Assembly (NCBI GenBank): GCA_963729955.1
Contig: CAVSQA010000008.1
Span: 66,547-130,546, forward strand
Source: an uncultured Gemmatimonadales bacterium
GTDB taxonomy: Bacteria > Gemmatimonadota > Gemmatimonadetes > Gemmatimonadales > JACORV01
Direction: 5' to 3'
Length of the DNA: 64,000 bases
Shown here: positions 1 to 64,000 of the stretch, piece after piece
How positions within the stretch are numbered: position 1 is the stretch's first letter
Layout of the letters: each line of letters opens with the position of its first letter
Notes under the pieces: generated by a model
Database searches by the model: none
Told to the model about the DNA's origin: nothing
Seen by the model: the letters and a program-made list of their open reading frames with translations, nothing else
Translations under genes and position numbers: made by a program

Positions 1-567
1 GACGACGCGCACTCGGTGGGTGTCCTCGGCGCGACGGGCGCGGGCACGGCGGAGCACTTCGGGATCGTGGACGAGGTGGACCTGATCGTCGGGACCTTCT
101 CGAAGTCGCTGGCGTCGATCGGCGGCTTCGTGGCCGGCCAGGAGTACGTGATCCACTACCTGAAGCATCACGCGCGGCCGCTCATCTTCTCGGCGGCCCT
201 GCCGCCGTCCAACACGGCGGGCGTGCTCGCGGCGCTGGAGATTCTCCAGAGCGAGCCCGAACGCCGCTCGGCGCTGTGGGCGAACACCAAGCTGCTGGCC
301 GACGGCCTGCGGTCGCTGGGCTACGATCTGGGCAAGAGCGAGACGCCGATCATCCCCGTGCTGGTGGGCGAGCTGGAGCAGACCTTCCTGTTCTGGCGGA
401 AGCTGTTCGACGTCGGCGTGTTCACCAATCCGGTGGTGCCACCGGCCGTCCCGGCGTCCCAGTGCCGGCTGCGGGCCAGCGTGATGGCCACCCATACGGC
501 GGACCAGATCCAGTTCGGCCTCGACGCGTTCGCGGCCGTGGGCAGGCAGCTCGGGGTCATCCACTGA
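1..567 (+). CDS. PLP-dependent alpha-oxoamine synthase, serine palmitoyltransferase / 8-amino-7-oxononanoate synthase family (C-terminal ~188 aa; 5' end is upstream of the window)
   Basis: Frame 1 is open from base 1 (DDAHSVGVLGATGAG...). It carries the family PLP-lysine motif GTFSKSLASIGGFVAG. Stop TGA at 565-567. FSKS..GGF looks SPT-like rather than BioF-like, judged from memory and not from a search. Confidence 0.8.
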   Translation, partial: DDAHSVGVLGATGAGTAEHFGIVDEVDLIVGTFSKSLASIGGFVAGQEYVIHYLKHHARPLIFSAALPPSNTAGVLAALEILQSEPERRSALWANTKLLADGLRSLGYDLGKSETPIIPVLVGELEQTFLFWRKLFDVGVFTNPVVPPAVPASQCRLRASVMATHTADQIQFGLDAFAAVGRQLGVIH

Positions 568-584
568 CCCCTGCGGCAACGACC

Positions 585-1697
585 GTGAGGTCGGTCGGCT
601 CCTCGGCCGACCTCCGGGCATTCATCGACTTCCCCTACCGCCACTACCGCAGCGACCCACTCTGGGTCCCGCCGCTGCGCCGGGACGTCGCGACACTCCT
701 TTCCCGCACCGAGAACCCGTTCTTCGAGCACGCCGAGGCGGCGTATTTCCTGGCCGAGGGCCGTGGCGGCGCCGGTGTCGGCCGGATCGCCGCCATCAAG
801 AACGACGCGCACGGCCGGGCCCATCCGGAAGAGGCCGCGGTCGGCTTCTTCGGCCTGTTCGAGTCGATCGACGATCAGGCCGTGGCGGACGCGCTGTTCG
901 CGGCCACGGCGGCGTGGCTCCGCGAGCGCGGGCTCACGGTGATACGCGGGCCGATGAACTTCTCCACCAACGACGAGTGCGGGCTGCTGGTGGACGGCTT
1001 CGGGACGCCGCCCGTGGTGATGATGCCGCACAACCCGCCGTACTACGCCCGGCTGCTCGAGCGGGCGGGGTTCGTGAAGGCGATGGACCTGCTGGCGTAC
1101 GAGGGCGGGCGGGACGCGGTCCCCGCGCGGCTCACGGAGGCCGCCCCCAGGCTCGCCGAACGCCACGGGATCGCGCTCCGCCCGCTCGACGTGAAGCACT
1201 TCTGGAGCGAGGTGGAACGGGTCAAGCTGCTCTACAACCAGGCGTGGGAGAAGAACTGGGGGTTCATCCCCATGACCGACGCGGAGATGAACCACCTCGC
1301 CAGGCAGCTCAGGCCCGTGGTGGTTCCCGACCTCGTGGTATTCGCGTCGATCGGCGAGACCCTCATCGGTTTCGCGATCGCCCTGCCGGACTTCAACGTG
1401 GCGCTGCGCTCCAACCGGTCGGGCCGCCTGTTTCCCTTCGGGCTGCCCCGGATCCTGTGGAACCAGCGGAAGATCCGGCGCGCACGGGTCATCACGCTGG
1501 GCGTGCTGCCGGAGTACCGCCGCACCGGGGCGGATGCGCTGATGTACGAGTGGCTGTGGCGCCACGCTCACGCGCTGGGCTACCCGTGGGGCGAGTCGAG
1601 CTGGATCCTCGAAACGAATACCGCGATGCGCAACGCGCTCGAGCGGATGGGCTTCACCGTCTACAAGACCTATCGGGTGTACGACCGGCGATCGTGA
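585..1697 (+). CDS. GNAT-fold N-acyltransferase-like protein (~370 aa)
   Basis: This is the meaningful part of ORF 276..1697; the part before 567 is out-of-frame overlap with the upstream gene. GTG at 585 is 18 nt after the upstream stop. The C-terminal VITLGVLPEYRRTGADALMYEWL...NTAMRNALERMGF resembles the acyl-CoA-binding core of GNAT enzymes. Confidence 0.6.
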   Translation: MRSVGSSADLRAFIDFPYRHYRSDPLWVPPLRRDVATLLSRTENPFFEHAEAAYFLAEGRGGAGVGRIAAIKNDAHGRAHPEEAAVGFFGLFESIDDQAVADALFAATAAWLRERGLTVIRGPMNFSTNDECGLLVDGFGTPPVVMMPHNPPYYARLLERAGFVKAMDLLAYEGGRDAVPARLTEAAPRLAERHGIALRPLDVKHFWSEVERVKLLYNQAWEKNWGFIPMTDAEMNHLARQLRPVVVPDLVVFASIGETLIGFAIALPDFNVALRSNRSGRLFPFGLPRILWNQRKIRRARVITLGVLPEYRRTGADALMYEWLWRHAHALGYPWGESSWILETNTAMRNALERMGFTVYKTYRVYDRRS

Positions 1698-2680
1698 AGG
1701 CCCTGGTCACCGGCGCTACGGGTTTCGTCGGCAGCCACCTGGCGGCCGCCCTGGTGAAGCGCGGTGACGAGGTGTCCTGCCTCGCCCGACGTCCGGAGCA
1801 GGCCGCCTTCATCGCGTCCCTGGGCGCGCTGATCGCCCCGGGATCCCTGGAGGACGTGGAGAGCCTGAAGGCGGCCCTGCGGGGAGTGGACCGGGTCTAC
1901 CATCTCGCCGGGCTTACCGCAGCCGGCTCGGAGCGGGAGTTCCTCGAGGTCAACGAGGGCGGCACGCTGCGGCTCATCGGCGCCATCCGGGCGTCGGTCC
2001 CCAGCCTCAAGCGCTTCGTCTACGTCTCGAGCCTCGCGGCGGTCGGCCCGACCAGCCGCGGCGCCAGGCTCACCGAGGACACGCCGTGCCGGCCGGTGAC
2101 GGCCTACGGCCGCAGCAAGCTCGCGGGGGAAGCCGTGGTGCGCCGCGCGGCGGGCCTGCCGTGGACCATCGCGCGGCCTCCCGTGGTGTACGGTCCGCGC
2201 GACCGCGAGCTGCTGCGGCTGTTTCGCATCGTGCGGTGGGGATTCGCCCCGGTCTTCGGGAGGGGGCGACAGGAGCTGTCGCTGGTCTACGTGACCGATC
2301 TGGTCGAGGGCATCCTGGACGCCGGCCAGGAGCCGACGGCGCTCGGCCAGACCTACCATCTCGCGCATCCCGAGGTGGTCCGCTCCCGGGACCTCGCGCG
2401 CGAGATCGGCCGGGCGGTCCGCGGCGGGCGCGCTCCGCTCATCGTGCCCGTGCCGGCCGCCGTGGCGGCGCCCATCGTCCGGGTGATCGGGCGGGCGGCC
2501 GCCGTCGCCGGGCGGCGTACCGTCGTCTCGGAGGACAAGCTGGCGGAGTTCCTGGCCCCGGCGTGGGGCACCTCGGTGGCCAAGGCGCAGCGTGAGCTGG
2601 GCTGGCGCCCGCCTCACGATCTCAGGGCCGGGGTCCGAGCGACGGCGGAGTGGTACCGCTCGGAAGGGCTGCTCGACTGA
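1694..2680 (+). CDS. NAD(P)-dependent epimerase/dehydratase-family (extended SDR) reductase
   Basis: This is the real part of ORF 914..2680. GTG at 1694 overlaps the upstream stop (GTGA, 4-nt overlap). Rossmann motif VTGATGFVGSHL at the N-terminus; about 328 aa. Confidence 0.8.
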   Translation: MKALVTGATGFVGSHLAAALVKRGDEVSCLARRPEQAAFIASLGALIAPGSLEDVESLKAALRGVDRVYHLAGLTAAGSEREFLEVNEGGTLRLIGAIRASVPSLKRFVYVSSLAAVGPTSRGARLTEDTPCRPVTAYGRSKLAGEAVVRRAAGLPWTIARPPVVYGPRDRELLRLFRIVRWGFAPVFGRGRQELSLVYVTDLVEGILDAGQEPTALGQTYHLAHPEVVRSRDLAREIGRAVRGGRAPLIVPVPAAVAAPIVRVIGRAAAVAGRRTVVSEDKLAEFLAPAWGTSVAKAQRELGWRPPHDLRAGVRATAEWYRSEGLLD

Positions 2681-2689
2681 CCCAGGTGG

Positions 2690-2715
2690 GTGGCGGCGTC
2701 CCGGCCCGCCGCCAC
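2690..2715. terminator. GC hairpin between convergent genes (possible bidirectional terminator)
   Basis: GTGGCGGCG (2690-2698) pairs with CGCCGCCAC (2707-2715), with an 8-nt loop. It lies in the 39-nt gap between the stops at 2680 (+) and 2720 (-). No T-tract. Confidence 0.35.
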
Positions 2716-2719
2716 GTAC

Positions 2720-3820
2720 TCAGGTCACGGGGGATGGCGCGGCGAGGCCGCCGGCCGCGCCCGCGTAGGCCTCTCCACCGTAGCGAGTCCGCAACTCCCC
2801 CACCCCACCCGGGTCACCCATGACGATGAGGGTGGCACCCTCCGCGATGCGCGTCCGCGGATCGGGCTTGAACGTCCAGGCGGGCGTGCCCGGCTCGAGC
2901 AGCGCCAGGAGCAGGAGGCCGGGCATGGCGTTCACGTCCAGGTCGGCGACCGACTTGCCGATCGCGGGGGAGCCTCGGCCCACCCGCAGCTCCTCCACCC
3001 TGAGGTTGCGATCGCGGTCCCGCAGCATCTTGTCCAGGAACGTCACGACCATCGGGCGGATCATCTCGGAGGCCATCCGCATGCCGCCGATGCGGAACGG
3101 AGAGACCACCGCGTCGGCGCCGGCCCGCCGCAGCTTGGGCTCGTTGCGGTCGTCCACCAGCATCCCGACGATGCGCACCGCCGCATTGGCCTGGCGCGCC
3201 GTCAGGATGACGAGCACGTTGTCGCGATCGGACTCGAGCGCCGCGACCACGCCCGCCGCGCGACCGATCCCGGCTTCCGCGAGCACTTCCTCGTCCGAGG
3301 CGTCTCCCGCGACGTACAGCAGCTCCTCCTCGGTGCTCCGCGGCGGGAGTGCCGTCGCCTGGGGGACGATGGCCACCACCGGACGCCGCGAGCTCATCAT
3401 TTCGTCGATGAAGTGCCCGGCCACGACGCCGGCACCGCACACGATCACGTGACCCTTCAGCTCCGCGATCGCCTGCCGCATACGCTTCCTCCAGAAGACG
3501 TGCTCGAGCTGCCCCTCGACGAAGAACGCCGTGATGGTCGACGCGAAGTAGACCAGGATCCCCATCCCGAACAGGATCAGGACCATGGTGAAGATCCGAC
3601 CCGCCGGATTGTCGTCCATCGGGATGATCTCGCCGTAGCCCACCGTGGTCAGCGTGATCACGGTCATGTAGAGGCTGTCCAGGAGGCGGTGCTTCCCGTG
3701 CCCGATCACGGTGTATCCCGCGACGCCGATGGCGAACACCGCCAGCACGGCGATGCCCGCGGTGGTGAGTCGGCGCCGGACTTCGGCGAGCTGCCGGTCG
3801 GCCTCGGTGAGCCTGTTCAT
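2720..3820 (-). CDS. Potassium channel with cytoplasmic RCK/TrkA-N domains
   Basis: ORF 2720..3844. Selectivity filter TLTTVGYGE between two TM helices, followed by VIVCGAGVVAGHFIDE (Rossmann-like RCK). The start is probably the ATG of MNRLTEA at 3820; the ORF track starts at 3844. Confidence 0.85.
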   Translation of the reverse strand: MNRLTEADRQLAEVRRRLTTAGIAVLAVFAIGVAGYTVIGHGKHRLLDSLYMTVITLTTVGYGEIIPMDDNPAGRIFTMVLILFGMGILVYFASTITAFFVEGQLEHVFWRKRMRQAIAELKGHVIVCGAGVVAGHFIDEMMSSRRPVVAIVPQATALPPRSTEEELLYVAGDASDEEVLAEAGIGRAAGVVAALESDRDNVLVILTARQANAAVRIVGMLVDDRNEPKLRRAGADAVVSPFRIGGMRMASEMIRPMVVTFLDKMLRDRDRNLRVEELRVGRGSPAIGKSVADLDVNAMPGLLLLALLEPGTPAWTFKPDPRTRIAEGATLIVMGDPGGVGELRTRYGGEAYAGAAGGLAAPSPVT

Positions 3821-3937
3821 CCGTGCTCCGTGAAATCCGGGCACAAGCTATACCGTTGACGCCCGGCCCGCCAAACCCCATTCTTTCCGCGCGACATTTC
3901 ACCTGTTCACGCCGTCCGGGACCCGTTCGGAGTAGCC

Positions 3938-5815
3938 ATGACGCTCGCAGATCTGCCTGTTCTCAACCCGTCCACGCCCGGCCGCGAGGCCCGGCGCGCG
4001 ATACTCGTCGCCATCCTGTTCGCCGTCTTCGGCGCGCTGTACGCCCTGGCGCGAGCCGCCGCCGCCGCGCCGCCCGACCTCTCGGCCTCGACCGGCGACG
4101 TGTTCGGGTTCGCCTACCCGCGCGGTTGGGGACTCGCGGTGGCGCTGTGGTCGGGCGCCGCGCGCTGGCCCTCGAGCCTCGCCAGCGCCGAGACGTTCCT
4201 CGCGGTCAGCGCCACCGTCGTCATGGCGGTCGCCCTGATCGTGGTGATGCACCCCGACCTCCTGGTGCGTCAGGGACCACAGTACGTCTCGCCCGCGCGC
4301 CGCATTACGACCGTGGTCGTGGCCTTCGTGATGGCCTTCCTCATGTACCGCCTGGTGATCGCGGTCGACGGCGTGTTCTCCTTCGACACCCTTGCCACGA
4401 ACCCGGACCGGGCGCGCCGCGTGCTGGTCGGGCTGGGCGCGCTCAGCGCCATCGTGTTCGGCGGCATCTGGTCGTTCATCGGACCCAAGGACTTCGGCCG
4501 GCGCATACCGCTGCGGATTTCGCACGGGGCCCTGGGCGGGATTGCGGTGTGGGGCGCGGTGGCACTGGCGACGCTGCTCTCCAGCCAGGCGCGGAGCTTC
4601 CTCTCCAGCACCCTCGATACCTTCTACACCCTGTTGACGGTGGACGCCGCCAACGGGGCGCCGGGGGCCACGGCGGGCTGGGCCGTGTCGTCGGACGTGC
4701 TCACGGCGGCCACCGCGATGGCGCTGGCGGGCTCGCTGCTCATCGTCACGGCCCCGCAGTCGCTCGGCCCCGGCAACCGCCGCGGCAGCGCCATCGTGTC
4801 CGGCGTGGTGGCGCTGTTCCTGATCGTCGTGGCGGCCACCACCTGGAGCACCACCCAGGCGCGGGCGCGCGAAGTCGACGTGAACGTGGTCAGCGCCCTC
4901 CAGCTCGACCGCACGGCTCCGGCCCGCACGCCCGTGCTGCTCGCGGGTGAGAGTCTCTCGCCCGCGCGGCGCCTCGTCGCCCGGCCGTTGATCGAGCCGA
5001 CGACGACGGCGGACGACTGCATGCACCCTGGCGGCGAGTCGCGGGTGCTGCCCGCGCGCACCGAGAACAACGTCCGCAAGCTCACCGAGTGGCTCCAGAC
5101 ACATCAGGGCGAGGTGAGCGGCATGGCGGTCCGCGTGGCGAGCTGTCGCGCGGCGCTGCAGGCGCTGCTGTGGGAGCCGGACTCGGCCCGCGCGGGCATC
5201 TTCCTCAGCTCGCACCCCGAGCGCATCGGCGCCCTGACGTACCTGTACGCCATGGCGGGCATCAGCACGTCGGCCCCGGCCCTCCTGCGCCGGACGATCG
5301 CGGCGCTGGGCGATACGACGCGCTATCAGCACGGCGTCGAGGCCCCGAAGCGCTTCATGGCGCTCGCCCGGCTGGCCGGCGACTCGGCGGCCGAGGCGGC
5401 CTGGCGCCAGCTCATCGTGACGCCGGCCACCGCGCAGGAGATGGCCTCGCTCCCGGCGCGGCCCGCGTACACCGACGGCGTGGTGAGCGGCCGCATCGCG
5501 ACCACCACGCCCGGTTGGCGGATCGCGCTGCTGATCGCCGACGAGCCGGGTGCCGGCAGCGATCCGACGTCGCAAGCCCCGCGCTCCGAAGGCTCCATCC
5601 TGTCCTCGATGGTGACCGCGACCAACGTCGGACCCGACGGCCGGTTCAGCTTCACCGGCCTCAGGGACGGCTACTACCAGCTCGCGCTGTTGTCGCCGAA
5701 CGGGACCGAGATCCCCCGGTTGACCAAGCTGGTGGTGAAGAACGATCCGGGCGTCTTCCAGCTCGCGGCGACCAGGAAGGTCAAGGATGTGGGGACGGTG
5801 ACGTTGACGTACTGA
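3938..5815 (+). CDS. Hypothetical polytopic membrane protein with a C-terminal CarboxypepD_reg-like beta-sandwich
   Basis: Single 625-aa ORF. The first ~330 aa contain many hydrophobic helices. The C-terminus GPDGRFSFTGLRDGYYQLALLSPNG resembles a carboxypeptidase-regulatory-like domain. No catalytic motif recognised. Confidence 0.6.
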   Translation: MTLADLPVLNPSTPGREARRAILVAILFAVFGALYALARAAAAAPPDLSASTGDVFGFAYPRGWGLAVALWSGAARWPSSLASAETFLAVSATVVMAVALIVVMHPDLLVRQGPQYVSPARRITTVVVAFVMAFLMYRLVIAVDGVFSFDTLATNPDRARRVLVGLGALSAIVFGGIWSFIGPKDFGRRIPLRISHGALGGIAVWGAVALATLLSSQARSFLSSTLDTFYTLLTVDAANGAPGATAGWAVSSDVLTAATAMALAGSLLIVTAPQSLGPGNRRGSAIVSGVVALFLIVVAATTWSTTQARAREVDVNVVSALQLDRTAPARTPVLLAGESLSPARRLVARPLIEPTTTADDCMHPGGESRVLPARTENNVRKLTEWLQTHQGEVSGMAVRVASCRAALQALLWEPDSARAGIFLSSHPERIGALTYLYAMAGISTSAPALLRRTIAALGDTTRYQHGVEAPKRFMALARLAGDSAAEAAWRQLIVTPATAQEMASLPARPAYTDGVVSGRIATTTPGWRIALLIADEPGAGSDPTSQAPRSEGSILSSMVTATNVGPDGRFSFTGLRDGYYQLALLSPNGTEIPRLTKLVVKNDPGVFQLAATRKVKDVGTVTLTY

Positions 5816-5818
5816 GGA

Positions 5819-5940
5819 CGTGAGAGGTGAGAAGCAAGGGGTGAGAAGCGGAACGTGAGACGTGAGAGGTCAAGGTGAGAGGTGAGGGGCGACCCCTCAC
5901 CTCTCACTTCGTCTGCTCACCTCTCACCCGCCCCTCTCAC
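5819..5940. repeat. Heptamer-array palindrome, GTGAG family, copy 1
   Basis: Seven GTGAG units on the left arm (5820, 5827, 5841, 5855, 5862, 5875, 5882) and five CTCAC units on the right arm (5896, 5903, 5916, 5923, 5936). Perfect 15-bp core stem GTGAGAGGTGAGGGG (5875-5889), loop CGA, CCCCTCACCTCTCAC (5893-5907). Confidence 0.9.
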
Positions 5941-6001
5941 GGCTGTGCAAGTTTTCCTCCCTCAATCGTCTCCCGGTCAGACCTCACACCGGGAGCTTCC
6001 C

Positions 6002-8246
6002 ATGTTCCGTCGCTTGGCACTCACCATCGCGCTGGCGTCGCTGTCCGCCGGCGCTCTCGAGGCGCAAGGCTGGATCCGGCTCGAACACCCGATCCGCGTC
6101 GGTCCCCCCTCGTCGGTCGTGCGCGTCAGCTCCAACGTGCGGACCACGATCGACGGCCGCGTGGCGCGCGTGGAGGTGGAGGAGCAGTTCCGCAACGCGG
6201 GGGGCGCTCTCGCCGAGGGCACCTACCTCTACCCGATGCCGGGCGAGGCCGTCTTCACCGACTTCGCGCTGTGGATGGGCGAGACCCAGGTGCGCGGCGA
6301 GATGATGAACGCCGAGCAGGCACGAGGCGTCTACGAAGACATCGTCCGGCGCCTCAGGGACCCCGCCCTGCTGACCCTCGAAGGCCACGGGCTCATCCGC
6401 GCGCGGATCTTCCCGATCCAGCCGGGTGAGACGCGCAAGGTGGTGCTCCGCTACACCCAGGTGCTCGAGCGGGCCGGCGACGCGCTCTGCGCCTGCGCTA
6501 CGCCATCGGCGACCGGCCGGTGACCGCGGGCCGCGGCTACCTGGACCAGCCCGCGCCGTCGCCGACCGACGCGGTTCCGCTACACCGTCACGGTGCCGGG
6601 CGCCGACGCCTACGGCACCCCCTACTCGCCGACGCACATCGCGTCACGACGCGCCGGGTGGGGGACCGATGGAGATCACGCTCGAGCCCGACGCCTCGGG
6701 CGACGTCGAGATCTTCATCCCGCTGCGCCGCGGGCTGGTCGGCACGAGCGTGGTGACCAACGCCCCCGGCGGCGAGGACGGCTACTTCATGCTGCTCGAT
6801 CGGCTCCCCCCACCGAGGAGGACGCGGCCGGCATCCCGCGCGATCTCACCCTGGTGCTCGACGTGTCCGGCTCGATGTCGGGCGAGAAGATCGAGCAGGC
6901 CAAGGCGGCGCTCCGCCAGACCCTGGCGTCGCTGCGGCCGGCCGGACCGGTTTCGAGCTGGTCGCCTTCTCCACGCGCGTGGTGCAACGTTCCGGGACGA
7001 CTTCACGCCCGCCACGGCCGAGAACGTGCAGGCGGCCCGCGCGTTCCTCGACCGGCTGGTCGCCGACGGCGGCACCAACATCGCCGGCGCGCTCGACGCG
7101 GTGCTCGGCGCGGCCACCGGCGAGCGGAGCGGCTCCCCGTCGTCGTCTTCGTGACCGACGGCCTTCCCACGGTGGGAGAGCAGGCGCCCGACCGGATCGC
7201 GGCGCTCGCCGCGGGGCAGATCGGCCGCGCGCGCATCTTCACCGTCGGCGTCGGCTTCGACGTCAACACCTATCTGCTCGACCGGCTGGCCGTCGAAGGC
7301 CGCGGCAGCGCCGAGTACGTGGCGCCCAACGCCGACATCGAGACGGCGATGAGCGCCGCTGCTCGGCAAGCTGCGGCATCCGGCGCTGGTGAATCTGCGC
7401 ATCGCCGGCGCCCCGGTGTCGCTGGACGCAGACCTATCCCTCGCGCCTCCCCGACCTGTTCTACGGCGAGGAGCTGGTGGTCTTCGGGCGCTACCAGGGC
7501 AGCGGCGCGGGGCCGGTGGTGGTGACGGGCGAGCGGAACGGCCGCACCGAGCGGTTCACGGCCGACGCCGTCTTCCCGGCCAGCGCCGCCGAGAACGACT
7601 TCGTCCCGCGGCTGTGGGCCTCGCGGCGCATCGGCGACCTGACGCGCCAGATCCGGCTCGAGGGCGCTACCCCGAGCCTGGTCGAGGAAGTGCGCAGCCT
7701 CGGGCTCCGCTACGGCATCCTGACCGAGTACACCTCGTACCTGGTGCAGGAGCCGCGGACGGCGTGGAACCTGCCGGCGCCCATGCCGGCGTCGACGGCG
7801 CTCAGGGGCGGCGCCGGCGCGGCGACGATGCAGACCGGCCGCGACGCGTTCGCCAACGCCAAGGCGAGCGCCGCCCTGCGGCGGCGTGTCCACCCTGTCA
7901 GCCGCCGACCACGTCGCCGGCATCCGGGCGAGCGAGCTGGCCGCCGCCGGGGCCCCAGGCGCGGCGACCGTGCGCCGGGTGGCCGGGCGCCTGTTCGTCC
8001 GGACCGACAGCGTCTGGACGGATGCCTCCCAGCGGGACAGCTTGAAGGTGGTGGACGTCGCGCCGTACAGCGACGCCTACTTCGCCCTGGTGCGCGCGCT
8101 GCCGGAGATCGCGCCGTACCTCGCCGTGGGTGACCAGGTGCTGGTGGCGGGCCGGCGGGCGAGCGTGAAGATCACGCGGCGGAGGCCTCACCACCTGGCA
8201 GCCGGGCCAGCTGGAGGCCTTGGTGCGCGCGTTCCGGGGCGTCTAG
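6002..8246 (+). pseudogene. VIT + von Willebrand factor A domain protein, secreted; frame-disrupted as sequenced
   Basis: Signal peptide MFRRLALTIALASLSAGALEAQG. VIT domain in ORF 5882..6523. vWA MIDAS region LTLVLDVSGSMSGEKI and VVVFVTDGLPTVG in 6593..7525. Further pieces are in 6426..7154, 7477..8133 and 7886..8446. The likely true end is ...QLEALVRAFRGV with TAG at 8244-8246. At least 6 frame changes. Confidence 0.75.
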
Positions 8247-8292
8247 CGGTACCGGACGCACGGGGAGAGCTGCAACGACCGACGTCGCCGAG

Positions 8293-8775
8293 TTGTACAC
8301 GCAGTATCACGATTCGCTCGTCCGGCTGCTGTGGCGCCGGACGGGCGATCGTGATCACGCCGAGGACCTGGCGCAGGAGGTGTTCGTCCGCGCGTTGGAG
8401 ACTCCGCCGGCCAACCCGAGGCCGTGGCTGTTCGCGGTGGCGCTGAACCTGGCGCGCGACGACGGGCGCCGGGCGACGCAGCAGGGACGCCGGCTGGAGC
8501 TGCTGCGGGGCGAGAGCGGCGGGGCCGCGCCGCGCCGCCCGACGCGGCGGTGGAGCCGCGGGAACGCGCCGCGGCGGTGCACGCGGCGCTGGCGACGCTG
8601 ACGGAACAGGACCGCGAGGCGCTGCTGCTCAAGGCGGAGGGGTTCGAGCTACGACGAGATCGCGGCGGCGCTCGGCCTCGCCAGGGGAGCGATCGGCACA
8701 ACGCTGGCGCGGGCGCGGCGGAGGCTGGTGGAGGCGTTCCGCGAGCAAGGACAGGTGAGCGATGTCGCACGTTGA
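8293..8775 (+). pseudogene. ECF-type RNA polymerase sigma-70 factor; frame-disrupted as sequenced
   Basis: Region 2 (HAEDLAQEVFVRAL) in ORF 8293..8601. Region 4 (LTEQDREALLLKAEGF, then YDEIAAALGLARGAIGTTLARARRRL) is in two other frames. Stop TGA at 8773-8775. Confidence 0.7.
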
Positions 8776-10091
8776 CGACGGCAAGCTGAACGCGCTGCTG
8801 GACGGCGAGCTGGACGAGCGCGGAGGCGGCCGCGGTCGGCGCCCACATCGCCGAGCTGCGCCGAATGCGCCAAGCGGCTCGAGGACGCCAAGCGCTTCCT
8901 CGCCCAGGCCGCCGACCTGCTCGGCGGCGCTGGAGCTGCCGAGCAGGCGACGGTGAGCGTTCCGGCGGCGCCGGCGAGGCGGGTGTCCAAGACCGCCAGG
9001 GAGGTCGCGATCGACCTCGACGGCGCGACCCAGCAAGAGTCCCGCCATCGGCGCCGACGTGCCCGAGCCGGATGTTTCGCCGTGCGCCCCGCGCCCAGCC
9101 GGAGCGCCACGGGTTCGACTACACGTCCCTCGCCTGGGCCGCGATCATCGTGCTGGCGGTCGGCGTGGGCTTCCTCGCCAACGAGGTGCGCCACGCGCGC
9201 GAGCGGGGCGGCGGCCGCCGGTCCTCCCAGCCCGAACCGCGACGCCCACCGCCACGGCCATCGCGGCGAACGCGCCCGCCGCAGACAAGGCCGCCCCAGG
9301 CTCGCGGGCCCAGGCAGGCGGATCGGGCGTCTCCGCCGGACGCGCGCCCGCGGCGACCGGGAAGCGGCACGGACCGCCGGCCGCCAAGGCCCCGCCGGGC
9401 GAAGGCACCCCGGTGGTGCCAGGCCGGTCGGCCACCGGCATCGGCCACAAGCGGCTGGAGCCGTCGGCACGGAACCTGGCGGCCGCCCGCGCAGCGCCGG
9501 CTGAGACCGAAGGCGTCGTCGATGCGGTGGCGGCCGCACCCGTGGCGGCGAACGCTCCGGTCCCTGCGACGGCGGTATCGTCCGCGGCGCAGCGGCCGCG
9601 CCCGGCGGCCGAGGCTGAGGCCGGCGTCGCCGCCGGCGGAGGCGGGCGGCGCGCCCCCGCGCGTCGGCCAGCCGGCCGCCTCCGTCCCGCGACGTGTTCC
9701 GTCGTGTCGTCGCTCGAGCAGGCGGTCAGCCACCTCCAGGGCACCATCCGCCTGATTGACGGGATGCACAGCGACCGCGTCGAAATCGGCCCGGGACGCC
9801 AGGTTCCCGGCGCCGACCGCGGGCGCGACGTGGTGCGGGTGATCTACGTCGAGCCGGGCCACGAGCTGGTGCTCGACCAGCAGCGCATCGCCGGACCGGA
9901 TCGCGGCGGCCCCGACCGGGCACCGGGACGCCCTGCAGACGTCCCCAGGAGCCGCGTCCGGGGAGGTGCTGACGACCGCACCGGACGGCGAGCGGCGGCT
10001 GCGCTGGGTGGGGCCGGACGGCTTCTGGCTCTCGCTGGCCGGACGCGTGCCGCCGGACTCGCTGCGGTCGCTCACCGAGCGGGTGCGCTAG
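8762..10091 (+). pseudogene. Anti-sigma factor (zf-HC2-like N-terminus, one TM helix, Pro/Ala-rich linker, C-terminal domain); frame-disrupted as sequenced
   Basis: ATG at 8762 overlaps the sigma gene by 14 nt. MSHVDDGKLNALLDGELDE is followed, after a frame change, by HIAEC.ECAKRLEDAKRFL. TM helix LAWAAIIVLAVGVGFLA is in frame 8865..9755. The end ...PDSLRSLTERVR has TAG at 10089-10091. Confidence 0.6.
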
Positions 10092-10108
10092 CGACCGCCG
10101 CCAACGAG

Positions 10109-10139
10109 CGCGCCCGGCGGAGCGACTCCGCCGGGCGCG
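10109..10139. terminator. Strong GC hairpin between convergent genes
   Basis: CGCGCCCGGCGGAG (10109-10122), loop CGA, CTCCGCCGGGCGCG (10126-10139): a perfect 14-bp stem. It lies between the anti-sigma stop (10091) and the flavoprotein stop (10174). Confidence 0.5.
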
Positions 10140-10173
10140 TGCTGTCTCCGCCGATGCCCGCGTCCGCGCCGCC

Positions 10174-11389
10174 TCAGGCGCCCTCGACGGACTCCCCGGC
10201 GGCGATGCCCTGCTGCAGTTGATCGAACTCCGCCGTCCGGTTCGCCGACGCCAGATTCACCATCACCGCCCCGGCCAGCTTGTGGCCGCGGACGTAGAGC
10301 GCGGTGAAGTTCGGCGCCGCCAGGTCGGTGCTCGCCCTTGATCTGGACGACTGTCCGGCCTGTCGGTGTCCCCCAGCACGTTGATCGTGACGTCGAACAG
10401 GTCGGAGAAGAACGCCGACTGGTGGAGGTAGGTCTCCTCCGCGCCGGCCATGTTGCGGCCCGCCTGCTTGCCCTGCGCGAGCGCGTTGTCCCAGTGCTCC
10501 AGCCGCCGCGGCTGGCGCGTCACCGGGTCCGGGAAGCGGGCGATGTCGCCCGCCGCCCACACGTTCGCGCCGTTGGTCTCGAGCCGCACGTTCACGACCA
10601 CGCCGCCCCGGTCGATCGCGAAGCCGGAGTTGGCCAGCCACTCGGTGTTCGGCTCCGCTCCCGACGCCCGCGACCACCACGTCGGCCGGGTACTGCTCGT
10701 CGGTCTCCGTGGCGACGCCGGCCAGCTTGCCCGCCGCCGGCCTTGACGCGGGCCACGCGCACGCCGGTCTTGACCGTGACGCCGTGGCTCTCCAGCATGC
10801 GCTGGAAGAAGTCGGAGAGGCTGAGGATCCGCGAACCGCCCGTACACCGCGGCCCCATCTCGAGGACGGTGACCTCGGCGCCCGAGGCCGGCGCGCCGTC
10901 GCCGCGACCTCCATCCCGACGAAGCTCCCGCCCACGACCACGACCTTGACGCCGGGCTTCAGGACCGCCTTGAGCGCCGTGCTCTCGCCCACGGTGCGCA
11001 GCAGGTAGACGCCCGGCGTGTCCGCGCCCGGCACGGCGAGCCGCCGCGCGTGGGAGCCGGTCGCGAGCAGCATCTGGTCGTACTCCAGCCGCTCGCCGCT
11101 GGCCAGCGTCACCGACTGCCTTCTTCATGTGGACCGACTTGGCCTCGACGCCCAGCCGGTAGCGGACGCGGTTGTCGCGGTACCACAGCGCGTCGTGGAT
11201 GCGCACCGTCTCGAGCTGCTCGCGCCCGGCGAGGTAGCCCTTGGAGAGGGGCGGACGATGGTAGGGCAACTCCCGTTCCGCGCTGACGACGGTGATCTCG
11301 CCGTCCTTGTCCAGATCGCGGATGCCCTCGATGGCGCTGGCGGCCGCCAGGCCGCCGCCCACAATCACGTACCGGCTCATGGCTGACAA
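10174..11389 (-). pseudogene. FAD/NAD(P)-dependent pyridine-nucleotide-disulfide oxidoreductase (AIF/ferredoxin-reductase-like); frame-disrupted as sequenced
   Basis: N-terminus RYVIVGGGLAAASAIEGIR (FAD fold) in ORF 10592..11389. The second dinucleotide fold VVVVGGSFVGMEVAA is in 10174..11112. NVWAAGDIARFP is in 10263..10847. AAGGAG RBS lies 25 nt downstream of the actF stop. Confidence 0.75.
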
Positions 11390-11414
11390 CGCTACTCCTT
11401 AACGGCGGCCGCGG

Positions 11415-12726
11415 CTAGTGATGCCCCGCGCCCTCCCGCTCCATCCGCTCGAGCAGCCGCGGCGACACGATCGGGAAGGCGCCGGCGAACCACGCGTGGG
11501 CCAGCCCCCACAGCCCGGCGAATCCCGCCGTGACGAGCAGCTCGGTCCAGCCCAGCGGGGCCCGCGGCGCGCTCTGCACGATGGACGGCACGACGAACAC
11601 CCAGCGGTCCAGCCACAGGCCCACCAGCGAGATGACGGCGAAGGTGCCGAGGATCGCCGGCGTCTTCTTCGGCTTGACGCCCATCAGCCCCCAGAACGGC
11701 ATCACGAAGACCAGGATCACCATGAGGATGCCGATCGGCCGCCACGGCTGCGCGGCGATGCGGAGCATCATCGAAGCTCGTCTCCTCGGGCATGTTGCCG
11801 TACCAGATGACGATGAACTGCGAGAAGAACAGGTACACCCAGAAGACGGTGAAGCCGAAGCACAGCTTGCCGAGGTCGTGCAGCGTCTTCGGGGTGACCA
11901 GCGTCGTCGAGACCGAGGTGCCGGCGCCAGAAGATGGTGGTGAGGGCCAGGGTCATCAGCCCCATCAGCCAGGCGGCCATGAAGAAGTAGGCGCCGAGCA
12001 GGTTGGAGAGCCAGTGCGGCGCGAGCGACATGATGAAGTCGAATGCGATGATGCTCATCACCACGGCGTAGGCCACGATCAACCCGGGCGAGAGGCGCGA
12101 CAGGCGCTCCTCGGAGAACGCGAGCTGCGCGGCGTCGCCGTCCTTCGACCAGCCCTTCGCCAGCCAGGCGGTCAGCCGGCTCGCCCGGGCGGACCCGCCG
12201 GCCTGGAGCAGCGCGACGTCCGGCCGCAGGGAGTGGTAGAGGAACCAGAAGCTCAGCGCCGTACATCACCAGCAGGCCGACGCCGACGCGGCCGAACACG
12301 AACCAGTCGCGCAGCCAGAAGCCCTTCGGCCACTCCTCGACCGGGGCGGCGATCCACGGGAAGATGTGGCACGCGGCCGAGCCACAGGACGAGGAAGAGG
12401 ACGAACGAGATCGGGAGGAACGCCGCCGACGCCTCGGCGATGCGGCGCAGCGGGTGGCTCCAGCGCGACTTGGAGATGACCTGCGTCGCGGCGAACAGGA
12501 CGCCGGCCTGCGACAGGCCCGGTCCAGAAGAGCCAGTTGACGTGGTAGGCGCGCCACGCGCGCGCCGACGCGGCGCCCCGCGCACGAGGAGCAGGAAGCT
12601 CGCCGTGCCGATCACCGCGAGCAGCGCGCAGCAGCGGCACGCAGCCAGGCCGGCAGCGGCCGGCTGAGCCGGCGCAGCACGCCGTCGCGCACCGCGTGGT
12701 CGGACCAGCGGCCGTGCGCCGCTCAC
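11415..12726 (-). pseudogene. actF: Alternative Complex III subunit ActF (NrfD-like membrane protein); frame-disrupted as sequenced
   Basis: Hydrophobic polytopic pieces in ORFs 12253..12945, 11415..12557, 11768..12082 and 11392..11838. GTG at 12726 overlaps the actE stop (GTGA). Last gene of the act cluster. Confidence 0.7.
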
Positions 12727-13276
12727 TGGAGGCCCTGCAGCTTCCGCACGTAGTTGACCACGTTCCACCGGTCCACGCCGCGGATCTTGTCGCCGTACTT
12801 CGGCATGATGCCGCGGCCCTGCTTGATCATCGCGTAGAGGTAGCCGTCGCTCCGCTGCCTGGTCGTCGTCCTGGGTGATGTCCGGCGGCGGCACGAACTT
12901 CGGCACCACCGTCCCGTCGGAGTGGCCCGCCGGGCCGTGGCACACGATGCAGTAGGTGTTGAAGAGGATCTGGCCGCGCTCCAGCGACGCCGCGGTCGCG
13001 CGGCACCGGGTTCACCACGTTCCTGAGGTCGGTGAGGATGTCGAGCGAGTCCTCGTCGCCGGTGATCGGCACGCAGCCCGGGGGCGGCATCCGCTGCGCG
13101 CCGTTGCTCAAGGCGCCGCCTCGAACGGCCGGACCGCGACCTGCTGCTGCATCGTGGTGAACCACGGCACCTTGGCGATGGCGTTGTCGAGCGTGGTGCA
13201 GCCGGCGCGCGCGCGAGCGCCAGCGGCGAGCGCACCGCGCCACCGCCGCACGGCGCCGGCCTACGACATCCCGCAC
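12723..13276 (-). pseudogene. actE: Alternative Complex III subunit ActE (monoheme cytochrome c lipoprotein); frame-disrupted as sequenced
   Basis: Heme motif YCIVCHGPAGHSDG in ORF 12253..12945. C-terminus DGYLYAMIKQGRGIMPKYG...VVNYVRKLQGLQ in 12723..13481. Lipobox-like ...RAGC|TTLDNAIAKVPWF appears after a frame change. The start is approximate. Confidence 0.55.
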
Positions 13277-13774
13277 CTCTTCCGCGCCCGCGGCGCGCGA
13301 AGATCTCGCGCGCCTCCGCGAGCTGCGCGGGCCCGCCGAACGCCACGACGCCGAACTTGTCGTCGCTGAACCGCGGGTCGTAGCCCGGCGCCCGCCCCAG
13401 CTTCGGGAGCCCGGCGAACAGGAACATCCCCGCCACGGTGACCAGCGAGCCGATGAGGATCGTCGTCTCGAAGCCGATCACGATGAACGGCGGCCAGGAG
13501 ACGATCGGCTTGCCGCCGGTGACCAGCGGCCAGTCGAGCGACGTGGCGATGGCGTAGAAGAAGCCGAACGCCGTGCCCGGTCAGCGCGCCGAACAGGGTG
13601 AAGAGGCGCACCGGGCTCTCCTTCTTCGCCAGCACCTCCGCCAGCTCGGGCCGCGGCGTCGGGCGAGTAGACCCGGTAGTTGGCGTAGCCCCTGCGCCTT
13701 GAGCGCGCTCGAGCGCGGCCACCGCGGCGTCGAGCTGCCCGAACACGCCCACCACGCCGGCCGGGCGCGCTCAT
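13261..13774 (-). pseudogene. actD: Alternative Complex III subunit ActD (DUF3341-type membrane protein); frame-disrupted as sequenced
   Basis: ATG at 13774 overlaps the actC stop (ATGA). Pieces VGVFGQLDAAVAALERAQ, PELAEVLAKKESPVRLFTLFGALTG and IVIGFETTILIGSLVTVAGMFLFAGLPKLG...FGVVAFGG lie in three frames. The 3' end is approximate. Confidence 0.55.
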
Positions 13775-15148
13775 CGGTGGCCTCCCGCGGTCCCCGGCGG
13801 CGGCAGCGCCTTCCTTGATCTCGGCGATCGCCACCGCCGGGAAGAACTTGATGAACAGCAGGAACCACATCGAGAACCAGCAGAAGCTGCCGATCGAGGA
13901 TCCCCAGCTCCGGCCAGCGCGGCAGGTAGTAGCGACCACTGCCACGGCTCGTACTCGTGCGACAGGCCGGTCACGATGATCACGAACCGCTCGAACCACA
14001 TCCCGATGTTGATGAAGATCGAGATCACGAACAGCGCCGTGAGGCTGGTGCGGATCTTCTTGAACCAGAGCAGCTGCGGGATGAACGCGTTGCAGGTGAG
14101 CATGATCCAGGTCGCCCACCAGTACTGGCCGAAGGCGCGGTTGTAGAACGACGCCCGCTCGAACGGGTTGCCGCTGTACCACGCCATGAAGAACTCGGTG
14201 GCGTAGGCGTAGGCCACGATCATCGCCGTCAGCAGGCACAGCTTCGCCAGGCTGTCGAAGTGCTTGACCTCGATGTAGCGCTCGAGGTGGAACGCCTTCC
14301 GGAGCGGCACCAGGATCGTGATCACCATGCCGCAGCCGGAGAAGATCGCGCCGGCCACGAAGTACGGCGCGAAGATCGTGGCGTGCCAGCCCGGCACGAT
14401 CGCCATCGCGAAGTCCCACGACACCACGCTGTGCACCGAGAGCACCAGCGGCGTCGCGAAGCCGGCCAGGTAGAGGTACATCCGGCCGAAGTGCTGCCAC
14501 TCGCGGTCGGAGCCCTTCCAGCCGAACGACACCATGCCGTAGAGCTTCTTGCGCCATCCCGCCGCCTGGTCGCGCACCGCCGCCACGTCGGGGATCAGGC
14601 CCATCAGCAGGAAGGTCGCCGACACCGTGAGGTAGGTGGAGATGGCGAACACGTCCCACACCAGCGGCGAGCGGAAGTTCGACCACACGCCGCGGAAGTT
14701 CGGGTACGGGAAGACCCAGTAGGCGTACCAGGCGCGGCCGAGGTGCAGGATCGGGAACAGGCCCGCCGTCATCACGGCGAAGACGGTCATCGCCTCGGCG
14801 GTGCGGTAGATCGCCGTGCGCCAGCCCGAGCGGAACAGGTAGCAGGATGGCGCTGATCAGCGTGCCCGAGTGCGCGATGCCCACCCAGAAGACGAACGTG
14901 CGTGATGTAGCGTGCCCCAGAAGATCGGGGGCTGGTAGCCGGTGACGCCGAGGCCGTAGCGGAGCTGGTAGCGCCCAGCAGAAGGCCGCCGAACAGCAGG
15001 CCCGCCAGGACGACCGCCATGCCGATGAAGTACTTCCTCCCCGGCGGCCGGAGCGTGGCGATGATGTCGTGCGTGACGTCGCCGTACGTCGGCTGCGCCT
15101 GGCCGGCACTGGCGCGGCGGGCGGGATCGGCTGCGCGAGCGTCGCCAT
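13771..15148 (-). pseudogene. actC: Alternative Complex III subunit ActC (NrfD-type quinol-interacting membrane protein); frame-disrupted as sequenced
   Basis: The 339-aa core is in ORF 13771..14790 (FPILHLGRAWYAYWVFPYPN...WFERFVIIVTGL). The N-terminus (MATLAQP.., MAVVLAGLLFGG) is in two other frames. ATG at 15148 is 5 nt after the actB stop. Confidence 0.8.
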
Positions 15149-15152
15149 CGCG

Positions 15153-18142
<2,990 letters not shown>

Positions 18143-18161
18143 TAGGCTCCTCGCCGCGCGG

Positions 18162-18811
18162 CTAGAAGTGACAGCCGTGCAGTCGCGCGTCACGCCGCGC
18201 TGCATGTGGCAGTTGGTGCACCAGCCCATGTTGCTCAGGTTGCGCACCGGGAAGACCCGCGGCATCTGCTGGATGTTGCCGTGGCAGGTCTGGCAGGCGA
18301 GCCCGGCCGCGACGTGGCGCATGTGCGGGAAGTGCGCGTATTCGGGGAGCTTGTTGATCCGCACCCACGGAATCGACAGGCCCTTGGTGTAGTAGTCCCG
18401 CAGCTTCGCGATGTCCGGGTTCGGGTTCCCCGCCGTGTCGGGCGCCGACGTGACGATGTGGCAGCCCATGCACGTGCTCTCGGACGGCATGTTCACCGTC
18501 CAGGAATTGGCGGCGTTGTTGTGGCAGTAGAGACAGGGGATGCGGTACTGCCCGGCGTGGATGTCGTGGCGATAGAAGATGGGCTGCACCGGCCCCTTGA
18601 GCCGCCCGGGCAGCGTCGGCCAGTCGCCGCCCGGACGCACCCCGTCGAGGCTCGAATACCCCGCCCCCGCCGACCGCGGCAGCGCGCTGAACGCCGTGTC
18701 CGCCGGCGCGCGCCGCTCCGCGCCCTGGCCCTTGACCAACGAAACGCCGGCGAGTGCTGCAGACAGGCAAAGCAGCGCACCGCCGGCGATCACATAGGTC
18801 GAACGCTTCAT
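18162..18811 (-). pseudogene. actA: Alternative Complex III subunit ActA (pentaheme cytochrome c); a single 1-nt deletion destroys the last heme motif
   Basis: Starts MKRSTYVIAGGALLCLSAALAG at 18811. Four intact CxxCH motifs (CLYCH, CMGCH, CQTCH, CTNCH). The fifth reads GAC TGC ACG GC- TGT CAC TTC TAG, which would be DCTACHF-stop if one base were restored. Confidence 0.75.
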
Positions 18812-18866
18812 CCAAGCCCTATGCACAGGGTGGAGAGCCGCACGTCGTCTGGGGAGAAGTCGCGAC

Positions 18867-18895
18867 ATTTTACTGCGGCCGGATACCAATGACAA
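18867..18895 (-). promoter_or_regulatory. Sigma-70-like promoter for the act operon
   Basis: The minus strand reads TTGTCA (18895-18890), a 17-nt spacer, then TAAAAT (18872-18867). It lies in an AT-richer patch about 50 nt upstream of the actA ATG and 3 nt after the lgt stop. Confidence 0.5.
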
Positions 18896-18898
18896 GGG

Positions 18899-19866
18899 TC
18901 AGCCGGCCGGGTCGTTTGGCCCCGAACCATTCGCTCCCCGCCTGGGCCACGCCAGCAGCGCCGCGCCGAACGCCGCGACCAACAGGCTCAGCAGCTGCCC
19001 CATCGAGAACGGACCGAGCACCGTGCCGAGCGGGTGGGCCGCGGTGACGAACTGCGCGTCGGGCTGCCGGGTGAACTCGATGAGGAACCGCGCCGCGGCG
19101 TACAGCAGCAGGAACAGCGGCGGCGAGCGTGCCCGTGCGGAGGGTCGCCCGCCGCCGCAGGTACACCCACCACAGCACCACGCCGATGATCAGACCCTCG
19201 AGCGCCGCCTCGTAGAGCTGCGAGGGATGGCGCAGCGGCACCTGCGGTGCGAGCGCCGCCCAGGCGCCGCTCGCGCGCAAGCGCGGCGTAGGCGTCGTGC
19301 CAGTTCAGGGGCCCGCCGCGCGAGCTCCGGGGACAGCGCCTGCGCCGCCGGGTCGGTCGGAAACCGCATCCCCCACGGCAGCCCCGCCGGCGCGATGCGG
19401 CCGAACAGCTCCCCGTTGACGAAGTTCGCGATCCGCACCACGAAGATGCCGGGCGGCGCCGCGAGCACGAGCGCGTCGGCGACGCGCCGCCACGACACCT
19501 GGCGCCGCCGCGCGAAGAGCAGCGACGCCACGAAGACGCCGGCCAGGCCGCCGTGGAACGACAGGCCGCCTTCCCACAGCTTCACCAGCTGAGCGACCGG
19601 AGGAACATCGCCGGATCGTAGAACAGCGCGTAGCCGAGCCGGCCCCCGAGCAGCACCCCCGCCACCAGCCAGCCGATCAGGTCGCTGACCGCCGCCTTGG
19701 TGAGCGGCAGGAACCCGTCCCGCACCATCCGGTCGAGCAGGGCGCCCGCGATGAGAACCCGACCAGGTAGCCATGCCGTACCAGCGGATCGCGAGGGGCC
19801 CGAGATGGATCGCGACGGGTTCCACCCGGGGAAGACGATTTCGGCGAAGACCACGTACCACCTCAC
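18899..19866 (-). pseudogene. lgt: Prolipoprotein diacylglyceryl transferase; frame-disrupted as sequenced
   Basis: Lgt signatures are spread over three frames: LGPLAIRWYGM, LWEGGLSFHGGLAGVFVA, ANFVNGELFGR, HPSQLYEAALEGLIIGVVLWW. The start (GTG at 19866) and the stop (TGA at 18899-18901) are inferred. Confidence 0.75.
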
Positions 19867-20002
19867 GCAACGCGAGCGCGCGCCCCCGGCTCCGGGGACG
19901 CGCGCCCGCAAGCTACGCGGGGCACCGGGGTGACGCTACCCGGCGCGGCGGATGCGCGCGGCGCGTACCGCCGCGCGCCGGCCGGCCGCGGGCCGCGCCG
20001 GG

Positions 20003-20753
20003 CTACGCGGCGAGCGCCAGCTTGGTGAGCGCCGCCTCCGGCAGACGGAAGGGGAAGTGGGTGCCGAAGACGAAGCGATCACGACCCACCGTGCGGTACA
20101 GCGCGGCGAGCTGGTCGTCCGGCGGGCCCCACAGCCAGGCGATGTCCCAGCGGACGCGCGCCGCCTCCTGGCGGCGTCGAGCCGAAGTGCACTTCCTCGA
20201 TCAGCCCCCGGTCGGCGTTGGTCACGAGGAGGCGCAGCCCGGGATTGGCGCGCACCGCCGCGCGCACGTCGGCGCCGAGCAGCTCGGCGGCGACGTCGAG
20301 CCGGTGGCGCTGCCGGCCGTCCTCGACGCGCACGGTCAGCAGCAGCTGCGAGGTCGAGATCGGCGCACGCACGCGGCGAGCGCGCGCATCTCGGGCCCCG
20401 CCGCGTCGAAGCCGTAGTGGGCCGGGTAGCTCCGCACCGCGGGGCACTCCTCGGCCCGGGCGCGCTCCACCTCCCGCTCCCAGCCGGGGTACGCCGGGAT
20501 TCACCGCCGGCACGGGCAGGAGTCGCGCGCGGTGCGGCTCGAGCCAGCGCAGCAGCTCGTCGTTGCCCGCCGCGACGTCGCGATAGTAGATGCTCGGCAC
20601 GTGGCCGACCCAGGCCCGGGCGATGCCGAGGCGCTCCAGGTCCGCGACCAGACGCTCCGGGGTCGGGTCGGGGAGCCGGCGGTAGGGATACGGCCCGACC
20701 AGGGCGTTGTGGTCTACAAGCTCAGCCGGAAGAGCCGCGCCGCGGTCTTCCAT
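20003..20753 (-). pseudogene. Amidohydrolase-2 (TIM-barrel metal-dependent hydrolase) family protein; frame-disrupted as sequenced
   Basis: VDHNALVGPYPYRRLPDPTPERLVADLERLGIARAWVGH... is in ORF 20079..22397. The C-terminus ...WLWGPPDDQLAALYRTVGRDRFVFGTHFPFRLPEAALTKLALAA is readable in another frame, with TAG at 20003-20005. The ATG at ~20753 overlaps the upstream gene. Confidence 0.55.
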
Positions 20754-21533
20754 CGGATCCCCTCCAGCGCCTCGGGCTCGAGTCCCATCGCGTCCAGCGC
20801 GCGCAGCTTGGCCCAGCCCGTGTCCATCGTCAGGTCGCTGCCCCACAGCAGCCGCTCCGGGGCCCACGCACTCCAGGCACAGCTCCAGCATCCCGCGATC
20901 CACGCCGCTGCCCGACAGGTCCACGAAGACGTTGGCGACGGTGGCCAACGCGCGCAGCGAGTGCGCCCAGTCCCCGCCACCGCCGATGTGCGCCAGGATG
21001 AACCGTGCACCGTCGTGCCGCGCCGCGAGCGCCGCGCAGATCGAGGGCGTCGGAGATCTCCTGGTTGGGCACCTCGCGCGTCCGGCGCTGCCAGGCGTGC
21101 TGCAGCACCGGCACGCCGCGTTCCGCCGCGAGCGCCGCCACCGGATCCAGCAGCGCGTCGCTGGCGCGGCGGCTGGCGGCGAGCTTGACGCCGACCATCC
21201 CGGCCGCCAGGCCGCAGCTCGATCTCCGCGAGCGCGTGGTCGGTGTAGTTGGGGTTCACGGTGACGTAGCCCTTGACCAGGCCCGGATGGGTGCGGACGA
21301 TCGCGCGCATCGCCTCGTTCCCGGCCGACACGTCCGCCGGCGAGGGAAAGTAAGTGGGCGAAGTGTGGCCGAAGCTCCCCAGGATCGAGGCGACGTGCAC
21401 CGTGATGCCGATCCGCGCGCCGGCGGCGAAGCGGCTCGCGTTCCGCTCCGCCCAGTCGGACCTGCCGCAGCCGCTCGTGCAGGAAGTGCGCGTGCACGTC
21501 CACCAGCGGGCCGGGAGCCGGGGCAACCTTCAC
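20714..21533 (-). pseudogene. Amidohydrolase-2 family protein; frame-disrupted as sequenced
   Basis: GTG at 21533 overlaps the aminotransferase stop (GTGA). The N-terminus PLVDVHAHFLHE carries the metal-binding HxH. Pieces lie in ORFs 20079..22397, 20714..21526 and 20830..21198 (FILAHIGGGGDW, LLWGSDLTMD). At least 4 frame changes. Confidence 0.65.
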
Positions 21534-22702
21534 GGTGTCGCCTTCGACGACGCCTCGCGCACCACGCGCAGCGTCGCGTCGACCTCGGGGCGGTCGTGCG
21601 CGAGGCTGGGGAAGTTGTAGGCCCCGCGCTTGAGGAGCACGCCCCGCCGCGCGCATTCCAGCAGGAACCGGCGCTCCCGGTCGCCGTCCCCGAACCGCAG
21701 GAACCACATTTCGGGAACGCCGCACACCGTCCACGGTCGCGGCGCAGGCACGGCGTCCAGGCCCTCCAGCATCAGCCGGCCGACCCGCGCCACGTGCCGC
21801 GCCACGTCCGTTTCCGCCCACACGTCCAGCACCGCCCCCGCGGCCGCGAGCGCGACGAACTCCGTGGCGAGCGTGGAGGAAATCCAGGTCTCCCGCACCC
21901 GCGCCAGGATGTCGGAGCGCCCCACCACGGCGGCCAGCGGGAAGCCGTTGGCCAGCGCCTTGCCCAGCACCGCGAGATCGGGACGCACCCCGTAGCGCTG
22001 CGCCGCCCCGCCGGCCGCCAGGCGGAAGGCGGTCTTGATCTCGTCGAACACGAGCACGGCCCCGTGCGCCGACGCGAGGCGCCGCGCCCCCTCGAGCCAC
22101 GCGGGCGACGGTGCCCGCTCGATCAGCGGCTCGAGCACGACGGCGGCCGTCGGCTCGGGGCCCGCGAGCGCCGCCTCCAGGGCGGCGAGGTCGTCGAACG
22201 GCACCGCGGCCCACAGCCGCTCGGTGCCGCGCGGCACGCCGGCGCCCACGGTGGCGCCGTCCAGCCAGCCGTGATAGCCGGCGTGCACCACCCGCTCGCG
22301 GCGCGTCGCCACCCGCGCGACGCGCACCGCCGCCTGCACGGCCTCGGCGCCGGTCTTGAAGAAGCGCGCCTGCTCGGCTCCAGGATACAGCGCGCACAAA
22401 CGCTCGGCGACTTCGACCTCCAGCACGTGCGGGAGCGGACCCACCGCCCCGTCGCGCACGGCCCGCTCGGCCGCCTCCCGGACCCGCGGATGGCCGTAAC
22501 CCAGCGCGACCGCGCCCAGCGCCATGGTCCAGTCGAGCAGCTGGCGCCCGTCCGCGGTCTCGATCCGCGCGCCGCGGGCGCGCACCAGGTGCGTCGGCCC
22601 GTCCGGGCCCCCGAACATCGCGTCCGGCCCCTTCGAGCGCGTCGAGGTGAAACCCGCCACCGCCCGCGTGGCGCGCCGCGCGAGGTCGCCGGAATCGCTC
22701 AC
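21530..22702 (-). CDS. Class-III aminotransferase (glutamate-1-semialdehyde aminomutase-like), intact
   Basis: The homologous part of ORF 21530..23509 begins at GTG 22702 (VSDSGDLARRA...), overlapping the upstream stop (GTGA). Motifs FFKTGAEAVQAAVRVAR, VFDEIKTAFR, and the PLP lysine in AVLGKALANGFP. Confidence 0.8.
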   Translation of the reverse strand: MSDSGDLARRATRAVAGFTSTRSKGPDAMFGGPDGPTHLVRARGARIETADGRQLLDWTMALGAVALGYGHPRVREAAERAVRDGAVGPLPHVLEVEVAERLCALYPGAEQARFFKTGAEAVQAAVRVARVATRRERVVHAGYHGWLDGATVGAGVPRGTERLWAAVPFDDLAALEAALAGPEPTAAVVLEPLIERAPSPAWLEGARRLASAHGAVLVFDEIKTAFRLAAGGAAQRYGVRPDLAVLGKALANGFPLAAVVGRSDILARVRETWISSTLATEFVALAAAGAVLDVWAETDVARHVARVGRLMLEGLDAVPAPRPWTVCGVPEMWFLRFGDGDRERRFLLECARRGVLLKRGAYNFPSLAHDRPEVDATLRVVREASSKATP

Positions 22703-25418
22703 CGCTCCGCCGCCACCCGCGGGAGCTGATGCGTCAGCGGGCGGTCGCCGACCAGGTAGAGCCGCGCGCCGCCGGCGCCCGACCAGACCAGCTGCCCCAG
22801 ACGCCGCTCGCGGCCCTCGCGGAACCGGTTCACGTACAGGTCGAAGCCGAAGTCCTGCACGTCGTCCGACAACTCGATGGCGCAGGTGATCCGGTAGCCG
22901 CGCTCGGTCGGCTGCCACGCGCCGCGGACCATCTCGGGCGACGCATCGGTGCCGGGCACGGCCGACACCCTGAGGCGCGACGGATCGTCGGCGTCGGGCA
23001 CGACCAGCCAGCCGAGAAAACTCACGCCGTCCAGGTACACCTGGATGCCGTCGGAGTGGATGTCCGGGTTCTCGTTGTCCCACTCCGGATTCGCGGCCCC
23101 GCGCGGCCGGAAGGCGGGCTCGGTCGCGGTCACGTCCACCGCGAGGTAGACCGTCGACCCTTCGTGGTTGAGGTAGGCCGTGGCCGAGAAGACGTCCGGC
23201 CCCTCCCACGGCTCCTCGGCGCGGCGGAACTGCTCGGCCCGGTCCAGGGCGAGCGGCGCGTCGAGCCGGAAGCCGTCGAGCGTGCCGTCCAGCGCCGGCG
23301 CCCCGCGGGCGGCCAGACTCCGCGCCGCCGCCACGCGCTCCTCCTTCCGCGGCGCCTCGGGCGGCGCCGGCTCCTCCGGCAGCTCGCGCGCGCCGCCCAG
23401 CTCGACGGGATCGCCGCGGCCAAGATCGATCCGCCAGCCGTGCTCGGTCGGCCCGTGCGAGTGCATCCCGCCGTCGGCCAGCCGCACCACGAACTCCTGC
23501 CCGTGGCACTCGACCTCCTCGACCGTCCCGCCGTGATCCACGCAGGCCACCAGCGTCACCATCTCGCCGGTCGAGGTCACGGCCGCGAACTCGAGCTCCT
23601 CGGCCTCGTCGGCGGCGCCCGGCAGCGGCGGCCCGGCGGCACGCGAGATCTGCACCTGGAACGGCTGCCGACCCGCGAGGTAGACCGGCAGCACGCCGTC
23701 GCGCGCGCTCGAAGCGTCACCCCGCCTGGTGCGACCGTGACGCGGCCCAGCCCGTGCCACGGCAGCGCCAGCGATCCGCTCGCCCACCGCGCTCGCCATC
23801 TGGAGCACGTCGAGCACGTACCCCGGCGTCACGACGACGGTGCGCTGCACGCCCGACGCCGTCGAAGGCCGTCCCGTCGGGGAGCTGGGCGCACACCCAG
23901 CCGAACTCCCCGCCCTCCGCGTACCCGACGCACACGCCGCGGGCCTCCGCCTGCGACAAGCCGTCCACCAGCGGCGCGTTGTGCGCCAGCGTCGAGCGGT
24001 ACCAGTGCGAGGCTCGCGGCGAGACGTACGACCCGGTGCCGAAGTCCACCAGCCACGGGATGCCCTGCGCATGCAGCGTGAGATTCAGGCGGTCGGGGTG
24101 GCCGTGCCCGCCTCCCGGCTCGCCGTAGTCGAGGCTCACGTAGGTCCGGCCCCCGTCGCGGCGGAAGATCGCGAGTCCCGTCGCCTCGAGGTGCACGGAG
24201 GCGGGCGGCCAGGCGCCCACGGCTTCATGCGGCAGCTCGGGCGCCGTCCACAGCAGCCCCTTCCACCCGAGCCCCTGCGCGCCGCACTCCCGACGACGGC
24301 TCCTGGCGCTCGACTTCGGTGATGAGTCCCGCGCCGTCCTCGACGCACCGGCACCGAGGCGTCGTACACGTGACCGAGCAGCGCCGCCACGCCCGGCGCA
24401 CGGCGCGCGGGCGAGCGACAGCTCCCACAGCTCCGCCATGCGCCGCTGGCGGAGCGAGACCCCGAACCGGGAATCGCGGCGAGCGGGATAGGTGAAGTCG
24501 GGCAGCGCCGTCAGCACCGGCGCGCGGAACGCCTCGCGGAACTTGCGGCCGATCGTCGGTGCCCGATGACCACAGGTCCAGCTCGCCGGCCGTCCGCAGC
24601 ATCTCGGCGCCCCACGCCAGGCCGCGCAGCGCGAACCAGTGATAGTTCTCGCCCTCGTACCAGAGGCCGTCGCCGAGCAATCCGTCGTCGAGGGTGGCCA
24701 GCACGCCCGCGGGGCCGCGCGCGGCGCCCTCGCGCAGCGCGGCATCGTCCAGCACCGTGCCCAGCGCCAGCAGGGCCGCCGCGTTCCAGACCTGCCGGTT
24801 GGACCGGCGCTCCTCGAAGTCCGCGATGGTCTCGGCCGACGGCCGGAACAGCCGGGACGCCAGGTCGCGCTCCAGGTCGGCCGGGAGCCGTCCGTGCTCC
24901 CCCAGCAGCGAGGCGGCGGCCGCGAGCTGAAGCACCCAGACCGACTCGAGATAAGTAGAGAAGAAGGGGCGGCTCGGGCCGAGCACGTTGTCGGCGTTGG
25001 GATACTCCAGGTAGCGCCCGGCCAGCGCCGCGAGGGTCTCGAGGGCGCGGGCCTCGAACCGGGCGTCGCCATCGAGCACGGCGAGCAACGCCGACTGCCA
25101 GCAGCGCTCCGCGAGCCACAGCTGGTACCAGTAGACCCACCAGCGATGGGTCTGCTCGGTGGCCCAGATCCGGCCGCAGCGCGTGCAACGCTGCGCCTCC
25201 GGCGACCAGGGGTCGAACGCCAGCTCCGCCCCATCGTCGCGGCACGTGCTCCCCCACCGCGACAGCAGGGCCTTCTGGTCCGGGACGTACAGCGGCCGCG
25301 CGACGAACTCGGCCAACCCGGCGCCGAGCCGCGCCTTCAGCGCGAGGAGGCCGGGCGCCGCGGCGATCTCGGTCCGCCGGCGCTCGAGGGCTTCCGGAGA
25401 CACCAGCACGCTGCGCAT
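22699..25418 (-). pseudogene. Heparinase II/III-family protein with a C-terminal CBM9/DOMON-like domain, no signal peptide; frame-disrupted as sequenced
   Basis: N-terminal alpha/alpha-toroid-like region in ORF 24225..25418. Central GGGHGHPDRLNLTLHAQGIPWLVDFGTGSY...HNAPLVDG (heparinase II/III signature) in 23717..25234. C-terminal beta domain (AYLNHEGSTVYLAVDVT...HSDGIQVYLDG...FGFDLYVNRF) in 22699..24072. Confidence 0.7.
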
Positions 25419-25419
25419 C

Positions 25420-26430
25420 TCAGCGCTCCGCCCCGAGCCAGGCTACGACGCCGCCGCCGTCGAAGCTGAAGCGCAGCACCTGGCCGCCGGCCGCGCGCAG
25501 CGCCTCGGCGACGGCGAACGCCCGTCCGGCCTTGGCGAGAAACACCATGCAGCCTCCGGCCCCCGCCCCGCAGGCCTTGCCGCCGGCCGCGCCGGCGCCG
25601 GCCGCCGCGCGCGCCAGGGCGCGCATCGCTCCCGTCTCCATGCCGTCCCCCAGGGCGCGTTGATGCGCCCAGTTGCGCGACAGGATGTCGCCCACCGCCC
25701 CGAGCCGGACGCGTGCGACCGCCTCGCGCATCTCCAGGGCGCAGTCACGCAGGCCGTCGAGCGCCTTCGCCGTGGCGCGGTCGCCCTCCGCGTACCGCCG
25801 CCACACCCGCGCGTGCATTTCGGCCGACGGCCGCGACGCCCCGCTGTAGCACAGCACCAGGTGTCGCTCCAGCTCCCTGAGGCCGTCCTCCGGAGGCGCG
25901 AGGCGCGTCGCGCTCACCCGCCGCTCGCCCACCTCGAGGAACTGCAGGCCGCCCAGCGACGCGGCGTACTGGTCCTGCTGGCCGCCCACGATGCCGACGT
26001 CGCCCGCCTCCAGCTCGAACGCCGTCTGCGCGACCTCGGCCGCCAGCGGCCGGTCGCCCCGGAGCGCCGCGAACGCCGCCACCAGCGCCACCCCCATCGC
26101 GCCCGAGCCGCCCAGGCCGGATCCCGCCGGCGCGTCGCAGGTGGTGAGGACCTCGAAGCCGCCGCGCGGACCGAAGCGGCGGGCCGCCGCCTTGAGCAGG
26201 CCCAGCTCGCCGTCCGGCCGCAGTTCGGCGGCGTGACGCGCCGAAGCGGCCGCACCCAGGTCCAGCGCGTGCAGGTTCACGCCGCTGCGCTGCCGGCGCA
26301 CCTGCACGTGGGCGTGCAGGCTGATCGCGACGTTCACCACGGCACCGCCCCGGCGCGCGCTGTAGGGCGCGACGTCGGTCCACCCGCCGGCGAGGTCGAT
26401 CCGGAGGGGGGCCCGCGCGTTGGCGATCAC
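25420..26430 (-). CDS. GHMP-family sugar kinase, intact
   Basis: GTG at 26430 (VIANARAPLRIDLAGGWTD) lies 5 nt after the SBP stop. GHMP ATP-binding motif APAGSGLGGSGAMGVA. The stop is 1 nt before the start of the next gene. Confidence 0.8.
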   Translation of the reverse strand: MIANARAPLRIDLAGGWTDVAPYSARRGGAVVNVAISLHAHVQVRRQRSGVNLHALDLGAAASARHAAELRPDGELGLLKAAARRFGPRGGFEVLTTCDAPAGSGLGGSGAMGVALVAAFAALRGDRPLAAEVAQTAFELEAGDVGIVGGQQDQYAASLGGLQFLEVGERRVSATRLAPPEDGLRELERHLVLCYSGASRPSAEMHARVWRRYAEGDRATAKALDGLRDCALEMREAVARVRLGAVGDILSRNWAHQRALGDGMETGAMRALARAAAGAGAAGGKACGAGAGGCMVFLAKAGRAFAVAEALRAAGGQVLRFSFDGGGVVAWLGAER

Positions 26431-26437
26431 CGCCGTG

Positions 26438-27967
26438 TCATTCCGGCGCTCCGGGATCGACGTGCCACTGCTGCAGCGTGGCCAGCTCGCCGCGCAGGTC
26501 CATCCGGACACCGTGCAAGCGCCGGTTCAGCCCCGCGAGGCCGCGCGCGTGATAAAGAAACGTGATCGGCAGGTCGCGCGCGACGATGCGCTGCACCTCC
26601 CCGAGATCGCCCGCATCCAGCGCCCGGTCCACCGCCGGGTTCCGGTACTGCGCGTACTGCAGCGGCTCGGCGAGGCGGCGCGAGTCGAACAGGCCGCGCA
26701 CGTACCCCAGCGCCAAGTCCCCGAGGATGCCGGTCACGAGAGCATCATAATCGCGCGCCGCGCCCCCTGCCCGGTCGAGGAACGCGCCCAGCTCGAGCTG
26801 CCGGATGCGCACGCTCGCGCCGACGGCCGCGAGGTCGGACTGAATCATCTGCTCGAGCGCGTTGTCGGCCGCGCCGACCGTGAGGATGGTGAAGGCGAGC
26901 GGCCGGCCCGCCCGCCGCCTCACACCGTCGGCGCCGACCCGCCAGCCCAGCGAGTCGAGCAGGGCGCCCGACCACGCGCGGTCATACGGCACGGGGGCGA
27001 CCGGCACCGCCAGCGGATGCCACGGCGGCACCGGCCCGTCGGCCACCACGCCGAAGCCGTAGAGGTACGCGTCCACCATCGACCGCCGGTCCAGGGCCAG
27101 CGTCAGCGCGCGGCGCAGGCGCGGGTCGTCGAACGGCGCGCGCGCGGTGTTCCATACCAGGCCATAGGTCAGCAGGATCGGATAGTCCAGCACGGTGAGC
27201 CGCGGGTCGCGGCGCACCAGCGCCGCATGCATCGGCTGGATGCCGGCGACGTCCAGCTCGCCCGTCACCAGGCCCGCGAGCTTGGTCGCGGACTCGTCCA
27301 CCACCACGATCACCAGCCGCCGGATCCCGGGGGGCCCGCCGAGCGCGGCGGGGAAGGCCGAGTCGGCCTCCAGCACCCAGCGCTGGTTCGGGACGTGCGA
27401 CACGAAGCGGAACGGCCCGTTGCCCACCGGGTGCTCGTTGAAGGCGGCGTGCCGCAGCTGGTCGTGCGGCAGCGCCGCGAGCAGGTGCGCCGGCAGGATC
27501 GCCAGGTCGGTGAGCACGTCGGGGAAGCCCTGCTGCGGGCGACAGAACGCCAGGCGTACCGTCCACTCGCCGGTCGCTTGCGCGCCGGCGAGGCACTCCA
27601 GATCGGAGCGGCGCGGGTAGCCGGTCGCCGGATCGCGCGCCGCATTCAAGGTGAACGCGACGTCCGCGGCGGTCGTCGGCACGCCGTCGTGCCAGCGCAC
27701 GTCGCGCCGCACCGTCAGCTCGAGGGTGCGCCGGTCCGCGCTCCAGCGCCAGCGCTCGGCCAGGTAGGGCCGCGCCACCAGGGCGCTGTCGTACCGGGCC
27801 AGCGTCAGGAACAGGGCGTACCGCTGCACCTGCCGCGCGAGGGGATGCACGGTGAGGAGGGGATTGATGGATTGCAGGTCGGCGCCGGACGCGTAGAAGA
27901 CCGTCGCCGGCGGCGTGATCGGGCCGCATCCCGCCGCGGCCACCGCAAGGACCATCCACCACCGCAC
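26438..27967 (-). CDS. ABC transporter substrate-binding lipoprotein, family 5 (peptide/oligosaccharide/nickel type), intact
   Basis: Single 509-aa ORF. Lipobox MVLAVAAAGC. Family-5 SBP-like sequence throughout (RWHDGVPTTAADVAFT...). Confidence 0.8.
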   Translation of the reverse strand: MRWWMVLAVAAAGCGPITPPATVFYASGADLQSINPLLTVHPLARQVQRYALFLTLARYDSALVARPYLAERWRWSADRRTLELTVRRDVRWHDGVPTTAADVAFTLNAARDPATGYPRRSDLECLAGAQATGEWTVRLAFCRPQQGFPDVLTDLAILPAHLLAALPHDQLRHAAFNEHPVGNGPFRFVSHVPNQRWVLEADSAFPAALGGPPGIRRLVIVVVDESATKLAGLVTGELDVAGIQPMHAALVRRDPRLTVLDYPILLTYGLVWNTARAPFDDPRLRRALTLALDRRSMVDAYLYGFGVVADGPVPPWHPLAVPVAPVPYDRAWSGALLDSLGWRVGADGVRRRAGRPLAFTILTVGAADNALEQMIQSDLAAVGASVRIRQLELGAFLDRAGGAARDYDALVTGILGDLALGYVRGLFDSRRLAEPLQYAQYRNPAVDRALDAGDLGEVQRIVARDLPITFLYHARGLAGLNRRLHGVRMDLRGELATLQQWHVDPGAPE

Positions 27968-28004
27968 GAGGGGAAGCTAGAGAAATCCGGCGGGCGCCGC
28001 GAGA

Positions 28005-29006
28005 TTGGCCGGGATGCGCAGCGCGCTGCCGGGCCGGATCCTCGTCGCCGGACTGACCATCCTCCTGGTCGTGACGGTGACGTTCGCGGCGGTCCACCTC
28101 ATGCCGGGCGATCCGGTGCGGCTGTACCTCGGGCCGGACGCCGACCCGGCGACCGTCGCCGCCGCCCGGCACGCGCTCGACCTCGATCGCCCCCTGCCCG
28201 TCCAGTATGCGACGTGGCTCGCCCGGTTCCTGACCGGCCGGTGGGGGACCAGCATCGCGCAGCAGCGCCCGGTCACCGCCGTGCTGAGCGATGCCTTGGG
28301 GCCCACCCTGCGGCTGGTGGGAACCTCGCTGCTCGCGACCTACCTCGGCGGGATACTGGTCGGCGCCTACCAGGCCGCGCGGCGGCGCAGCCGCGTGGAC
28401 GCCGTCCTGACGGCGCTCACCACCACCCTCTACGCCCTGCCCTCGTACGTCGTCGCGCTGGGCCTGGTCGCGGTGTTCGCCTATGGGGCCGCGCTGTGGC
28501 ACTGGCCCGGACCGCTGCGGTTTCCCGCCTTCGGCGCCGCGGGCCTCGGCGCCGACCTGCTGCCACCGGCGGCCCGGCTCGCCGACGGCCTCCGCCACCT
28601 GGCGCTCCCTGCGCTCACCCTGGCCCTGGTCGGCGTCGCCGGCACCGCGCGCTTCGTCCGGGGCGCGATGCTCGAGGCGCTGCGCCAGCCCTTCGTGCGG
28701 GCGGCGCGCGCCAAGGGCCTCGGCGAGGTGCGGGTGCTGCTCGGCCACGCCTTCCGCAACGCCCTCGTACCCGTCGTCACCCTGTTCGGCCTGCAGCTCC
28801 CGGCGCTGTTCTCCGGCGTCGTGTTCGTCGAGACGATCTTCGCGTGGCCGGGGATGGGCCGGGTCACGGTCCAGGCGGTGCTGGCGCGCGACTACCCGGT
28901 GGTGATGGCGTCCACCGCGGTCTTCGCGGCGCTGGTCGTGCTCGGGAACCTGTTGGCCGACGTCCTGGCCTGGTTCGCCGATCCGCGTCCGGGGCGGTCG
29001 GGATGA
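28005..29006 (+). CDS. ABC transporter permease (DppB/OppB-like)
   Basis: Single 333-aa ORF, six hydrophobic segments. EAA-like loop FVRAARAKGLGEVRVLLGHAFRNAL. Confidence 0.85.
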   Translation: MAGMRSALPGRILVAGLTILLVVTVTFAAVHLMPGDPVRLYLGPDADPATVAAARHALDLDRPLPVQYATWLARFLTGRWGTSIAQQRPVTAVLSDALGPTLRLVGTSLLATYLGGILVGAYQAARRRSRVDAVLTALTTTLYALPSYVVALGLVAVFAYGAALWHWPGPLRFPAFGAAGLGADLLPPAARLADGLRHLALPALTLALVGVAGTARFVRGAMLEALRQPFVRAARAKGLGEVRVLLGHAFRNALVPVVTLFGLQLPALFSGVVFVETIFAWPGMGRVTVQAVLARDYPVVMASTAVFAALVVLGNLLADVLAWFADPRPGRSG

Positions 29007-29866
29007 GCGCGCCGCGCGGCGTCCTGGCGCTGGTGTGGCGCGACCCGCGGGCGCGCGTCGGCGTCGCGCTCATCGCGGCGTTCGCCGTCGGGGCGGCGCT
29101 GGCGCCGCTCCTGCCGGGCGGAGCCTCCGCCGACCTGGCCGACATCGTCGCCCGCCGCTTCGCCGGACCGTTGTCACGGACGCCCGACGGCGTGTGGCAC
29201 CTGCTGGGGACGGATCGATTCGGACGGGACGTGCTGGTGCGCCTGCTGGCCGGCGCGCGCATCTCGCTGGCCGTCGGCGCGCTCGCCGCGCTGGTCTCCA
29301 CCGCGGTGGGCATCGGGGCGGGTGCGGTCGCCGGCTACGTCGGCGGAGCGGTCGACCGGGCCATCGTGGGCATCACCGACGCGGCGCTGGCCATCCCGCG
29401 CGTGCCGTTCCTCCTGCTGCTCGTCGCCCTGGTGGAGCCGGGCGCGTGGGTGACCGTGCTCGCCCTCGGCGTCACCGGCTGGATGACCGTGGCCCGGCTG
29501 GTGCGCGGCGAGGTGCGCGCGCTCGAGGCGCGGCCGTTCGTCGAGGCGGCCCGCGCCCTGGGCTTCCCTCCCTCCCGCGTGCTGGTGCGCCACGTGCTCC
29601 CGAACGCCCTGACCCCGGCGCTGGTGGCCGCGGCGCTCGGCGTGGGCAGCGCCATCATGCTCGAGGCCGGTCTCTCGTTCCTCGGCCTCGGGGTGCAGCC
29701 GCCCACCCCGTCCTGGGGCAACATGATCGCCTCCGGGCGCGACGCGCTGCTGATCGCGCCCTGGGTGTGCCTCGCGCCCGCGGCGGCGGTCGCGCTGGTG
29801 GTGCTGGGATTCAGCTGGCTGGCGGACGCCCTGGAGAGCGCGATCGCGGGCGAGCGCGCCGTCTAG
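29003..29866 (+). CDS. ABC transporter permease (DppC/OppC-like)
   Basis: ATG at 29003 overlaps the upstream stop (ATGA). This is the last 287 codons of the artefactual 1148-aa ORF 26420..29866. EAA-like loop FVEAARALGFPPSRVLVRHVLPNAL. Confidence 0.85.
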   Translation: MSAPRGVLALVWRDPRARVGVALIAAFAVGAALAPLLPGGASADLADIVARRFAGPLSRTPDGVWHLLGTDRFGRDVLVRLLAGARISLAVGALAALVSTAVGIGAGAVAGYVGGAVDRAIVGITDAALAIPRVPFLLLLVALVEPGAWVTVLALGVTGWMTVARLVRGEVRALEARPFVEAARALGFPPSRVLVRHVLPNALTPALVAAALGVGSAIMLEAGLSFLGLGVQPPTPSWGNMIASGRDALLIAPWVCLAPAAAVALVVLGFSWLADALESAIAGERAV

Positions 29867-32529
29867 CGAAGCAGCACGGTCACGACGGCGCGCGGGCCGG
29901 CCTCGAAGGGCACCCGCCCGTCCGCCGTGAGCTCGAGCGGGGCGAGCGGCGTCTCGTCGAGCCGGGCGAGCTCGGCCGACCGCGCGCGGAACGGCAGCCG
30001 CCACGAGCCCGCCACCGGCGTCGCGCGGGCGTTGTAGCAGCGGAGCACGATGCCGCGCCCCGCCTCCGCGGGCTTCATCGCCGAGAACACCAGGCCCTCC
30101 CCGTGCAGCTCGGGACCCGGCGCCGGCCGCGGCACCTCGAGCAGCGCGCGGCGCATCGCCGCCAGCGGCGGCGCGTGGAATCGCTCCGCGGCCCGCTCGA
30201 CGCCGGCGAGGTCGTCCAGCGCGCGCGCCGCGTGAAGGTGAACGCCGAGGCGGGCGCGAAACGGCCCGAGGCACTGGGCATCGGGCGTCGGCGTCGGCCA
30301 GCCGGCGTGGCCCGGCCGCTCCGGCATGTCCTGGCGTGACATTTGCCCGAAGGCCCTGAGCAGCGTCACCAGCAGCGTGCCGTCGCGCCGCAGCTCGTAC
30401 TCGGGCAGGCCCGCCGCGAGGACCGTGAGCCCCCGCGCTCCGCCCGCCACCGCGACGTAGCGCCCCATCGGCGCGGTGGGCGCCGGTTGCTCGACGCCGC
30501 GCGGCATCGACGTCCGCGCGCGGCTCCGGCGCTCCACCGGGCCGAACAGGGCGTCCGCCACCTCGCGCCGCGCCGCCCTGCCGAGGGGGAAGGCCGCGCG
30601 CAGCCGATGGTCAGCGCGCCGGTTGTCCCCTTCGAACTCGATCTCGACGACGTCGCTCCCCGCGTCGAGCGTCACCCGCGTCACGACCTCGAGCGCGACG
30701 GCACCATAGCGGCGCACGACCTCGAGCACGCCGCGCAGCGGCCCCGCGTGCACGACGCGCACCGCCGAGTCGTCCGGCTCGCGCACCACACGATCCGGAC
30801 GAGGTGCCGAGTAGGTGTAGCTGTCCCCGGCATCGCCGTTGTCCTCGAGCGCCGCCAGGCCAGCGTAGTGCTCGCCGCTCGCACGATCGACGAGCTGGAG
30901 CGTCCCCTCGGGCTCCGCGATCACCGCGACGTGCTCGTTCCACATCGCGTTCCCGGCGACCACCACGTCGGCCGCCGCGGCCTCGTTCGGCGCAGGCGCC
31001 GCCGCGCGCCGGCCGTCGTTCGTCTCGACGGCCAGGGCCACCACGCCCAGCGGCGGGAGGTCGCGCACGCGAACCGCGACGCGACGCCACTCGACGGCGG
31101 CGGACAGGGGATACCGCAGCGGACTCTCGACCAGATCGTGACCGGCCCTGGCGCCGAGCTCCTGGAAGGGGACGCCCGCCCCGTCGGGGCCGAGGAGCCT
31201 GAGCGCGCCGGGACGCACCGGGGCGCCCGGCGGCACGCGCTGCTGCCCGACCGACACGTCGGCCACGAACAGCGCCACCTCCGCATCCACCACCGCGTCG
31301 CGTGCCGCCGCCGTGGGGTTGAACACCAGCAGCGCCGGCTTCCACGCGGCCCGGCCCGCCAGCCGCGCGGCCACGGCATCGTGCCCGATCGCTCCCTCGA
31401 GCGACCGCGCCACGATCTCGTCGCCCTGCTGCCGGCATCGCTCGAACCGCACCATCATCTCGCGGTGCACGGGATCGGCGCTGGTGCCGCAGATGCTGTC
31501 GTGGGGGTGGTTCTCCAGCAGCGTGCGCCACGCCGCTCCGAGCTCGGCGCGCCGGTCGGCGCCGCCGCGGCTCTGCTCCAGCGCCGCGAGCGGCTCGGCA
31601 TAGCGCTCGAGCAACCGCTGGCAGCCGGCGTTCGCCTGCTTGAGGTAGAGCCGCGAGCCGTGCGTTCCCTGCAGCGCCCACGCGTGCCGGTGGCCGCCGC
31701 GCAGCTCGCCGACGAGCACCGGCAGCGTCCCGCCGCCGTGCCGGGCCCAGGCCAGCACCGCCGCGGCGTAGTCTTCCAGCGAGGTGATCGCGAAGTGGAC
31801 CTGCGGAGCCATCGCGTTGAGCGCGGCGATCACCTCCGGCAGATCGTGCTGTGCCGCGTGGTGGTCCGCCCCGGCCATCACCAGCCAGTGAGGCGTCCGG
31901 GCGCGCGTGCCGAGCTGCGCCTGGAGCCCCGCCCACCGCTCGGCCAGCGCCGCCCGCTCCGCCGGGAGGCTCTGGCCATTCTCGTACCCCGGCGGCGGGA
32001 GGTGCACCGTCAGCACTTCGGAGCCGTCGCCCGCGCGCCACCGGTACAGGTCGCCCTCCTGCCCCGGCTCGCCGCCGAGCCCGCGCCACAGGACCGCGAC
32101 CTCGATGCCGAAGCCGCGCAGGATGGTAGGCAGGCCCGCCGGATGCCCGAACGCATCGGGTGAATACCCGATGGCCATCGGCCGGCCCCCGCACCGCCGC
32201 ACCGCGCGCCCCCCCTCCAACAGGTTTCGGACCAGGGCCTCCGCGGACACCAGGAACTCGTCGGCGAGCACGTACCACGGACCGGCCTCGAGCCGCCCCT
32301 CGACGAACAGCCGCCTGATGCGGCCCGCCTGTTCGGGCCGCGCCGCGAGGTAATCCTCCAGGACGATGGCCTGGCCGTCGAGCAGGAAGGTGCGGAAGTC
32401 GGGTCGGTGCTCCAGCAGGTCGACCAGGTCGTCCGCCAGGCGCAGCAGGCGCAGCCCGAACACGGAGGCCGGGTGATACCACTCGCGGTCCCAATGCGTG
32501 TGCGGGACGACGTGGACGGTGACGGTCAC
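29863..32529 (-). CDS. Glycoside hydrolase family 38 alpha-mannosidase, intact
   Basis: Single ORF 29863..32571. GH38 N-terminal signature VHVVPHTHWDREWY. The preferred start is GTG 32529 (VTVTVHVV...); the ORF track begins at 32571. Confidence 0.85.
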   Translation of the reverse strand: MTVTVHVVPHTHWDREWYHPASVFGLRLLRLADDLVDLLEHRPDFRTFLLDGQAIVLEDYLAARPEQAGRIRRLFVEGRLEAGPWYVLADEFLVSAEALVRNLLEGGRAVRRCGGRPMAIGYSPDAFGHPAGLPTILRGFGIEVAVLWRGLGGEPGQEGDLYRWRAGDGSEVLTVHLPPPGYENGQSLPAERAALAERWAGLQAQLGTRARTPHWLVMAGADHHAAQHDLPEVIAALNAMAPQVHFAITSLEDYAAAVLAWARHGGGTLPVLVGELRGGHRHAWALQGTHGSRLYLKQANAGCQRLLERYAEPLAALEQSRGGADRRAELGAAWRTLLENHPHDSICGTSADPVHREMMVRFERCRQQGDEIVARSLEGAIGHDAVAARLAGRAAWKPALLVFNPTAAARDAVVDAEVALFVADVSVGQQRVPPGAPVRPGALRLLGPDGAGVPFQELGARAGHDLVESPLRYPLSAAVEWRRVAVRVRDLPPLGVVALAVETNDGRRAAAPAPNEAAAADVVVAGNAMWNEHVAVIAEPEGTLQLVDRASGEHYAGLAALEDNGDAGDSYTYSAPRPDRVVREPDDSAVRVVHAGPLRGVLEVVRRYGAVALEVVTRVTLDAGSDVVEIEFEGDNRRADHRLRAAFPLGRAARREVADALFGPVERRSRARTSMPRGVEQPAPTAPMGRYVAVAGGARGLTVLAAGLPEYELRRDGTLLVTLLRAFGQMSRQDMPERPGHAGWPTPTPDAQCLGPFRARLGVHLHAARALDDLAGVERAAERFHAPPLAAMRRALLEVPRPAPGPELHGEGLVFSAMKPAEAGRGIVLRCYNARATPVAGSWRLPFRARSAELARLDETPLAPLELTADGRVPFEAGPRAVVTVLLR

Positions 32530-32550
32530 GAAAGTCAAGCTACGACACGC

Positions 32551-32579
32551 TTGCCGTGCCGGACAGGGCACGCTATTTC
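32551..32579 (+). promoter_or_regulatory. Possible sigma-70-like promoter for the REC/HD-GYP and kinase pair
   Basis: TTGCCG (32551-32556), a 17-nt spacer, then TATTTC (32574-32579), followed by RBS GAAGGGAG (32591-32598) and GTG 32607. The -10 element is weak. Confidence 0.3.
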
Positions 32580-32606
32580 AAGACAACACCGAAGGGAGCA
32601 CGGGGC

Positions 32607-33662
32607 GTGAGGACTCTGGTCGTCGACGATCTCGCGTACAACGTTCGCACCTTGCGCGCCATTTTCCAGAGCGCGGGATACGACGTGGAGACCGCCGCCG
32701 ACGGACAGGCGGCCCTCGATGCCGTGCGCGCGCGCCGGCCCGATTTCATCATCACCGACATCCTGATGCCCCGGCTCGACGGCTTCCAGCTGTGCCGCGC
32801 CGTCAAGACCGACCCCGCCCTGGCCAGCATCCCCGTGATCTTCTACACCGGCTCGTACGTCGAATCCGCCGACCGCGAATTCGGCACTGGGCTGGGCGCC
32901 GCCGCCTACCTCCTCAAGCCGATGGAGCCCAAGGAGCTGCTCTCGGCGGTGGCCAAGGCGCTCGGCCAGCCGGAGCCGACCCTCAAGCCCCGCTCCAATC
33001 TGCGGGAGACCTTCGCGGCCGCGTACGCCGACCGGATCGCCGCCAAGCTCCAGGAGAAGGTCACGACGCTGAACCGGACCCTCGTGCAGCTCGAGGACAC
33101 GTACACCGGCACCGTGGCGGCGCTCACCCTCGCCCTGGCGCAGCGGGAGGGGACCGATCCGATCGAGGCCGAGCGACCGGCGCGGCTGGCGCTGCTCTTC
33201 TGCGAGCGCGTGGCGCCGCAGCTCGCCGCGGACCCGAACGTGTTCCGCGGCTTCCTGCTCCACGACATCGGGAAGCTCATGCTGCCGGAGGGGCTGCTCA
33301 CGAAGACCGGTCCCCTCACGGCCGAGGACAAGGCGCAGTTCCTGCGCCAGCCCGCCATCGCGGCCGACATCCTGAAGAACGTCCCCGGCCTCGGGCGCGC
33401 GCTGGAGATCGTGCGACATCACCACGAGCACTACGACGGCACCGGGCATCCCGAGCGGCTCAAGGGCGAAGCGATCCCGCTCGGCGCCCGGATCTTCGCC
33501 ATCTGCAACACCTTCGAGGCCATGACGTCGGTGCGACCCTACCGGCCGCGCTTCTCCGCCCAGCAGGCCATCGCGGAGCTGCGGCGCGGCGCCGGCACCG
33601 CGTTCGATCCGTCGCTGGTCGAGCCCTTCGTCGCCATGGTCAACGCCATGCAGGAGCCGTAA
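32607..33662 (+). CDS. Response regulator with HD-GYP-type output domain (variant motifs)
   Basis: REC domain (LVVDDLAYN...DFIITDILMPRLDG...YLLKP). HD domain (LLHDIGKLMLP) and HHEHYDGTGHPERLKGEAIPLGARIF. Confidence 0.85.
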   Translation: MRTLVVDDLAYNVRTLRAIFQSAGYDVETAADGQAALDAVRARRPDFIITDILMPRLDGFQLCRAVKTDPALASIPVIFYTGSYVESADREFGTGLGAAAYLLKPMEPKELLSAVAKALGQPEPTLKPRSNLRETFAAAYADRIAAKLQEKVTTLNRTLVQLEDTYTGTVAALTLALAQREGTDPIEAERPARLALLFCERVAPQLAADPNVFRGFLLHDIGKLMLPEGLLTKTGPLTAEDKAQFLRQPAIAADILKNVPGLGRALEIVRHHHEHYDGTGHPERLKGEAIPLGARIFAICNTFEAMTSVRPYRPRFSAQQAIAELRRGAGTAFDPSLVEPFVAMVNAMQEP

Positions 33663-33669
33663 GAGGGGC

Positions 33670-35571
33670 GTGGTGGCACCGGTCACCCTCAGCGTCGTCC
33701 TGGCCGCCACGCTCGTGGTCGTGGCCGCGCTGTGGGTGCGCGCGGCGGCCGCCCGCGCGGAGCTGGAGCGCAGCGCCTCCAGCCTCGAGGCGCTGAACCA
33801 GATCAGCCGCGTTCTGCTCACCGAGCGCAACCGCCGGGGCGTGCTGAAGCTGGTGGCGGAGGCGGCCGCGCGCTTCCTCAAGGCCGACATGGGCCACGTG
33901 GCGCTGCTCGACGCCGAGGGGAAGCATCTGGTGCTGGAGGCCGCCACCGGGCCGCTGGCGCCGCTCGTGGGCTCGGCCATCCCCCTGGATACCACGACGT
34001 CGGGCTGGGTCACCAGCCACGGCCAGGCCCTGGTGCTCAGCGACGCGGGCGGCGACGCGCGCCGGTTCCGCTCCCCGCACGAGCGGGTGACGCTGCGGCG
34101 CGTCGTCGCCCTGCCGCTCATCGTCCGCGGGCGCTGCGTGGGCGCGCTCGGCGTGGACAACCCGCGCGGCGACCGCGCGCCCGCCGAGCAGGACCTCGAG
34201 ACGCTCCACAACCTCGCTGATCACACGGGCCTGGTGCTCGAGAGCATTCGTGCCGTCGGTGAGCTGGCCGACCGCGAACGGCGGGCCGAGCTGTTGAACG
34301 CCGTCAACAGCCGGGTCCGGCAGTCCCTCGACCTCCAGACCACCCTCGACGCCGCGGTGCGCGAGCTGGGGTCGGCGCTGGGCGCCTCACGCTGTTTCGT
34401 GCGCCTCAGGCGCGGCAACGAGCTGCTGCCGCCGGCGAGCGAGTGGCACGGCCCCGAGGTGGCCGCCAGCGGCACGCGCGCCGATCCCACCCAGCCCATC
34501 CTCCTCACGGCGATGCGCGAGCGGCGCACCATCGACCTGACCGACGTACGGAGTGGGAGCGGCCTGCCGCCCGCGGCGGTGGACGCCGAGCAGCCGCTGG
34601 CGCTCCTGGTGACGCCCATCGTGCTGCGGGGTGAGGCGATCGGCGTCGTCGCGTTCCACCAGGTGGGCAGTGTCCGCTACTGGCGGCACGAGGAAATCGG
34701 GCTGGTCCAGGAGGTCGCCGCGGAGCTGGCGATCGCCGTATCCAACGCCCGCCTCTACCGCTCCACCGAGGAAACCAGCCGCGAGCTGGCGCTCAAGATC
34801 GGCGAGCTGGAGCGCGCCAACCGGATGAAGGCGCAGTTCCTGGCCAACATGTCGCACGAGCTCCGGACGCCGCTGAACTCCGTCATCGGCTTCTCGGAGA
34901 TGCTGCTCATCGGCGCGCTGGGGACGCTGTCGGACCAGCAGCGCGACGCGCTGGACACCGTCGCCCGCAACGGCCGTCACCTGCTGGGGCTGGTGAACGA
35001 CGTGCTCGACCTCTCGAAGGTGGATGCCGGCCGGATGGACCTGCATCTGATGCAGACCGACGTTCGCACGCTCATCGGCGACGTCATCACGGGGATGGAG
35101 AGCCTGATCCAGACGAAGGGCCACAAGGTGACTCTGGAGCTCGGCGACGCGCCGCTGCTGGTGACCGCCGACGAGATGCGGGTGCGGCAGATCCTCTTCA
35201 ACCTGCTGTCCAACGCCGTCAAGTTCACGCCGGCCGGCGGCCAGGTGACGGTACACGCCGGTCAGCGCCGCACCACGCTCCCGGTGGCGGGCGGCCGGCG
35301 GGCCGAGCGCGAGGCGATCTGGGTCTCCGTGACCGACAGCGGGATCGGCATCGCGAAGGACGATCTCCCGCGGCTGTTCACGGAGTTCAGCCAGGTGGAC
35401 GCCTCGTTCAGCCGTCGCTTCGAGGGCACGGGGCTCGGCCTCGCCCTGTCGAAGCGGTTCGTGGAGATGCACGGTGGCGTGATCGGCGTGGAGTCCACGC
35501 TGGGCCACGGCAGCACCTTCTGGATCGAGCTGCCGCTCGAGGGCCCGCAAACGGGCGTCGCCGTCGCCTGA
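33670..35571 (+). CDS. Sensor histidine kinase with an N-terminal TM helix and two GAF domains
   Basis: Single 633-aa ORF. H-box [25 protein letters not shown] boxes ([37 protein letters not shown]). Confidence 0.9.
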
Positions 35572-35578
35572 GGCGGCC

Positions 35579-38359
35579 TCAGCGCCGCGCGTGCAGCGCC
35601 CGCTCCACCGCGTCGCCCACCGCCGCCAGTCCGCCCGCCGCGAGCCGGATCCTGAGCACCGGCCGGCCGCGACGCTCCAGGGCCACCAGGTCGCCAAGGG
35701 CCTGCGCCCGCTCCAGCGTCCCGAACGTGTAGCGCTGCCCCGGCACGCGCAGCTCCGGGCCGCCGTCGCTCTCGAAGGTAGAGGAAGGCCCCGGCCGACG
35801 GCCCGCCCTTGTGGAGCTGGCCCGTCGAGTGCAGGTAGCGCGGGCCGTACGCCGCGCTGGTCGCGACGCCGAGCGCGTCGCGCAGCGCCGTGCGCAGCGC
35901 CGTCAGGGCCGCATCGTGCGCCGGCGACGGCGGGAGATAGGCCAGCAGGGCCGCGTAGTCGCCGCCGCCGATCCGCGCGAGCCAGCGTGACAGCGGCTCG
36001 CCGAGCTGCGCCGGATCCACCGCAGCCGGAGCGCTCGGCGCCTGGCCGGCGACCAGCTGCTCCAGCACGCGGCCGGTGTTCTCCTTGCTTTCCGCCACGT
36101 TGGGCTGGTCGAAGGCGTTGATGCCCAGCCACGAGCCGGCCAGCGCCGTGGCGACCTCCCACCGGTAGAACTCGGCGCCGAGGTCGAGCCGGTGCTCGAG
36201 CGACAGCCGCACCACCGGATGGCCGGCGCCCTCGAGGACCGTGAGCGCCGCGGCGGTCCGGGCGTCCGACGCCCCTTCCAGCTGCAGCGCGACGAACAGC
36301 CGGTCGGTCCCGTACGCCGCCGGCGGCGCGAGCGGCTCGCCGACCACCGGGACGAGTCCCTTCCCCTCCTTCCCGGTGCTCTCCGCCAGCAGCTGCTCGG
36401 CCCACGGACCGAACGCCTCGAGGCCGGGACCCGTCACGATGGTGACCTTGTCGCGTCCGGCGTTCCAGCCCGCGGCCAGGGCCGCACCCAGGCGGAGCCC
36501 CGGGTTGTCGCTCGCGCTGCGCTGGCGGCGCACGCCTCGGCCATCCGCCGCCGCACGCTCGAGCAGCGCCGCGAGATCGACGCCGAGCAGCGCGGCCGGC
36601 ACCAGGCCGAAGAACGACAGGGCACTGTAGCGGCCGCCGATGTCGGGCGGGATTCTCGAACACCCGCGCGCAACTTGCGCTCGCGCCCGAGCACGGCCAG
36701 CGCGGTGCCCGGATCGGTGATGGCGGCGAACTGCTCGCCCCGCCCGCCGGTCCGCTCCCAGAAGTACTCGAACAGGTCGCTCGTCTCGAGCGTGGTGCCC
36801 GACTTGCTCGACACCAGGAAGAAGGTGCGTTCGAGCGGCGCCGCGCGCTCGACGGCGGCGATGAAGGCGGGGTCCGTCGAATCGAGCACCGCGAGCATCG
36901 GAAACCCGTCCCGCGGGCCCACCACGCGGGCGAAGGTCTCCGGCGCGAGGCTCGAGCCGCCCATGCCGAGCAGCACGACCCGCGCGTAGCCCGCCTGCCG
37001 CACGCCGTCGGCGAAGCGGGCGAGGTCGCCTGCGCGCGGCGCCATGGTGCGCGGCAACTCGAGCCATCCGAGCCGCTGCGCGATCTCGTCCTGCGCCGTC
37101 CGGTCGTCCGACCACAGCGACGGGTCGCGCGCCAGCAGCCGCCTGGCCTGCTCGGCGCCCTCGCGCTGGATGAGCCCGCCCACGCCCTCTTCGAACACTG
37201 CCGGCCGCCGCGAAGCGCGCACCGGTCCGCGGGCGACCAACTGGTCGCGCTTCACCTCCAGCGCGGCCAGCAGGGCGTGGTAGGAGTCCGCGAACTTCTT
37301 CACCCCGTCCACCACCAGCAGGTCGGTGACCTGGTGCAGGCTCACGCCGAGCCGCTCGACGTCGGCGAGCAGCGCGCGCGTCTGCGTCCAGGTCCCGGTC
37401 GATGGTCCGCGCCGGCGTGCCGTGGTCGGCGAACGCGCGGAGCGTCACGAGCGGCATGGTGTTGACCGTGTCGGGGCCGATCAGCCGATCCACGTACATC
37501 GTGTCGGGGTACTTGGGGTTCTTGGTGCTGGTGCTGGCCCACAGCGGCCGCTGCACGGTCGCGCCCCTGGCCCCGCAGCGCCGCGAACCGCGGCGACGCG
37601 ACCGAGGCCGCGAACGCCTCGTAGGCCAGCTGCGCGTTGGCCACCGCGGCCCGGCCGAGCAGCGCCTCCGAGCGCCGCCGCTCCGCCGGATCGCTCGCCG
37701 CGGCCGCGCGCTCACCGAGCCGCTTGTCCACCTCGTTGTCCACCCGGCTCACGAAGAAGCTCGCCACGGAGTGGAGCCGCTCCAGCGGCTGCCGCGCCTG
37801 GAGGCGGCGCTCCAGCCCGCCCAGGTACGCCTCGATCACGCGGCGGTACATCTCCACCGCAGAACAGCAGCGTGATGTTCACGTTCACCCCGTCGGCGAT
37901 CAGCTGCTCGATCGCCGGCAGGCCCTCCACGGTGCCGGGCACCTTCACCATCACGTTGGGGCGATCGACCCGCTCCCACAGGCGGCGGGCCTCCACCACC
38001 GTGGCGGCGGTGTCGAACGCTCGGGTCGGCGCGACCTCGATCGACACGAAGCCGTCCGCCCCGCCCGACGCGTCGTGCACCGGCCGCAGCTGGTCGGCCG
38101 CCGCCCTCACGTCGGCGACCTCCAGCGACTCGAACATCGCGGCGGCGTCCCGCTGTGCGGCGGCCAGCGAGGCGATCTCCGCGTCGTAGGCGGCGCCGTG
38201 GGTGATCGCGTGCTCGAAGATCGTGGGGTTGGTGGTCACGCCGCGCACCCCGTCCTCCGCGATCAGCCGCCGCAGGCCGCCCGAAGTGAGCAGCTCGCGA
38301 TCGATGGTGTCCAGCCAGACGCTCTGGCCGAGCCGCTCGAGTTCCTGGATCCGCTGCAT
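35579..38359 (-). pseudogene. Bifunctional transaldolase / glucose-6-phosphate isomerase; frame-disrupted as sequenced
   Basis: Transaldolase N-terminal part in ORF 37712..38359 ([27 protein letters not shown]). PGI part in 36434..37345 and 35262..37715 ([48 protein letters not shown]). TGA at 35579-35581. Confidence 0.8.
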
Positions 38360-38374
38360 GGGGCCTCGTTCCCT

Positions 38375-40428
38375 TCAGGCTCGGGCCACGCGCGCCAGCA
38401 CGGCCCGGGCGCGCTCGACCACCTGCTCCGGCGTGAATCCGAATTCCGCGAGAATCCGCTCGTAGGGGGCCGACGCGCCGAACCGCTCGATACCCAGGGC
38501 GTCGCCCTCCGTTCCGACCCAGCGGTGCCACCCGAACGGCGTGCGCCACTTCCACCGCCAGCCGCGCGCGCACCGCCGGCGGCAGCACCTGTCGCGGTAC
38601 GCCGGCGCCTGGCGCGCGAAGCAGCTCGACGCTGGGCATGCTGACCACGCGCGTCGGCACGCCCTCGGCCTCCAGCCGCTCGCGGGCGGCGAGGCACAGG
38701 CCCACCTCCGACCCCGTGGCCATCAGCACGAGCCGCGGCGCTTCCGCCTCCGGCCTCGCGCCAGCACGTAGGCCCCGCGCAGCAGCCCGTCGGCGGGCGC
38801 GAAGCGCGACCGGTCGATGACCGGCACCTTCTGGCGCGTCAGCACCAGCGCCGTCGGACCGGTGGCGTTGAGCAGCGCGGCACGCCACGCCTGCGCCGTC
38901 TCGGGCGCGTCGGCGGGACGGATGACCGTCAGGTTCGGGATCGCCCGCAGCGCGGCCAGCTGCTCGATCGGCTGGTGGGTCGGACCGTCCTCGCCCAGGC
39001 CGACGCTGTCGTGGGTGAAGACGTAGATGACCGGCAGTCCCATCAGCGCCGCCAGCCGGATCGACGGCCGCATGTAGTCGGAGAAGATCAGGAAGGTCGC
39101 GCCGTACGGCCGCACGCCGCCGTGCAGGGCCATGCCGTTCAGCACCGCGCCCATCGCGTGCTCGCGGATGCCGAAGTGCATGTTGCGCCCGCCGAGCGCT
39201 GCCCGCCTCGAGGTCGCCCGCGCCCTTGATGAGCGTGTTGGTCGACGGCGCGAGGTCGGCCGAGCCGCCGACCAGCGTCCGGCACCGCCGGCGCGAGCGC
39301 GTTGATCACCTTCTGCGACCACGACGCGCGTCGCCTGCGAGCCGTCGGCCGGCGCGAAGGCCGGGCAGCGCCTGCTCCCAGCCCGCCGGCAGCTCGCCCG
39401 GCCAGCGCCGCCCGCCACTCGGCGGCGAGCTCGGGGTAGGCGCGCTGCGTAGGCCGCGAACCGCGCGTCCCACTCCGCCTCCAGCGCCGCGCCGCGCTCC
39501 ACGCAGCGGCCGCAGTGCGCCTTCACCTCGTCGGCGGCACCAGGAACGGCGGCTCGGCCGGCCAGCCGTAGGCCTCCTTGGTGAGCGCGATCTCCTCGGC
39601 GCCGAGCGGCGAGCCGTGCGCCTCGGCGGTGTCCTGCTTGTGCGGGCTGCCCCAGGCGATGTGGGTGCGCACGACGATCAGCGACGGGCGCGCCGTCTCC
39701 GCCTCGCGGCCGCCGCGAGCGCGGCGTCGAGCGCCGCGAGGTCGTTGCCGTCGGCGACGCGCTGGACGTGCCAGCCGTAGGCCTCGAAGCGCTGCGCGAC
39801 GTCCTCGCTGAAGGCGAGGTCGGTCGAGCCCTCGATGGTGATGTGGTTGTCGTCGTAGCAGACGATGAGCTTGCCCAGCTTGAGGTGCCCGGCCAGCGAC
39901 GCGGCCTCGTGCGAGATGCCCTCCATCAGGTCGCCGTCGCTGGCGATGGCGTAGGTCCAGTGGTTCACGATCTCGTGGCCGGGGCGGTTGAACCGCGCGG
40001 CCAGGTGCGCCTCGGCGATGGCCATGCCGACCGCGTTGGCGAAGCCCTGGCCGAGCGGGCCGGTCGTGGTCTCGACGCCGGGCGTGAGCCCGTACTCGGG
40101 GTGCCCCGGCGTGCGGCTGCCCCACTGCCGGAAGGCCTTGAGGTCGTCGAGCGTCAGGTCGTAGCCCGTCAGGAACAGCGACGCGTAGAGCAGCATCGAG
40201 CCGTGGCCGCAGGAGAGCACGAAGCGGTCGCGGTCCGGCCAGTCGGGGTGCCGCGGGTTGTGCCGCAGGTGCCGGGTGTAGAGCACGTAGGCCATCGGCG
40301 CCAGCGCCATCGGCGTCCCGGGATGTCCCGAGTTCGCCTGCTGCACCGCGTCCATCGCCAGCGTGCGGATGGTGTTGATGCACGAGCAGGTCGAGGTCCT
40401 GCCCGCCCATCTTGTTGTCGGAGGTCAT
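38375..40428 (-). pseudogene. tkt: Transketolase; frame-disrupted as sequenced
   Basis: [45 protein letters not shown] and [12 protein letters not shown] in ORF 39678..40355. [28 protein letters not shown] in 38723..39526. Start [15 protein letters not shown] at 40428. At least 4 frame changes. Confidence 0.85.
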
Positions 40429-40436
40429 AGCTGATC

Positions 40437-40465
40437 AATTTACCACTCCCCTAGCCTGATGCGAA
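40437..40465 (-). promoter_or_regulatory. Possible promoter giving a leaderless or near-leaderless tkt mRNA
   Basis: The minus strand reads TTCGCA (40465-40460), a 17-nt spacer, then TAAATT (40442-40437), then 8 nt to the tkt ATG (40428). The -35 element is only a partial match. Confidence 0.3.
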
Positions 40466-40468
40466 CCG

Positions 40469-42869
40469 ATGCGCCTGCGTCTTCCCGTCGTCCTGCTCTG
40501 CGCCGCCGTCCTCGCCGCCGCCGGTTTCGCCGCCCACGCCCGCCTCCGCCCCGGGCGCCAGGCCGACGGCTCCACGCTCCTGGCCGACGGCTGGCGCATC
40601 ACCCCGGCAGGCCGCGCCGTGGCCGTCGGCACGCTGCCGCTCGCGCTGGCGATCCATCCGGACGGACGGGTTCTCACGCTCCTCAGCGGCTACTCGACCA
40701 ACGGCCTGGTGGTGGTGGACCCGGCGCGCTGGGCGGTGAGCGACTCGGTGCCACTGAGCGCCGCCTGGATGGGCCTCGCGGTGCGGCACGACGGCGCCGT
40801 CTTCGCGTCGGGCGGCACCACCGACCGCGTGTGGCGGCTGGTGGAGACCGAGGGGCGGTGGGCGCGCGCCGACAGCGTCGTGCTGGCCGACTCCGGCGCG
40901 TCGGTGTTCCTCTCGGGGCTCTCGCTCGCGCCGGACGGCGGCCGCCTCGCGGTGGTGGGCGACCTGTGCGACTCCGTCTACCTGCTCTCCGCGTCGCCGC
41001 TGCGGCGCACGGCCGCGGCCGCGACCGGCAGCCATCCCTACACTGCGCTGTTCTCGCGCGACGGGCGCACCCTCTACGTCTCGAACTGGGGCGACAGCAC
41101 CGTCAGCGTCTACGGCGTGACGGGCGGCGCGCTGACGCCGCGCGGCGCGCTGGTGGTGCCGCCGCGGCCCTCGGCGCTCGCGCTCTCGCGCGACGGTCGC
41201 ACGCTGTTCATCGCGCACGCCGCCGCGGACGTCGTGTCGCTGGTGGACCTGCGGGACGGACGGGTGGCGCACACCGTGGCGCTGGGACTCACGGCGCGCG
41301 CGCCGCACGGCTCGGGGCCGAACGCCCTCGCGCTCGCGCCCGACGGCCGGACGCTGTACGTGGCCAACGCCGACAACAACGACGTGGCGGTCGTCCGAGC
41401 TCGGCGGTGACGACGGGCCGCGGGTCGCCGGGCTGATCCCGACCGCCTGGTACCCGACGGCCGTGGCGCTGTCGCGCGACGGGCGCACGCTGTACGTCGC
41501 CAACGGCAAGGGTACCGGCTCCGGCCCCAACCCGCTGGGACCGACCGCCCCGGGCTCGCTGCACAGCCAGTACATCGCGGCGCTCCTGGTAGGGCAGCCT
41601 GTCGCCGGATCCCGGTGCCGGATCCGCCCACGCTGCGCCGCTGGACGCGACAGGTGCTCGCCAACTCGCCCTACCGCGACGCGCTCCTCACGCGGGTCCC
41701 GTGGCCGTCGAGCTCGCCGATCCCGGACTCCGTCGGCAAGCCCTCACCCATCCGTCACGTGGTCTACGTCATCCGCGAGAACCGCACCTACGACCAGGTC
41801 TTCGGCGACGACGGCCGCGGCGACGGCGACTCGCGCCTCGCGATCTTCGGCGACTCGGTGACGCCCAACGCGCACGCGCTGGCGCGGCAGTTCGTGCTGT
41901 TCGACAACTTCTACGTGAACGGTGACGTGAGCGCCGACGGCCACTTGTGGGCGGACGCCGGCTACGCCGGCGACTACGTGGAGAAGACCTGGCCCGCCAA
42001 GTACAGCAACCGTCGCGACTGGGACTTCTGGGCCGGGCTCCCGGCCCTCGACCCGCTGGCAGGCTACATCTGGGACGCGGCGCGCCGCGCAGGCGTGACG
42101 GTGCGCAACTACGGCGAGATGACGCAGTGGGACAGCGCGGCGAAGGTCGCGCACACGGACGACAAGGGCCTCGCCGCGATCACCGACCGGCACTTCACCG
42201 GCTGGGACCTGGACGTCACGGACAGCGCGCGCGTGGACGAGTTCCTGCGCGAGCTGGGCGAGGCCGAGCGCGGCGGCACGCTGCCCCAGCTGATGATCCT
42301 GGATCTCCCGCAACGACCACACGTACGGCCGGCAGGCGGGGCGTCCCACGCCGCGCGCCATGGTCGCGGAGAACGACCGCGCGCTGGGGCGGCATGATCG
42401 AGGCGCTCTCGCACTCGCGGTTCTGGAAGGAGACGGCGGTCTTCGTGCTGGAGGACGACGCCCAGAACGGCCCCGATCACGTGGACGCGCACCGCTCACC
42501 GCTCCTCGTCATGAGCCCGTACGTCCGGCGCGGCATGGTGGACAGCACCTTCTACACGACCGCGTCGGTGCTGCGGACCATCGAGCTGATCCTCGGTCTC
42601 CCGCCGCTGAGCCAGTACGATGCCGCCGCCACGCCGCTGTTCCCCGCCTTCACGATGCGAGCCGGACACGGCGCCGTTCGCGGCGCTGCCCTCGCGCTGG
42701 CCGCTGGGCGAGACCAACCCGTGGAGGCGGCACTCCAGCCTGGACCCGCGGGTGTTCCTGCGCGCCCGACTTGGCGGACGAGAACGTGCTGAACCGCGAG
42801 ATCTGGGCGTCGGTGAAGACGACGCCGATGCCGGCGCCGAGGCACTCGGTCGATGCTGGTGAGAGGTGA
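40469..42869 (+). pseudogene. Fusion of a YncE/lactonase-type beta-propeller and a phosphoesterase (PLC/acid-phosphatase family) domain, secreted; frame-disrupted as sequenced
   Basis: Signal peptide MRLRLPVVLLCAAVLAAAGFA. Repeated ...DGRTLYV(A/S)N... propeller blades in ORF 40469..41410 and 41463..41861. Phosphoesterase part (HVVYVIRENRTYDQVFGD...FVLEDDAQNGPDHVDAHRSP) in 41615..42397 and 41947..42792. Stop TGA at 42867-42869. Confidence 0.7.
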
Positions 42870-43011
42870 GAGGTGAGACGTGAGAAGGACAGGTGAGGGG
42901 TGAGAGGGCGAAAGGCGTGAGAGGGCGCGAGGCCGATGTCGCGACGCGCCCTCTCACTTCATCTTCTCACCTCTCACCTCTCCATCTCACGTCTCACCCC
43001 TCACCTCTCAC
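42859..43011. repeat. Heptamer-array palindrome, GTGAG family, copy 2 (most symmetric copy)
   Basis: Seven GTGAG units (42859, 42866, 42873, 42880, 42893, 42900, 42917) and seven CTCAC units (42953, 42966, 42973, 42986, 42993, 43000, 43007). Core stem GTGAGAGGGCGCG (42917-42929) pairs with CGCGCCCTCTCAC (42945-42957). Confidence 0.9.
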
Positions 43012-43014
43012 GCT

Positions 43015-44011
<997 letters not shown>

Positions 44012-44099
44012 GCGGCGGTCCCCTTGCCTCCGGCGAGAAGCCGGAAAGGGTACGGCGCGGGGATGCCGCAGACAAGGCCCGCCGGCTACTATTGCCGCT

Positions 44100-44668
44100 A
44101 TGGACGCCCACGACGCCATCGCCCGACGGACCTCGACCCGGTCCTTCACGGCGGACCGCGTTCCCGCGCCCGCTCATCGAGCGGATCCTCGCCGCCGCCG
44201 TGCGAGCCCCCAACCACAAGCTCACCGAGCCGTGGCGGTTCGCGGTCCTGACCGGCGCCAGCGCCCGGCGGTTCGCCGAGCTCAAGCGCGAGCACCGGGC
44301 CACGCGATTCCCCGATCCGACCGCTCCCGAGGCGGTCCGAGGCCATCGACAAGACGTACCGGGAGGCCCGCGACACCCCGGCCTTCATCATCGTGATGTG
44401 CGCGACCTCCGACGACCCGGTGCGCCAGGAGGAGGACTTCGCGGCGACGATGATGGCGACGGAGAACCTGCTGATCGCGGCCACCGCCGAGGGCCTCGGG
44501 ACCTACGTCCGCACCGGCGGCATCATGCGGGACGCGGCGGTCCGCGAGCTGGCCCAGGCCCCGTCCAGCCACCGCATCGTCGCGGTCGTCTCGCTCGGCC
44601 ACCCCGGCGAGCCGCCGCAGGCCACGCGGCGAGCCGACCCCGCCGCGAAGACGGTCTGGCTGGATTAG
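44100..44668 (+). pseudogene. Nitroreductase-family protein; frame-disrupted as sequenced
   Basis: MDAHDAIARRTSTRSFTADRV (frame of ORF 43779..44396), then LIERILAAAVRAPNHKLTEPWRF (44092..44730), then ...ATENLLIAATAEGLGTYVRTGG...VSLGHPGE (44393..44668). Confidence 0.7.
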
Positions 44669-44726
44669 CCCGGCGGGGCGCACGCCCGGTGCGAATCCGG
44701 CGGCCCGGAGCTAACGTAAGGACACC

Positions 44727-44993
44727 ATGATCGTGGAACTGCTGATTGCGGGCGCGGCGCTGGGCGGCGGCTACAGCTGGACCAAGGGGTTCGTCCGCCG
44801 GCGCCTGCGCTTCGTGGACATGGTGCACACCCGGCCCGCGCCCTGGGTCGCCGGTGCAGCCGCGGCGCTGATCGCCACCCCCGTCACGATCCTGCCGCTC
44901 GTCACCGGAGCGGCGGCGATCGCCCTCGGCCTGGGTGTCGGTCTCGGCGTGCGGTCAGCGCAGCGCGACCGCCTGTTGCCCCCGGGCGACTAG
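44727..44993 (+). CDS. Small hypothetical membrane protein (88 aa, two predicted TM helices)
   Basis: ORF with an ATG start and two hydrophobic stretches (IVELLIAGAALGGG; AAAALIATPVTILPLVTGAAAIALGLGVGLGV). No homology recognised. Confidence 0.45.
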   Translation: MIVELLIAGAALGGGYSWTKGFVRRRLRFVDMVHTRPAPWVAGAAAALIATPVTILPLVTGAAAIALGLGVGLGVRSAQRDRLLPPGD

Positions 44994-45030
44994 CACCACT
45001 CCGGCCGGCGCCGGCGCGCCCAAGCGGCCG

Positions 45031-47715
45031 TCACGAGTCGACGCCCGCGAGCTGCCGCAGCACGTACTCCAGGATCCCGCCGTGGCGGTAGTACTCCACT
45101 TCCTTGGGCGTGTCGATCCGCACCGTCGCGCGGAACTCCCGCACGGAGCCCGCCGGCGTCTTCGCCCGGACCGTCACTTCCTTGGAGCCCGTCAGCGCCG
45201 CCGCCACGCCCGTCACGTCGAAGACCTCCTCGCCCGTCAGCGCGAGAGACTCGGCCGATTCCCCGGCCCTGAACTGCAGGGGCAGCACGCCCATCCCCAC
45301 CAGGTTGCTGCGGTGGATGCGCTCGTAACCCTCGGCGATCACCGCCCTCACGCCCAGCAGCCGCGGCCCCTTCGCCGCCCAGTCACGCGAGCTGCCCGAG
45401 CCGTATTCCTTCCCGGCCAGCACCAGCAGCGGCACGCCCTCCGCCAGATACCGCACCGACGCGTCGTAGATGCTGAGCTGCGCTCCGTCGGGCAGATGGC
45501 GGGTGACGCCCCCCTCGATGCCGGGCACCAGCTTGTTCCGGATCCGGACGTTGGCGAAGGTGCCTCGTACCATCACCTCGTGGTTGCCACGGCGTGACCC
45601 ATAGGAATTGAAATCCGCGGGCGCGACGCCGCGCTCGACCAGGTAGCGCCCCGCCGGAGCATCCTTGCGGATGGAGCCCGCCGGCGAGATGTGATCGGTG
45701 GTGATGCTGTCGCCCAGGAACGCCAGGACCCGCGCCGCGGCGATGTCGCCCACCGGGGCGGGCGTGCGTGGCAGGGCGTCGAAATACGGCGCGCGCCGGA
45801 TGTACGCCGACGCCTCGTCCCACGCGTACTGCTCGCCCTCGGGCACCGGCAGTGACCGCCACCGGTCGTCGCCCTCGAAGACCGCGCCGTACTCCTTGCC
45901 GAACATCTCGGCCTTGAGCGCCCGCTGCACCGTCTCCGCCACTTCGGCGGCCGAAGGCCAGAGGTCCTTGAGGAACACCGGGCGCCCCTGGGCATCCTGG
46001 CCCAGCGGCTCCGTCAGCAGGTCGATGTCCATCCGCCCCGCCAGCGCGTACGCGACCACCAGCGGCGGGCTCATCAGGTAGTTGCCGCGCACCTCGGACT
46101 GGATGCGCCCCTCGAAGTTCCGGTTGCCCGACAGGACGGACAGCACCACCAGCTGGCCTTCCTTGATGGCCGCCGACACCGGCTCGGGCAGCGGGCCGCT
46201 GTTCCCGATGCAGGTCGTGCAGCCGTAGCCCACGAGGTGGAACCGCAGCCGTTCCAGGTAGGGCATGAGCCCCGCCTGGGCGAGGTAGTCGCTCACCACC
46301 TTGGAGCCCGGCGCCAGGCTGGTCTTGACCCACGGCTGCGTGGTCAGGCCGCGCTCGACCGCCTTCTTCGCCAGCAGCCCCGCGGCCACCATCACCGACG
46401 GATTGGATGTGTTGGTGCAGCTGGTGATGGCGGCGATCACGATCGAGCCGTGCCGCAGCGGGTACTTGCCGCCGTTCAGCTTGACCTCGGCCTCGCCGGC
46501 GGCCTTGCCCTGGACGAGGGCGGGCAGCGCCGCCGCCCACGCCGCCTTGGCGCGCCGGAGCCCGATCCGGTCCTGCGGGCGCTTCGGCCCGGCGATGCTG
46601 GGTTCCACGCTGCCCAGTTCCAGAGCCAGCGTGTCGCTGAAGACCGGCTCCGGCGACTCCGCCGTGTGGAACAGGCCCTGCTCCTTGGCGTAGGCCTCGA
46701 CCAGGGCCACGCGCCACTCCGGCCGTCCGGTGAAGCGCAGGTAGCGCAGCGCCTCCGCGTCGATGGGGAAGATGCCGCAGGTGGCGCCGTACTCGGGCGC
46801 CATGTTGCCGATCGTCGCGCGATCGGCGACCGGCAGCATCGCGACGCCGGGGCCGTAGAACTCGACGAACTTCCCCACCACGCCCCGCTGCCGCAGCATC
46901 TCCGTCACGGTCAGGACCAGATCGGTCGCCGTGGCGCCTTCCGCGAGCCGGCCGGTGAGCCGGAAGCCGACCACCTGCGGAATCAGCATCGTCATCGGCT
47001 GGCCGAGCATCGCCGCTTCCGCCTCGATGCCGCCGACGCCCCAGCCCAGCACGCCGAGGCCGTTGACCATCGTGGTGTGCGAATCGGTGCCCACCAGCGT
47101 GTCGGGATACGCCTGCGGCCGGGGGTCCTCGCTGGTGAACACCACGCGCGCCAGGTGCTCGAGATTGACCTGATGGACGATGCCCGTGTCGGGCGGCACC
47201 ACGCGGAAGTTGCGGAACGCCTTCTGGCCCCAGCGCAGGAACGCGTAGCGTTCCCGGTTCCGCTCGAATTCCAGGTCGGCGTTGGTCTGAAAGGCCGCCG
47301 GCGTCCCGAACGCGTCCACCTGCACGGAGTGGTCGATCACCAGCTCGGCGGGAAGGAGCGGATTGATCTTCCTGGGATCCCCGCCCAGGCGCCGCATGGC
47401 GTCCCGCATCGCCGCCAGGTCCACGACCGCCGGCACGCCGGTGAAGTCCTGGAGCAGCACCCGGGCCGGCATGAAGGCGATCTCGTGCGACGGCGCCGCT
47501 TCGGGCACCCACCGGGCCACCGCGGCGACGTCCTCCTGCCGGACCGCCAGGCCGTCTTCGAGCCGCAGCAGGTTCTCGAGCAGGATCTTGAGGGCGAACG
47601 GAAGCCGGCTCACCGCGAAGCCCGACTTCTCGAGGGCGTCGAGCCGGTGGATGTCGTAGGCGCGGTCGCCGACCCGGAGGGTGGCGCGGCTGCCGAAGGT
47701 ATTGGCGGTCGTCAT
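45031..47715 (-). CDS. acnA: Aconitate hydratase A, intact
   Basis: Single 894-aa ORF. Fe-S ligand and substrate motifs [37 protein letters not shown]. Confidence 0.95.
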
Positions 47716-47823
47716 GGTCGCAATATCACCGGACGCCGGAGCCTAACGCCACCCGGCCAGCGTCGTCTACCCGTAGGCCGTATCTAGGCTGTGGCCACTC
47801 CACACGTTGACCGGGTGTCATCG

Positions 47824-50800
47824 ATGCCGCGCGCTCGCCTGCTCCTCCTCGTCGTCGGCCTCCTGCTGGCGGTCGCCCCGTCCCGGGCCGTGGCGCAGGC
47901 GGGCGTGGGCACCGACATCATCACCGGCACGATCCTCGGCGAGGACGGCAGTCCGGTGCAGGACGCGAACGTCGAGGCCTACTCCCTCGAGACGCAGGTC
48001 ACGCGCCGCACCCATTCGGACGCCCGCGGCCGCTTCACCATTCTCTTTCCGGACGGCGGCGGCCAGTACCGGATGAGCGTGCGCGTCCTGGGGATGAACC
48101 CCCGCACCGCGCTGCTGACCCGCGACGCGGACGAGGACCGGCTGGTGTGGGACGTCCAGCTCCAGTCGAGCGCGATCACTCTCGACGCCGTCAACGTCAA
48201 CGGCGGGCCGCGGCTGCGCGGCGGCGAGGCCCCCACGCCGGGCTCGACCGAGCGCGTCCTCACCCCGGATCAGCTCGCGCGGCTGCCGGTCGATCCGACG
48301 GACCTCGCCTCGCTGGTCTCCCTGGTGCCGGGCATCCTGCCCCTCGCCGGCACGGATTCGACGGCGTCGGCGTTCTCGGTGGCCGGCCTGGGCCCCGACG
48401 CCAACGCGGTGACGCTCGACGGCCTGCTGTTCGGCAACACGACGGTGCCGCAGGAAGCGCTGCGACAGACGCGCGTCGTCACCAACACCTACGACGTGTC
48501 GCGCGGCCAGTTCTCCGGCGGACTGGTGGCGTCCACCACCCGGGGCGGCAGCAACGTGCTGCAGGGGTCGTGGCAGGTGTAGCTCCGGAACCAGAACGTC
48601 GCCGTCGACGCCGGCGACTCGCCCTTCACCGAGGGCTACACGCAGAACCAGCTCAGCGGCGGCCTCGGCGGCCCGATCGTCAAGGACCGAGTGTTCATCT
48701 TCGCCTCCGGCATGGCCCGGCTGCGCTCCGATCCGCAGCAGACGCTGTTCTCGGCCAGCCCGGTGGACTTCACCCGGCTCGGGGTTTCGCCCGACTCGGT
48801 GGCGCGGTTCCTCCACCTGGCGGACTCGTTGGGGGTGCCGCTCTACAGCGTGCCGGGATCGGACACGCGCGCCAGCAACAACCTGTCCGGCCTGGTGCGG
48901 TTCGACTGGGTGCTGAGCAACTCGCACACCCTCACCCTGCGCGGCAACTGGAACGGCACCAGCCAGAACCCGTCGCGCCTCGGCCCGCTCTCCCTGCCCC
49001 AGACCGGCGGCGACGTGAAGAACTCGGGGGGCGGCCTGATGGCGACGGTGACGTCGCACTTCGGCGCCACGGTCCTGAACGAGCTGCGGGGCTTCTACCA
49101 GGGCGCGACCAACCGCGGCGATCCCTTCAGCCTGGTACCGCAGGCCCGGGTCCAGGTGGCGTCCGTCCTGCCCGACACCACGCTCGGGATCACGACGCTG
49201 TCGTTCGGCGGCAACGCCGGGCTCCCCGTGAGCACGGTGTCCTCGGGCTTCGAGGCGTCCAACGAGCTGTCGTGGCTGCCAGGGGCCGGGAGCCACCGCT
49301 TCAAGGTCGGCGCCGACTGGCTCACCGAGCGCACCGACAACCTGATCGGCGGGGACCAGTACGGCACCTTCCTCTACAACTCGCTGGGCGCGCTGGCGAC
49401 CGACTCGGCGGCCAGCTACCGCCGCACGCTCGGCATCATCGAGCGGCGCTCCTACGACCAGCAGTGGGGACGTCTACGCGGGCGACGTGTGGATGGTCAC
49501 CCGGCCGTTCCAGCTGACCTACGGCCTGCGCCTGGAGGGCTCGTCGTTCGGCGACCCGCCGGCCTACAACCCCGCCGTGGACTCGATCTACGGGTTGCGC
49601 ACCGACCACCTGCCCACCGAGACGCACCTCAGTCCCCGCGCCGGGTTCACCTGGACCTTCGGCAGCGCGCCGGCCGGCGAGTTCCGCGCCTTCCAGCCCG
49701 CCACCTGGGTCGTACGCGGCGGCGTGGGCGAGTTCCGTAACCAGGCGCCGACCAACCTCGTGGCCCAGGCGCGCGCCGCCACCGGCCTCGGGCAGACCAC
49801 CGCCCAGGTATCGTGCTTTGGCCCCGGCGTGCCGACGCCCGACTGGAGCCAGTACTTCGCGAACCCGGACTCGATTCCCGGGACGTGCCTGGCCGGCGGC
49901 GGGCCGTTGCCGGCCGGCTCGGCGGCCCCGACGGTGGCCGTCCTCGCTCCCGGCTTCGAGACGCCGCGAGCCTGGCGAGGCTCCCTCAGCGTCGAACGGC
50001 GGCTGACGCAGCTGCTCCGCCTCACCGTGGAGGCCAGCTTCGCCCGCGGCGTGGCGCAGACCGGCCTCGCGGACCTCAATCTCGCCGCGACGCCGCGTTT
50101 CACCCTGGCCTCGGAGGGCAACCGTCCCGTCTACGTGCCGGCCTCGGCCATCACGCCCGGCACCGGCGTGGCGAGCTTCGCCGCGTCGCGCGTGGACTCG
50201 GCGTTCGCCAGCGTGATGGAGGCGCAGTCCAACCTGCACACCAGCTCGGCGCAGCTCACCACGACCTTGGGCGGCGTGTTCGGCCCCGGGATCGTCTTCT
50301 CGGCGTCGTACACGCTGGCAGCGGGCGCGCGACCAGCAGACCGGCATCCGCGGCTCGACCGGCGGCGACCCCAACGTGGCCGAGTGGGCACGCAGCGACT
50401 TCGAGCGCGAGCACAGCTTCGTGCTGACGGTCACCTACCCGTTCTCCACCGCGCTCGAGATCACCTCGGTCGGCCGGCTCACGTCGGGAGCCCCGTTCAC
50501 GCCGCTGGTGGGCGGCGACGTGAACGGCGACGGTCTCAGGAACGACCGGGCGTTCATCTTCGCCCCGGGCGCCGGCACCCCCGAGGCGCAGGCCATGGCG
50601 CGCCTGCTGGCCTCGGCGTCCCCGTCCATTCGCGGGTGCCTGGAGCGGCAGATCGGCAGCATCGCGGCGCGGAACTCCTGTCTGGGGCCGTGGCAGGGCG
50701 CGCTCGACTTTCAGCTCAACTGGCGGCCCGCGTTCTGGGGCCTCAACCACCGGCTGCAGGTCTCGGTGGTCACGTTCAACTTCCTGCGGGGCCTCGACGA

Positions 50801-51521
50801 GCTGCTGCACGGCGTGAACGGCGCGGAGGGGTGGGGACTCCAGACCCGTCCGGACGGCACGCTGCTGTACGTGACGGGCTTCAACCCGGCGACCAACGCC
50901 TATGCCTACCAGGTCAACGACCGCTTCGGCGCGACCTACGGCTCCGCCACCGCCTACCGCCCGCCGTTCCAGATCGGCATCCAGGCGCGCCTGACCATCG
51001 GACCCGACCGCGTGCGGCAGGCGCTGGACGCGATGCGGGCCGGCGGCGCCATGCGCGGCGGCTTCGCGGGCTTCGGCGGCGCCGGCGGCGCGTTCGGCGG
51101 ATTGGGTGGCTTCCGGCCTCAGCTGTCGATCGAGACCCTGGTGTCACGCATCGATTCGGCGCTGCCCAACCCCGCCGGCGCGGCGCTCCAGCTCCGCGAC
51201 TCGCTCAAGCTCGACTCGGGCCAGGTGGTGCTGCTCGTGCCGCTCCGCGACTCGCTCGCCGCGCGCAACGCGGTGCGGGTGGACTCGCTGCGGCACGCGT
51301 TCCAGAGGATCGGCGACACGCCCTCACCCTCGCAGCTCATCGGGCTGATGCCGCAGCTGCGCCCGCTGTTCCAGGCCGCGCGCGACGACGTGGCCAGGAA
51401 CATCATCGACGTGCGCGCCATCCTCCGCGACGATCAGTGGGCGGCGATGCCCGCGGCGGTGAAGAACTTCCAGTCGAACCTGTTCCGCGGCCTTCGCCGC
51501 GGGCCACCCAGACCGGAGTAA
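47824..51521 (+). pseudogene. Giant outer-membrane protein with a CarboxypepD_reg-like domain plus TonB-dependent-receptor-like barrel (Oar-like); frame-disrupted as sequenced
   Basis: Signal peptide MPRARLLLLVVGLLLAVAPSRAVAQ. GTILGEDGSPVQDANVEAY...DARGRFTILFPDGGGQYRMSV. Plug-like LARLPVDPTDLASLVSLVPG. It continues through ORFs 48691..49740, 49487..51577 and 50376..51521. Confidence 0.7.
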
Positions 51522-51660
51522 GCCGACCGGAACGTCCGGCGGCGGGACGCTTCCCGGACGGGACGCGGATGCGCTAGCTTCCCGCACCCCTCCGGAGGGC
51601 GACCTGACCGCGCGACCGGCCGACTACCGGCCCTGGATCGACCACACCGAGTACCTCGCC

Positions 51661-53296
51661 GTGCCGGAAGCCGGACCGGACGAGCGCATCGACGTGGGCG
51701 TGCTGTTCGTCGGGGCGGGACCCGCGGGTCTCGCCGGCGCGATCCGCCTGGCCCAGCTGCTCGAGACCGCGCCCGACGTGAAGGAGCGCCTGGGCGACGT
51801 GCCCATCGCCGTCGTCGAGAAAGGCAAGTACCCCGGGGCGCACCTGGTCTCGGGCGCCGTGGTCAACCCGATCGCCTTCCGATCCCTGTTCCCCGACCTG
51901 CCCGACGCAGGAGCGGCCGTTCCGCGGCCCGGTACCGGGCGAGGCGCTGTACCTGCTCACCGAGCGCCGCGCCCTGCGCGCGCCCGTCATGCCGCCCACG
52001 ATGCGCAATCACGGCAACCACGTCGCGTCCATCAGCGAGATCGCCCGGTGGCTGGCCGGAAAGGCCGAAGCCGCGGGGGTCACGATCCTGACCGAGACGT
52101 CGGCGGTAAAGGCGCTGGTGGCCGATGGCGCGGTGCGCGGCGTGCTGACCGGCGACAAGGGCCGAGGCCGCGACGGCACGCCGGAGGCCAATTTCGAGCC
52201 GGGCGCCGAGATCGTGGCCCGGGCCACGGTGATCGCCGAGGGCTCGAACGGCCATCTGGCCACCGCGCTGGCCCACCACTTCGGCCTCGCCGGCCCGAAC
52301 CCCCAGGTGTACGCCCTGGGCGTGAAAGAGGTGTGGGACGTGCCGCGCCCGCTGGACCGGGTGATCCACACGATGGGCTGGCCGCTCCGCTGGGGAAAGG
52401 CGGCCGCGGAGTTCGGCGGGAGCTTCATCTATCCCATGGGCGAGGGGCAGGTCTCGATCGGCCTCGTCGTCGGTCTCGACTACGCCGACGCGTCACTGTC
52501 GGTGCACGACCTGCTGCAGCAGCTCAAGCTGCATCCCCTGGTGCGGCCCATCCTGGAGGGCGGCACCCGCGCGGGCTGGGGAGCGAAGACCATCCCGGAG
52601 GGCGGGTTCTACGCGCTGCCCTCGCAGCTGAGCGTGCGCGGCGCCGTGCTCACGGGCGATGCCGCCGGCCTGGTCAACGTGCCGGCACTCAAGGGCATCC
52701 ACTACGCGATGTGGTCGGGAATCCTGGCGGCGGAGACGATCTTCGGCTGTCTCAAGGCGGGCCGCGATCCCATCGCGCTCGGCGCCCTCTCGGGCTACGA
52801 CCAGGCCGTGCGGCAGAGCTTCATCGGGCGCGACCTGTACCGCGTGCGCAACATGCGCCAGGCGTTCGGCGGCGGCCTCGTGCCGGGCGCCGCGCTGGCC
52901 GGCCTCATGACCCTGACGCGCGGCGCGTTCCCCGGCGGGCGGTTCGGCAGCGAGCCCGACGCCGCGCGGGCCGTCGCGCTCGGCCACCGCGCCTATCCCA
53001 GGTCCGACGGGCAACGCACCTTCGACAAGCTCTCGAGCGTGTATGCCAGCGGGAACCGCACCCGCGACACGCAGCCCAACCACCTGCTGGTCAAGACCGA
53101 GGTGCCGGAAGCCGTCGCCGCGGCCTGGATCAACATGTGCCCCGCGGGCGTCTACGAGTGGACCACCGACGAGCGCGGCGCGCGCACGCTGCGCATCAAC
53201 GCGCCCAACTGCGTGCAGTGCGGCGCGATCAGCGCCAAGGGGGGAAGGCTCACGCCGCCGGAAGGGGGGAGCGGGCCTGAATACACTGTGACGTGA
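51661..53296 (+). pseudogene. Electron-transfer flavoprotein:ubiquinone oxidoreductase; one frame change as sequenced
   Basis: FAD fold VGVLFVGAGPAGLAGAIRLAQL in ORF 51661..53280. The rest is in 51989..53296, including the C-terminal FeS region CPAGVYEW...NAPNCVQCGAISAKG. The frames switch near 51905-51915. Confidence 0.85.
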
Positions 53297-53376
53297 GGGG
53301 ATTAGGGGCTAGGGACTAGGGGTCAGGGGTTAGGGCCCCGCCCCACACTAACCCCTAGCCCCTAGCCCCTAACCCC
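53293..53376. repeat. Heptamer-array palindrome, telomere-like YTAGGGG / CCCCTAR family
   Basis: The left arm reads GTGAGGGG ATTAGGGG CTAGGGA CTAGGGG TCAGGGG TTAGGG, the loop is CCCCGCCCCACA, and the right arm reads CTAACCCC TAGCCCC TAGCCCC TAACCCC. Core GGGGTTAG (53326-53333) pairs with CTAACCCC (53348-53355). Confidence 0.9.
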
Positions 53377-53401
53377 TGGGTGTGGGGTGTCAGGTGTAGG
53401 G

Positions 53402-53875
53402 TTACGCCCGGGCGGCGATCAGGGTCGCCAGCTTCTCGAGGAAGGCCGTATCGTCCGGCGTGAATGCCGCCGGCACGTCGGAATCGATGTCGATCTCGCC
53501 CAGCACCGTCGTGCCCCGCACGATCGGCACCACGATCTCGCTTCTCGTCTCGAGGCTGCAGGCCAGGTAGGCCGGATCCGCGTTCACGTCGTCCACCACC
53601 ACCGTCCGCTTCTCCCGCGCCGCGCGCCCGCAGATCCCCTGGCCCACCGGGATGCGAACGTGGTCGGTCGGCCGCCCGCGGAACGCCCGCAGCCGGAGCG
53701 CGTCGCCCTCCTCCATCCAATAGATGTAGACGCCGGTATAGTGAGGCATGCCGGCCTCAAGGGCCGCCACCAGCCGATCGAGCACGGCCTCGAGCGGCGC
53801 GCGGTCCCCGGCCGCCACCAGCGCGAGGATCTCGCGCTCCGTGGCGGCCCGACCGGAAGGCGTGGCGGTGGTCAT
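53402..53875 (-). CDS. Single-domain GAF protein (free methionine-(R)-sulfoxide reductase-like)
   Basis: 157-aa ORF. VGQGICGRAAREKRTVVVDDVNADPAYLACSLETRSEIVVPI is typical of stand-alone GAF/fRMsr-type proteins. Confidence 0.7.
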   Translation of the reverse strand: MTTATPSGRAATEREILALVAAGDRAPLEAVLDRLVAALEAGMPHYTGVYIYWMEEGDALRLRAFRGRPTDHVRIPVGQGICGRAAREKRTVVVDDVNADPAYLACSLETRSEIVVPIVRGTTVLGEIDIDSDVPAAFTPDDTAFLEKLATLIAARA

Positions 53876-53921
53876 CCAGAAAAGATAGTCGCCGCGCCCT
53901 CCGGTCGCCCGGCACCCCCGT

Positions 53922-54488
53922 TCAGGCAGCCGCCGCCGGGGCGACCACCTGCTTCACCACCTCGGCCTCGATGGCGATCTCCACCATCTCGCCGACCACC
54001 ACGCCCCCGGTCTCGAGGAGCTGGTTGTAGGTCAGGCCGAAGTCCTTGCGGTCCAGCGACGCGCGAGCGCTGAAGCCGGCACGCACGCCTCCCCAGGGGT
54101 CCTTGGCGCTCCCGGCGTAGTCCACGTCGAGCACCACCGGCCGCGTCACTCCGTGCATCGTCAACTCTCCCGCGACCTTGAGCGCACCCGCGCCCCCCTG
54201 CTCGACCCGCGTGCTCTTGAAGGCGATCGTCGGGAAACGCGCCACGTCGAAGAAGTCGGGCGACTTGAGATGTCCGTCACGCTGCTCGACGCCGGTGTCG
54301 ATGCTGCCCGCGTCGATCACGACCTCCACCCGGCCGCCGCTCGGGTCCTTCTCGTCCATCGCCAGCGTGCCCTCCCACTTGGTGAACCGGCCCCGCACCT
54401 TCGAGATCACCATGTGGCGCACGGTGAAGTTCACGCTGGAGTGCACCAGGTCGAACGCCCATTCCTGATTCGCGGTTGCGGCTTGCAT
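53922..54488 (-). CDS. YceI-family periplasmic/lipid-binding-like protein
   Basis: ORF 53922..54494. The preferred start is ATG 54488 (MQAATANQEW), 7 nt after GGAGGA. YceI-like HSSVNFTVRHMVISKVRGRF...VTRPVVLDV. Confidence 0.8.
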   Translation of the reverse strand: MQAATANQEWAFDLVHSSVNFTVRHMVISKVRGRFTKWEGTLAMDEKDPSGGRVEVVIDAGSIDTGVEQRDGHLKSPDFFDVARFPTIAFKSTRVEQGGAGALKVAGELTMHGVTRPVVLDVDYAGSAKDPWGGVRAGFSARASLDRKDFGLTYNQLLETGGVVVGEMVEIAIEAEVVKQVVAPAAAA

Positions 54489-54570
54489 GGTCACATCCTC
54501 CTCGGGTTCGAACTGCAGTAGTACGTTTGGACACTAGTCGTCACAACGAATATCAGTCCAGGCAAACGGC

Positions 54571-55041
54571 TCATTCCGAGTTCGAGCGCGCCTCGTCGAG
54601 CAGGTCAGCGAGGGAGCGCAGCCGCTGCTCGCCCAGGTGCCCCAGCAGCCGCCGCTGCTCCGCCCCGAGCGGACCCTCCAGCTCCTCGAGCAACGCCAGG
54701 CCCGCCTGCGTGATCCGGGTCGTCACGACGCGGCGGTCCTCCCCGTCCCGCGCCCGGCTCACCAGGTGCCTCGCCTCGAGCCGATCCAGCAGCCGCGTCA
54801 GGTCGGGGTCCCTGGTCACCATGCGCTCGGCGATGTCACGGCACGACAGGCCCGGGCCGCCGGCGCCCCGGAGGATCCGGAGCACGTTGTACTGGGTCGG
54901 CGAGAGGCCCGCCGCCTTGAAGACGCCCACGAGCCCGCGCTGCAGCGCATCCGCGGTGCGCGCGAGGCCGACCAGCACCTCCTCTTCGAGGGTGGGAAAC
55001 GGCCGCGTCTGCTTGATCTCGTCCTGAAGGCGCTTCACCAT
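54571..55041 (-). CDS. MarR-family transcriptional regulator
   Basis: ORF 54571..55065. Winged-helix LSPTQYNVLRILRGAGGPGLSCRDIAERMVTRDPDLTRLLDRLE. The preferred start is ATG 55041, because the longer start would lie inside its own predicted promoter. Confidence 0.85.
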   Translation of the reverse strand: MVKRLQDEIKQTRPFPTLEEEVLVGLARTADALQRGLVGVFKAAGLSPTQYNVLRILRGAGGPGLSCRDIAERMVTRDPDLTRLLDRLEARHLVSRARDGEDRRVVTTRITQAGLALLEELEGPLGAEQRRLLGHLGEQRLRSLADLLDEARSNSE

Positions 55042-55049
55042 GGCGCGAC

Positions 55050-55078
55050 AGTATATCTGTTGCAACGACTATTGTCAA
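55050..55078 (-). promoter_or_regulatory. Near-consensus sigma-70 promoter for marR-yceI (predicted leaderless mRNA) with an overlapping inverted repeat
   Basis: The minus strand reads TTGACA (55078-55073), a 17-nt spacer, then TATACT (55055-55050), then 8 nt to ATG 55041. The inverted repeat ACAG-N5-CTGT (55049-55061) overlaps the -10 and is a candidate MarR operator. Confidence 0.5.
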
Positions 55079-55121
55079 GAGCGACAGCTGCCAGGCGGCA
55101 GACCTGACCGCCGTCCCCCCC

Positions 55122-55150
55122 TTGCCATATGAACATTGCCATATTACTAT
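55122..55150 (+). promoter_or_regulatory. Sigma-70-like promoter for arsR-DUF302-trxA-osmC (predicted leaderless mRNA)
   Basis: TTGCCA (55122-55127), a 17-nt spacer, then TACTAT (55145-55150), then 6 nt to ATG 55157. A direct repeat TTGCCATAT occurs at 55122 and 55136. This is the most AT-rich patch of the window. Confidence 0.45.
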
Positions 55151-55156
55151 GTTCTC

Positions 55157-55495
55157 ATGATGACTACCCTGCGTCAGGCACCGCTCGACCCGCGTGTCCT
55201 GGCCGAAGCCGCGGAGATGGTGCGCGTCCTCGGCCACCCGGTGAGGCTCCGGATCGTCGAGCTGCTCGAGCCTGGCGAGCAGACGGTGACCCAGCTGCAG
55301 GAGAGTCTGGACGCGCCGCAGGCGCTGGTTTCGCAGCAACTGGCGCGGATGCGGGCGGCGGGCATCGTCGAGGGGCGGCGCAGCGGCTCCAACGTCTGGT
55401 ACGCCATCGCCGACGAGCGGGTCGTCCGGATGCTCGACTGTCTGCGCCACTGCGACACCGAGGCTGGGCGCGGCCCCCGCCGACAGGGGGAATGA
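55157..55495 (+). CDS. ArsR/SmtB-family transcriptional regulator
   Basis: ORF 55136..55495. HTH LGHPVRLRIVELLEPGEQTVTQLQESLDAPQALVSQQLARMRAAGIV. The preferred start is ATGATG at 55157. Confidence 0.85.
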   Translation: MMTTLRQAPLDPRVLAEAAEMVRVLGHPVRLRIVELLEPGEQTVTQLQESLDAPQALVSQQLARMRAAGIVEGRRSGSNVWYAIADERVVRMLDCLRHCDTEAGRGPRRQGE

Positions 55496-55572
55496 TGACC
55501 GCACCGGAGAGGCGAGTGGAGGACTGATGACGGCACCGGACAAGCAGAGCGGGGGATTGATGACGGCACCGG
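55486..55572 (+). repeat. Three direct copies of a 22-nt RBS-plus-start motif GGRGGAnTGATGACsGCACCGG (period 32-33 nt)
   Basis: Copies at 55486-55507, 55518-55539 and 55551-55572. Each TGATG joins a stop to a start. The arsR stop meets a 10-codon mini-ORF (MTAPERRVED). The mini-ORF stop meets the DUF302 ORF, whose product begins [20 protein letters not shown]. Confidence 0.85.
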
Positions 55573-55997
55573 GCGCGTTGCGCTACGGATTCGAGGCCGA
55601 GCTGCCGGTCGCCTACGAGCGGGCGGTGGCGCTGGTCCGCGACGCCCTCGCGGCGCGCGGATTCGGTGTCCTGACCGAGATCGACGTCCGCGCCACCATG
55701 AAGAAGAAGCTCGACGTGGAATTCCGGCCTTACGTCATCCTGGGCGCCTGTAATCCTCCATTTGCACACCGGGCGCTGTCGGAGGAGCTGCCGATCGGGC
55801 TCCTGCTGCCGTGCAACGTGGTCGTCTACGCCGGCGATCGGCCCGGCACGAGTGTGGTAGCCGTCCTGGATCCCGTGGCTCAGCTAGGGATCGCGGGGCG
55901 GGATGATCTGGCGCCGCTGGCGTCCGAGGTACGCGACCAGCTCCGCGAGGCGCTGGAGCGCGTGCGCCGGGGCGCGGCGGAGCAACCAAGACCCTAA
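55527..55997 (+). CDS. DUF302-family protein
   Basis: 156-aa [43 protein letters not shown]...LLPCNVVVY is typical of DUF302. An alternative internal start is ATG 55560. Confidence 0.75.
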
Positions 55998-56010
55998 GGA
56001 GAATTGAGCC

Positions 56011-56364
56011 GTGAACAACATGACCGTCGTGAGCGATGCCAGCTTCGAGGCCGAGGTACTCAAGGCCGAGGGCCCCGTGCTGGTGGATTTCTGGGCGCCG
56101 TGGTGCGGCCCGTGCCGCGCCGTGGGACCCGTGATCGAGAAGGTGGCCGAGCTGTACGCCGGCCGAGTCAAGGTCGCGAAGATGAACGTGGACGAGAACC
56201 CCGTCACCTCGCAGACCTACGGCATCCGGAGCATTCCGACCGTGGCCCTGTTCAAGGGCGGCGACGTCGTGGACGGCGTCCTCGGCGCCGCTCCCCTGCC
56301 CTTCTTCACCGACATGCTGGACAAGCACCTCGAGCCCAGTGCCGCGAAGGCGGAGAGCGCATGA
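56011..56364 (+). CDS. trxA: Thioredoxin
   Basis: 117-aa ORF. Active site [17 protein letters not shown] lies 9 nt upstream of GTG 56011. Confidence 0.95.
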
Positions 56365-56771
56365 AGCCGGTCACGGTCACCTGGGACGGCGGGGTCCGGT
56401 TCACCGCCGACATTCGCGGCCACAAGCTCGTGGTGGACCAGCCGCCGCAGGGTGGCGGGCAGGATGCCGGGCCGATGCCGCTGGAGCTGATGCCGGCCGC
56501 GCTGGGCACGTGCGTCGCGCTGTTCGTGCGCCAGTTCCTCGCCACGCGCAACCTGGACGCCTCCGGGCTGGCGGTGCAGGTGTTCACGGCGGCCGAGACG
56601 AATCCTCACCGCATCGGGCGCTTCGAGGTGGCCGTCTCGATCCCCAAGGGCGTCCCGGAGCAGTACCGGGATGCGGTCGTGCGAGTGGCCGAAAGCTGCA
56701 CGGTCCATCACACGCTCGTGCACAAGCCGGAGATCGTGGTCGAGGTTCTCGAAGGCGCATTGACCGCCTAG
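56361..56771 (+). CDS. OsmC/Ohr-family peroxiredoxin-like protein
   Basis: ATG 56361 overlaps the trxA stop (ATGA). This is the in-frame C-terminal part of ORF 56004..56771. GPMPLELMPAALGTCVALFV and VAESCTVHHTL carry the two conserved Cys. Confidence 0.8.
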   Translation: MKPVTVTWDGGVRFTADIRGHKLVVDQPPQGGGQDAGPMPLELMPAALGTCVALFVRQFLATRNLDASGLAVQVFTAAETNPHRIGRFEVAVSIPKGVPEQYRDAVVRVAESCTVHHTLVHKPEIVVEVLEGALTA

Positions 56772-56787
56772 CCCCATCCCCACCGGC

Positions 56788-56815
56788 GAGCCGGCGGCCC
56801 GACGGCCGCCGGCTC
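56788..56815 (+). terminator. GC hairpin after osmC
   Basis: GAGCCGGCGGCC (56788-56799), loop CGAC, GGCCGCCGGCTC (56804-56815): a perfect 12-bp stem, 17 nt after the stop. No T-tract. Confidence 0.5.
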
Positions 56816-56972
56816 CGCTGTATCTACCGCACTGCCAAATAGTTACACGATTGCCGACCACGGACCGCGAGTAGGAACGCAACTTGCGGAACCTGGAGCG
56901 CGACGGTGTTGCCGGTCAGACCACCCAGCCAGGGCGCGTCCGAGGCAGCAGCGCACACGGCACGGAGAAATC

Positions 56973-60565
<3,593 letters not shown>

Positions 60566-60573
<8 letters not shown>

Positions 60574-61564
60574 CCTGTCGACCAGCTATCTGGGGCTCAC
60601 CCTGTCGAGCCCCCTGGTGGCCTCGGCCTCGCCCTTGAGCGAGGACCTCGGGAACCTGCGGCGGATGGAGGATGCCGGCGCCGCCGCCGTGGTGCTCCAT
60701 TCCCTGTTCGAGGAGCAGATCGAGCGCGAGAGCCAGGCCCTCGACCGCTCGCTCTCGGCGGGGACCGAGACCTACGCGGAATCGCTCACCTACTTCCCGG
60801 ACCTCAAGCACTACAACCTCGGGCCGGAGGGGTACCTCGAGCACGTGCGCAGGGCCAAGGCGGCGCTCGGCATTCCCGTGATCGGAAGCCTCAACGGCAT
60901 CTCGAGTGGCGGGTGGGTGGACTACGCGCGGGGCATCGAGCAGGCGGGCGCCGACGCGCTGGAGCTCAACGTCTACTTCATCCCGACCGAACCCCACCTG
61001 ACCGGCGCCGCGGTCGAGCAGCAATACTGCGACCTGGTGCGCGACGTGAAGGCCGCCGTCGGGATTCCCCTCGCCGTCAAGGTGGGACACCAGTTCTCGG
61101 CGTTCGCGAACATGGCGCGGCGGCTCGAGGAGGCCGGCGCCGACGCGCTGGTCCTGTTCAACCGCTTCTACCAGCCGGACCTGGACGTCGAGAACCTCGA
61201 GGTGCTGAGCGCCCTGTCGCTCAGCCAGCCCTACGAGCTGCTGCTCCGGCTGCACTGGATCGCGGTGCTGTACGGCCGGATCGAGGCGGACCTCGCCGTG
61301 ACGGGCGGCGTGCACGAGGCGCGCGACGTGCTCAAGGCGATGATGGCTGGTGCCAACGTGGCGATGATGGCCTCGGCATTGCTCAAGCGGGGCATTCCGC
61401 ACCTGGCGACCGTGCGCCGGGACCTGGAGGCGTGGATGGCGGAGCGCGAGTACGAATCCATCCGCCAGATGCGCGGCAGCCTGAGCCAGCGGTCCGCAGC
61501 CAACCCCGAGGCGTTCGAGCGGGCGAATTACGTGAAGGTGCTGTCGAGCTACGCGATGAAATAG
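60566..61564 (+). CDS. Dihydroorotate-dehydrogenase-like TIM-barrel flavoprotein (function unknown), intact
   Basis: 332-aa ORF. ATG 60566 overlaps the PFOR stop by 8 nt (ATGACTGA). Class-1 DHOD-like layout ([10 protein letters not shown]...IGSLNG...ADALELNVY...AVKVG...VTGGV). Confidence 0.75.
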
Positions 61565-61743
61565 GTGAGACGTGAGGGGTGAGAGGTGAGAGGACGACGT
61601 GAGAGGTGAGAAGGGAAAGCGAAAGGTGAGAAGAAAGGCGTGAGAGGCCGGCCCCGTCCTCTCACGCCTTTTGACCTCTCACCTCGCACCTCACCCTCTC
61701 ACGTCTCACCTTACCCTCTCACCCCTCACGACTCACCTCTCAC
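61565..61743. repeat. Heptamer-array palindrome, GTGAG family, copy 3 (longest)
   Basis: Eight GTGAG units (61565, 61572, 61579, 61586, 61599, 61606, 61626, 61640). Nine CTCAC units (61661, 61678, 61690, 61698, 61705, 61718, 61725, 61732, 61739) plus one degenerate CTCGCAC. Confidence 0.9.
61634..61671. terminator. Core hairpin of the palindrome with flanking T/A runs (bidirectional intrinsic-terminator-like)
   Basis: AAAGGCGTGAGAGG (61634-61647), a 10-nt loop, then CCTCTCACGCCTTT (61658-61671): a perfect 14-bp stem. It is followed by TTTTG on the + strand and by CTTTCTTC on the - strand. Confidence 0.55.
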
Positions 61744-63254
61744 GCCTGCATCGTCTTCAAGAACCCCATATCATGCCCCTTGGCCCTGAGCATCGCCTCG
61801 AGGCCGGACTTGTCGGCCGCCTTCATGTAGGCCTCGGCGGGCTCCACCAGCCGCTTCTCGACCACCTCCATCAGGGCGTCGTTGAGCGTGACCATCCCCA
61901 GCTTCTTGTTGGTCTGGATCATCGAGGGGATCTGGAACGTCTTGCCCTCGCGAATCAGGTTGGCGATGGCAGGGATGGCGAGCAGGATCTCGCGGACGGC
62001 GACGCGCCCCCCGCCGATCTTCTTGCACAGGATCTGCGCCACCACGCCCTTCAGGGACTCCGACAGCATCACCCGGATCTGGCTCTGCCGGTCGGCCGGG
62101 AACTGGTCGATGATGCGGTCCACCGTCGAGGCGGCGGTGGTGGTGTGCAGCGTGCCGAAGACCAGGTGGCCCGTCTCGGCCGTCTCGATGGCGATCGCCA
62201 TGGTCTCCAGGTCCCGCATTTCGCCGACGAGCACGATGTCCGGGTCTTCCCGCAGCGCCGCGCGCAGCGCCCGCCGGAACGACTCGGTGTGCAGAGCGAC
62301 CTGCCGCTGGGTGATGACGCAGCTCTTGTTGGGGTGCACGAACTCGATCGGGTCCTCGATCGTGATCACGTGGTCGGTGCGCTTGCGGTTGACCAGGTCG
62401 ATCATGGCCGCCAGCGTGGTGGACTTGCCCGAGCCGGTCGGGCCGGTGACCAGCACCAGACCCTTGGAGAGGAAACAGAGCTTCTGCACCTCCTCCGACA
62501 GGCCGAGCTCCTCGGCGGTCTGCACCGTGGTCGGGATGACCCGGAACGCCGCGCCGGGACCGTGGCGATCCCGGAGCACGTTGCAGCGGAAGCGCGCGAG
62601 ATCGAGGATCTCGTACGCGAAGTCCGTGTCGTTGGTCTGGGCGAACTCGGTCCGGTTGCGGTCGGGCATGATGGCGAAGAGCATCGCCTCCATCTCTTCG
62701 AGGGTGAGCGGGGCGTGGCCCTCGGTCCGCTTCATCACGCCGGACTTGCGGGTGATCGGCGGCTCGCCGACCCGGAGATGGAGATCCGACGACCCCGATT
62801 CGACGAGCGAGCGCAGCAGCCCCTGAATCCGCTCCTCGGCCGCGGCCGCCGCCGCCGTGGGAGCGCGCCGGGGCGCGGCCGCGCCTTGCACGGGCGCCGT
62901 GGCGGGGCTGCGGGCCTCCATCGGCATCGAGATCGCGGCGCTCGAGCGGCGTGGCTTCGCGGGTCCGATCGTGACCTCGACGTCGTTGCCCAGGTGGACG
63001 ATCTCCACGTCCACCCGCTTGCCGTCCACCGCGTAGCCGAACGCCATCCGCGATTCGGCGTCGAGGTGGTCTTTCATGCCGTCGGGGGCGATTTCCCGCA
63101 CCAGCGCCATGATCTTGGCCTTGGTGAGGAGATCCTTGGTGACCGGGCGGTCGGTGCCGTCCAGCTCCAGCGTCACCGCCGAGCCGCCGGCCAGGCGCAT
63201 GCTCGACGCGCCCTGCTGGAACATCACCTCGATGAACTTGTCGAGCGTCGCCAT
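61740..63254 (-). CDS. pilT: PilT-family type IV pilus retraction-like ATPase with an extra N-terminal domain (~145 aa)
   Basis: Single 504-aa ORF. Walker A GPTGSGKST, Walker B DIVLVGEMRD, His box TGHLVFGTLHT. The canonical PilT N-domain starts at ~aa 150 (SDLHLRVGEPP) and is preceded by a degenerate copy of it. Confidence 0.85.
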   Translation of the reverse strand: MATLDKFIEVMFQQGASSMRLAGGSAVTLELDGTDRPVTKDLLTKAKIMALVREIAPDGMKDHLDAESRMAFGYAVDGKRVDVEIVHLGNDVEVTIGPAKPRRSSAAISMPMEARSPATAPVQGAAAPRRAPTAAAAAAEERIQGLLRSLVESGSSDLHLRVGEPPITRKSGVMKRTEGHAPLTLEEMEAMLFAIMPDRNRTEFAQTNDTDFAYEILDLARFRCNVLRDRHGPGAAFRVIPTTVQTAEELGLSEEVQKLCFLSKGLVLVTGPTGSGKSTTLAAMIDLVNRKRTDHVITIEDPIEFVHPNKSCVITQRQVALHTESFRRALRAALREDPDIVLVGEMRDLETMAIAIETAETGHLVFGTLHTTTAASTVDRIIDQFPADRQSQIRVMLSESLKGVVAQILCKKIGGGRVAVREILLAIPAIANLIREGKTFQIPSMIQTNKKLGMVTLNDALMEVVEKRLVEPAEAYMKAADKSGLEAMLRAKGHDMGFLKTMQA

Positions 63255-63267
63255 CCCTGTCCCCTGG

Positions 63268-64000
63268 CTAGTTGCGCGGTTCGCTCGGCCCCGGCTCGGT
63301 CGAGCTCGGCTTCGCCGGCGCCGCGGCGGGTGTTCCGGCCGGCGGCTTCGCCGGGCCCGGAGCCGGGACGGCCGCCGGGCGCACCGGAGCCGCCGTCGGC
63401 GACGGGGGCGCCGTCGCCGGCCTGGGCGGCGGAACGGCCGCCGACCCGGCTTGCGGTGCGGCGGCGGGCTTCGCCGCGGGAGCCGGCGCGGCGGCGGGCT
63501 TCGATCCGGCTGGAGCCGGCGCGGCGGCCGGTGCGCCAGCCGGCTTCGGCGGCGCGGCAGGCTTCGCTCCCGGCGGTCCGGGCGCGGCGGCCCTGGGGCC
63601 GGCAGGCCCCGGGGCGCCAGCCGGGGCGGCGCCCGCCCTCGGCGCCGCCGGAGGCTTCACTCCGGCCGGAACCGGTGCGGCAGCCGGCCTCGGAGCCGGC
63701 GGTTTCGCCGCCGGAGCAGGCACGGCCCCCGGCTTCGGGGCGCCGGACGGCGTCGCCGCGGCGGGACCGGTGACGGTGGCGGCCGCGGGCTTGGCCTGAG
63801 CCGTGGTCGCACGCTTGGCCGCCTCCCTCGCCTCTTCGGCGATCACCCGCGCCTTGATGTGCTCGGCCTGCTCCTTCATCTCCTTCTCGTGGAGATAGGC
63901 CTTCTCCTTCTGCTGCGACTCGTCGGCCGTGATGGTCGCCTTGATCGTGCGCTCGACGAGCGCGCGGAAGGACGCCACCCCGTCCCGCAGCACCCGCCCC
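63268..64000 (-). CDS. Hypothetical protein with a charged coiled-coil-like segment and a long Pro/Ala-rich C-terminal tail (partial; 5' end beyond the window)
   Basis: The frame is open to the window edge; the ORF track starts at GTG 63993. The TAG stop (63268-63270) is 13 nt upstream of the pilT ATG, with AGGGGA between. The tail is about 170 aa of (K)PAAAPAPAG-type low complexity. Confidence 0.5.
   Translation of the reverse strand, partial: GRVLRDGVASFRALVERTIKATITADESQQKEKAYLHEKEMKEQAEHIKARVIAEEAREAAKRATTAQAKPAAATVTGPAAATPSGAPKPGAVPAPAAKPPAPRPAAAPVPAGVKPPAAPRAGAAPAGAPGPAGPRAAAPGPPGAKPAAPPKPAGAPAAAPAPAGSKPAAAPAPAAKPAAAPQAGSAAVPPPRPATAPPSPTAAPVRPAAVPAPGPAKPPAGTPAAAPAKPSSTEPGPSEPRN

Follow-up and report, generated by a model that had tools for sequence, protein, structure and literature searches.

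What does the three-gene operon at the edge of this DNA make? The window, that is, the whole 64,000-nt stretch of an uncultured Gemmatimonadales bacterium analyzed here, begins with three co-directional genes on the + strand, coding for a serine palmitoyltransferase (SPT)-like alpha-oxoamine synthase (AOS), a bCerS-like N-acyltransferase of the GNAT type and a CerR-like reductase of the SDR type. A sequence-only reading had recognized in this order the logic of bacterial ceramide synthesis, and had kept the capnine/sulfonolipid route (CapB, CapC) as an alternative. Our analysis raised these domain-level assignments to family-level homology with Spt, bCerS and CerR. It is quite likely that this is a Gemmatimonadota operon for (dihydro)ceramide synthesis, homologous to the bacterial Spt-bCerS-CerR pathway; the basis is homology together with a predicted fold, catalytic motifs that are conserved and synteny that extends across phyla.

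Results

Organization of the operon

Open reading frames and direct reading of the sequence bore out the three co-directional genes. The 3′ part of spt occupies positions 1-567 of the + strand (188 codons and a TGA stop in frame 1), its 5′ end being cut by the start of the window. A spacer of 17 nt (568-584), which had first been given as 18 nt, separates it from gene 2 (585-1697, + strand; GTG start, TGA stop), coding for a 370-aa putative N-acyltransferase with tandem GNAT domains of the YghO/CC_1154 family. The GTG start at 585 is supported by close homologues of 370-372 aa, which cover 100% of the protein. Gene 3 (1694-2680, + strand; GTG start, TGA stop) codes for a 328-aa CerR-like extended SDR reductase (PF01370) and overlaps gene 2 by the four nucleotides GTGA at 1694-1697, exactly as the sequence-only reading had it. 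The operon ends at 2680, followed by a convergent intergenic region of 39 nt (2681-2719) that holds no PAP2_3 gene and then by a K+-channel gene on the - strand (2720-3844), which converges with the operon and lies 39 nt past its end.

The 17-nt gap and the 4-nt overlap suggest that the trio is co-transcribed and that translation of genes 2 and 3 is coupled. Judging by gene coordinates, the 4-nt overlap between the GNAT and SDR genes also occurs in four related loci (L001, L003, L090 and L092) and on a Streptomyces plasmid. The junction between spt and the GNAT gene is an 11-nt gap in L001 and a 4-nt overlap in L090 and Streptomyces. A promoter and terminator scan of positions 1-4200 yielded nothing exceeding shuffled expectation.

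Conservation of gene order

Synteny was assessed in 80 species-level GTDB loci that had been fetched with gene 2. The AOS-GNAT-SDR order was colinear in 63 of them, Eisenbacteria included, and gene 2 adjoined an AOS gene in 74. Recurrence of the same order in 63 of 80 species-level genomes argues that the arrangement is not due to chance. Four loci of Cytophagia/Bacteroidetes (L060, L065, L077 and L081) had adjacent AOS and GNAT genes, with the SDR gene upstream on the opposite strand. The trio order with overlapping genes was also present on a plasmid of Streptomyces sp. NBC_01001 (NZ_CP108712.1).

The sequence-only reading had supposed that an acyl carrier protein (ACP) or acyl-CoA synthetase might lie upstream of spt. 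This was not what the relatives showed: in syntenic loci, spt was the first gene of the operon, preceded by a divergent PAP2 gene and then by FeoAB or peptidase genes, and no ACP, AMP-ligase or acyl-ACP synthetase was detected within 8-10 kb of it.

Gene 1: an SPT-like synthase

The gene 1 fragment belongs to the class I/II aminotransferases (PF00155, E 2e-24 in Pfam), and its top NCBIfam model was SerpalmtaseCFB, with 245 bits over 185 residues. The PLP-binding Lys of a GTFSKS motif is encoded at 103-105, and DDAHS, the D-x-H PLP-contact motif, at 1-15. Both motifs align with their equivalents in S. multivorum SPT, and GTFSKSLAS and a PVV(P/S)PAVPA loop are likewise common to the two proteins. 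The earlier description of gene 1 as an alpha-oxoamine synthase with an SPT-like PLP motif is sustained.

For full-length comparisons, the truncated gene was represented by a 413-aa orthologue in L001, whose sequence matches the fragment at 96% identity; the N-terminal active-site residues are known from orthologues alone. Among NCBIfam models, this orthologue scored highest against SerpalmtaseCFB (538 bits), followed by SerpalmtaseBetaP (412), BioF (400) and Kbl (380); SerpalmtaseAlphaP gave 337 bits. Full-length orthologues reached 538 and 542 bits, under the NF047600 equivalog cut-off of 640 bits, which is tuned to the CFB group of SPTs. Gene 1 is therefore best described as Spt-like, short of a strict equivalog.

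The closest PDB entry, and the closest characterized relative, was S. multivorum SPT (3A2B/8GUH), with 439 bits and 51% identity over a 393-column trimmed alignment. Sphingomonas SPT scored 310 bits, and all non-SPT enzymes scored 312 bits or less (Thermus BioF/Kbl, 312; Kbl, 270; CapB, 28eh, 238; CqsA, 135). In a neighbor-joining (NJ) tree, a small sample of 15 taxa with the full-length orthologue as query and supports counted on bipartitions, the orthologue joined the CFB/S. multivorum SPT clade with 93% bootstrap and was split from E. coli BioF and Kbl with 100% bootstrap. Gemmatimonadota synthases formed a clade of their own in this tree. Close relatives of SPT take cysteate or alanine; for gene 1 we infer serine as the amino acid substrate.

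Gene 2: a bCerS-like N-acyltransferase

Pfam detected only a weak C-terminal GNAT match in gene 2 (26.9 bits), and single-sequence searches of PDB and NCBIfam gave no useful match. As E. coli YghO is likewise without an NCBIfam model, the missing NCBIfam match is uninformative about family membership. Pairwise comparison was more telling: gene 2 showed 37% identity to YghO (E 2e-77, 100% coverage), 35% to Sphingomonas parapaucimobilis aca, an N-acetyltransferase within an spt cluster, and 42% to the GNAT of the Streptomyces trio. A profile of 40 Gemmatimonadota gene 2 proteins matched YghO and aca with 288 and 293 bits, respectively. Both genes have been given as orthologues of Caulobacter CC_1154 (= CCNA_01212, bCerS) (PMC9386255), and CCNA_01212 is the Caulobacter ceramide synthase (PMC10865984). 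Homology to the E. coli and Sphingomonas orthologues so named supports membership of gene 2 in the bCerS (CC_1154/YghO) family; a lack of relationship to bCerS-type acyltransferases, which would have spoken against the ceramide assignment, was not observed.

The AlphaFold model of gene 2 (pLDDT 88.6, pTM 0.88) is a predicted tandem GNAT. In a Foldseek search against PDB, it matched the tandem GNATs MshD, a clavulanate tandem GNAT, FemX and Eis, with E values down to 8e-12. The approximately 370-aa GNAT-fold protein of the sequence-only reading is consistent with the model as well as with the full-length homology to YghO.

Gene 3: a CerR-like reductase

Gene 3 is a member of the Epimerase family (PF01370, E 8.5e-36 in Pfam) and was correctly recognized at the outset as an epimerase/dehydratase-family NAD(P) reductase. 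It carries an N-terminal TGATGFVG Rossmann motif (GxxGxxG, from 1709) and a YxxxK motif with catalytic Tyr138 (2105-2107) and Lys142 (2117-2119), both of which were invariant in an alignment of 24 trio SDRs. In pairwise comparison, the protein was 41% identical to the SDR of the Streptomyces trio, as compared with 32% for Sphingomonas epi and 29% for E. coli epi. The profile built from the 24 trio SDRs (A2) matched Sphingomonas epi with 213 bits and E. coli epi with 199 bits, whereas its best score against all 177,635 PDB sequences was 164 bits (3wj7). With the single sequence of gene 3, the margin was thin (98 and 93 bits for the CerR orthologues versus 87.6 for 3wj7). These scores support a specific kinship of gene 3 with CerR orthologues (epi of E. 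coli and Sphingomonas, orthologous to CC_1164) above generic SDRs.

NDUFA9-type proteins were among the PDB matches of gene 3. Caulobacter CerR has been reported to be periplasmic (PMC11087976); the N-terminus of gene 3 is the Rossmann motif itself, and no signal peptide is visible in its sequence.

Discussion

Proposed pathway

In the proposed pathway, gene 1 would act as a PLP-dependent, CFB-type SPT that forms 3-ketodihydrosphingosine by condensation of L-serine and a fatty acyl thioester, gene 2 as a tandem-GNAT acyltransferase that N-acylates the long-chain base, and gene 3 as an extended SDR that uses NAD(P)H for reduction of the 3-keto group. Whether N-acylation or reduction comes first is debated even in Caulobacter. 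We infer the substrates (serine and acyl-CoA), the product and the order of reactions. The acyl donor of gene 1 is probably acyl-CoA, since the operon comes without an ACP or acyl-ACP synthetase of its own. The operon is a predictable further instance of the known ceramide pathway and no new type of pathway, and it leaves the known pathway logic unchanged.

Comparison with known systems

The same three enzyme families are represented in Caulobacter crescentus by Spt (CC_1162), bCerS (CC_1154/CCNA_01212) and CerR (CC_1164/CCNA_01222), with the same condensation, N-acylation and 3-keto reduction, and the homology to the trio was traced by way of those E. coli and Sphingomonas genes that PMC9386255 gives as orthologues. 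Several features differ, however. Neither a dedicated AcpR or AasR nor LptF/G paralogues were found near the Gemmatimonadota operon; the Gemmatimonadota Spt is of the CFB type and not alphaproteobacterial, as its SerpalmtaseAlphaP score indicates; and the trio is packed into a single compact operon, whereas in Caulobacter bcerS is set apart by several genes. The trio shares only 29-44% identity with proteobacterial orthologues. In the sphingolipid-producing Bacteroidota that have been studied, the three genes are not close together (PMC11334938). As to S. multivorum SPT, the Gemmatimonadota enzymes stand apart from it in their own clade and below the CFB equivalog cut-off.

The E. coli yghO-aasR-epi-acpR-spt cluster (BL21, ECD_02850 to ECD_02854) contains homologues of all three proteins (YghO, 37% identity; epi, 29-30%; Spt, 44%), and its synthase gene is annotated in RefSeq as spt, serine palmitoyltransferase. 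This cluster is of the five-gene Rhodobacteria type: it includes AcpR, AasR and LptF/G paralogues, and its yghO is divergent. The native spt cluster, characterized in BL21 (PMC9386255), occurs in 4068 of 5426 complete E. coli genomes. Judged from syntenic relatives, the Gemmatimonadota operon does not have the ACP and acyl-ACP synthetase beside spt that mark this type. The actinobacterial operon on the Streptomyces plasmid has an identical order with overlapping genes, and it gave the top cross-phylum identities (GNAT, 42%; SDR, 41%; AOS, 52% on the fragment). Yet it is plasmid-borne and followed by a condensation-domain gene, whereas in Gemmatimonadota the operon is on the chromosome, usually with PAP2_3 after it.

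Alternative explanations

The same enzyme logic could serve another amino acid (cysteate, alanine or glycine), giving a capnine/sulfobacin-type sulfonolipid or a 1-deoxy-ceramide-type lipid. Residues at hand do not tell substrate specificity, synthase orthologues fall under the SPT equivalog cut-off (538 versus 640 bits), and abundant 1-deoxy- and sulfono-ceramides, formed via Spt-like enzymes, have been reported in environmental bacteria (ISME J 2024 paper). The capnine pathway also resembles the trio in combining an alpha-oxoamine synthase with a reductase on a fatty acyl thioester. However, CapB, a cysteate-C-fatty acyltransferase, scored only 238 bits against the 439 bits of bona fide SPT, Pfam calls for the relatives' flanks included no cysteate synthase-like (CapA-like) gene, the GNAT partner comes from the ceramide-synthase family, and genes 2 and 3 have homologues inside genuine sphingolipid clusters, in Sphingomonas and in E. 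coli. We consider a substrate other than serine unlikely, and the capnine/sulfonolipid alternative of the sequence-only reading is disfavored. Of the comparisons it had proposed, the one with the Caulobacter enzymes was positive through E. coli and Sphingomonas orthologues, and the one with the capnine enzymes came down to the weaker match of CapB.

It is very unlikely that the trio makes a soluble or specialized N-acyl amino-alcohol natural product, such as a signal or an antibiotic precursor, and no structural membrane sphingolipid. The condensation-domain protein that follows the Streptomyces plasmid trio, as in secondary metabolism, and the synthesis of signaling molecules by other alpha-oxoamine synthases, e.g., CqsA, would fit such a product, but the match to CqsA is only 135 bits and no NRPS, PKS or tailoring genes occur nearby. 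Moreover, almost every Gemmatimonadota genome sampled keeps the operon in a constant chromosomal setting of housekeeping genes (complex I, FeoAB and K+ channel), a pattern that suits a core envelope function. The reading of gene 1 as a standard BioF of biotin synthesis or Kbl of threonine catabolism, with unrelated neighbors, is effectively refuted. Its NCBIfam scores of 400 bits for BioF and 380 bits for Kbl, as expected inside one superfamily, are under the cut-offs of both families and far under the SPT score; the 100% bootstrap split sets it apart from the E. coli enzymes; no bio or tdh genes were found in the flanks of any relative; and the linkage to GNAT and SDR genes is kept across phyla.

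Significance and the fourth gene of relatives

If the ceramide assignment is true, ceramide-type lipids are made in a soil phylum that is abundant but poorly represented in culture, by a minimal three-gene module without a dedicated acyl carrier protein, and the trio would lend itself, as a compact cassette, to making ceramide in heterologous hosts. The assignment would also add to the growing view of sphingolipids as widespread in bacteria, in which Spt-like genes have been counted in about 40 phyla (PMC11334938). Our literature searches on Gemmatimonadota sphingolipids or PAP2-spt operons found nothing relevant.

The window's lineage has the three-gene form of the operon, whereas most relatives add a fourth gene. 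Of 60 related loci, 57 carry a PAP2_3 gene straight after the SDR gene (in L092, at 10104-10976), whereas no PAP2_3 match was detected anywhere in the 64,000-nt window; the lack of this usual head-group gene counts against the ceramide reading. A fragment of the yeast IPC synthase AUR1 also had PAP2_3 as its best Pfam match, and the putative link between the two proteins is through this shared Pfam family only. Against PDB, the single sequence of the relatives' PAP2_3 protein had no match, and its profile gave weak PAP2-motif matches (LpxE, E 0.004; AUR1, E 0.25). The PAP2_3 protein of relatives may attach a phospho-head group, and the AUR1-family gene that most Gemmatimonadota have joined to the operon is a possible hint of a ceramide phosphotransferase in bacteria. 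We know of no characterized bacterial AUR1-type transferase that adds a phospho-head group to ceramide.

A broader proposal, which we offer tentatively and regard as somewhat doubtful, is that Gemmatimonadota are near-universal sphingolipid producers by way of a self-contained, ACP-independent operon, usually spt-bcerS-cerR-PAP2_3, in which PAP2_3 would be an AUR1/IPC-synthase-type transferase of a phospho-head group to ceramide that was lost in the window's lineage. If so, this lineage, having no PAP2_3 gene, would make free ceramide or decorate it otherwise, for example through the divergent upstream PAP2.

Organization of the operon

Genes 1-3, at positions 1-2680 of the window, are best supported as an operon for the known bacterial ceramide route, whose chemistry is predicted here from homology, fold, motifs and synteny. 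A sequence-only reading had placed three co-directional genes at the window start, and sequence and ORF analysis agreed: a 5'-truncated alpha-oxoamine synthase (AOS) gene (gene 1, 1-567, plus strand; Pfam PF00155), a 370-aa gene 2 (GTG 585 to TGA 1697, plus strand; weak C-terminal GNAT match in Pfam) and a 328-aa gene 3 (GTG 1694 to TGA 2680, plus strand; PF01370 Epimerase). The reported GTGA overlap of genes 2 and 3 is exact (1694-1697); genes 1 and 2 are separated by 17 nt (568-584) rather than 18 nt. The operon is closed by a K+-channel gene in convergent orientation (2720-3844, minus strand), 39 nt beyond gene 3. Genes 1-3 have no frame breaks, unlike several genes at ~6.0-11.4 kb. G+C content of the window is 72%, and its nearest relatives are Gemmatimonadales metagenome-assembled genomes (MAGs).

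Assignment of the three enzymes

The full-length ortholog from the close relative L001 (96% identity to the window fragment) was scored in place of truncated gene 1. Its NCBIfam scores were 538 bits for SerpalmtaseCFB, 412 for SerpalmtaseBetaP, 400 for BioF and 380 for Kbl; the 538 bits fell below the NCBI equivalog threshold for SerpalmtaseCFB (640 bits). Among PDB sequences, serine palmitoyltransferase (SPT) of Sphingobacterium multivorum scored 439 bits, followed by Thermus BioF/Kbl (312), Sphingomonas SPT (310), Kbl (270), the cysteate-C-fatty acyltransferase CapB (238), ALAS (206) and CqsA (135). In a neighbor-joining tree of 15 taxa, the Gemmatimonadota enzymes joined the CFB/S. multivorum SPT group in 93% of bootstraps, and all Spt-type proteins split from E. 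coli BioF plus Kbl in 100%, a placement that upholds the proposed SPT-like character of gene 1. Sequence gives no proof that serine is the substrate.

NCBIfam and PDB sequence searches with gene 2 returned no match, and no identical protein is on record; its family is nonetheless large (>7,800 matches). Full-length homologs came from a translated search of plasmid records, and three of them were followed up: gene 2 showed 37% identity to E. coli YghO (E 2e-77), 35% to an N-acetyltransferase of Sphingomonas parapaucimobilis that is clustered with reductase, ACP, spt and LptF/G paralogs, and 42% to a Streptomyces GNAT encoded in an AOS-GNAT-SDR operon of the same order with overlapping genes. 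Orthologs listed for dihydroceramide synthesis include CC_1154, yghO ECD_02850 and DRN02_007910 (aca) and CC_1164, ECD_02852 and DRN02_007875 (epi) (PMC9386255); Caulobacter CerS and CerR are referenced elsewhere as CCNA_01212 and CCNA_01222. The AlphaFold model of gene 2 is a tandem GNAT (pLDDT 88.6) resembling MshD, the clavulanate tandem GNAT, FemX and Eis, in line with the GNAT-fold acyltransferase-like protein of ~370 aa first described. Other full-length homologs from the plasmid search, on Roseomonas spp. megaplasmids (H4, H5, H14-H16; 39-40% identity), are annotated as "dATP pyrophosphohydrolase", apparently an annotation error for a YghO/bCerS-family protein that has been passed on between records.

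Gene 3, anticipated as an epimerase/dehydratase-family reductase, encodes an extended SDR, with TGATGFVG and an invariant Tyr138/Lys142 pair. It shares 32% identity with Sphingomonas epi, 29-30% with E. coli epi and 41% with the SDR of the Streptomyces trio. Because extended SDRs are generally alike, specificity was assessed with a profile built from 24 operon-linked SDRs, which gave 274 bits for the Streptomyces SDR, 213 for Sphingomonas epi and 199 for E. coli epi, versus 164 bits for the top of 177,635 PDB sequences (3wj7) and 132 bits or less for those after it. With gene 3 alone as query the margin was thin (98 and 93 bits for the CerR orthologs versus 87.6 for the PDB best).

Gene order in other genomes

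Of 80 species-level genomes retrieved with gene 2, 63 have its homolog immediately flanked on the same strand by the synthase gene (upstream) and the SDR gene (downstream); the synthase adjoined it in 11 more. Eisenbacteria have the colinear synthase-GNAT-SDR order, the SDR is divergent in Cytophagia and other Bacteroidota MAGs, and the 4-nt overlap of genes 2 and 3 is kept as far out as Streptomyces. Spt/bCerS/CerR clusters have been predicted in 9, later about 40, bacterial phyla (PMC11334938), so this operon type is already known. The text of that paper does not mention Gemmatimonadota, and no paper linking this phylum to sphingolipids was found in the literature searched.

The Streptomyces trio lies at 4748-9274 of its locus, on a 666-kb linear plasmid of Streptomyces sp. 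NBC_01001; a condensation-domain gene directly 3' of it may indicate that the product is modified in actinomycetes. The E. coli cluster (2337-10116 of locus L085), already described for BL21 (PMC9386255), comprises lptF/lptG paralogs, spt, acpR, epi, aasR and yghO beside glcC. Of 5426 complete E. coli genomes, 4068 carry it, and RefSeq gives a neighboring E. coli gene the name "spt: serine palmitoyltransferase".

Gene 2 homologs with 78-85% identity lie on long contigs that share the downstream order of the window: K+ channel, a protein of 625 aa with no Pfam domain, VIT-VWA and an ECF sigma/anti-sigma pair. On these contigs the operon starts with the synthase gene (413 aa). Upstream of it come a divergent PAP2 phosphatase-family gene and, farther out, FeoAB and complex I genes. 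The same arrangement recurs in more distant relatives. No gene for an acyl carrier protein or acyl-CoA/ACP synthetase occurs at the 5' side of the operon in syntenic relatives, contradicting the earlier guess that one might lie beyond the truncated end.

Proposed pathway

Spt would condense serine with an acyl thioester, probably acyl-CoA given the absence of AcpR and AasR. CFB-type SPTs use acyl-CoA as the thioester substrate. The YghO/bCerS-type acyltransferase would N-acylate the base, and the CerR-type SDR would reduce the 3-keto group. Acylation before reduction has been argued for Caulobacter (PMC11087976) and the reverse proposed by others; the present data favor neither order.

A fourth gene and the neighborhood

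The most interesting lead is a recurrent fourth gene, directly 3' of the reductase in 57 of the 60 relatives with enough downstream sequence. It encodes a membrane protein matching Pfam PAP2_3 (PF14378; 57-73 bits versus a cut-off of 27), giving a four-gene operon, as in L092 (10104-10976), L090 (10093-11007) and L005 (8096-8917). PAP2_3 is likewise the best Pfam match of a fragment of AUR1, the yeast IPC synthase, taken from PDB 9vj3. As a direct profile search with the fourth-gene family reached AUR1 at only E 0.25, a role as ceramide phosphotransferase is hypothetical. The gene is absent from the window, where it would be expected after 2680, and from the closest relatives L001 to L004, and is present in the next relative, L005. 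This is a clean loss, leaving the lineage with a reduced three-gene form.

The PAP2 (PF01569) gene divergent from spt lies outside the window (L001 7988-8719, minus strand; L092 5962-6690; L090 6038-6718) and was found in the closest relatives and about 20 other loci. The encoded protein, whose N-terminus resembles a signal peptide and which contains a conserved CAPCD motif, may be a lipid phosphatase tied to the ceramide pathway.

The conserved 625-aa protein (3938-5815, plus strand; no Pfam domain) apparently has a multi-pass membrane N-terminal half and a soluble C-terminal half, and its gene keeps its place beside the operon and K+ channel in L001, L003 and L092. The remaining large genes (ABC peptide-type transporter, GH38 mannosidase, two-component system, aconitase and type II/IV secretion ATPase) are ordinary, with no lipid connection. 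Genes up to 5815 are intact. At 6002-11380, three consecutive genes are split across two or three frames relative to intact L001 orthologs, namely VIT-VWA (about 6002-8243), an anti-sigma factor (about 8762-10088) and a Pyr_redox_2 oxidoreductase (10183-11380, minus strand), suggesting assembly indel errors or gene decay.

Follow-up and report, generated by a model that had tools for sequence, protein, structure and literature searches.

A GTGAG-heptamer palindrome between convergent genes of an uncultured Gemmatimonadales bacterium and its place among dispersed gene-end repeats

Here we report on a palindromic element that fills the gap between two convergent housekeeping genes, held in conserved synteny, in a 64-kb stretch of DNA from an uncultured Gemmatimonadales bacterium (contig CAVSQA010000008.1; the whole stretch is called the window below). 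On the + strand, a lactonase/phosphoesterase-fusion gene (about 40469-42869), represented in relatives by a 797-aa lactonase/beta-propeller and phosphoesterase fusion, runs up to a TGA stop codon at 42867..42869 that lies inside the second heptamer unit of the element and, in a frame plot, continues the reading frame of the gene's final coding segment. On the - strand, fabH (about 43015-44011) ends at the TGA at 43015..43017, where the ORF of the FabH C-terminal domain also ends, and this codon is contained in a degenerate outer unit, GCTTCAC, at the end of the right arm. Single-base indels break the reading frames of both flanking genes in the window assembly, the fabH ORF being split by one single-base insertion near 43363. 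The upstream gene apparently ends at the second TGA of the element in the window, and 5 nt before the first unit in L209, a contig from a close relative.

The first-pass annotation had described a palindrome of ~150 bp between these genes, flanked by stop codons at 42867 and 43015, and its structural statements held up on re-analysis. The left, G-rich arm (42859..42929, + strand) carries seven GTGAG units, the first at 42859, with spacings of 7-7-7-13-7-17; it includes a non-unit 12-mer, GAAAGGCGTGAG, at 42910 and ends in the inner stem half GTGAGAGGGCGCG. A central 15-nt spacer, AGGCCGATGTCGCGA (42930..42944, strand not assigned), separates the halves of a perfect 13-bp stem (42917-42929 and 42945-42957, 100% complementary). 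The right, C-rich arm (42945..43019, + strand) carries seven CTCAC units, spanning 42953-43011, with spacings of 13-7-13-7-7-7. The mirroring of the spacings claimed previously is near-exact, the exception being the innermost step, which is 17 nt on one side and 13 nt on the other. Inverted-repeat analysis delimited arms of 54 nt each (42859-42912 and 42958-43011) that are 87% complementary, and TRF found a period of 7, with 7.3 copies in one arm and 6.9 in the other, as in a heptamer array. Allowing at most one mismatch, GTGAGNNGTGAGNNGTGAG has 9 matches in the 64-kb window against 0.01 expected. The irregular spacings are real, because the 13-nt spacing recurs in L209, which is an independent short-read contig, and we reject an assembly artefact more generally given that other assemblies, independent short-read ones included, have the same structure at this site. 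A coding origin was likewise rejected, the G-rich sense having stops in every frame; the two ORFs that cross the C-rich arm (42496..42957 on the - strand and 42893..43156 on the + strand) showed neither a family match nor a coding signature. Nor is the element an integron attC site, as it has no RYYYAAC ... GTTRRRY core sites and is flanked by housekeeping genes in conserved synteny, and CRISPR and retron readings were rejected on anatomy and context.

The element is not alone in the window. A second GTGAG-heptamer palindrome (5820..5940, + strand), with an apex loop of 3 nt, lies between two + strand genes, the upstream one ending in a TGA at 5813-5815. A third (61563..61743, + strand) occupies the gap between a DHO-dehydrogenase-like gene (TAG 61562-61564) and pilT, whose own - strand stop (TGA 61740-61742) falls within the last CTCAC unit. 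A sister-family palindrome built of (C/T)TAGGGG heptamers (53297..53377, + strand) is located between an ETF-QO gene (TGA 53294-53296) and a - strand gene with a GAF domain, and the orthologous gap in L120 holds CTAGGGG-type units like those of the window. Ranked by strength, the inverted repeats of the 64 kb are headed by these three GTGAG palindromes and one CTAGGGG palindrome, and all four adjoin stop codons. Arms consist of 55-90 nt of 7-nt units, and whole elements measure 120-180 nt.

The copies have more in common than their units. The 12-mer GAAAGGCGTGAG, which is no heptamer multiple, is confined to these elements across 3.09 Mb of compared DNA, and it sits at the identical innermost-stem position in the fabH-site element (42910), in the pilT-site element (61633) and in the pilT-site copies of L204, L205 and L208; a 16-mer is common to position 42909 of the window and position 11580 of L208. 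Since loci share such non-unit 12-16-mers, they constitute a dispersed family and not a set of independent microsatellites. A second family, found at the fabH/phosphoesterase gap of relatives, has the fixed ends ACGGGGAGGTGATG...CCTCCCCGT. In the sister family, copies are bounded by fixed terminal inverted repeats of 12-14 nt (ACGGGGAGGTGA...), at which similarity ends exactly; as expected of a MITE, ACGGGGAGGTGA stands at both ends of every sister-family copy with sharp boundaries. These ends are also present at the fabH site of L210-213, and the two L120 loci of the sister family additionally have their loop in common. In the GTGAG family the units themselves form the ends of the element. 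Arm-to-arm identity within an element (0.77-0.88) is not higher than identity between elements (0.72-0.88), a comparison that is uninformative on concerted evolution versus transposition because low-complexity arms all align at ~0.75-0.88. The palindrome is a member of a multi-copy family with common non-unit sequence, located in 3' gaps right at stop codons; the number of copies and the preference for 3' ends were observed over 64 kb of the host genome, and genome-wide values are extrapolations from it.

Comparison of orthologous gaps, a check proposed by the first-pass annotation, demonstrated that the fabH/phosphoesterase gap carries a palindrome in every relative sampled (five genomes), of either the GTGAG type or the fixed-end second family. 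GTGAG palindromes occur at this site in L209 (FabH 97% identical) and L214 (88%), and the other family in L210 (90%) and L211-213 (89%). The gap therefore stays occupied while the sequence, and even the family, turns over. Among orthologues with 88-97% identical FabH, the 7-7-7-13-7 arm architecture is kept without unit indels. In the five syntenic genomes for which genes were called, a palindrome is present in the pilT 3' gap in 5/5 and in the hypE/F-ABC gap in 5/5; the GAF/ETF-QO gap has a palindrome in one of four syntenic genomes and a one-armed array in a second, and none was seen in the six divergent (promoter) gaps examined. The pilT gap of the related genomes L124, L127 and L128 has no array, from which it follows that the element is dispensable there.

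Among inverted heptamer arrays from many phyla and from viral contigs, the G-rich arm comes first in 110 and second in 2 (39:1 for genome loci, 71:1 for viral loci), and all Gemmatimonadales pairs are G-first, so that each flanking gene runs into a G-rich, stop-rich sense. One-armed arrays likewise face genes in the G-sense: across phyla, 40% of unpaired arrays have, in the 40 nt preceding their G-sense entry, the end of a frame that had stayed open for 100 codons or more; the C-sense entry gives 16%, and random positions give roughly 7-11%.

The folding prediction called for in the first-pass annotation gave -127.0 kcal/mol for the + strand and -128.7 for the - strand, where dinucleotide shuffles fold at -65 +/- 5 (z = -12 and -14, respectively). 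This agrees with the earlier description of a long, register-tolerant hairpin that fills the convergent gap, with the stops of both genes in its outermost units. No T-run follows the hairpin on either strand, so that it lacks the U-tract of an intrinsic (Rho-independent) terminator; a hairpin plus T-tract scan returned 0 sites between 41000 and 45000 and no excess over shuffles in the rest of the window, and canonical terminators and promoters were absent from the element and did not exceed shuffles in the window. U-tract terminators are accordingly not evident above shuffles in this Gemmatimonadota sequence as a whole. I-shaped (U-tract-less) hairpins downstream of stop codons occur in high-GC bacteria, and ordinary gene-end hairpins are unique sequences of 8-15 bp. 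The elements described here resemble I-shaped hairpins in being GC-rich, placed right after the stop, devoid of a T-run and common to convergent genes, but they differ in having repetitive, multi-copy stems of 55-70 bp. The element, which has no U-tract, may plausibly terminate transcription. The stem is far longer than a terminator requires. Orthologues that switch unit type do so on both arms, whereas orthologue covariation is weak, with 3 compensatory pairs among 61 against about 13 broken ones. In one-direction contexts there was no asymmetry between G-U and A-C mismatches (20 vs 17), so that RNA-level selection is not demonstrated and an origin at the DNA level, or a neutral one, fits just as well. 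A search of the whole window against Rfam gave 0 matches at gathering score. The sub-threshold matches were generic miRNA-precursor hairpins, which reflect only the presence of a long hairpin.

The palindrome belongs to a poorly understood kind of repeat that has been partly described in other bacteria, its closest precedents being the inverted GGGAATC arrays of Xanthomonas and the TAACTGA repeats. The statement in the first-pass annotation that it matches no described class needs amending, as inverted ('convergent') pairs of G-rich heptamer arrays close behind ORFs have been reported in Xanthomonas (PMC4692102). In that work the Xanthomonas GGGAATC and Nostoc GGGGA(C/T)T heptamers, including such 'convergent' inverted pairs, are 89-93% intergenic, lie a mean 28 nt behind the upstream ORF, have, downstream of genes, their G-rich strand on the coding strand, and are under-represented between divergent genes; each genome has about 70 inverted pairs capable of forming stem-loops, and the repeats vary in length and sequence among close relatives (Rehm et al. 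2015, PMC4692102). The Gemmatimonadales elements share the period of 7, the two arrays in convergent, G-rich-first arrangement, the intergenic position near an upstream ORF's 3' end and with the G-rich strand in its sense, the rarity in divergent gaps and the variation between relatives. They differ in phylum and unit, in carrying stop codons and touching or including the stop of the gene, and in a conserved higher-order arm layout with non-unit landmarks that points to copy-and-paste families. Four or more runs of at least three G, as needed for a G-quadruplex, are missing from the GTGAGAG units, which have GG runs only, so that with GTGAGNN units lacking G3 tracts a G4 is unlikely for the main family; at the sequence level only the CTAGGGG copy at 53297-53377 has such runs.

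TAACTGA direct repeats are known from Beggiatoaceae, Cyanobacteria and Bacteroidetes (MacGregor 2015, PMC4679880). They too are stop-bearing heptamers that stop all three forward frames, can run into the end of the ORF upstream and have a patchy phylogenetic spread, but they are AT-rich, nearly always direct (inverted in 1/170), and placed as 2-6 units just upstream of start codons, where they are proposed sites of a translational regulator rather than long 3'-end hairpins. REP/BIME and REPIN elements, the latter roughly 100-nt hairpins of two inverted halves, are mobilised by RAYT transposases and have been proposed to stabilise mRNA 3' ends and to act in termination (PMC2817692, PMC3116915, PMC3733652). 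Like them, our elements are dispersed extragenic palindromes, often in 3' gaps and between convergent genes. The 64 kb contain four copies, and homologues of these lie at further loci in relatives. Unlike REP/BIME and REPIN elements, they have tandem 7-nt arms in place of a unique 20-40-nt palindrome, and their ends, GTGAGAGGTGAG...CTCACCTCTCAC, show no GTAG or CGTC at either edge. Cyanobacterial STRR heptanucleotides (Mazel 1990) and the excess of heptameric long SSRs in prokaryotes (Mrazek 2007), as cited in PMC4692102 and PMC4679880, are similar in being tandem, intergenic and built of genome-specific units, with slippage proposed for the 7-nt preference; in those citing accounts, however, they appear as direct arrays without a palindromic, G-first architecture at gene ends.

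On balance, we think it somewhat probable that the palindrome represents a single copy from a dispersed family of non-coding, REP/REPIN- or MITE-like hairpin repeats whose arms are degenerate GTGAGNN arrays. Its most probable role, an inferred one, is that of a gene-end hairpin of the REP/REPIN kind lacking a U-tract. RNA transcribed from either side would fold into a hairpin of roughly 65 bp lacking a U-tract, which may mark and protect both convergent transcripts at their 3' ends, where it would pause or terminate RNA polymerase and hold off 3' exonucleases, and may limit antisense read-through into the neighbouring gene. The arms would lengthen and shorten through 7-nt slippage, and the stop-rich, G-first orientation would let an element adjoin or replace the stop codon of a gene harmlessly. 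A slippage origin of arrays is supported by the ABC/ABC2 array of L206, which resembles 7-nt duplications of the native stop/start overlap GATGCGT(A/G)A. Spread between loci would involve a copying process, either transposition by an unseen enzyme or gene conversion. No transposase, target-site duplication or other sign of mobility was found in the DNA examined, comparison of empty and filled ABC-ABC2 gaps giving no target-site duplication, and no parent IS with the same ends was seen in the small stretch examined; no RAYT (Y1 transposase) gene was seen in the 64 kb of host DNA searched, and a tblastn search of all the DNA compared with an E. coli RAYT sequence had no match, an uninformative result.

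A neutral origin, which we consider unlikely, would have local 7-nt slippage start from the stop context of the gene and an inverted duplication or template switch add the second arm, the product having no cellular role and being tolerated in 3' gaps. Period 7 is indeed the commonest tandem period even at unselected loci (35 of about 106 arrays), in line with the heptamer excess cited in PMC4692102. The L206 array speaks for it too, the hypE-gap units GGGTGTA are similar to the gene end TGTTAG, and the first unit is often fused with the native stop, as in GCGTGAG at pilT. Close relatives also differ in unit type at one site, stop codons are near compositional expectation, and RNA-level strand asymmetry is absent. 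Such an origin does not, however, account for the non-unit 12-16-mers and fixed terminal inverted repeats common to non-orthologous loci and to different genomes, or for gaps filled in all five genomes sampled at the fabH site and in 5/5 syntenic genomes at the pilT site. Nor would a fast-slipping microsatellite be predicted to retain the 7-7-7-13-7 layout without unit indels at 88-97% FabH identity, and the 110:2 G-first rule needs an orienting force.

A bolder version of a functional repeat, and in our judgement an improbable one, would make G-first heptamer palindromes cross-phylum, phage-carried, self-propagating 'gene-end caps' that are copied by a non-RAYT process and kept because they insulate genes from their neighbours. 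Each incoming gene would then meet stops in all frames and G arms that resemble Shine-Dalgarno sequences and tether ribosomes, and the hairpin would stop transcription both ways where genomes are without U-tract terminators.

The first-pass annotation read the element as designed to stop translation in every frame from both directions. The TGAs at 42860, 42867 and 42874 do cover all three + frames and those at 43017, 43010 and 43003 all three - frames, and no copy missing a frame was encountered in the window, all four copies stopping every frame within 45 nt from both directions. All-frame stops of heptamer repeats have been noted earlier for TAACTGA repeats (PMC4679880). The counts say little for design, as stops barely exceed the expectation from permutations of the same unit letters (units are C-poor): in the G-rich sense of non-GTGA arrays they number 60/93 against 51.8 expected and 19/25 against 16, with paired arrays at 32/46 against 25.5 (p = 0.04) and unpaired arrays at 72/163 against 71.7. 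Stop-free units (14/46 pairs; GATTGGG in L206) keep the G-first arrangement. For the most part, the stops in all frames arise as a side effect of composition. We therefore rate as very unlikely that the palindrome was selected mainly as a fail-safe, three-frame, bidirectional translational stop combined with a terminator hairpin. For this reading speak the four window copies, the 57 of 110 G-first pairs elsewhere that cover three frames in both arms (only 2 cover none), and the gene stops embedded in first units, including the apparent use of the second TGA by the upstream gene, whose L209 counterpart ends 5 nt before the units. Yet enrichment over letter-matched permutations is at most marginal, stop-free units follow the same orientation rule, and conservation reaches past TGA to GTGA(G/T), which a stop-only constraint leaves unexplained; a wrong-frame back-up is not needed by ordinary genes, and for TAACTGA repeats the same property has been explained as positional constraint and not function (PMC4679880).

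Equally doubtful to us is that the G-rich arm is the active part, either as a site on the non-template strand where a G-quadruplex or R-loop causes pausing or as an array bound by a factor, which could be the 3' tail of 16S rRNA or a multimeric RNA-binding protein reading triplets at 7-nt spacing, with the C-rich arm serving only to mask it. The near-universal G-first rule (110:2) and the G-sense of one-armed arrays toward genes would fit, as would GAGGTGA and GGAGGTGAT, which we take to be exact, Shine-Dalgarno-like complements of the conserved 16S 3' tail, and the last L206 unit, GTGATG, which provides the start codon of the next gene. The sister units CTAGGGG, GGGTGTA and GATTGGG have G3-4 runs like those of the GGGAATC/GGGGATT repeats, which fold as G4 in vitro (PMC4692102). 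GTGAGAG, in contrast, with GG runs only, should be a poor G4 former, and the palindromic form locks the G arm into a highly stable duplex. The majority of the remaining unit types do not resemble Shine-Dalgarno sequences, phyla making hardly any use of such sequences have arrays as well, and no candidate binding protein was identified.

Among the long simple repeats of bacteria, heptamers are the most strongly over-represented. To this picture we add that inverted heptamer arrays fall into discrete families, each recognisable by fixed ends and by landmarks in its interior, that the same gene-end gap is kept while sequence and family turn over, and that G-first orientation is near-absolute across many phyla and viral contigs (110:2). 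Should the hairpins serve high-GC phyla, Gemmatimonadota among them, as working 3'-end signals, this would bear on operon prediction, gene-end annotation and antisense control. Two other convergent gaps contain plain GC-rich inverted repeats, read straight from the sequence.

The element between the convergent phosphoesterase-fusion and fabH genes proved on re-reading to be laid out exactly as the first-pass annotation had described, with seven GTGAG units starting at 42859 (spacings 7-7-7-13-7-17) and seven CTCAC units ending at 43011 (13-7-13-7-7-7) about a perfect 13-bp central stem (42917-42929/42945-42957, with a 15-nt spacer between the halves). Its longest inverted repeat is 54 nt with 87% complementarity, and runs of three GTGAGNN units give nine matches across the window where chance predicts 0.01. 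RNA folding recovered the long hairpin that had been proposed: each strand forms a single hairpin of ∼65 pairs, with energies of -127 and -129 kcal/mol for the two, whereas dinucleotide-shuffled sequences give -65 ± 5 kcal/mol (z = -12 and -14 for the two strands). TGA codons occupy all frames on the plus strand (42860, 42867 and 42874) and on the minus strand (43017, 43010 and 43003). As claimed, the upstream gene, which in relatives encodes a 797-aa lactonase/beta-propeller and phosphoesterase fusion, appears to take its own stop from the array, TGA 42867 being in the frame of its final coding segment; on the other side the stop at 43015-43017 closes the fabH C-terminal domain.

TRF and a repeat finder located three further palindromes, two built of GTGAG heptamers (5820-5940, and 61563-61743 adjoining a pilT-like ATPase gene) and one, at 53297-53377, of (C/T)TAGGGG units. 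Together with the first copy they make up the four strongest inverted repeats in the whole window; each starts at a stop codon or a few bases from one, and three gene stops lie within an outer unit. All four present a stop in every frame from both sides within at most 45 nt, extending to the further copies what had been claimed for the first. GC-rich tandem repeats of 30 and 63 nt (2.2-2.4 copies) also occur at 63454-63592, on the 5′ side of pilT (minus strand).

The sites persist in relatives. Relatives of the pilT-like ATPase at 74-92% identity are annotated as Gemmatimonadales, and in syntenic loci with gene calls from five related genomes a heptamer palindrome occupies the pilT 3′ gap in 5/5 and the hypE/F-ABC gap in 5/5, while the GAF/ETF-QO gap has one in 1/4 and a one-armed array, lacking an inverted partner, in a second; divergent gaps in these loci had none (0/6). 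Unit types comprise GTGAGNN, GTGATGN (period ∼8, with ACGGGGAGGTGATG... at the ends), CTAGGGG, GGGTGTA and GATTGGG. A one-armed array stands alone in locus L129 and in the L206 ETF-QO gap, and no array was found in the pilT gap of relatives L124, L127 and L128. In two relatives (L121 18443-19124 and L204 18773-19470) the GAF/ETF-QO gap is ∼690 nt long, is conserved between the two and contains neither a called gene nor a heptamer palindrome; an RNA or a gene missed by annotation may lie there.

Orthologues of the fabH site, retrieved with a reconstructed FabH, share the same convergent gap, and every contig compared carries a long palindrome there. The copies are of GTGAG type in L209 (FabH 97% identical) and L214 (88%), and of the ACGGGGAGGTGATG family in L210 (90%) and L211-213 (89%). 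The fabH-side arm aligns among the three GTGAG orthologues without unit-size indels, so the 7-7-7-13-7 layout has been inherited rather than constantly reshuffled. Across 61 predicted pairs, compensatory double changes were seen at three, and at ∼13 one sequence no longer pairs.

Two modes of origin have to be weighed. Shared landmarks favour homologous, dispersed copies. In the 3.09 Mb of DNA examined, the 12-mer GAAAGGCGTGAG, which is not a unit multiple, is confined to the innermost stem of these elements, at the fabH site (42910), at the pilT site (61633) and, in three further genomes, at the pilT site again; window 42909 and L208 11580 have a 16-mer in common. The sister family has sharp ends: similarity between its two L120 copies, which also have the loop in common, ends exactly at ACGGGGAGGTGA/TCACCTCCCCGT, and all 12 occurrences of this terminal motif in the DNA examined bound an element, one at each end. 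The ABC/ABC2 junction shows that arrays can also arise in place. In three genomes the stop and start codons overlap there (GAGTGATGG or GATGCGTAA); in L206 (5042-5090) a one-armed array of five extra GTGATGC-type units lies between the two ABC-transporter genes, its first unit supplying the upstream TGA and its last (GTGATG) the next start; and in L120 a complete palindrome separates the stop from a new SD+ATG, with no target duplication visible at this insertion. Slippage and inter-locus copying therefore both seem to be at work. The sister-family terminal motif TGACGGGGAGGTGAT is much like conserved ABC coding sequence upstream (CTGACGGGGAG(A/G)CAT, encoding LTGRH; ∼30 nt upstream of L120 5116-5238, and at L206 5020-5035), which may be chance or may point to the family's birthplace. 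At window 55486-55572 a 33-nt unit (x2.6) duplicates the junction of an ArsR-type HTH gene and a DUF302 gene, each copy containing (A/T)TGATGACGGCACCGG, a stop/start overlap with the downstream gene's first codons; tandem duplication may here again have started from a gene junction.

Arrays of four GTGAGNN units were sought in one genome per species, where the matches listed come from many phyla, and likewise in the IMG/VR viral collection. In all the loci examined, period 7 was by far the commonest tandem period; it was still the commonest (35 of ∼106 arrays) in loci chosen on other grounds. Adjacent inverted heptamer arrays placed the G-rich arm first in 39/40 genome pairs among the matches listed (p = 7e-11, one complex locus left out) and in 71/72 viral pairs, likewise among those listed; all Gemmatimonadales pairs follow this order. 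For unpaired arrays among the listed matches, the last 40 nt ahead of the G-sense entry contain the end of a frame open for ≥100 codons in 40%, against 16% at C-sense entry and ∼7-11% at random positions. GTGAG-type arrays and G-first pairs (71:1) are also common in viral or proviral contigs (L215-L334), where period 7 dominates the tandem repeats (465 arrays among the matches listed). Larger composite elements, in which G-first heptamer arms surround a 150-250-nt unique core with nested hairpins, occur at L038 5012-5403, L047 1002-1257, L066 1164-1485 and L050 5580-5868, in Pyrinomonadaceae, Flammeovirgaceae, Thermoguttaceae and Chthoniobacterales.

The proposal that the arrays are designed to stop translation in three frames stands as a property and is weakened as a selected function. 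Among the matches listed, both arms have stops in all three frames in 57/110 G-first pairs, and 2/110 have no frame covered. No stop codon includes cytosine, so any C-poor heptamer tends to contain one. In units without GTGA, stops numbered 60 against a letter-permuted expectation of 51.8 (of 93) and 19 against 16 (of 25) among the matches listed; pairs gave 32 against 25.5 (of 46, p = 0.04) and unpaired arrays 72 against 71.7 (of 163). Given these near-expected counts, the stop-free units of 14 listed G-first pairs, and unit conservation reaching past the TGA (GTGA(G/T)), all-frame stops are best seen as a permissive property, letting arrays abut or replace a stop codon, and are less likely to be a selected function. 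MacGregor made the same argument for TAACTGA repeats, with stops permitting their position (PMC4679880).

The element is most simply read as a gene-end hairpin of REP/REPIN-like type. Such a hairpin would make RNA polymerase pause or terminate, protect the transcript from 3′ exonucleases, perhaps serve as an RNase III substrate, and keep antisense read-through out of the convergent neighbour. Rfam returned no matching family, the element has no U-tract, and hairpin-plus-T-run sites are no more frequent than chance throughout the window; two other convergent gaps carry plain GC-rich inverted repeats on direct reading. A structure acting at the DNA level, or neutrality, is still compatible with the data because G-U/A-C mismatch counts give no preference for one transcribed strand. 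The G arms resemble arrays of Shine-Dalgarno sites, and the C arms resemble anti-Shine-Dalgarno mimics, since GAGGTGA and GGAGGTGAT units are exact complements of the conserved 16S rRNA 3′ tail (AUCACCUCC); other unit families do not share this likeness. Such units lie at window 42861-42878, L120 11533-11545 and L210 5011-5025.

The suggestion that the element belongs to no described class holds with respect to REPs in the two defining features compared, since the element differs from them in size and lacks their GTAG/CGTC head; the kind of repeat is already known. Closest are the G-rich heptamer repeats of Xanthomonas and Nostoc. These lie in intergenic DNA at a mean of 28 nt past the upstream ORF, with ∼70 convergent inverted pairs in each genome and few cases between divergent genes; they differ from one relative to the next, and no function is known for them (PMC4692102). 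Our literature search turned up no account of repeats like these in Gemmatimonadota. The GTGAGNN and sister families are new within a known, poorly understood kind of repeat; the original observation stands, its interpretation is supported in part, and the value of the finding lies in the family structure, site persistence and cross-phylum G-first rule.

Both genes flanking the element shift reading frame within conserved domains. Set against a short-read contig of L209, a close relative at 95.6% nucleotide identity, the window shows isolated one-base insertions, including one in fabH near 43363, most likely long-read consensus indels. The irregular 13-nt step of the palindrome also occurs in L209 and L214, and is therefore real. 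Frame changes within conserved domains affect many genes at 40469-44011 and elsewhere (e.g. 51661-53296), with ∼5 in the phosphoesterase fusion, one in fabH and ETF-QO also affected; these changes are probably consensus indels of this kind rather than marks of pseudogenes.

Follow-up and report, generated by a model that had tools for sequence, protein, structure and literature searches.

Between the stop codons of the convergent ETF-QO and GAF genes of a Gemmatimonadales metagenome-assembled genome (MAG) lies a palindromic element of G-rich and C-rich heptamers, which matches a known class, the inverted G-rich heptamer repeats of Xanthomonas (PMC4692102). The reading that we favour, with about even confidence, is that of an SSR hairpin made by slippage and template switching in an unconstrained convergent spacer and acting as a 3'-end stem-loop devoid of a U-tract. 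The element was analysed within a stretch of 64,000 nucleotides (64 kb, henceforth the window), along with the other arrays of the window and the same junction in related genomes (labeled L plus a number where they need to be told apart).

The ETF-QO frame, which shows Pfam matches to ETFQO_UQ-bd and Fer4_ETF_QO, closes with a TGA (53294-53296, + strand) that lies within a repeat unit, GTGAGGGG, as a previous sequence-only reading had stated, and the first G-tract follows directly. The end of the gene, GTGACGTGA, is conserved among relatives, and the tblastn alignment with the L122 ortholog stops at 53293. The G-rich arm (53297-53335, + strand) is composed of GGGGATTA GGGGCTA GGGACTA GGGGTCA GGGGTTA GGG, i.e. 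five to six heptamer units with consensus YTAGGGG and six G3-4 tracts, spaced with period 7 except for one 8-nt unit. A 12-nt loop, CCCCGCCCCACA (53336-53347), whose two C-tracts are able to pair with the innermost G unit, leads to the C-rich arm (53348-53377, + strand; CTAACCC CTAGCCC CTAGCCC CTAACCCCT), which holds four CCCCTAR units, is the complement of the left arm and, when read along the sense strand of GAF (minus), forms a G-rich array (TRF: period 7, 4.3 copies, 91% matches). The palindrome previously described is thus real: the inverted repeat measures 29-30 nt with 87-90% complementarity, arms 53298-53326 and 53348-53376 being 90% complementary with 21 nt between them, and the linker order TTA-CTA-CTA-TYA is mirrored between both YTAGGGG arms. 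The G-rich tail noted up to the GAF stop, GGGTGTGGGGTGTCAGGTGTAGGG (53378-53401, + strand), is also present, and consists of a decayed GGGTGTR array (GGGTGTG GGGTGTC AGGTGTA GGG); it is a remnant of the GGGTGTA array of the closest relatives, hence the YTAGGGG palindrome is specific to the lineage of the window. The GAF-domain gene (53402-53875, minus strand; Pfam GAF, and tblastn against the L122 GAF protein) ends with its TAA at 53402-53404, and the gene order ETF-QO> <GAF <YceI <MarR is syntenic in relatives.

As a single word, YTAGGGG matches the window six times against 4.9 expected, five of these matches falling in the ETF-QO/GAF locus, with no enrichment of the word elsewhere in the window; period-7 arrays with a score of at least 12 number three in the window compared to 0.07 per shuffle. 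It should be noted that the assembly is indel-rich, with approximately 8 frame changes across 19 kb of coding sequence, so individual G-run lengths (GGG vs GGGG) are not reliable at the level of single bases. The described rotation of stop codons is borne out, since TAG, TAA and TGA are found in all three frames of both strands of the element. As a selected function this is unconvincing: several units of relatives (GGGTTGT, GGGTGTG) carry no stop, and survivorship offers an explanation, heptamer units with stop codons surviving only outside ORFs because their arrays simply cannot extend into them (PMC4679880).

The same architecture, with an unrelated unit, is found in three GTGAGAG/CTCTCAC palindromes of the window, which agrees with the recurrence previously pointed out. 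The first, a GTGAGAG array followed by a CTCTCAC array (5820-5940), sits at a tandem junction, starts 5 nt past the stop of the + strand gene 3938-5815 and folds as a hairpin with -89 kcal/mol. A GGTGAGA/TCTCACC palindrome (42858-43019, -129 kcal/mol) occupies the convergent phosphoesterase/FabH junction, with both stop codons within its arms, and an AGGTGAG/ACCTCTC palindrome (61563-61743, -123 kcal/mol), with orthologous palindromes in L123, L125 and L127, takes up the whole DHO-dehydrogenase/T2SSE spacer between the stop codons of these two convergent genes. Each of the four elements (one YTAGGGG locus and three GTGAGAG loci) begins at a stop codon and three of the four lie at convergent junctions; related contigs carry further arrays. 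The three GTGAGAG palindromes cannot be aligned as copies of a single element, each arm being an array in its own right. By inspection, mirrored unit order fails as a general test for inverted duplication in these palindromes and in L139.

Concerning the ETF-QO/GAF spacer of relatives, many carry short-period arrays whose unit differs, with about ten further unit types, among them GGGTGTA, GGGTTGT, GGGGTCA, GGGGTTT, GGGGTCC and GGTGATGA, some arrays being direct and some palindromic. With a score threshold of 12 or more, arrays were detected in 16 of 47 non-redundant regions downstream of ETF-QO (period 7 in nine, 8 in four and 9 in three) and in none of the 159 coding segments used as control; they begin 0-12 nt past the ETF-QO stop. 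At the same position, the closest relatives show (GGGTGTA)x6 in L121 and L128, five GGGTGTA/GGGTGTG units in L122 and (GGGTTGT)x5 in L123, the arrays of L121, L122 and L123 being direct only, with no hairpin, while L148 and L129 present a 20-32-nt spacer without any array; therefore, a long hairpin is not required at this junction. L124 and L133 display a one-unit hairpin, CAGGGTGTgaCACCCTG, which appears as an expanded palindrome of the same unit in L136, site and flanks being identical, and L139 harbors a (TTTGGGG)-like palindrome. An insert of about 680 nt at the junction of L127 and others has no Rfam match and no convincing ORF. Units are wholly replaced at only about 10% divergence of the flanking gene (L123 vs L131, and L130 vs L137/L140), and copy number varies between closer pairs, as in L164 (4.5 copies) and L166 (6.5 copies). 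Taken as a comparison of sequences, the series shows that what persists is period and position, not unit sequence or G4 capacity.

Regarding classification, the repeats GGGAATC of Xanthomonas and GGGGA(C/T)T of Nostoc described by Rehm et al. 2015 (PMC4692102) are, like YTAGGGG, intergenic 7-nt units with a G3-4 tract, in their case as 2-26 tandem units, transcribed and of unknown function. Four of the traits by which they were described are found here: both arms hold at least two tandem 7-nt units with a G3-4 tract, the arrays lie within 0-50 bp of, or overlap, the stop codons of ETF-QO and GAF with the G-rich strand being the coding one, and an opposite-strand array in convergent orientation is nearby, as in the Xanthomonas pairs, which are stem-loop-capable and G4-capable too (PMC4692102). 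Length and sequence also vary at one gene pair across related genomes in both systems, here across L121-L126 and L128-L187 (PMC4692102). Differences are the phylum, Gemmatimonadota, the YTAGGGG unit itself, and the fact that a single Gemmatimonadales clade mixes many unrelated units, some without G-tracts. The arrangement had been called unusual for a bacterial chromosome, which does not hold for it as a kind, since Xanthomonas has 70-75 inverted G-rich heptamer pairs per genome, beside stop codons (PMC4692102). Scanning genome contigs for CCCCTARx3, moreover, retrieves further (YTAGGGG)n copies at 120 loci or more, a lower bound, in bacteria of many phyla; the source genome is absent among the matches listed. 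The sequence-only reading had named a lack of further copies as a ground for its own refutation, and this ground falls away.

Cyanobacterial STRR heptamers and long SSRs of 5-11 nt (Mazel 1990; Mrazek 2007), as far as they are described in PMC4692102 and PMC4679880, are likewise tandem heptanucleotides, overrepresented outside coding sequence in genomes that are large and often G+C-rich. STRR units are clade-specific, and in these accounts STRRs are not defined by palindromic pairs at the 3' ends of genes. The preference for 7 nt has been proposed to result from polymerase slippage (via PMC4692102 and PMC4679880), and the bacterial heptamer excess along with the slippage hypothesis goes back to Mrazek 2007, as cited in PMC4679880. 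TAACTGA repeats of Beggiatoaceae, cyanobacteria and Bacteroidetes (MacGregor 2015, PMC4679880) are also intergenic heptamers, with stop codons in all three frames, so that arrays abut ORFs but cannot enter them; they differ in being almost always direct and located just upstream of start codons, with a proposed translational role (PMC4679880). Compared to Rho-independent or bidirectional terminators, the YTAGGGG element is alike in presenting a G+C-rich stem-loop right after the stop codons at a convergent junction, but it has no U-tract on either strand and its repeat-built stem of about 30 bp is far longer than typical.

For its origin, comparison with the relatives suggests the following steps. 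The ancestral spacer would have held a direct GGGTGTA-type array, from which a variant unit was probably amplified through slipped-strand replication (GTAGGGT and CTAGGGG differ at 2 of 7 positions, and both unit types stand side by side in L136). The amplified array may then have been copied into the opposite orientation via template switching, i.e. quasi-palindrome correction, a step supported by the mirrored linker order of the YTAGGGG arms. Such arrays would arise and turn over continuously at ETF-QO/GAF and in further spacers of the clade, with a drifting unit sequence but a constant placement and period (7, in some cases 8-9).

As for its effect, the element folds as a stem of about 30 bp on either strand, with -63 to -77 kcal/mol and RNA fold z-scores of -2.8 (+ strand) and -5.7 (- strand). 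No U-tract follows the stem 3' on either strand (flanks TGGGTGTGGGG on + and CCCCTCACGTC on -), and scans between 52800 and 53900 gave no match, either for intrinsic terminators on both strands or for sigma-70 promoters. Rfam yields no match at gathering score in the whole window; by E-value, in region 53150-53550, only sub-threshold generic hairpin (miRNA-precursor) matches cover the element, while two further models, of cis-regulatory RNAs, score well short of their thresholds. Both convergent transcripts would carry the whole element and fold it into the G+C-rich stem-loop without a U-tract, which would likely act as a barrier to 3' exonucleases and as a pause or roadblock limiting read-through into the opposing gene; reserve stop codons in all frames would come as a by-product. 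This putative barrier or roadblock is comparable to those of REP elements and U-less 3'-end hairpins. Folded in mRNA, REP elements shield the RNA that precedes them from 3' exonucleases, and they can lessen read-through. The missing U-tract speaks against the reading: with purified mycobacterial RNA polymerase, termination at U-less hairpins is poor. We infer that a role at RNA level, at the 3' ends of both transcripts, is the most likely one.

Much of the above would also be expected if arrays and palindromes reflected only a mutational bias of the lineage, namely heptamer slippage and inverted-repeat-perfecting template switching, with no selected function and with incidental transcript effects, a reading that we hold possible but doubtful. 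It accommodates the rapid unit replacement, the variable presence of arrays among close relatives, the direct-only arrays of the closest ones, the minimal array-less spacers and the occupation of spacers exactly up to the stop codons, as well as the survival of stop-containing units only outside ORFs (PMC4679880) and the absence of a regulatory role in the search of Rehm et al. (PMC4692102). Further, in L121, L122, L123 and L125 the divergent MarR/HTH_5 promoters have palindromic heptamer arrays in the DNA that separates their -35 boxes; this DNA is probably untranscribed, which argues for palindromes forming at DNA level regardless of any RNA function. Less readily explained are the strand rule, direct arrays after ETF-QO being G- or purine-rich on its sense strand in 8 of 8 unit types, and the fact that an inverted copy of the same unit accompanies nearly every array of the window and most of those in relatives. 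Canonical G4 motifs are strongly depleted elsewhere in the window, so G-tract arrays appear to be tolerated only at these sites. Aligned spacer columns, in addition, change more slowly than third codon positions, at about one-third to three-quarters of their rate, and the outer stem CGGGGAGGTGA...TCACCTCCCCG is kept in L125, L131 and L134 at 37-40% third-position divergence; at the level of sequence, this suggests either constraint or homogenisation, the lower substitution rate being only weak evidence for constraint because repeat alignments understate divergence. The earlier suggestion of selection for the architecture itself is unproven, and a mutational origin accounts for much of the recurring pattern.

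Another reading takes the G3-4 tracts, 3-4 nt apart, as selected for a DNA or RNA G4 (with i-motif) that competes with the hairpin and regulates termination or stability, which we consider quite unlikely. G4 potential is high, as had been anticipated: G4Hunter gives the strongest stretch of the 64 kb (+2.0 to +2.16 and -2.0 to -2.29; 2.03 for the G-rich and -2.1 for the C-rich arm), and the canonical motif (G3+ N1-7)x4 occurs on both strands, at 53297-53322 (+) and 53352-53376 (-). These two arms make up two of only six canonical motifs in the window, compared to 43 +/- 5.7 in block shuffles. For either arm taken singly, ViennaRNA predicts a four-layer G4 (-21.5 kcal/mol for the G-rich arm and -32.4 kcal/mol for the other), the direct arrays of relatives (GGGTGTA, GGGTTGT, GGGGTCA) are predicted to fold as G4 with no competing arm, and heptamers related to YTAGGGG form G4 in vitro (PMC4692102). 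With both arms present, however, the hairpin is predicted to be favored by about 40 kcal/mol, so that it would win the competition between folds put forward by the sequence-only reading. By these predictions, G4 folding would require the complementary arm to be missing, and it could last only briefly, as transcription from either side reaches the G arm first. Palindromes of the same architecture built on GTGAGAG, GGTGATGA or GACAGAA lack G-tracts, therefore G4 formation is not a property common to these arrays, and a G4-dependent function was not found in Xanthomonas (PMC4692102).

It is very improbable that the palindrome is a mobile element of MITE or REP/REPIN type, placed as a unit after the ETF-QO stop and ahead of the older GGGTGTR array by a transposase or an enzyme of RAYT type. 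REP/BIME and REPIN sequences of Enterobacteria and Pseudomonas are extragenic imperfect palindromes that likewise occupy convergent junctions and the 3' ends of genes; REPs represent a single sequence of about 35 nt, which RAYT transposases mobilise and which is dispersed in near-identical copies. The palindrome is confined to the lineage of the window and adjoins an older array, as an insertion would, and MITE-like structures do occur in some MAGs of gammaproteobacteria, where variable cores of 60-150 nt are bounded by terminal inverted repeats made of (YTAGGGG)n arrays together with TAGTCGGAA. Here, on the other hand, the 12-nt loop contains no core and neither a target-site duplication nor conserved non-repeat ends are visible, and the mobile-element reading was rejected for these and the following reasons. 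Unlike a REP, the element consists of 7-nt units arrayed locally, without conserved non-repeat sequence, and the window contains no second YTAGGGG palindrome; the GTGAGAG palindromes are not copies of one sequence either, and unit families follow orthologous loci, not genomes.

The weakest reading, that the tract is an error of assembly where contigs were joined, or else the relic or end of a linear replicon with telomere repeats, is hardly credible: the error-prone assembly and the TTAGGG hexamers speak for it, but the flanks are collinear with seven independent assemblies, analogous arrays occupy the same spacer in dozens of short-read metagenome contigs, which led us to reject the join, and the source contig comprises 381,693 bp. 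The telomere-type hexamers emphasised earlier reduce to two TTAGGG and one CCCTAA, none in tandem, the unit being a heptamer. Eukaryotic telomeric repeats (TTAGGG, TTTAGGG, TTGGGG) do share a G-tract with T/A linker and G4-forming capacity, but the element is chromosome-internal, with about five mixed units of period 7 in palindromic order and no telomerase context. A telomeric array was accordingly rejected: there is no (TTAGGG)n tandem at this site, which is internal to a syntenic chromosomal region and not the end of a linear replicon, and TTAGGG stems only from the YTAGGGG unit. The (TTTGGGG)-like palindrome of L139 at the same junction indicates that the resemblance is a by-product of heptamers combining a G-tract with a T/A linker; it is coincidental.

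Returning to the favored slippage-born hairpin at transcript 3' ends, a bolder extension, which we regard as unlikely, is that heptamer arrays form a selected, clade-wide system marking gene boundaries in Gemmatimonadales, as U-tract-independent transcript-end or insulator elements, for which Xanthomonas and cyanobacteria would offer parallels by analogy. If this were true, repeat-built stems could re-pair in many registers and regrow after damage, and the strand rule (G- or purine-rich coding strand after the stop) would hint at a reading of the 7-nt periodicity, rather than of sequence, by RNA polymerase, the ribosome or a protein.

Stop-adjacent heptamer arrays have been noted in bacteria in 1990, 2007 and 2015, without an accepted function. 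The ETF-QO/GAF junction, which in dozens of Gemmatimonadales assemblies ranges from no array through a one-unit hairpin and direct arrays to palindromes built on about ten different units, provides a natural experiment on the birth and replacement of such elements. For annotation, telomere-like G-rich palindromes at bacterial gene ends can be taken as ordinary members of the heptamer-hairpin class, and repeat-built stems may be a possible way of ending or stabilising transcripts in high-G+C bacteria without U-tract terminators.

The spacer between the convergent ETF-QO and GAF genes is occupied by a palindrome of YTAGGGG heptamers. The ETF-QO stop TGA (53294-53296, + strand; Pfam, tblastn) is followed by a G-rich arm with six G3-4 tracts (GGGGATTA GGGGCTA GGGACTA GGGGTCA GGGGTTA GGG, 53297-53335), a loop (CCCCGCCCCACA, 53336-53347), a C-rich arm (CTAACCC CTAGCCC CTAGCCC CTAACCCCT, 53348-53377; TRF: period 7, 4.3 copies, 91% matches) and a tail (GGGTGTGGGGTGTCAGGTGTAGGG, 53378-53401) reaching the GAF stop (53402-53404, minus strand). 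The two arms form an inverted repeat of 29-30 nt, 87-90% complementary, and stop triplets are present in all three frames of both strands, so that the palindrome and its rotating stop codons had been accurately described by the sequence-only reading. The palindrome is not attributable to chance, given an excess of period-7 arrays of comparable strength (3 in the window vs 0.07 per shuffle), low fold energies (RNA, -70.8 kcal/mol, z -2.8 on the + strand and -77.5 kcal/mol, z -5.7 on the - strand; DNA, -34.9 kcal/mol, z -3.2), and a G4Hunter maximum for the whole 64 kb at this element, whose arms supply two of the six canonical G4 motifs in the window.

The claimed recurrence of the architecture with an unrelated unit also holds, since three further loci follow the same plan with GTGAGAG and then CTCTCAC: 5820-5940 at a gene 3' end, 42858-43019 at the convergent phosphoesterase/FabH junction, and 61563-61743 at the convergent DHO-dehydrogenase/T2SSE junction, where the spacer is filled from stop to stop. 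All three start at a stop codon or within 5 nt of one, their predicted stems range from -89 to -129 kcal/mol, and each arm is an array of the GTGAGAG unit in its own right, not a mirror copy of its partner. The purine-rich units of these loci contain GAGGTGA, a Shine-Dalgarno-like sequence that we take to be complementary to the 3' tail of 16S rRNA; the C-rich arms would then presumably resemble the anti-SD itself. In the window together with seven related contigs, the multi-copy arrays found by TRF have period 7 (15 arrays) or 8 (three), and none has period 4-6 or 10.

At the same junction, the closest relatives (contigs of other assemblies, designated by L-numbers) hold only a direct array: (GGGTGTA)x6 in L121/L128 (flanking gene 87% nt identity), GGGTGTA/GGGTGTG x5 in L122 and (GGGTTGT)x5 in L123. 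Hence, the palindrome was added in the lineage of the window itself, and the tail, rightly noticed as G-rich, is a decayed homologue of the relatives' array. The series was extended by a metagenome scan, which contributed 80 further loci. Arrays scoring at least 12 lie downstream of the ETF-QO stop in 16 of 47 non-redundant regions (period 7 in nine, 8 in four, 9 in three), with weaker ones in about eight more, vs none of 159 coding control segments, and they start 0-12 nt past the stop. Some are direct, such as GGGGTCA in L164 (4.5 copies) and L166 (6.5 copies; flank identity 92%). In these two contigs (1801-1860) the array occupies the entire spacer, and the TCA of its last unit apparently provides the convergent downstream gene with its stop codon (TGA, other strand). 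Palindromes are built of GGGGTTT/CCCCAAA (L139), GGGGTCC/GGGATCC (L130), GGGTGTA/CCCTACA (L136, whose right arm includes a CCCCTAG unit), CCCGACA...GGGTGTC with the C-rich arm first (L135, L137, L140, L146) and, at period 8, GGTGATGA/TCATCACC (L125, L131, L134). There are also degenerate GTGATGA arrays (L126, L144, L145), GACAGAA (L185) and a one-unit hairpin, CAGGGTGTgaCACCCTG (L124, L129, L133). Pairs of relatives 3-8% apart in the flanking gene have the array in common, and at about 10% divergence the units can be wholly different (L123 vs L131; L130 vs L137). Some relatives have no array at this junction, and none was found there in distant low-G+C homologues. In L127 (11693-12374), and likewise in L142, L143, L147, L151 and L184, the spacer measures about 680 nt and contains blocks conserved between contigs, e.g. 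CCATCCCCTGGAAGGCACCTTCCG; it yielded no called gene, Rfam match or convincing ORF.

Such repeats are not as unusual as the sequence-only reading had it. G-rich heptamer repeats have been described in Xanthomonas (GGGAATC) and Nostoc; they are transcribed and form G4 in vitro, no function was found, and 70-75 inverted pairs occur per Xanthomonas genome (Rehm et al., PMC4692102). Like the present element, they are intergenic, form inverted pairs, occur on the coding strand, mostly overlapping a stop codon or no more than 50 bp from one, and differ in length and sequence from species to species where the adjoining genes are the same. PMC4679880 traces the heptamer excess in bacteria and the idea of polymerase slippage to Mrazek 2007, and adds that a unit carrying stops in every frame can adjoin an ORF but not extend into one. 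In our literature search, no report of such repeats from Gemmatimonadota was found. The element extends the known class of heptamer repeats and inverted pairs next to stop codons to another phylum, with a unit new to the class.

Strong arrays in the related contigs lie in convergent spacers and after the stop in tandem spacers, and also outside transcribed 3' regions. The divergent MarR/HTH_5 spacer (window ~55054-55157; L121 13386-13517; L122 13400-13542; L123 13437-13671; L125 13473-13609) has two canonical TTGACA-N17-TAnnnT promoters whose ends lie 6-7 nt from the start codons, so that the mRNAs are probably leaderless. Precisely between the -35 boxes, in probably untranscribed DNA, L121, L122, L123 and L125 carry a palindromic G/C heptamer array. 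This suggests a process at the DNA level by which palindromic arrays arise wherever the sequence can vary freely. A conserved TATCTT about 6 nt ahead of the GAF start codon ATG (53876-53921) may be the -10 box of a leaderless transcript. The YceI/GAF spacer contains TACACCC...GGGTGTA palindromes, C-rich arm first, in L123 (12185-12310), L124 (12191-12296) and L125 (12255-12353), and none in the window. Between the ArsR/HTH_5 and DUF302 genes (55486-55572) lies a 32-33-nt tandem repeat of 2.6-2.7 copies (consensus GGGGGAATGATGACGGCACCGGACAAGCGAGC); the L122 orthologs of these genes overlap by 4 nt.

The best reading, for which we would put the chances at about even, is a hairpin built by slippage that has a role at 3' ends. 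Slipped-strand events would have amplified a heptamer that came from the older GGGTGTA array, template switching would then have inverted the array, as supported by the linker order TTA-CTA-CTA-TYA mirrored in both arms, and the product would have been tolerated in a spacer free of sequence constraint. Once present, the ~30-bp stem would form in both convergent transcripts, and its most probable effect would be a barrier at both 3' ends. A required function is opposed by the lack of the hairpin in the closest relatives and of any array in some, by palindromes in probably untranscribed DNA, and by the finding of no U-tract at the element. That the arrays are pure neutral filler is possible but less likely. 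Modest hints of constraint come from a spacer substitution rate of about one-third to three-quarters of that at third codon positions, from outer stems kept at 37-40% third-position divergence, and from the direct arrays, which in all eight unit types are rich in G or purines on the sense strand of ETF-QO.

A role specific to G-quadruplexes is improbable. The strong G4 potential claimed for both arms is borne out, in a window where canonical motifs on both strands are strongly depleted (6 vs 43 +/- 5.7 in 1-kb block shuffles). With ViennaRNA and G-quadruplex energies, single arms are predicted to fold into four-layer G4 (-21.5 and -32.4 kcal/mol), as are the relatives' direct arrays into G4 (-10.7 to -36.2 kcal/mol), and on these predictions the G4 capacity of G-tract units is real. 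As for the suggested competition between hairpin and G4, the complete element is predicted to be a hairpin (-63 and -71 kcal/mol). Since the GTGAGAG, GGTGATGA and GACAGAA arrays have no G-tracts, G4 is not the common denominator.

Little weight falls to the telomere, mobile-element and artefact readings. The telomere-like label over-interprets two TTAGGG and one CCCTAA, none in tandem. Scanning species-representative genomes for three consecutive CCCCTAR units did retrieve further copies, at least 120 loci; the matches listed include Lysobacterales, cyanobacteria, Pirellulales, Acidobacteriota, Gemmatimonadales, Thiobacillus and others, with same-unit palindromes in Ramlibacter (L055), a cyanobacterium (L111) and L099, and a long direct array of 11 units in Pseudoxanthomonas. 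In some uncultured gammaproteobacterial MAGs among them, the arrays are inverted ends around variable cores, (YTAGGGG)n, TAGTCGGAA, a 60-150-nt core, TTCCGACTA and (CCCCTAR)n (L020 3120-3280; L021 4330-4540; L031 2570-2740 and 3260-3460; L039 4760-4990; L083 4930-5100), a layout that appears MITE-like, with the arrays as terminal inverted repeats. As to artefact, the order ETF-QO> <GAF <YceI <MarR is kept in seven independent assemblies, and a contig of 381,693 bp is recorded as the source of an identical 435-aa ETF-QO product (P0001). The best ETF-QO homologues are proteins from named Gemmatimonadales. Ortholog frame comparison gives about 8 indels in 19 kb: vs L122, one frame change in nitroreductase (44164-44665), two in the CarboxypepD_reg/outer-membrane protein (47878-51515), one in ETF-QO (near 51893-51906; gene region 51604-53293) and at least four in pyruvate:ferredoxin oxidoreductase (56973-60567). 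This pattern speaks for an error-prone assembly, probably from long reads, and not for pseudogenes. The element's existence is beyond doubt; single-base details (GGG vs GGGG) are doubtful because the window is indel-rich. What is most useful here is the comparative series itself, which shows that the unit sequence is replaced while its period and position are retained.

Follow-up and report, generated by a model that had tools for sequence, protein, structure and literature searches.

Near one end of the window, the whole 64,000-nucleotide stretch of Gemmatimonadales DNA analysed here, a dihydroorotate-dehydrogenase-like (DHOD-like) gene and a gene for a PilT/PilU-family pilus ATPase run towards each other, and the space between them is built of short repeats. 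The question raised by this locus is what kind of element occupies such a gap, and what it may do where two converging genes end. A preliminary description had counted it as the third and longest of three palindromic GTGAG arrays, had related it to the second of these by the phasing of the units, and had likened its centre to a classical bidirectional terminator.

Anatomy of the element

Genes were called from Pfam and NCBIfam matches, tblastn and the gene tables of related contigs. Ab initio gene calling by GC3 was dropped, as it is unreliable at 72% G+C. The coordinates of the genes and repeat elements are collected in Table 1.

Table 1. Genes and heptamer elements of the DHOD-like/PilT locus, with the other heptamer elements of the window.
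Feature	Coordinates	Strand	Description
Whole element (copy 3)	61565..61743		Imperfect palindrome: 8 GTGAGNN-type units, core stem-loop, 9 NNCTCAC-type units
Outer left arm	61565..61633		G/purine-rich units from 61565, 61572, 61579, 61586, 61599, 61606, 61626
Conserved core stem-loop	61634..61671		AAAGGCGTGAGAGG, 10-nt loop region CCGGCCCCGT, CCTCTCACGCCTTT
Outer right arm	61672..61743		Pyrimidine-rich; CTCAC at 61678, 61690, 61698, 61705, 61718, 61725, 61732, 61739
DHOD-like gene	60566..61564	+	Pfam DHO_dh; NCBIfam NF005741, 476 bits
PilT/PilU-family type IVa pilus ATPase gene, 504 aa	61740..63254	-	Pfam T2SSE; TIGR01420, 460 bits (cut-off 319)
Copy 1	5820..5940		Co-directional gap; 121 nt
Copy 2	42859..43011		Convergent gap, lactonase/phosphoesterase(+) versus FabH-like(-); 153 nt
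TTAGGGG-type element	53296..53377		(GGGGNTA / TTAGGGG)n then (CTAACCC)n; between ETF-QO(+) and GAF gene(-)

The 175-nt convergent gap is fully occupied by the element. The first GTGAG unit, at 61565, follows the DHOD-like stop codon (TAG, 61562-61564) at a distance of 0 nt, and the pilT/pilU stop TGA (61740-61742) lies inside the CTCTCAC unit at 61737-61743, as had been proposed and as the ORF coordinates confirm. With 179 nt and about 17 repeats of 7 bases, it is indeed the longest of the three copies.

GTGAG begins at the seven left-arm positions of Table 1 and again at 61640, with a spacing of 7-7-7-13-7-20-14. CTCAC begins at 61661 and at the eight right-arm positions, and its mirrored spacing is 7-7-7-13-7-8-12-17. 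Both series match the spacings described beforehand exactly. The irregular 13-nt unit of the left arm, at 61586, reads GTGAGAGGACGAC. From the composition of the window, chance would place about 53 GTGAG on each strand of the 64 kb, which makes about 0.15 for a length of 179 nt; the element has 8, plus 9 of the complement. In the units of the copy 3 lineage GTGAG is invariant, while the two variable positions (NN) are AG in 11 of 21, AC in 5, GG in 4 and TC in 1.

The arms consist of purine-only or pyrimidine-only tandem units, for which self-pairing is impossible. Heptamer palindromes are top ranking among the close inverted repeats of the whole window. An independent short-read assembly (Logan SRR28002944, L001) matches the left arm throughout and is broken at the apex of the hairpin.

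Folding and the core stem

The predicted hairpin has about 70 bp and an RNA folding energy of -123.4 kcal/mol on the plus strand and -133.3 kcal/mol on the minus strand. Shuffled elements fold at -68 (+) and -76 (-) kcal/mol (z = -14.1 and -11.9), with 0 of 200 shuffles equally stable. Taken alone, the core (61634-61671) reaches -28.7/-27.6 kcal/mol, with z of -5.9/-5.1.

The centre had been described as a perfect 14-bp stem flanked by T and A runs. A stem with A/T flanks is present, but the 14 bp (61634-61647 with 61658-61671) already include the AAA/TTT pairs, and the G+C-rich part is 11 bp. The tail after the core is UUUUGACC on the plus strand (4 U) and UUUCUUCU on the minus strand (6 U in 8). 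The core does not appear to be a textbook terminator, because its T run on the plus strand is only 4 long. A consensus terminator scan of the 52-64 kb region (52000-64000) returned no site. Rfam gave no match in the whole window at gathering thresholds, and a permissive search returned generic long-hairpin miRNA models only, far below threshold (best 64.5 bits versus 168).

Related elements in the window

Copy 1 begins 4 nt past the stop (5813-5815) of an uncharacterised 625-aa gene and ends 61 nt ahead of the ATG (6002) of a VIT-domain gene. In copy 2, the second unit holds the lactonase/phosphoesterase stop TGA (42867-42869), and the FabH-like stop (43015-43017) is found 3 nt beyond the last unit. 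The element at 53296-53377 has the architecture of the GTGAG copies with a different heptamer. Like copies 1 and 2, it begins 0-5 nt from a stop.

The spacing of copy 2 is 7-7-7-13-7-17 on the left and, mirrored, 7-7-7-13-7-13 on the right. The outer 7-7-7-13-7 pattern is common to copies 2 and 3 on both arms, which agrees with the preliminary description; the 13-nt unit is GTGAGAAGGACAG in copy 2, versus GTGAGAGGACGAC in copy 3. Both copies have a core-left 13-mer in common, and a GTTCAAG-type irregular unit occurs in copy 1, in orthologs of copy 3 and at a second locus of the L125 genome. Besides the 3 GTGAG copies of the 64-kb window, a related genome has 4 within about 38 kb; core and irregular unit are shared.

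When copy 2 was aligned with copy 3, the score against unit-order shuffles gave p = 0.17, and the sole significant cross-genome pair in this permutation test was L125 versus L075. By our own estimate, the common position of the 13-nt unit is a coincidence of about 1 in 5, assuming that irregular units are innermost. As this comparison of copies 2 and 3 is not significant, the relatedness of the copies is drawn from their orthologs.

Conservation at the orthologous site

In about 15 relatives, the convergent gap between the DHOD and PilT genes holds a repeat-built hairpin of like build; in one relative (L121) the hairpin is absent from this gap. The left arm is collinear with the orthologs L125, L133 and L135-L137, which also retain the core AAGGCGTGAGAGG / CCTCTCACGCCTT. 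The 7-7-7-13-7 phasing is present on both arms in L136 and L137, at 81% amino acid identity of the flanking proteins. Phasing, irregular 13-nt unit and core are all preserved in orthologs of the GTGAG type, and the ortholog of copy 2 (L329) retains its own 13-nt unit and the right-arm phasing. Because phasing, core and the 13-nt unit of copy 2 are conserved in this way, the hairpins are, on the evidence of these alignments, members of a family and not chance microsatellites. The earlier statement that the copies are related elements and not random simple sequence stands by virtue of the orthologs, but the direct comparison of copies 2 and 3 does not carry it.

In other lineages the same gap holds units of GTGATGNN at period 8-9 or of GGGTTGT, an abbreviated hairpin, or none at all. 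The pairing of the arms is kept across these lineages, with GTGAG:CTCAC replaced by GTGAT:ATCAC or GGGTTGT:ACAACCC. Compensatory double changes are seen at 7 of the 64 consensus pairs, including one from A:U to C:G in the core. In L125 and L133 an A:U pair of the A/T tract has become C:G, which leaves the pairing intact and the U run shorter. In other phyla, a canonical hairpin-plus-T-run terminator is found downstream of the same gene (L147, L155, L162 and L164). The comparison with a classical bidirectional terminator is supported by the core, which is conserved, stable and A/T-flanked, and by these canonical terminators at the site elsewhere. Against the adjective "classical" stand the plus-strand U run of 4, the empty scan and the C:G change. 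The comparison is supported in part only.

Between strains with 99.1-99.4% gene identity the elements are 99-100% identical, with a constant number of units, and at 85-92% gene identity they are still alignable (73-82%). The near-identity between close strains and the alignability at 85-92% rule out a hypervariable contingency locus.

Three further observations concern relatives. The GTGAT type of period 8 has constant ends, ACGGGGAGGTGATG...CTCCCCGT, at 3-4 loci in several genomes. A copy in L123 (17176-17295) lies between ABC-transporter genes, in a likely operon. Two palindromes of G-run heptamers have the C-rich arm first.

Heptamer palindromes across phyla and phages

Palindromic heptamer arrays of a similar kind occur in many phyla and in phage contigs. 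Among 30 palindromic GTGAG arrays from these sources, 25-26 have a gene 3' end at most 50 nt away, and 0 are in purely divergent gaps. The G-rich arm comes first in 22 clean and 4 mixed cases, and the C-rich arm in 0. Palindromes of the control unit are G-first in 2 of 2. The G-first polarity counts for a reading at the transcript level, since a hairpin of DNA only would be indifferent to the order of its arms.

In viral contigs, the reversed control GAGTGNN x7 was found in 29 stretches versus 34 for GTGAGNN x7. A survey of 470 kb of loci, chosen regardless of repeats, gave about 150 tandem arrays of 3 or more copies, 58 of them with a period of 7, the commonest by far. A control of comparable frequency and the general dominance of period 7 refute GTGAG as a special pan-bacterial motif. 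Across phyla, NN is widely spread (CA, TG, TA, GC, GA and others) and AG is not favoured. Shine-Dalgarno mimicry as a general property is therefore rejected. With regard to G:U strand asymmetry in co-directional gaps, the transcribed strand folds better in 5 cases and the antisense in 6. The transcribed strand is thus no better folded, and there is no strand-specific G:U signature of RNA-level selection.

Proposed role and alternative explanations

Based on sequence comparison, the element is probably a member of a Gemmatimonadales family of extragenic hairpins, and would act as a shared 3'-end element, a terminator and/or a stabiliser, of the two converging genes. The 5' arm is the array of tandem G/purine-rich heptamers (GTGAGNN, mostly GTGAGAG) and the 3' arm the complementary array, with the conserved G+C-rich stem-loop between A and T runs as the centre. 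As the element fills the whole space between converging genes, in a transcript from either of them the purine-rich arm would precede the pyrimidine-rich arm, and the RNA would fold into the imperfect hairpin of about 70 bp. This may halt RNA polymerase in a hairpin-driven manner that relies little on a U tract, the usual state of affairs in high-G+C bacteria; a tendency to longer terminator stems and shorter U tracts is reported for high-G+C species (PMC13613805). The repeats would permit pairing of the arms in many registers, and the pyrimidine-rich 3' arm could provide a weak RNA:DNA hybrid in place of the U tract. Alternatively or additionally, the hairpin may block 3'-to-5' exonucleases. 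By either route, each transcript would be kept out of the opposing gene. We infer termination or stabilisation, and with it a reason for the polarity, from these features.

Some points count against the terminator reading. Efficient termination at the core would leave the outer 3' arm mostly untranscribed, so that some other cause would have to be sought for the conservation of the outer arms. Full termination is also unexpected for copies inside likely operons, such as the one in L123. The loss of the hairpin in L121, the two C-first G-run palindromes, the plus-strand U run of 4, the empty consensus scan and the lack of strand-specific folding are further counts against it. A bolder version of the terminator reading is distinctly doubtful. 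Here the arrays would be widespread and unrecognised "zipper" terminators of bacteria and phages, purine-first and independent of a U tract, with multi-register pairing just behind the polymerase and a weak RNA:DNA hybrid from the pyrimidine-rich 3' arm. In addition, the Gemmatimonadales would have dispersed families in which different loci change their unit type in concert; this would imply an active mechanism of copying or homogenisation, or else a trans factor that co-evolves.

A selfish or mobilised origin, as a dispersed repeat of the REPIN or MITE kind or as a product of homogenisation by gene conversion, is unlikely; on this view sites behind genes would be tolerated or targeted, and terminator activity would be secondary. 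Such an origin would account for specific features common to different loci, namely the core-left 13-mer of copies 2 and 3, the GTTCAAG-type unit and the constant ends of the period-8 GTGAT type at 3-4 loci of several genomes. It would also account for the concordance of type within genomes, with GTGAG at 4 loci of GCA_035502185.1, and GTGAT-8 at 3 loci of contig Ga0209777_10000112 and at both L330 loci seen (one gap holding G-run units elsewhere), while orthologous loci differ in type between genomes. However, this concordance is based on 3-4 genomes only. No target-site duplication is visible around copies 1-3 or around the GTGAT-8 copies, no transposase lies beside any copy according to the gene tables and Pfam labels of the 64 kb and of the relatives' flanks, and the arms are not self-palindromic REPs and have no GTAG head. 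Moreover, the sites are occupied across deep divergence, and locus-specific irregular units are kept between orthologs, which points to long residence in place and not to recent insertion.

A functionless by-product of mutation, with slipped-strand mispairing beside an ordinary terminator and template switching that copies changes to the other arm, is quite improbable. It agrees with period 7 being by far the commonest (58 of about 150 arrays), with a reversed control of about equal frequency, which makes the unit sequence not special, with lineages that differ in unit type and period as by drift, and with folding that has no strand asymmetry. However, the strict order of the arms, with G first in 22-26 cases versus 0, is not predicted by a neutral process at the DNA level. 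Nor does such a process fit phasing and irregular units conserved at just 81% identity of the flanking proteins, close strains invariant in unit number, or the frequency of the elements in phage contigs, which have little DNA to spare. The same near-invariant order of the arms, to which a DNA hairpin is indifferent, makes it very hard to credit a role at the DNA level, in which a cruciform or hairpin affects replication, recombination, supercoiling or DNA uptake. The long palindrome with its short central spacer, the assembly breaks at the apex and the equal stability of both strands are as such a role predicts, but the close association with stop codons and the 3' ends of genes speaks for transcription or translation.

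A function in translation could take the form of a binding-site array for a trans factor at the end of translation, for example the ribosome, or of back-up stop codons, and to both we assign very little probability. GAGGUGA and GAGGUGAU perfectly complement the 3' tail of 16S rRNA, and the commonest units here are GTGAGAG, which is GAGGTGA in another register (AG in 11/21), and GAGGTGAT (TRF consensus). The arrays start at or within the stop codon, and the gene's own TGA is in phase with the array in one distant, G+C-rich clade. Against both forms, other units of the same genomes, such as GGGGTTT and GGGTTGT, have neither feature. Against a trans factor, NN = AG is not favoured across phyla, and the sites would be paired and hidden within the hairpin. 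As for back-up stops, TGA at a 7-nt period reaches all three frames for both incoming genes, and the G-first order puts it in sense for both, but TGA and TAG are frequent by chance in heptamers rich in G, T and A.

Relation to known repeats

The closest likeness is to the G-rich heptamers, (GGGAATC)n, of Xanthomonas campestris and X. axonopodis. These are about 90% intergenic and lie at a mean of 28 nt from the upstream ORF, much nearer than to the next ORF. In 70-75 cases per genome, two arrays converge on opposite strands and are capable of forming a stem-loop (Rehm et al. 2015, PLoS One, PMC4692102). The over-representation of heptamers is reported by Mrazek et al. 2007, as cited in Rehm et al. 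2015 (PMC4692102).

Like the Xanthomonas type, copy 3 is made of tandem heptamers with a fixed part and variable positions (the conserved part has 4-5 nt in Xanthomonas), is intergenic at an ORF end, and has convergent arrays that form a stem-loop. It differs in its phylum, in the conserved central stem-loop and irregular 13-nt unit, and in that GTGAGNN has no G-quadruplex potential, with runs of at least 3 G only in occasional GTGAGGG. G runs as in the Xanthomonas type are present in the TTAGGGG-type element. A literature search for such repeats in Gemmatimonadota found no report. The element is a well-documented example of a little-studied kind that was noted before, given its resemblance to the inverted heptamers of Xanthomonas.

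The REP, BIME and REPIN sequences of proteobacteria have known effects on termination and on the stability of upstream mRNA. The elements described here are like them in being dispersed and extragenic, often after a stop or between convergent genes, with several types per genome; REPIN hairpins are about 100 nt long. Unlike REPs and REPINs, the arms are tandem heptamers and not short self-palindromic sequences, the GTAG head is missing, and no cognate RAYT (Y1 transposase) gene is known to accompany them. The arms serve as long inverted repeats, as in a MITE, but without a flanking direct duplication.

With bidirectional terminators the element shares a G+C-rich stem-loop right after the stop, an A run upstream, a T run downstream and two convergent genes. 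It departs from intrinsic terminators by a repeat-built stem of about 70 bp, versus the usual 5-15 bp, by its U run of 4 and by the failed consensus scan. The TAACTGA repeats of Beggiatoaceae, Cyanobacteria and Bacteroidetes form 169 direct sets versus 1 inverted, and are mostly just upstream of start codons (MacGregor 2015, PMC4679880). Together with the cyanobacterial STRR sequences, they are likewise intergenic tandem heptamers abundant in certain lineages, whereas the arrays here are palindromic and located at gene 3' ends.

Significance

In terms of annotation, the gap is to be recorded as a 3'-end hairpin element; it is neither a gene nor a CRISPR array, and it is not an artefact of assembly. 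In many bacterial genomes, no other long simple repeats are as over-represented as heptamers. This locus and its orthologs offer a clean case, in which heptamers form a conserved hairpin where two converging transcripts must end. There are three handles for further study: the near-invariant G-first polarity, the conserved phasing and core, and the switch in unit type and even in period (from 7 to 8), which the partner arm follows. Should the concordance of type within genomes hold, it would point to an undescribed homogenising or mobilising process. If the hairpins are terminators, a recognisable class would be gained for terminator prediction in high-G+C and uncultured phyla.

Structure of copy 3

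We found that copy 3, a GTGAG/CTCAC palindrome between a dihydroorotate-dehydrogenase-like (DHOD-like) gene and a PilT/PilU-family ATPase gene, occupies its gap completely. The TAG of the DHOD-like gene ends one base ahead of the first unit and the TGA of pilT/PilU (61740-61742) lies within the last CTCTCAC, so the 175-nt gap is wholly copy 3. From composition, about 0.15 GTGAG would be expected in 179 nt (53 on each strand over 64 kb), against the 8 present, with 9 of the complement. Unit starts are spaced 7-7-7-13-7-20-14 on the left and, mirrored, 7-7-7-13-7-8-12-17 on the right. On either strand the element folds into one extended hairpin with imperfect pairing, at -123.4 and -133.3 kcal/mol (z = -14.1 and -11.9), and none of 200 shuffles folds as well. 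The 14 central pairs, AAAGGCGTGAGAGG / CCTCTCACGCCTTT, match perfectly and form a stem that is stable by itself (-28.7/-27.6 kcal/mol). The preliminary description had given the same spacings, the same extent of the element and position of the pilT stop, and a perfect 14-bp central stem, all in exact agreement with the computed values.

Coordinates of the palindromes and flanking genes (L-numbers are comparison sequences; in C-first palindromes the C-rich arm comes 5' of the G/purine-rich arm)
Feature	Position	Strand or gap	Details
Copy 1, GTGAG/CTCAC palindrome	5820-5940	co-directional gap	4 nt past stop, 61 nt before next ATG
Copy 2, GTGAG/CTCAC palindrome	42859-43011	convergent gap	left TGA in unit 2; right stop 3 nt past last unit
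Different-heptamer palindrome	53296-53377	between ETF-QO (+) and GAF gene (-)	GGGGNTA/TTAGGGG units; architecture as copies 1-3
DHOD-like ORF	60566..61564	+	Pfam DHO_dh; NCBIfam NF005741, 476 bits
Copy 3, GTGAG/CTCAC palindrome	61565-61743		8 GTGAG-headed units, then 9 CTCAC-tailed units
PilT/PilU-family ATPase ORF	61740..63254	-	T2SSE; TIGR01420, 460 bits (cut-off 319)
GTGATGNN-unit hairpins	L123 17176-17295; L328 10997-11107; L330 524-616, 10997-11104; L331 11000-11090		also L128-L130, L132, L122
C-first (ACACCCT)n...(GGGTGTA)n	L125 3282-3366 (= L327 66-150); L331 3675-3772; L332 3679-3776
C-first CCACCCCAACCCCC...GGGGGTTGGGGGGTGG	L123 5307-5438	divergent gap

A separate assembly of a near-identical strain from short reads matches the left arm base for base and breaks off at the hairpin apex; copy 3 is therefore not an assembly artefact. 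Frame changes occur elsewhere in the window: four in the last ~550 nt of a lactonase/phosphoesterase gene (40469-42869; relatives have it as one uninterrupted ORF of 797-799 aa) and one near 43380-43425 in a FabH-like gene (43015-44011), which suggests assembly indel errors or pseudogenes. Single-base spacing differences of the window's repeats thus need caution. Conserved genes are also split in related long contigs (L329 aconitase, 412 + 489 aa; L331 PFOR), as would be expected if some comparison sequences come from indel-prone long-read assemblies.

Conservation at the orthologous site

Among named homologs, those nearest to the flanking proteins come from Gemmatimonadales MAGs. The order PFOR, DHOD-like gene, gap, PilT/PilU is syntenic in relatives, from about 15 of which the orthologous gap was sampled. 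A GTGAG-type hairpin of similar length, with a left arm collinear with that of copy 3, is present in L125/L131/L133, L135 and L136/L137 (81-85% DHOD identity). The last pair has the 7-7-7-13-7 phasing on both arms, with GTGAG-ACGTTCAA as the irregular 13-nt unit, compared to GTGAG-AGGACGAC in copy 3, and the core (central stem-loop) AAGGCGTGAGAGG ... CCTCTCACGCCTT is retained in every GTGAG-type ortholog. Other relatives carry GTGATGNN units at a period of 8-9, bounded by the invariant ends ACGGGGAGGTGATG...CTCCCCGT (the GTGAT type; L122, L128-L130, L132, L141, L331), GGGTTGT/ACAACCC units surrounding a textbook-looking core (L127), or short versions with 2-3 units (L132, L134). One of the relatives, L121, has a gap of 25 nt without a hairpin. 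In the DHOD tree the GTGAG-7 and GTGAT-8 groups, named by unit and period, are largely clades, and the window's sister, L122, carries GTGAT-type ends.

Whatever the unit type, the 3' arm complements the 5' arm in every orthologous hairpin. In the RNAalifold consensus computed for the GTGAG-type orthologs, 7 of 64 pairs show double (compensatory) changes; one of these replaces A:U by C:G within the A/T tract of the core. Copy 3 is a real, non-random and evolutionarily maintained feature. A hypervariable contingency repeat was ruled out, as the elements of close strains are identical or nearly so.

Relatedness of copies and other repeat types

On sequence comparison, the GTGAG copies are related as a family with a defined architecture of outer heptamers, irregular 13-nt unit, two more units, spacer and core. 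This follows from conservation in orthologs together with features common to different loci. The copy 2 ortholog in L329 retains the locus-specific 13-nt unit (GTGAGAAGGATAG vs GTGAGAAGGACAG) and the right-arm phasing 7-7-7-13-7-13; copies 2 and 3 have a core-left 13-mer in common; and a GTTCAAG-like irregular unit occurs in copy 1, in copy 3 orthologs and at a second locus of the L125 genome. The preliminary description was thus right to infer related elements, and the conserved phasing it had looked to is kept in L136/L137, although the window sequence alone was insufficient: the alignment score of copies 2 and 3 against unit-order shuffles is not significant (p = 0.17).

The heptamer palindromes top the list of close inverted repeats for the whole 64 kb. 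Units of the one between ETF-QO and GAF (53296-53400) are GGGGATTA/GGGGCTA/GGGGTCA/GGGGTTA, then CTAACCC/CTAGCCC, followed by GGGTGTG/GGTGTAG remnants, and the same gap in relatives has GGGTGTA (one-sided), GGGGTTT/CCCCCAA, GGGGCTA/CCCCTAG or even GTGAT-8. TRF also reported longer-period repeats at 55486-55572 and 63454-63592 (32-33 nt in 2.6-2.7 copies; 63 nt in 2.2 copies with nested 30-nt units). Beyond the window, GTGATGNN units with a period of 8-9 build a second hairpin family, whose ends ACGGGGAGGTGATG...CATCACCTCCCCGT are constant and which occurs at several loci in several genomes.

Repeat type appears concordant across loci within a genome, in the three or four genomes concerned: GTGAG at four loci in GCA_035502185.1, GTGAT-8 at three loci in contig Ga0209777_10000112, and GTGAT-8 at both loci seen in L330, one of them the GAF|ETF-QO gap, where other genomes have G-run units. 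In these few genomes, the concordance hints at homogenisation or copying between loci. No target-site duplications flank the element, and its arms do not resemble REPs.

Position at gene ends and arm polarity

In related genomes, the other elements are found either between convergent genes or, where the neighbours are co-directional, immediately past the stop codon. There are two kinds of exception: L123 has a C-first palindrome between divergent genes, and some copies sit within what are probably operons. Of 30 palindromic GTGAG arrays taken from phage contigs and a wide range of phyla, 25-26 stand no more than 50 nt from the 3' end of a gene, and purely divergent gaps contain none of them. 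The GTGAG array stands 5' of the CTCAC array (G-first) in all 22 clean palindromes and 4 mixed ones, the reverse order in none, counted over pattern-selected loci from genomes and viral contigs; control-unit palindromes are also G-first (2/2). Since this order is the same on both strands, any transcript entering the element runs into the purine-rich arm before the pyrimidine-rich one, while a DNA-only hairpin or cruciform would be indifferent to it. A rare C-first palindrome, (ACACCCT)n...(GGGTGTA)n, is kept in three genomes, between the co-directional YceI and GAF genes.

Multiple palindromic GTGAG/CTCAC arrays, without exception G-first, occur in several IMG/VR viral contigs (three in L275, two in L296; also L207, L208, L220, L246 and others), and IMGVR_UViG_3300039307_000285 has at least 8 GTGAGNN arrays. 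GTGAG and CTCAC arrays flank an extra 150-250 bp in a Pyrinomonadaceae MAG (L039 5013-5395), where the visibly palindromic intervening stretch gives a composite hairpin of ~380 bp between convergent genes, and in a Flammeovirgaceae MAG (L048 1002-1257).

GTGAG was rejected as a special motif: in viral contigs the reversed GAGTGNN x7 is about as common as GTGAGNN x7 (29 vs 34 stretches). Period 7 is the commonest tandem-repeat period in unselected DNA of these organisms. GAGGTGA and GAGGTGAT, the consensus unit of the second family, are complementary to the 3' tail of 16S rRNA, the latter as a perfect 8-nt complement, and every GTGAG unit contains TGA. Both properties are probably incidental, because the two variable unit positions show no bias to AG across phyla and other unit types in the GTGAG-bearing genomes have neither.

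Possible role at the transcript 3' end

Copy 3 occupies the position of a terminator. Directly after the DHOD-like gene, distant organisms have a canonical G+C-rich hairpin with a T run (L147, L155, L162, L164). A distant G+C-rich clade (~66% aa identity; L143, L150, L153, L159, L167) has one-sided (GTGATGG/GTGATGA)n arrays of up to ~10 units, starting in phase with the gene's own TGA. In another distant organism an unrelated pair, (AGACAAG)n then (TCTCTTG)n, forms a palindrome shortly 3' of the gene (L186 1591-1645), which shows that the architecture recurs with arbitrary units.

By its position, the most likely role of copy 3 would be terminator-like. The pyrimidine-rich 3' arm would give a weak RNA:DNA hybrid, like a U tract, and the tandem units could let the nascent 3' arm pair in many registers; together these would be well suited to termination that is driven by a hairpin and needs hardly any U tract or none. 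Such U-poor termination fits the published trend for high-G+C species to have longer stems with shorter U tracts (PMC13613805). A block to exonucleases after Rho-dependent termination is equally compatible. The "classical" terminator of the preliminary description gains partial support: the position and the core, stable alone, speak for it, and the + strand U run of 4 and the consensus terminator scan, which found no terminator at copy 3, speak against it. In co-directional gaps the transcribed strand folds no better than the antisense (5 vs 6 cases). Copies inside probable operons and the hairpin-free L121 are further caveats to the terminator reading.

Comparison with known elements

No Rfam family matches copy 3, and the literature search found no description of these heptamer repeats in Gemmatimonadota. 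The closest description is of the (GGGAATC)n repeats of Xanthomonas, with ~185 per genome, ~90% intergenic, on average 28 nt past the upstream ORF, and 70-75 cases as convergent inverted pairs capable of forming stem-loops (Rehm et al. 2015, PMC4692102). The Gemmatimonadales family represents this kind of repeat in a different phylum. Unlike (GGGAATC)n, its GTGAG unit cannot form a G-quadruplex; further features of the family are its conserved core and its retention at orthologous sites. In function, its analogues are REP/REPIN elements together with the long, U-poor hairpin terminators of high-G+C bacteria. The copy 3 family belongs to an already known but poorly understood kind of element; what makes it interesting is chiefly the polarity rule, which is the most informative of the new observations, along with a possible concerted evolution of repeat types.
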